From contig CAJWHW010000035.1 of NCBI GenBank assembly GCA_913040915.1, forward strand, positions 1-13,321: a stretch of DNA of 13,321 nucleotides, in the 5' to 3' direction. Under the pieces are notes generated by a model. The model made no database searches, was not told the origin of the DNA, and saw only the letters and a list, made by a program, of their open reading frames with translations. How positions within the stretch are numbered: the stretch's first letter is position 1; every line of letters begins with the position of its first letter. This stretch comes from an uncultured Fidelibacterota bacterium. GTDB lineage: Bacteria; Fidelibacterota; Marinisomatia; Marinisomatales; UBA1611. A program made the position numbers and the translations under genes. Shown here in pieces: positions 1-13,321 of this stretch.

Positions 1-94
1 CTTTTAATATTTTCTCTGGTTGGTTTCCCGGCACATATAGACGACTCCTTCGAATACGATCATGGGATGTTAAGGTCATATTCCCATCATTCAT
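1..94 (-). CDS. Citrate lyase beta subunit / HpcH-HpaI aldolase-citrate lyase family protein, 5' end only (runs off the left edge)
   Basis: Hand translation of the minus strand gives MNDGNMTLTSHDRIRRSRLYVPGNQPEKILK, matching the RRSxLYVPGNxP N-terminal motif of CitE-family lyases. Start is uncertain: ATG at 94 or 79, and the frame is open back to a TGA at 206-208. Not in the ORF track. Confidence 0.7.
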   Translation of the reverse strand, partial: MNDGNMTLTSHDRIRRSRLYVPGNQPEKILK

Positions 95-347
95 CGGTGG
101 TAATGATTGGGCAGTTAGTACCTTGATGATTTTTTTTGTTTCTAGATTTTCTTGTAAATATTCGATAAATATGTTTTCTTTGTTTAAAGCATCAAATAAA
201 TATAGTCATCTACCGTACAATGAGATTGATGGAGAGTCTTTTCAAATTACGAATCAAAAAATGTATAACCTTATTAGAAATTTTAAATTATTAATAAACT
301 GTATCATTCCTTAAATCATATCAATTATTATGATAATAAATAATTTA

Positions 348-1349
348 TCATTTAATATTTAAACCATATTTTATCATATAATCATATACATCACCTTTTT
401 TCAATATTGGTGATGGAAAATTAATCTTGTTTGGAGAATCGGGAAAGAATTGTGGCTCTAAACAGAGTCCACGATGTTTAGATAATGGTTTACCATATAT
501 GTCATTATAGTTCCCATCTAAGAAATTTCCTGAATAAAATTGTAATCCAGGCAAATTAGTTTTAACACTCATTTCTAATCCGGAACTTTTTGAGTATAAT
601 ATTGCAGCTAAATTTAATTTTTGATCATCATCTATATTAATTACAAAATTATGATCATATCCTTGGGCATAAATGAGTTGTTTAAAATTATTTGAAATAC
701 GTTTACCAATCTTAATTGGTTTTCTAAAATCAAGAGGTGTATTATTCACTGAAACTATCTTTCCTGTAGGAATTAGGTCGCTATTTATTTCGGTATAATT
801 TTCTGCATTAATAAATAATAGATGGTTCAGAATGTTATCACTATTTTCTCCACTTAGATTAAAATAAGAGTGGTGTGTTAGATTAACTATAGTGTCCTGG
901 TTTGCTATACATTCATAATAAATAGAAAGTTCATTATCTTTATTTAATTCATATATTGTCTTTACATTAATATCTCCAGGATATCCCTGGTCTTTATCTG
1001 GACTTCTTAGATTAAAGATTATCTTTGAATCAGAAATCTTTTTTACTGACCATTTTTGACTACTAAATCCTTTTGGACCTCCATGAAGATGATGTCCATT
1101 ATCATTCGTTTTTAGCTGAATACTTTCATCCCCTAATTGAAACTGCCCATTTTTGATACGATTAGCGTATCTACCTGCTGTTGCACCGAGATAAAATGGA
1201 TTATCCATGTAATTTTTTTCATTATCATATCCTAACACAATATTTATTTTTCTACCATCCTTATCTAAAGTATCCCATCTGGTAATTGAAGCCCCCCATT
1301 CAGAAAAAAATATAACAGTGTTTCTATTATTCGATATATGTAAATCCAT
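348..1349 (-). CDS. galM: Aldose 1-epimerase (galactose mutarotase)
   Basis: Motifs GRYANRI, HLHGG, NLTHHSYFNL, YDHNF and GLCLEPQFFPDSPN; 333 aa. Confidence 0.95.
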   Translation of the reverse strand: MDLHISNNRNTVIFFSEWGASITRWDTLDKDGRKINIVLGYDNEKNYMDNPFYLGATAGRYANRIKNGQFQLGDESIQLKTNDNGHHLHGGPKGFSSQKWSVKKISDSKIIFNLRSPDKDQGYPGDINVKTIYELNKDNELSIYYECIANQDTIVNLTHHSYFNLSGENSDNILNHLLFINAENYTEINSDLIPTGKIVSVNNTPLDFRKPIKIGKRISNNFKQLIYAQGYDHNFVINIDDDQKLNLAAILYSKSSGLEMSVKTNLPGLQFYSGNFLDGNYNDIYGKPLSKHRGLCLEPQFFPDSPNKINFPSPILKKGDVYDYMIKYGLNIK

Positions 1350-1450
1350 AAATTTTTTAAAAATTGCTTAATGTTAAGTAAAAAGGAATCAAATTTTTTA
1401 ATGATTCTAATTTATTTAAAAATCTTGTTTTATTACTATTTAAATTATTT

Positions 1451-1600
1451 TTTAACATAAAATTCGTTTCAAATTAAAATCTTAATCATATAGACTAAAA
1501 CTGGATAATATTCTTCATATATATTTTTTGAAATTAGTTTGATGATTTCTTATCTACTAATGAAACAGCACAATCTGCAAAACCTAAACCTGTCATTTGA
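1451..1600 (-). pseudogene. galK: Degraded galactokinase C-terminal remnant
   Basis: 1596-1555 translates to MTGLGFADCAVSLV, 10/14 identical to the GalK motif MTGGGFGGCAVALV. A stop follows at 1534-1536, then a frameshifted DFNLK/EFYV-like tail (1481-1454). Same strand as, and just upstream of, galM. Confidence 0.6.
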
Positions 1601-1898
1601 ATTACAAATCTATTGTGGAAATATTTTACACCTTATCAGCCCCAGAACATTAAATACCATTAATATTTCATTATCATATGCAATAGAGAAATAAAGAAAA
1701 ATTTTTATTTTTAATTAATCATTAAATTTGTTCTACATATCATCTAAATAAATTTGATGATATAAAATAAACATTAATAAAGCGATCTTATTCTATAATA
1801 ATAGAAATGCTTTAATTACTTTGTTAAATAAAAATAGAAAACTTTTTCAAGCTTAATCCTAATCAGTAATTTTTAGATAATTTCTGAACCAATATAAA

Positions 1899-2942
1899 TT
1901 GAAAAATAAATTAAAATACCTGTTATTGGCAGTAATTATTGCTACTATAGCAATATCCTTTAAATATCCAATATTTAGTACCTCCCCAAAAATTTATGCA
2001 TTAGATCAGAATATGGTATTAATACCAGGAGGAAAATTTCTTATGGGTAGTAATGGAGTAGAAGCCTTCTCAAATGAAATGCCCGTACACGAAGTGATTG
2101 TAGACTCCTTTTTTATGGACCAATATGAAGTTACCAATCTCCAATTTTTAGAATTTGTGAATGAGACTGGATATATTACTACTGCAGAAAAAATGATTAG
2201 CTGGGCTGAAATGGAAAAACAATTGCCTGCTGGTACTCCTAAACCACCGGATTCTTTATTGTTACCCGGTTCACTTATTTTTGTTCAAAATAAAAATCTG
2301 ATATTGTTAAATGATGAGTCAAAATGGTGGAAGTGGGAAAAAGGAGCTTCATGGAAAAATCCAGCCGGAAATAATAGTACTACTAAAAATAAAATGAATC
2401 ATCCTGTCGTTCATATATCCTGGGAAGATGCAAATGCTTTTGCGAAATGGGCAGGTAAAAGATTACCGACTGAAGCTGAATGGGAATTTGCTGCCCGTGG
2501 TGGGATAGAAAAATCTCGTTATCCTTGGGGAAATGTATCCATAAATAAATCACCCATGCGCGCTAATTTTTGGCAAGGAAATTTCCCTGCTGTAAATACT
2601 GAAGAAGATGGATTTTTATTAACTGCACCAGTTGGTTCTTACCCACCTAATAATTATGGATTATATGACATGGCTGGAAATGTATGGGAATGGTGTTCTG
2701 ATTATTATAATGAGAGTAGCTATGCTTATGATAAAAGCTTAGGAGTTTGTATTAATCCAAAAGGGCCAGAAATGGCCTACGATTCTGAAGAACCATTCGC
2801 AAAAAAAAGGGTACTGCGAGGCGGATCTTTTTTATGCAATGATAGCTATTGCTCAGGATATAGAGTTAGCAGAAGAATAGGGTCAACAGAAGATACAAGT
2901 CTGAATCACACTGGTTTTCGTTGTGTAAGAGACTATAATTAA
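1899..2942 (+). CDS. Formylglycine-generating enzyme (SUMF1/FGE-sulfatase family) with N-terminal signal/anchor
   Basis: Motifs GGxFxMG, YEVTN, HPVVHISWEDA, RLPTEAEWEFAARGG, GLYDMAGNVWEW, RGGSFLCNDSYC (active-site SxxCxxxxC) and HTGFRC. TTG start; basic plus hydrophobic N-terminus. Confidence 0.9.
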   Translation: MKNKLKYLLLAVIIATIAISFKYPIFSTSPKIYALDQNMVLIPGGKFLMGSNGVEAFSNEMPVHEVIVDSFFMDQYEVTNLQFLEFVNETGYITTAEKMISWAEMEKQLPAGTPKPPDSLLLPGSLIFVQNKNLILLNDESKWWKWEKGASWKNPAGNNSTTKNKMNHPVVHISWEDANAFAKWAGKRLPTEAEWEFAARGGIEKSRYPWGNVSINKSPMRANFWQGNFPAVNTEEDGFLLTAPVGSYPPNNYGLYDMAGNVWEWCSDYYNESSYAYDKSLGVCINPKGPEMAYDSEEPFAKKRVLRGGSFLCNDSYCSGYRVSRRIGSTEDTSLNHTGFRCVRDYN

Positions 2943-3061
2943 GATAAATGGTAAAACGATTATCTTAATAACAATACTATAATCACCATAATTAAACGAT
3001 AATTATCCTACTAAATTTTTTATTACAATAATCTTTAAAGAACTGAAACATATAAAATTGT

Positions 3062-6046
3062 TTATTTTATCTTTTTTATCCACTGCTGTAGGCTAGCCAT
3101 TTTTTCAATGGTTATGGCGCAAACACCAAATGATTTTTCCACTATGCCTCTAATGATAAACAACGTTTCCCAGTGGAGCATATCGCCGAATTCACTGAAC
3201 ACACTAGGTAATAAAACACATTCATAGATCTCTGTTTCATCTTCCATCGTTAAAAATTCCATGGGCTCCAAATTACCAGTTATAGTTTCCTTCCGTGTAA
3301 TATACACTCCAATCAAATAAATGGATTGTCCCACAAATTTTGGGATGTCCTTAGCATATTTGATTCTTCGACTCAACCGTGGCCGATATACTGTCAATGG
3401 ATGGACCGATAATGGATATCCAAACGTTTTTAACTCCATTTGGTATTGATCTTCATCGGATAATTCTTGACAATTTGGTGATACTTTTAGAGGCTGTCGC
3501 TCACCATTTTGGAGATAAAAACCTGCCACGCGATAAGCTAATTCTCGATGATTCAACTCCGGTGCTAATTGCCGAAAACATCCGGCATTGGTTAAAACCA
3601 TTGCATCTGCTAAATCCAACTCCACACGATATAAAAAATCGTTCAGTGAATCGAACTCCCCGGCCTTTCTTTCATCTAGAATTCTGTCCACTGCTTTTTT
3701 CTGAAGTCGCTTTATACTCATGAACCCCATGCGAATTTTATTTTTTCGTCCCCGCCATTCCCGGTTACTTCTATTTACATCCGGCGGCAGAATCTGGATT
3801 CTGAAACGTCGAGCTTCACTCATGTAGGCATAGGATGAATAAAAGCCACCTTGGTTGGAAATAACGGCTGCTAAAAATTCTGCTGGGAAGTGCGCTTTTA
3901 GATAGGCACAGGTGAAAGATAACATGGCGTAGGACGCTGAGTGGGGCTTGCAGAACGAATAGCCAGTAAAGGATGCAATCATGTCCCATACACCTTGAAT
4001 CATTTGGGGCCTATAACCTCTCCGGAGTGATCCTGCTGTGAATTTCTTTTTCCACGATAAAATAAGATGCTGCATGGAATCACGGCTCATGGTTTTTCGC
4101 AACGCATCTGCTTCCGCATAACCCAACCCTGCCATAACCATAGCAGCCATGGACACTTGTTCTTCATAAACCATAATACCATAACTCTCAGATAAAAAAT
4201 CCAAATCAGGATGAAGCAAATTCCATTCTTCCCCGTGAATCCTTGATAACATTATATTGGTAAACCGATTTGCTGCCGGGCGGATAATGGATGAATAAAT
4301 CACCACATGTTCAAAATCTACAATACCGGCCTTTACTAAGAGTTGCCGTGTAGCTGGACTCTCAATATAAAACACACCCATGGTTTTTCCCGATTTCATG
4401 AGTTCTTCAGTTTTACTATCTCCTACAGGCTGGATTTGATGATAATCTACATACTTATTTCTGGATGCCGCTTCGCCGTAATTCAAATTCACCTGGCGAA
4501 TCGTATCTCGTACTACTGCCAGACTCCGATTCCCCAACAGATCAATTTTCAATAGCCCTGAATCTTCCACTTGATCTTTTTCCCACTCTACAATCTGGAT
4601 CCCTTTCGGTGCCACAAGCACAGGTACATATTTTCGAATTTCATCCGGTACAATCACCACACCTCCGGGATGAACCGAGGAGTGACGGAATACCCCTACA
4701 ATTTTTTCACTCTCACGTAAAATGCGAATCAAAGTATCATCTAGATCTACATTAGCAAATCTTGGGTCGGTTCGAACCCAATGTTCTAAGTCCCTTCGGG
4801 AAGCATACCAGCCAATCCGCTTGGTAATACTTTTGATCTCTTCGTTGGATAACCCATGAACCTTCCCCACTTCCCGAATGGCAGACCTTGGTTTTAAAAA
4901 TACTTGGCTCGACACCATGGCCGTCCGAGTATTTCCATATTTTTTGAATACATATTCTAGAATACTAGCCCGCTCATCCCAAGGAAAATCCACATCAATA
5001 TCCGGCATATTTTCCCGTTCCGGATGGATAAATCGTTCAAATTGGAGTGAGTGTCGAAGTGGATCGACCTGCGTGATAAATAAACAATAACTTACAATAG
5101 ATGCAGCAGCGGAGCCTCGGCCGATAGTGGCACGGGTTTGTTCAACAATATCTTGCACAATCAAAAAATATGGTGAAAAACCCTTTTGCGTAATAATACT
5201 TAATTCGTGTTGAATGCGTTGTCTGATTATCTCATTAATCTCTCCATATCGTATCTTAGCACCAACGTAGACTTTCTCTTTCAATGTTTCACTAGAATGA
5301 TACGTCTCTTTTAAAGAAAGCCCGGGAAAAATTGTATTAATAAATGACCAATCCCGTTTACACCGATCTGCCAAATAACGGCTGTTATTCAGTGAATCCA
5401 AACTGTTAGGAAAAAGTCTCACCATATCCGCTTCAAATCGAAACCAATGCTGATCCGATTTATATTCCGATCGGTTCAATTGTTCCAGTGTAGTATTTTT
5501 TTCAATAGCTCTTAGCATTAGGTGGGCATCATGGTCACTTGGAGATCTGAAATAGACATCACCTGTTCCTACAATCTCCAATTTAAATTTTTTGGATAAA
5601 CGATGTGCTTCAGACTCCTGAATACTTGGACGTAGCTCAATAAATAAATGGGTGTCTGGAATAAATTTCATCAACGCTTTCAACGTATTTTCATCATGTG
5701 CGAGAACAAATAAACCAATACATTTTTCCCTTAAAATATCTATAACCGATTGGTTGGGATTATCATGAATAGCAGACACAATACGACAGATATTTTCATA
5801 CCCATACTGATTTTCTGCCAAAAGGATTACTTCATCTTTATCTGTAATTAAATTTGTGCCAGCGATGGGAAAAATTCCTGCATCTTTGCAATGCTGAACA
5901 AAATGGATAAATCCCCATAATCCATTTACATCTGTCAGTGCTAATGTATCCATGCCCTCTGATTTTGAAAGAGATACCAAATCTGAAAGTGATAAAAGTC
6001 CACGCATGGGAGAATAAACAGAATGAGTGTTTAAATGGATAAACAT
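3062..6046 (-). CDS. dnaE2: Error-prone DNA polymerase III alpha subunit (DnaE2/ImuC)
   Basis: PHP N-terminus (HLNTHSVYS), GRGSAA, catalytic PDIDVDF and KIDLLG, YSFCKPH, C-terminal OB fold. Short (994 aa) and directly downstream of lexA and an imuB-like gene. Confidence 0.9.
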   Translation of the reverse strand: MFIHLNTHSVYSPMRGLLSLSDLVSLSKSEGMDTLALTDVNGLWGFIHFVQHCKDAGIFPIAGTNLITDKDEVILLAENQYGYENICRIVSAIHDNPNQSVIDILREKCIGLFVLAHDENTLKALMKFIPDTHLFIELRPSIQESEAHRLSKKFKLEIVGTGDVYFRSPSDHDAHLMLRAIEKNTTLEQLNRSEYKSDQHWFRFEADMVRLFPNSLDSLNNSRYLADRCKRDWSFINTIFPGLSLKETYHSSETLKEKVYVGAKIRYGEINEIIRQRIQHELSIITQKGFSPYFLIVQDIVEQTRATIGRGSAAASIVSYCLFITQVDPLRHSLQFERFIHPERENMPDIDVDFPWDERASILEYVFKKYGNTRTAMVSSQVFLKPRSAIREVGKVHGLSNEEIKSITKRIGWYASRRDLEHWVRTDPRFANVDLDDTLIRILRESEKIVGVFRHSSVHPGGVVIVPDEIRKYVPVLVAPKGIQIVEWEKDQVEDSGLLKIDLLGNRSLAVVRDTIRQVNLNYGEAASRNKYVDYHQIQPVGDSKTEELMKSGKTMGVFYIESPATRQLLVKAGIVDFEHVVIYSSIIRPAANRFTNIMLSRIHGEEWNLLHPDLDFLSESYGIMVYEEQVSMAAMVMAGLGYAEADALRKTMSRDSMQHLILSWKKKFTAGSLRRGYRPQMIQGVWDMIASFTGYSFCKPHSASYAMLSFTCAYLKAHFPAEFLAAVISNQGGFYSSYAYMSEARRFRIQILPPDVNRSNREWRGRKNKIRMGFMSIKRLQKKAVDRILDERKAGEFDSLNDFLYRVELDLADAMVLTNAGCFRQLAPELNHRELAYRVAGFYLQNGERQPLKVSPNCQELSDEDQYQMELKTFGYPLSVHPLTVYRPRLSRRIKYAKDIPKFVGQSIYLIGVYITRKETITGNLEPMEFLTMEDETEIYECVLLPSVFSEFGDMLHWETLFIIRGIVEKSFGVCAITIEKMASLQQWIKKIK

Positions 6047-7219
6047 TTACAATCGACCTAATGCCTGAAATACATCTGCTGTTTGCAGGCTATGAACACC
6101 ATACTTCTGCCGAACTTTTTCTACCGCTTTAGAGACAGCCATATTCCGATTCTCTCCTGTTAAAAAAAGGTCTGTCTGATAAACATAAGGCCGAAAATCA
6201 GACACATCAATCAAAATGGTTCGAATACGATTTCGTCTTTCATTTGCCTTATTAAAAAGTTGCCGACAGACTGTAATCACCGATGTATCATCAATCCCGG
6301 TAATACACCCAATACTGTGACGCTGATGACCATCAATGTAATGAATGACCAATCGAACCCTGTTCGCCAGTTGTCTTCGCTGACGCAGTTTAAAGGCTAC
6401 CTGTTCTGCTAAATTTTTCACGATAGGATGAAGCACCGTTTCATCATTGGTATCTTCCGGAAGCACCATTTGCTCTACAATATGATCCCGGAATTGATGG
6501 GGCCTTACGACAGATGAATCTTTCCCTTGTGCTTCCCGTGCCAATTGGACGGCATGGATACCAAAGAATGTCAGAAATTGATCTGTGTTGCTTGCCATGG
6601 ATTGAATCTGCTGAACCTGTTCAATCCATAAAAATCGGAGCAAACGTTGAACAGGTTTTTCCTTCACTTTAGGTAGAACTAGCGGTATCAAAGGAGATAA
6701 AAATTTTGCTTCTTCACCATTCTGTACTTCATAAATCGTTTCAGGAACCACAGATGTTACAATCCGGCTTATCAATTTATTGATGCTGATACCCACCATG
6801 CCTGCGATACTGGTTTTCTCTTGGATTTGCTTCAAAATAGATAAACCGGTATTATGAGCATGACTCCGAATCTCACACATTCCATTCATATCCAGATAGA
6901 ATCTGCCCATGCCTTCCAACTCCACAACTGGAGTAAATGTGGATACGGTTTCATATACATAACGATTCACGCGGGCATAAAGTGCTTGATTATAGGGTAG
7001 TAACTGGACACCTTGACTCATTTTGCGAGCGATGGAAACTTTCATGCCATGGGATAGTCCTTCTTCTTTTGCTTCTGGAGATAAAAACAGAATTTTACCG
7101 CTTGGCCGGGTAGATGAGATAATGGCTACCGGACGTGTATTCAGACTGGGATCCATGATCCGCTCTGCCTGGAGCTGTAATTCCTTAAGACGTATATGAA
7201 AAACGTCTTGAGCGATCAT
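6047..7219 (-). CDS. imuB: ImuB-like catalytically inactive Y-family polymerase
   Basis: DinB-like layout, but the catalytic motifs are degenerate (HIRLKEL in place of HxDMDAF; GMGRFYLD in place of SxDExYLD). Beta-clamp motif QTDLF at 6164-6178. Its stop codon abuts the dnaE2 ATG with no gap. Confidence 0.85.
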   Translation of the reverse strand: MIAQDVFHIRLKELQLQAERIMDPSLNTRPVAIISSTRPSGKILFLSPEAKEEGLSHGMKVSIARKMSQGVQLLPYNQALYARVNRYVYETVSTFTPVVELEGMGRFYLDMNGMCEIRSHAHNTGLSILKQIQEKTSIAGMVGISINKLISRIVTSVVPETIYEVQNGEEAKFLSPLIPLVLPKVKEKPVQRLLRFLWIEQVQQIQSMASNTDQFLTFFGIHAVQLAREAQGKDSSVVRPHQFRDHIVEQMVLPEDTNDETVLHPIVKNLAEQVAFKLRQRRQLANRVRLVIHYIDGHQRHSIGCITGIDDTSVITVCRQLFNKANERRNRIRTILIDVSDFRPYVYQTDLFLTGENRNMAVSKAVEKVRQKYGVHSLQTADVFQALGRL

Positions 7220-7229
7220 GGAAGCGTAC

Positions 7230-7850
7230 CTAGTTCAAATAATTCCGGAAGGAATAAAGAAGCACGCCATTAATATGAAAATCGTCTTGTGGATTTATTT
7301 TAATGATTGGAAATTTAGGATTCCTGGGATGGAGCTCAATACAATCCAGTCTGGGAATATAACACTTTAATGTGGCTTCACCATTGATCAATGCTACCAC
7401 AATTTGCCCGGATCGAGCTGTAGCTGCTTTCTTCGCAACAATAAAATCGCCATCGTGAATATTTTCATCGATCATGGAATTCCCTTTCACCTGTAGTACA
7501 TAGTTATCAGGATGCAGCAAGGATGGAGGTACATCTACCATTTCTGGGTTCTCTAACGCTTCGATGGGTTCTCCCGCAGCAATAAGGCCCAGCAGCGGCA
7601 AACGAGCTGATGTAGTTGTGGCGTGCTCTTTGTGGATTAATGTGAGCGCTCGCTTACCGTTGGGACCTTTTATACGAGATAAATGACCTTCTTGTTCTAA
7701 GGTCTTTACATACCAATTCACTGTCCCCAATGAACCAAATCCCAAACTAGCCATAATCTCTTCATAGGATGGAGAATAGCCGTGGATCAACGTGAATCGT
7801 TGGATAAAATTCAGGAATTTTTTCAATTTTGGGGACAAGGCTTTTATCAC
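7230..7850 (-). CDS. lexA: SOS repressor LexA
   Basis: N-terminal wHTH (GYSPSYEEI), Ala-Gly cleavage site (IAAGEP), catalytic Ser (VKGNSM) and Lys (EATLK); GTG start; 206 aa. Confidence 0.93.
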   Translation of the reverse strand: MIKALSPKLKKFLNFIQRFTLIHGYSPSYEEIMASLGFGSLGTVNWYVKTLEQEGHLSRIKGPNGKRALTLIHKEHATTTSARLPLLGLIAAGEPIEALENPEMVDVPPSLLHPDNYVLQVKGNSMIDENIHDGDFIVAKKAATARSGQIVVALINGEATLKCYIPRLDCIELHPRNPKFPIIKINPQDDFHINGVLLYSFRNYLN

Positions 7851-7993
7851 GAGGTAATAGAAAAATATTGTGTGATAGATTTTCCATCCCAGACAATAGA
7901 TCGAGATTCTTTTTTACATTCATATTCCTTCAGCCTGGCTAACGCCCGAATAACAGCTAAAGATGGTTGTTTTTTTATTCTTTTCTTCATCAT
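7847..7993 (-). CDS. Small basic hypothetical protein (48 aa) leading the lexA operon
   Basis: MMKKRIKKQPSLAVIRALARLKEYECKKESRSIVWDGKSITQYFSITS. Its TGA overlaps the lexA GTG (GTGA at 7850-7847), and it fills the space between the predicted promoter and lexA. No clear SD. Confidence 0.5.
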   Translation of the reverse strand: MMKKRIKKQPSLAVIRALARLKEYECKKESRSIVWDGKSITQYFSITS

Positions 7994-8068
7994 TTGTAAT
8001 ATACAGAATTCACTAAGATTACAAAGGCTTTCTCTTAGATAACTCTATATCCCTTATGTTTTATAATA

Positions 8069-8090
8069 TTACTCGTAAGTTACTCGTAAG
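8069..8090. promoter_or_regulatory. Candidate LexA operator: tandem 11-bp repeat TTACTCGTAAG x2, each containing the palindrome TTAC-N2-GTAA
   Basis: Exact repeat at 8069-8079 and 8080-8090, immediately downstream of the predicted -10 of the lexA cassette promoter. Confidence 0.65.
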
Positions 8091-8091
8091 T

Positions 8092-8120
8092 ATATTACAA
8101 AAGTTTTTAGTTTTGTGCAA
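8092..8120 (-). promoter_or_regulatory. Predicted sigma70-type promoter of the lexA-imuB-dnaE2 operon
   Basis: Minus strand TTGCAC (8120-8115), 17 nt spacer, TAATAT (8097-8092), directly after the menA terminator. Confidence 0.5.
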
Positions 8121-8152
8121 ATAAAAAGCCCCTGTGTCTAGGGGCTTTTTAT
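8121..8152 (-). terminator. Intrinsic terminator after the PAS-menA gene (potentially bidirectional)
   Basis: Perfect 13-bp inverted repeat ATAAAAAGCCCCT-N6-AGGGGCTTTTTAT with a GC stem and T-tracts on both strands, 25 nt after the stop at 8178. Confidence 0.9.
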
Positions 8153-8177
8153 AAATGTAATGAAATAACTTTGAAGA

Positions 8178-9458
8178 TTAAACAGGCGCTGCGAGCCAAA
8201 GTCCAGTAAAAAGCAATAAACCAGTTACACTGTGCATAATTATTGTACCCCAATTTGCCGGTTCAAGTAATCTGTCATTATAATACTTGTATAAGGTTTG
8301 AATAGAAGTCACGCCAAAGTACGAAGCTAATAAGGTAATTAAGATTAATGAAGGGAAAGTACCATTCAGTACCAGAAAAACTATACTTAAGAAAGCACCT
8401 GAGACCAGTGCCACATAACCTGCCCTCGCTTTCTCTGGACCAAATACAACAATTAGAGTATTTTTGCCTGTAGCTTTATCACTGTCATGATCAGGAAATT
8501 CGTTAATATAAACAACAGCAGCTATTAAAAACCCCAGCGGGATTCCCGCTAAAAATGCTTCAGGCAACAGTTGTCCAGTTTGCACTAATGTACTGCCGGC
8601 AACCATCAATGGACCGAAATTGAGTCCTATTAATAACTCCCCCATACCTTTCCGCGATGCGAATCTAAATGGAGGAGCAGTATAAAATAAACCTGATAAA
8701 AAACCAATTAAACCCAACCATAAAATTGGCATACCCGCTTTCTGTATTAACGGAATACCTACCAACACACTTAAAGCAAAAACGGTAATTGATAAATTTC
8801 TTACACCATATGGAGAAATAAGTCCCATCTGAATGCCTCTACTACCACCGTTAAGACCTTTATTACTATAATTATAGTTTAGATTATCTGTCCCACTTAA
8901 GTGATCAAAATAGTCATTTGAAGTGTTTGTCCCAATGTGCAGTAGAGAGCCGCCTAATAAGGTTACACCTAACCAGTACCAATCAACCGTATAACCTAAA
9001 AATTTTGCAACCGCTGCGCCCACTAAAATTGGCATTATTGTTGCTGATAAAAATGGGAGGCGCATAATCACAACCCATGTAAATATTTGTGTCATAAAAT
9101 TTATTTTTGGTCTTACCTGCTCGGATGTTTTGTCATCTAGCTTAGTAGTCACACCACAGTATCCTATATGTTCACCATTTTTGTCTTTTGTAGGGGTTAT
9201 TTTAATTTTTGCAGGAAATTCGCTACCATCTTTCTTCAGAAAGGTTGTCTCACCTTCCCACTTACCATTTTTAACTGATTCATCTAACCAGCCGATCACA
9301 TGACCTAAAACGACCTGTCCATCACTAAAATCACTGACTCTCATCTTCCCAATAACTTCGTCTTCGCTGTAACCAAATAATTGTTCAGCGCCTTCACTGA
9401 AGGTTTCCACTTTTCCATCTAAATCGCATGTTATAATACTTTTTAAACCTTTACTCAT
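8178..9458 (-). CDS. menA: PAS domain fused to MenA-type (1,4-dihydroxy-2-naphthoate) UbiA-family prenyltransferase
   Basis: aa ~1-107 PAS/PAC (IITCDLDGKV..FSEGAEQLFGYSEDEVIGK..KKDGSEFP). aa ~125-426 multi-TM MenA with RLPFL, NDYFDHLSGTD, GGSR, YTAPP, GMGE and NEFPDHDSDKATGKNTL. One continuous frame. Confidence 0.85.
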   Translation of the reverse strand: MSKGLKSIITCDLDGKVETFSEGAEQLFGYSEDEVIGKMRVSDFSDGQVVLGHVIGWLDESVKNGKWEGETTFLKKDGSEFPAKIKITPTKDKNGEHIGYCGVTTKLDDKTSEQVRPKINFMTQIFTWVVIMRLPFLSATIMPILVGAAVAKFLGYTVDWYWLGVTLLGGSLLHIGTNTSNDYFDHLSGTDNLNYNYSNKGLNGGSRGIQMGLISPYGVRNLSITVFALSVLVGIPLIQKAGMPILWLGLIGFLSGLFYTAPPFRFASRKGMGELLIGLNFGPLMVAGSTLVQTGQLLPEAFLAGIPLGFLIAAVVYINEFPDHDSDKATGKNTLIVVFGPEKARAGYVALVSGAFLSIVFLVLNGTFPSLILITLLASYFGVTSIQTLYKYYNDRLLEPANWGTIIMHSVTGLLLFTGLWLAAPV

Positions 9459-9475
9459 TATGCCCTTTATGCCCT
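9458..9475 (-). repeat. 9-bp tandem duplication (AGGGCATAA x2) spanning the RBS of PAS-menA
   Basis: Plus-strand TTATGCCCT at 9458-9466 and 9467-9475; the minus strand reads AAAAAGGGCATAAAGGGCATAATG. Confidence 0.7.
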
Positions 9476-9617
9476 TTTTCTAGTTATATTTAAGTTGAAT
9501 TTACAAATGCATTGCACTTAAAATTAAAATGAAAATTACAGTAAGTAAAAAATTGAGCTACTTTGTGTTGTACCTAGCTTATAATTTTTACCATTATGGT
9601 AAATACCAAAAATCAAT

Positions 9618-9848
9618 TTAGCTTGAATTTTCCTTAATTAGTTTTTCAATTTCCCTCTCATCAGGAAATCTTTTTAACTCCTTTTTTGAAAAAATAAGAT
9701 TCCCATCTAATGATACTTCATAGACACCGCCGCCACTGGAAATTAAATTTGTTTCAATACCCGGAAATTTTGATTTGAGTTCTTCTTCCAAACTGGAAGC
9801 CCGAGGTAGATAGTTTCACATACTGCAATATTCGATAGATACTTTCAT
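9618..9848 (-). CDS. Rdx family (SelW/SelT/SelH-like) selenoprotein, 76 aa, CxxU motif
   Basis: Hand translation: MKVSIEYCSM-U(TGA 9818-9816)-NYLPRASSLEEELKSKFPGIETNLISSGGGVYEVSLDGNLIFSKKELKRFPDEREIEKLIKENSS-TAA. Rdx motifs IEYCxxU, GxxEV, LIFSK and RFP lie on both sides of the TGA. SD AGGGA at 9858-9854. Confidence 0.92.
9785..9799 (-). promoter_or_regulatory. Candidate bacterial SECIS hairpin of the Rdx gene
   Basis: CUUCCA-GUU-UGGAAG: 6-bp stem with a G-first apical loop beginning 22 nt after the UGA. Confidence 0.7.
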
Positions 9849-9849
9849 T

Positions 9850-10350
9850 TTATTCCCTAATTGATACTTTTTCAAATGTTTTTAAAACATCTAACGGGTG
9901 TGAATTTAAATTCACATCATTGAATATTCGAACTAGTATCCCATTTTCATCAATCAAAAATGTTTTTCTGGAAGGAAATAAAAATTTATTTACACCGTAT
10001 TTTTTACCGACAATTTTATCTGAATCCGATAGAAAATTAAATGGAATTCTATATTTTTCACGAAATGATTTTAAAGATTTCTTTGAATCATAACTGATTC
10101 CTATAACTGCAATATTTATTGATTTATATTTTTCAGATTCATCCCGGAATCCACATGCCTGCTTAACTCATCCAGGCGTATCCGCTTTGGGGAAAAAATA
10201 TACTACTAGTTTTTGACCTTTATAATCCGATAAGGAATGAAAATTGCCATCTTGGTCTTGGAGATTAAAATCTGGTGCAGGTTTTCCTATTGTTGGCGGT
10301 TTCCCAAAAAGCGACATGAATAACAACCCATTAATTAAAAAAAATTTCAT
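9850..10350 (-). CDS. bcp: Selenocysteine-containing peroxiredoxin, BCP/PrxQ subfamily, 166 aa
   Basis: The track ORF stops at FFPKADTPG-TGA (10170-10168), exactly at the peroxidatic Cys of PxxxTxxC. The frame continues VKQACGFRD..VIGISYD..FLSDSD..YGV..SRKTFLIDENG..HPLDVL to TAA at 9852-9850. Alternative start ATG at 10317. Confidence 0.93.
10134..10153 (-). promoter_or_regulatory. Candidate bacterial SECIS hairpin of the bcp gene
   Basis: UGGAUUC-CGGGAU-GAAUCUG: 7-bp stem (2 GU pairs), loop with G at position 2, beginning 21 nt after the UGA. Confidence 0.65.
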
Positions 10351-10503
10351 GAAATTTGATCATCAACAGCAATAACTGCCTGACCCATAAATTATCAACT
10401 ATATATTTTCTTTATTTATAAAAAAGTAAATCAAAGATTTATTTAAATATTTCAAGTGTTAAAATAATCAAGTTGTTTATAGAATAGTATTAAATTTTAT
10501 CTT

Positions 10504-11484
10504 ATGAATTCATCTGATATACAATCTGTCGCCCAACGTGTATTTCAAATTGAATCTGAAGCTGTATCTCTGGTTGGTAAAAGATTAGATGAGCAGTTTG
10601 TATCTGCAGTCAATACAATTATGCATTGTAAAGGACGTCTGATTATATCGGGGATGGGTAAATCCGGTCTAATTTCGCAAAAAATAGCGTCGACCATGGC
10701 ATCAACAGGAACGCCTTCCCACTTTGTCCATCCTGGGGAAGCAACCCATGGTGACTTGGGTATGATCACAAAAGATGATGTTGTATTAATTGTTTCCAAT
10801 AGCGGTGAGACTATGGAATTGATTCAAATTATACCCGCATTACATAAAAAAGGTGTAACCATTATCGGCTTGATCGGCAGACAACATTCCACTTTATCTG
10901 AAAAAGCGGATATTTATTTGGATACATCCGTAGAAAAAGAAGCTTGTACTTTGGATCTTGCCCCCACAGCAAGCACCACAGCTACCTTAGCAATGGGCGA
11001 TGCGTTGGCTGTTTCATTACTGGAATTTCGTGGATTCAATAAAGAAGATTTTGCAGAGCTCCATCCTGGTGGCATGCTGGGAAAACGGTTGCTGCTTACA
11101 CTTGATCAATTGGTTCATTCCGGTGATACCATTCCCTTTGTGAATTCATCTGACAACGTTAAGGAAGCACTGTTAGTCATTTCAGAAAAAGGTCTAGGGA
11201 TGACTGGTGTATTGAATGATGAAAATGAAATGGTAGGTATCATTACGGATGGAGATATTCGACGAGGATTAGAAAAGGGAGGAAATGATTTATTTGAACA
11301 GACGGCAGATTACTTAATGTCTAAGAATCCTAAATGGGTTACTTCTGATACTCTCGCCCTTTCTGCATTGGAATTGATGGAAAAACATGCCATCACCAGT
11401 TTATTTGTTTATTCCAATCCAAAACTGAAAAAGCCCGATGGCATTGTTCATATTCACGATATATTAAAAACAGGGGTTCAATAA
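10504..11484 (+). CDS. kdsD: D-arabinose 5-phosphate isomerase, KpsF/GutQ family
   Basis: SIS domain (GMGKSG, STGTP, HPGEATHGDLG, SNSGET, EAC..LAPTAST, HPGG) plus two CBS domains (GIITDGDIRR, GIVHIHD). Confidence 0.95.
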   Translation: MNSSDIQSVAQRVFQIESEAVSLVGKRLDEQFVSAVNTIMHCKGRLIISGMGKSGLISQKIASTMASTGTPSHFVHPGEATHGDLGMITKDDVVLIVSNSGETMELIQIIPALHKKGVTIIGLIGRQHSTLSEKADIYLDTSVEKEACTLDLAPTASTTATLAMGDALAVSLLEFRGFNKEDFAELHPGGMLGKRLLLTLDQLVHSGDTIPFVNSSDNVKEALLVISEKGLGMTGVLNDENEMVGIITDGDIRRGLEKGGNDLFEQTADYLMSKNPKWVTSDTLALSALELMEKHAITSLFVYSNPKLKKPDGIVHIHDILKTGVQ

Positions 11485-11502
11485 CATTTAGTGAATTGGA
11501 TG

Positions 11503-12249
11503 CTAATAAAAATAAACTGAAAATCTTAGTTCTGACTTTACTGGATTAAACTCATATACCACCTTTTTCATATCACCTAAGTGTGATTTAGAAAAACCTA
11601 ATCCAAAGGCTGTACCAAGGCCAGCGGCAAAAACAACATCGCTTAAATAATGTTTATTATCCTGCAAACGATTCACAGCAGTAATTATAGCTAAACTATA
11701 AGTAGGTACTCCCCATTTCCATCCAAATAATTCTTTAAATATTGTAGCTGTGGCAAAACTGTGAGAAGTATGCCCTGATGGAAATGATCGATGGCTCGAT
11801 CCATTGGGCCGCTCTCTACCAATAATATCTTTCAATATAACAGTCACTAACCCATTTGTTCCAAGTGTAGCGAATGCATATTCAAATTTTTGCAATGAAT
11901 TTGATTGATATGACAGTATCCCGGATGCTGTTAGAACAAATATTCCTGAATAAAAATTTCCATAACGGTCACCAAAACGATTGATCGATTCCGGAAGTGG
12001 CTGGTTATTCAAAAACCAATCTTGCACACTATCATCCATTTGATAAGCGATGGCTGAACCAATACCACCTATAATAAGAATTCTTCTTCCAGGATTCTTG
12101 AAAACAGTATTTTGAATACCCTGAAATCCATTTTCAAAATTTCTATTTATGAATTCTTTCTCTTTACTATTTTGAGGTTTTACTATAGCAAGAATGCTGA
12201 AGAAAATAAAAATACTCAGCAGTGATTTATGTTTAAGTTTTAAATACAT
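11503..12249 (-). CDS. PAP2-family phosphatase
   Basis: Motifs KxxxxRxRP (LKDIIGRERP), SFPSGH and R-x5-H-x3-D (NRLQDNKHYLSDV). Start moved to ATG 12249 because the track start at 12285 collides with the cytochrome c start and RBS. Confidence 0.85.
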   Translation of the reverse strand: MYLKLKHKSLLSIFIFFSILAIVKPQNSKEKEFINRNFENGFQGIQNTVFKNPGRRILIIGGIGSAIAYQMDDSVQDWFLNNQPLPESINRFGDRYGNFYSGIFVLTASGILSYQSNSLQKFEYAFATLGTNGLVTVILKDIIGRERPNGSSHRSFPSGHTSHSFATATIFKELFGWKWGVPTYSLAIITAVNRLQDNKHYLSDVVFAAGLGTAFGLGFSKSHLGDMKKVVYEFNPVKSELRFSVYFY

Positions 12250-12283
12250 TTTACTATTACAGTTTGTAAAAATAAGGAAACTC

Positions 12284-12685
12284 ATGAAACGATCAATTTT
12301 ATTTTTAACACTTTTTCTAATGTTTGGATGCTCGGAAAGAGCCCCTGTAAATATCTATGAATCTGAAAAATTTAGAAATTTAACTCAGGAAGAAATTACC
12401 ATTGGTGAATCCATCTGGGTCACCACCTGTTTTCGTTGCCATATGTACGGTACCATGGGAGGTACATCAGTGAAAGATAAAGAACATTTTGACAAACTTG
12501 CAGCAAAAGGAATAGATCAATTATATAAAAGTGTATTGGAAGGTATTGAAGGTGAAGAAGGTGTGATGCCCCCTAAAGGAGCCTGCTATCCCTGTACCGA
12601 GGAGGAAATTGAATTGTCTGTTTACTATATCTTCCATTTAGCAAAAAAAGTACAGACTGAAATTGAACAAAAGGAGAAAAAATAA
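12284..12685 (+). CDS. Monoheme cytochrome c5-like lipoprotein, 133 aa
   Basis: SD AAGGA before ATG 12284; signal MKRSILFLTLFLMFG-C (lipobox-like); heme motif CFRCH; distal Met in MPPKG followed by the c5-type CxxC (CYPC). Confidence 0.85.
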   Translation: MKRSILFLTLFLMFGCSERAPVNIYESEKFRNLTQEEITIGESIWVTTCFRCHMYGTMGGTSVKDKEHFDKLAAKGIDQLYKSVLEGIEGEEGVMPPKGACYPCTEEEIELSVYYIFHLAKKVQTEIEQKEKK

Positions 12686-12750
12686 TACTTTGTACATTAA
12701 ATTAACATTTTTTAGCAGATAGCCAAATAACCAGATTAATTTTATTATTA

Positions 12751-13321
12751 TTAAGCTTGTTCAATTTTATAAACCATGATTCCATCAAATTTGGAATTTC
12801 CATTCTTGTTTAAATATTCAATTAAATTTACATCGATAGTTTTACCCTCTTCCTGCGATGCATGAATCAAATATTTTTGGTCAATTAAATATCCTTCATG
12901 GGCAATTACAATTCCCATTTTAAAATAACTGCGCTTTACAAAAGCAATACCACAAACACTTGGTAAAGTTTTCAATAATTCTTCCGTGACATTTCTAGTT
13001 GGCAAATATTGAATCTCTACTTTGGGAGACCAATCAAGCTCAAGAAACTCTGAGCCGTCTTCTTTCTTATTTAGTTCAATTTTGACTATTTCTTTTGATT
13101 CTGTAGAACTAATTACTGGAGTAATATCTATAGTGCGACTATGATTTAAGATCCTATCTGAAGTATAATGCCATCTAGACTTATAGGTTGGTTTTTTTAC
13201 ACCATTTTCATCCATTTTATAATGAATATCGACCATCACATCCCGGGCATTTTGCCACGTATAACTTTCTGCAAATGCTAATGTGGTTAAAACATGTACA
13301 GTGCAATCTGAAGTATCAAAT
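12751..13321 (-). CDS. DUF1460 / N-acetylmuramoyl-L-alanine amidase-like NlpC/P60 protein, 3' part (starts beyond the right edge)
   Basis: The frame is open to the window edge: FDTSDCTVHVLTTLAFA..YKSRWHYTSD..AHEG..LIHAS, consistent with the Cys-His-His pattern of DUF1460. Confidence 0.75.
   Translation of the reverse strand, partial: FDTSDCTVHVLTTLAFAESYTWQNARDVMVDIHYKMDENGVKKPTYKSRWHYTSDRILNHSRTIDITPVISSTESKEIVKIELNKKEDGSEFLELDWSPKVEIQYLPTRNVTEELLKTLPSVCGIAFVKRSYFKMGIVIAHEGYLIDQKYLIHASQEEGKTIDVNLIEYLNKNGNSKFDGIMVYKIEQA

Follow-up and report, generated by a model that had tools for sequence, protein, structure and literature searches.

A PAS domain fused to a MenA-like UbiA-family prenyltransferase in a Fidelibacterota genome without a detected menaquinone ring pathway

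The gene and its domain layout

The DNA analysed here (the window) is a stretch of 13,321 nucleotides from an uncultured marine Fidelibacterota bacterium of the SAR406 group. Its minus strand carries a gene, P0001, in which a PAS domain precedes a membrane prenyltransferase of the UbiA family. The open reading frame (8178..9458) starts with ATG, encodes 426 amino acids and has no internal stop codons. The following features were assigned to the gene and its downstream flank.

8178..9458, minus strand: whole gene P0001, PAS plus MenA-like UbiA-family prenyltransferase, 426 aa (open reading frame and profile matches)
9144..9440, minus strand: PAS domain, residues 7-105 (Pfam, alignments, AF2, Foldseek)
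9060..9137, minus strand: linker and juxtamembrane helix, residues 108-133, with P117 conserved and R133 invariant (alignment, AF2)
8193..9059, minus strand: UbiA-type membrane domain, residues 134-422, nine predicted helices (Pfam, AF2, Foldseek)
8904..8927, minus strand: first Asp-rich motif, N178-x2-N181-D182-x2-D185, end of helix 2 (invariant in 65/65 aligned fusion proteins)
8478..8504, minus strand: second Asp-rich motif, N319-x2-P322-D323-x3-D327, end of helix 6 (invariant in 65/65 aligned fusion proteins)
8121..8152, minus strand: terminator-like hairpin, a 13-pair stem followed by a U run, 26 nt past the stop codon (folding)

An earlier note on this DNA, made from the sequence alone, had described a complete in-frame PAS domain at about 9138-9458 and a MenA-like membrane enzyme that keeps both Asp-rich motifs. 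Both descriptions hold. The Pfam match puts the PAS domain at about 9144-9440; PAS_9 (PF13426) covers residues 7-101 with an E-value of 4.8e-13 and 49.7 bits (cut-off 27), and PAS (PF00989; 36 against 22.6), TIGR00229 (43.9 against 22.9) and PAS_3 also exceed their cut-offs. The UbiA profile (PF01040) matches residues 141-395 with an E-value of 1.5e-30 and 106.7 bits against a cut-off of 34.2, and the Asp-rich motifs, of the Mg/diphosphate-binding kind, are the invariant ones listed above. An AF2 single-chain model (pLDDT 92.9, pTM 0.90) has nine long helices across residues 134-422, so that profile score, Asp-rich motifs and nine-helix fold all agree with the PF01040 superfamily. In the same model, strands at residues 6-12, 16-20, 67-74, 80-91 and 97-106 form the five-stranded sheet with flanking helices that defines a PAS fold.

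The hairpin downstream of the gene folds at -18.4 kcal/mol (z -4.96), a value equalled by 0 of 200 shuffles. It was missed by a simple consensus scan of positions 7900-10500, in which the promoter and terminator counts (15 versus 11.7 expected; 2 versus 1.3) did not rise above those of shuffled sequences. Exact matches to the gene come from two contigs of RNA libraries, X17 (9162-9380) and X18 (8314-8484), although these libraries may hold DNA. The two genes that lie upstream on the same strand in the window are candidates for thiol-redox selenoproteins.

Authenticity and distribution of the fusion

The junction between the PAS and UbiA parts is genuine rather than a product of assembly. It is spanned by contigs from two separate DNA runs (X3 record 15, 8669-9700; X2 record 7, 8933-9442) that are independent of each other, which disposes of the assembly chimera that the earlier note had asked to be checked. 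Nor is the fusion unique to one sequence, the other doubt raised there, as it was found across several bacterial phyla and in archaea. Among the database matches listed, all 120 of 120 clusters (87-100% identical, 422-429 aa) carry both the PAS and the UbiA Pfam families. A search for related loci with an 8-row alignment as query gave 80 loci in the species-representative genomes that were fetched, and in 77 of these the match runs from residue 7 or earlier to at least residue 406. The taxa with the fusion include Marinimicrobia, Chloroflexota, Gemmatimonadota, Bdellovibrio-like bacteria and marine Thermoplasmatota archaea. Literature searches, including those on Marine Group II, Thermoflexus hugenholtzii and the futalosine route, turned up no publication that deals with a PAS-MenA/UbiA fusion or with the quinones of SAR406, in line with the earlier note, whose author knew of no characterised PAS-MenA.

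Relation to canonical MenA

The best-scoring NCBIfam families for the fusion are MenA models, and it stays under the cut-off of every one of them. TIGR00751 gives 101.5 against a cut-off of 102.15 and NF004751 gives 152.8 against 264; the remaining models of the TIGR00751 and NF004749-NF004754 set are also under cut-off. Canonical MenAs of the same phylum and E. coli MenA exceed these cut-offs. The TIGR00751 scores range from 93 to 126 bits in the clade of the fusion versus 220 to 509 bits in canonical MenA. Conversely, an HMM built from the UbiA part of the fusion family gives its members 220-430 bits, whereas E. coli MenA and 14 MenAs encoded next to MenB reach 125-200 bits. In a quick tree (124 rows, LG+G4) whose deep forks are partly unresolved, E. 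coli MenA, the 14 MenB-adjacent MenAs and one further row form a 99* clade with the query outside it, and the clade of PAS-fused, PNPOx-fused and stand-alone proteins has a support of 88.

The identification of the enzyme domain as MenA is therefore not sustained: the protein scores below all NCBIfam MenA cut-offs and lies outside the clade of E. coli MenA and the MenB-linked enzymes. The earlier note had named clustering outside MenA as an outcome that would count against its reading, and this is what the tree gives. By profile scores and phylogeny, the enzyme belongs to a distinct MenA/UBIAD1-like clade apart from canonical MenA.

The missing ring pathway

A gated step in menaquinone synthesis, as had been proposed for this protein, presupposes a pathway that was not detected. 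In the own genome, which is 85% complete, profile searches found none of MenB, MenD, MqnA/D, MqnC, MenG or UbiD over cut-off; the DHNA pathway is thus undetected, and the search for a second menA and for other men or mqn genes was equally negative over cut-off. The markers followed through the phylum were MenB, MqnA/D and MenG/UbiE, with MenD, MqnC and UbiD examined in the own genome only. Across a phylum sample of 201 genomes, a MenA-like gene is present in 149, MenB in 73, MqnA/D in 7 and MenG/UbiE in 123. The 13 phylum genomes with a full-length fusion have neither MenB (0/13) nor MqnA/D (0/13), and MenG/UbiE occurs in 3. The co-occurrence with the Men or futalosine route that goes with MenA was found neither in the own genome nor in these 13 carriers. 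Because MenG/UbiE is absent from 10 of the 13, the product may be an unmethylated quinone, or else no menaquinone.

The same gap extends to PNPOx-UbiA fusions, a related architecture in the phylum. Three families with this fusion lack MenB (f3 0/13, f26 0/30, f28 0/9), including 1-Mb genomes that are 96-99% complete, and MqnA/D is absent from the PNPOx-UbiA fusion genomes as well. Among five carriers from other phyla, MqnA/D was found in none and MenB in one, a Gemmatimonadales genome, so that the fusion is not exclusive to genomes without a ring pathway.

A need for quinone is nevertheless evident, as the own genome encodes complex I (NuoH, 374 bits), a haem O synthase with CtaA and SCO1, and two polyprenyl synthases. 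Its UbiA-family genes number three, namely CtaB, a GGGP-synthase-like gene and the PAS fusion, and the last of these is the sole quinone-type prenyltransferase found in this 85% complete genome.

Gene neighbourhoods agree with such a function. By coordinates and Pfam matches, the immediate neighbour of the fused UbiA gene is ubiE/menG in 8 genomes of the phylum, sister or carrier, and a polyprenyl synthase (PF00348, 5e-39) adjoins the fusion on the same strand at 10 mapped loci in archaea, Oligoflexia, Bdellovibrionales and Anaerolineales. Over 21 phylum loci and 80 genome loci, these two are the only neighbours shared beyond close relatives. A CADD/TENA-like di-iron gene beside the fusion in two genomes (G183, G167) was considered as a ring-forming partner and rejected as a general one. 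It occurs in 31 of the 201 genomes, among them the MenB-positive G186, G115, G169, G154 and G196; it is missing from all 30 f26 genomes, and searches of the carriers G000, G067, G055 and G146 did not find it either.

Conservation of the PAS domain

Conservation is stronger in the PAS domain than in the catalytic domain that follows it. Mean pairwise identity is 51% in the PAS part versus 46% in the UbiA part, with the PAS value higher in 73% of 2080 pairs; between the query and Gemmatimonadota, identity is 67% in PAS and 43% in UbiA. Eighteen PAS columns are invariant in an alignment of 42 sequences, and the residues invariant in the family include D12, G15, F28, E34, R40, V41, F44, W57 and L58. 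The closest solved structure by Foldseek is 3lyx, with an rmsd of 1.4 A over 107 columns, followed by the FAD-binding redox sensors Aer and NifL and by LOV domains. A profile search also found NifL PAS1 (E 2.1e-5), and a look-up of the PAS part in the ESM Atlas returned generic PAS clusters only. The domain has no recognisable cofactor motif and no LOV-type Cys motif.

The confidence of the single-chain model argues against a freely tethered domain of 106 residues. A complex prediction of PAS (residues 1-118) against UbiA (residues 119-426), run with 65-row alignments and without controls, scored 0.24 and 0.12, where the mark is 0.32, and is counted neither for nor against an association. Judged from conservation and modelling, the PAS domain is most likely integral to the enzyme and strongly constrained. 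Its slow evolution, together with its replacement by a PNPOx-like domain in sister lineages, suggests an integral module for a ligand or cofactor, which these observations fit better than a lineage-specific sensor.

That replacement is seen in the longer relatives of the fusion. Of the long forms, 11 of 20 from the database and 7 of 8 from the phylum carry PNPOx_N, and a model of a sister form (whole-model pTM 0.88) has a PNPOx-like fold, with 2i02 as a match at TMt 0.81.

Proposed role and alternative explanations

We propose that the gene encodes the quinone-type aromatic prenyltransferase of the cell, acting on a ring that comes from outside the cell or from an unknown biosynthetic route and carrying an integral ligand- or cofactor-binding N-terminal domain; we would give this reading an even chance. 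By analogy with the chemistry of the family, the two Asp-rich motifs would serve to attach a polyprenyl chain to an aromatic ring at the cytoplasmic face of the membrane, and the acceptor would most likely be of the naphthoquinol type. As the marker genes of both known menaquinone pathways are absent, the ring is presumably made by neither of them in this lineage and would be taken up from outside or produced by an undescribed route. The PAS domain, predicted to sit on the same face of the membrane as the active site, is most likely a small-molecule binder, with the ring substrate or a redox cofactor as its ligand. In this way it may deliver the substrate, prepare it (for example by keeping it reduced) or license it. 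In the sister lineages, a PNPOx-like split barrel of the flavin- or haem-binding type holds the position of PAS.

The reading closest to the original proposal is that of a bona fide MenA switched by a PAS domain that senses oxygen, redox state or a ligand, forming a one-component gate on menaquinone synthesis. PAS is typically a sensor module, redox sensors such as Aer and NifL and the LOV domains stand next after 3lyx among the structural matches, and the two same-strand genes upstream may encode thiol-redox selenoproteins. Moreover, Cys11 and Cys101, which lie on the neighbouring strands A-beta and I-beta of the model (residues 6-12 and 97-106), could form a thiol switch, and both are present in 44 of 65 sequences. 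However, the two cysteines have been lost independently (Cys11 alone in 13 sequences, Cys101 alone in 6, neither in 2), and the redox-gene neighbours are not kept outside close relatives. Sensor modules mostly do not evolve more slowly than catalytic domains, as this PAS does, and an enzyme-like PNPOx barrel occupies its place in sister clades. With the protein outside the canonical MenA clade and under all MenA cut-offs, and the DHNA pathway unfound in 13 of 13 phylum carriers by the MenB and MqnA/D markers, we regard a sensor-gated MenA as unlikely.

A PAS domain without a ligand, serving purely as a structural cap or as a handle for dimerisation or oligomerisation, is a quite unlikely explanation. 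PAS domains frequently dimerise, and the lack of a recognised cofactor motif and the high single-chain pTM, which fits a rigid attachment in the model, are consistent with such a role. Against it, invariant R40 and W57 fall at pocket-type positions in the HMM alignment with NifL, D12 and E34 are invariant too, and the N-terminal domain of the sister clade has a small-molecule-binding fold. The acceptor might also be something other than a quinone, aromatic or not, such as a pigment, a lipid or a secondary metabolite. The UbiA superfamily is chemically diverse, and the failed MenA cut-offs, the unfound ring pathway and the absence of MenG from 10 of 13 carriers would all suit this. Yet among characterised proteins MenA and UBIAD1 are the nearest relatives, and the fused genes have ubiE as a neighbour in 8 sister or carrier genomes and a polyprenyl synthase at 10 loci. 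NuoH and assembly genes for a haem-copper oxidase also indicate that a quinone is needed in this genome, where no other candidate prenyltransferase was found; a non-quinone acceptor is accordingly very improbable.

Significance

These aerobic heterotrophs cannot do without respiratory quinones, and yet a large share of the phylum has retained just a fused MenA-like enzyme and no known ring pathway. Carriers from other phyla and marine archaea show the same gap. On a wider scale, the PAS- and PNPOx-fused clade may represent a third, undescribed way to a respiratory quinone, through a dedicated system that salvages a naphthoquinone-type ring from the environment with high affinity, or through an unknown ring pathway or new quinone, in which the N-terminal domain binds the ring or a redox cofactor and is part of the chemistry. 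This way would be common to uncultured lineages of very high abundance in the ocean (SAR406, SAR202-type Chloroflexota and Marine Group II/III archaea) and to many Anaerolineae, a generalisation that we put forward tentatively and consider possible rather than probable. Salvage of the ring would make quinone precursors a public good that is traded in the ocean, whereas production of the ring would mean that a new pathway or quinone awaits discovery.

A recent census of quinone pathways describes many bacterial lineages, mostly Bacillota and Chloroflexota, as seemingly without quinone pathways and adds that there may be further quinones to discover (PMC13386864). Its Text S1 names four species with measured MK and no MK pathway, belonging to Romboutsia, Thermacetogenium, Thiogranum and Mesosutterella (PMC13386864 Text S1); these are not among the fusion carriers seen here. 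The name 'Marinisomatota' was not found in supplementary file 3 of the same work (PMC13386864). The gene family offers a concrete handle on this gap, with one protein, a small soluble domain and cultured carriers, a putative one being Thermoflexus hugenholtzii.

Comparison with known systems

E. coli MenA (b3930) has the superfamily, the fold, the two Asp-rich motifs and a nine-helix core of about 300 aa in common with the fusion. The fusion differs from it by the N-terminal PAS domain, the scores below cut-off, the separate branch and the occurrence of MenB in 0 of 13 genomes. A parallel in gene content comes from a 2017 study, which reportedly described a prenyltransferase retained although the ring pathway is missing. 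The pattern is the same as in the fusion carriers, but those cases use an ordinary stand-alone MenA, whereas the present enzymes form a clade of their own with a fused domain and occur in free-living marine and other lineages.

The PAS domain shares its fold with NifL PAS1 (2gj3), Aer (8dik) and LOV domains, which are among its nearest structural matches. In the HMM alignment, a NifL Trp stands opposite W57, and the invariant R40 takes the position of the Glu in the GKNE segment of NifL PAS1, a residue that we take to be the flavin-proximal one.

The PNPOx-like-UbiA fusions (e.g., L041 of genome G134, P0232) belong to the same MenA-like clade as the PAS fusion and likewise place a cytoplasmic N-terminal domain with a small-molecule-binding fold directly before helix 1. 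In these proteins, however, the domain is a flavin/haem split barrel rather than PAS, and ubiE is adjacent more often. A literature search found no description of them, and to our knowledge they are undescribed.

The nearest solved structure by sequence is that of UBIAD1, the human MK-4 synthase (PDB 8djk; E 3.4e-9, 22% identity). It is also the nearest fold (Foldseek 8djk_B, E 2.1e-8, TMt 0.77), with further Foldseek matches to 6m31, 4tq3 and 4od4. Unlike the fusion, UBIAD1 is eukaryotic, has no PAS domain and, according to the entry title, is regulated via a partner protein, HMGCR. UBIAD1 adds its prenyl chain to menadiol, a ready-made ring obtained by salvage, and works without de novo ring synthesis. 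Ring salvage of the UBIAD1 type thus provides the working model for the PAS fusion.

Architecture and authenticity of the fusion

The gene at 8178-9458 on the minus strand is an uninterrupted ORF that starts with ATG and runs for 426 codons. Its product combines two domains:

Residues 7-101, minus strand: PAS_9 (Pfam E 4.8e-13)
Residues 141-395, minus strand: UbiA (Pfam E 1.5e-30)

The N-terminal domain is a true PAS domain, in which the PAS and PAS_3 profiles likewise exceed their Pfam cut-offs, and its earlier placement (about 9138-9458) was correct. Both Asp-rich motifs are retained, as the earlier note had also stated: N178, N181, D182, and D185 of the first and N319, P322, D323, and D327 of the second are invariant across 65 aligned fusion proteins. 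The stop codon is followed after 26 nt by a strong hairpin with a trailing U run (fold test: -18.4 kcal/mol, z -4.96), so the gene is predicted to be the last of its transcription unit.

The worry that the junction is an assembly chimera or unique to this sequence can be set aside. Contigs from two independent DNA runs bridge it (X3 record 15, spanning 8669-9700 with 11 differences from the window, and X2 record 7, spanning 8933-9442 with 0 differences), and the fusion is found in many genomes. The matches listed from a 90%-identity protein collection (at least 120) are all 422-429 aa long, 87-100% identical, and annotated with precomputed PAS and UbiA families; two have the source labels Candidatus Marinimicrobia or Neomarinimicrobiota. 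Among the best 150 representatives of a 50%-identity library, 21 align from residue 10 or earlier through residue 375 or beyond, at identities down to 32%. UbiA is present in all 21 and a PAS Pfam match (E <= 0.001) in 16. One protein, P0130 (551 aa), has an EF-hand pair (PF13499, 2.3e-10) N-terminal to PAS-UbiA. A scan of species-representative genomes, with 582 of 600 candidate stretches confirmed, yielded at least 80 loci. Both domains are spanned in 77 of the 80 loci listed, and the remaining three are truncated by contig ends.

Taxonomic distribution of the loci listed, by record title
Marinimicrobia or unlabelled close relatives: 38
Chloroflexota (Anaerolineae, Dehalococcoidia, SAR202, Thermoflexus): 28
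Gemmatimonadota: 3
Myxococcales: 1
Oligoflexia/Bdellovibrionales: 2
Archaea (Marine Group III, Poseidoniales and similar): 8

Two of the 38 (L077 and L091) come from bins labelled Nitrospina sp. and Flavobacteriales. Their copies are 73-77% identical to the query and the remaining copies at this identity are all from Marinimicrobia, so these contigs are probably mis-binned.

Identity of the enzyme domain

The best NCBIfam scores are those of MenA models, each below its curated cut-off (TIGR00751, 101.5 vs 102.15; NF004751, 152.8 vs 264). Fourteen MenA genes directly adjoining menB in same-phylum genomes, together with E. coli menA, served as the reference for canonical MenA. These pass the MenA models and score 220-509 bits with TIGR00751; members of the query clade score 93-126 bits. 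With an HMM built on the UbiA portion of these fusions, family members reach 220-430 bits, whereas canonical MenAs reach 125-200 bits.

For a quick tree by maximum likelihood (LG+G4, SH-aLRT support only), five fragments and alternate stand-alone rows were omitted, giving 124 rows. One clade with 99* support unites E. coli MenA with the 14 MenB-linked MenAs and a single additional row. The query belongs to a separate 92-row group (support 88), which comprises PAS forms, stand-alone forms, and long forms whose N-domain is a different one. A single sub-clade (support 86) takes 30 of the 34 PAS rows; because the other four are placed elsewhere, more than one fusion event is possible, or else an error in the tree. 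UBIAD1 is the closest solved structure in both sequence and fold.

Given the sub-cut-off scores, the separate tree position, and the missing pathway company, sequence comparison places the domain as MenA-like and outside canonical MenA, and the name MenA proposed earlier is not supported as it stands. The literature searched yielded no paper on MenA/UbiA enzymes fused to PAS or PNPOx; the statement that such a fusion has no characterised example therefore stands, except that its enzyme is not a canonical MenA.

Ring pathways in the carriers

The window's genome (1.86 Mb, 71 contigs, 85% complete) has three UbiA-family genes: the fusion, a haem O synthase adjoining SCO1 and CtaA-like genes, and a geranylgeranylglycerol-phosphate (GGGP)-synthase-like gene. 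The last, a 280-aa ORF at 1420-2262 (plus strand) of locus L002 (G000:C4), adjoins a methyltransferase-like gene; its best models are archaeal-type geranylgeranylglycerol-phosphate geranylgeranyltransferases (NF009521, 197 bits, below the cut-off of 296). Neither a DHNA pathway for a MenA step nor a second menA came to light in this 85%-complete genome. The top MenB match has 147.8 bits vs a cut-off of 342.7, MenD, MqnA/D, MqnC, MenG/UbiE, and UbiD gave nothing above cut-off, and no other quinone-type prenyltransferase was found. NuoH is encoded (374 bits), as are two polyprenyl synthases, so by its gene content the cell should need a quinone.

Since one incomplete genome proves little, a sample of 201 genomes of the phylum was searched. 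A MenA-like match was present in 149, MenB above cut-off in 73, MqnA/D in 7, and MenG/UbiE above cut-off in 123. The full-length fusion occurs in 13 (G000, the window's own genome, and G193, G137, G067, G200, G189, G183, G167, G181, G180, G178, G146, and G055); G055 is counted because an intact 445-aa ORF is present, although one TAA was reported inside the match. MenB and MqnA/D are each absent from all 13, and MenG/UbiE is present in three (G200, G180, and G178). Within the window's family, MenB, canonical MenA, and MenG occur in genus g2, and all three are lacking in genera g1, g3, g4, and g5, which carry the fusion. Five carriers from other phyla (completeness not stated) showed MenB once, in Gemmatimonadales, and MqnA/D in none. 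One further genome, G154, has MenB, a MenB-adjacent MenA, and MenG, plus a fusion remnant (L058, C91:10500-12200) in which tblastn recovers residues 1-151 and 370-419 only, the catalytic core being gone. This single case may represent decay where the classical pathway exists.

Genomic neighbours

A ubiE/menG-type methyltransferase gene (PF01209, 4e-45) directly adjoins the fused UbiA gene in eight phylum genomes (G131, G099, G166, G083, G165, G156, G134, and G180). At 10 mapped loci a polyprenyl synthase gene adjoins the fusion on the same strand (PF00348, 5e-39 in the representative scanned), with MGIII/Poseidoniales archaea, Oligoflexia, Bdellovibrionales, and Anaerolineales as hosts; for an eleventh cluster member, the UbiA gene of the locus was not called by the ORF filter. 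Both are partners expected of a polyprenyl-quinone enzyme. Other neighbours show no conservation beyond close relatives across the phylum loci and the mapped species-representative loci. In two genomes the fusion has a CADD/TENA-like gene next to it, which was rejected as a general partner, as it occurs in 31 of 201 genomes, MenB-positive ones included, and shows no co-distribution.

Several other genes flank the fusion in the window:

3062-7850, minus strand, directly downstream: LexA-like repressor (S24 peptidase), ImuB/Y-family-like gene, and DnaE2-type polymerase III alpha gene, in a row
9621-9848, minus strand, upstream: gene with one in-frame TGA
9853-10317, minus strand, upstream: gene with one in-frame TGA

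The downstream row, by its gene content an apparent SOS mutagenesis cassette, is kept in the closest relatives. With TGA read as Sec, both upstream genes are selenoprotein candidates. One matches AhpC/TSA peroxiredoxins (E 4.1e-37), its TGA falling on the active-site position of TPG-x-VKQAC, and the other is Rdx/SelW-like (E 3.8e-23) with a C-x-x-U motif; tRNA-Sec is absent from the 30 tRNAs called by ARAGORN in the 85%-complete genome. In 10 close relatives (L064, L066-L071, L073, L075, and L092) a PF04199 "putative cyclase" gene (kynurenine-formamidase-like) lies directly upstream on the same strand, a slot taken in the window by the Rdx-like gene (cf. 9459-9620).

Proposed working and alternatives

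In the reading that we favour, and to which we give an even chance, the fusion would transfer a polyprenyl chain onto a naphthoquinol-type ring, itself either imported or the product of an unknown route. The N-domain would bind the ring or a redox cofactor and then hand the ligand over, keep it reduced, or license catalysis. The basis is a prenyltransferase of MenA/UBIAD1-like type whose catalytic motifs are intact, with no second enzyme of the kind found in a genome that encodes complex I and assembly genes for a haem-copper oxidase; the absence of marker genes of both known ring pathways from all 13 phylum-sample carriers; a constraint on the fused N-domain that exceeds that on the enzyme domain; and the barrel of cofactor-binding type at the same place in sister clades.

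The query's AF2 model is confident overall (pLDDT 92.9, pTM 0.90), which suggests a PAS docked on the membrane domain: with a quarter of the chain hinging freely, pTM would be held to about 0.7. The fused PAS is unusually constrained, more so than the enzyme domain: over 2080 pairs of 65 sequences the PAS (residues 6-107) averages 51% identity and the membrane domain 46%, the PAS being the higher in 73% of pairs, and against Gemmatimonadota the query has 67% and 43%, respectively. Eighteen columns, including D12, E34, R40, F44, and W57, are invariant in 42 PAS segments from all phyla. Since the PAS precedes helix 1 and the Asp-rich motifs end helices 2 and 6, the helix count puts them on the same membrane face, presumably the cytoplasmic one, going by solved UbiA enzymes. 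Three other readings are less likely. A purely structural PAS domain is unlikely, and a product other than a quinone somewhat more so beside the ubiE/menG and polyprenyl synthase neighbours. The earlier note's redox-gated MenA is also unlikely, but stands above both. Cys11 and Cys101 lie on neighbouring strands, and a disulfide switch is possible in many members; with both residues in 44 of 65 sequences, Cys11 alone in 13, Cys101 alone in 6, and neither in 2, it cannot be the universal function.

The interest of the PAS-UbiA fusion lies in its orphan ring and the abundance of its carriers. A census of quinone pathways in bacteria, dated 2026 (PMC13386864), describes many lineages seemingly without such pathways and suggests that new quinones may still await discovery.

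Comparison with known systems

The fusion probably works in the manner of MenA or UBIAD1 and departs from canonical MenA on three counts: its score, its place in the tree, and its pathway company. The closest PAS fold is 3lyx (an uncharacterised GGDEF-protein PAS), followed by FAD-PAS domains (Aer, NifL) and by LOV domains. In a profile alignment to NifL PAS1, W57 stands opposite a NifL Trp, and the Glu of the NifL GKNE segment is matched by the invariant R40; cofactor binding by the fusion PAS is putative. In sister lineages, another small-molecule-binding fold holds the PAS position. PNPOx_N matches 11 of the 20 long forms from the database (E <= 0.001) and 7 of 8 long phylum forms, 6 of them above the Pfam cut-off. 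The N-domain of one modelled form (517 aa, pLDDT 91.4, pTM 0.88) resembles split barrels of the PNPOx-like kind that bind FMN and haem (2i02, TMt 0.81); in these PNPOx-UbiA proteins a barrel of cofactor-binding type occupies the place of the query's PAS.
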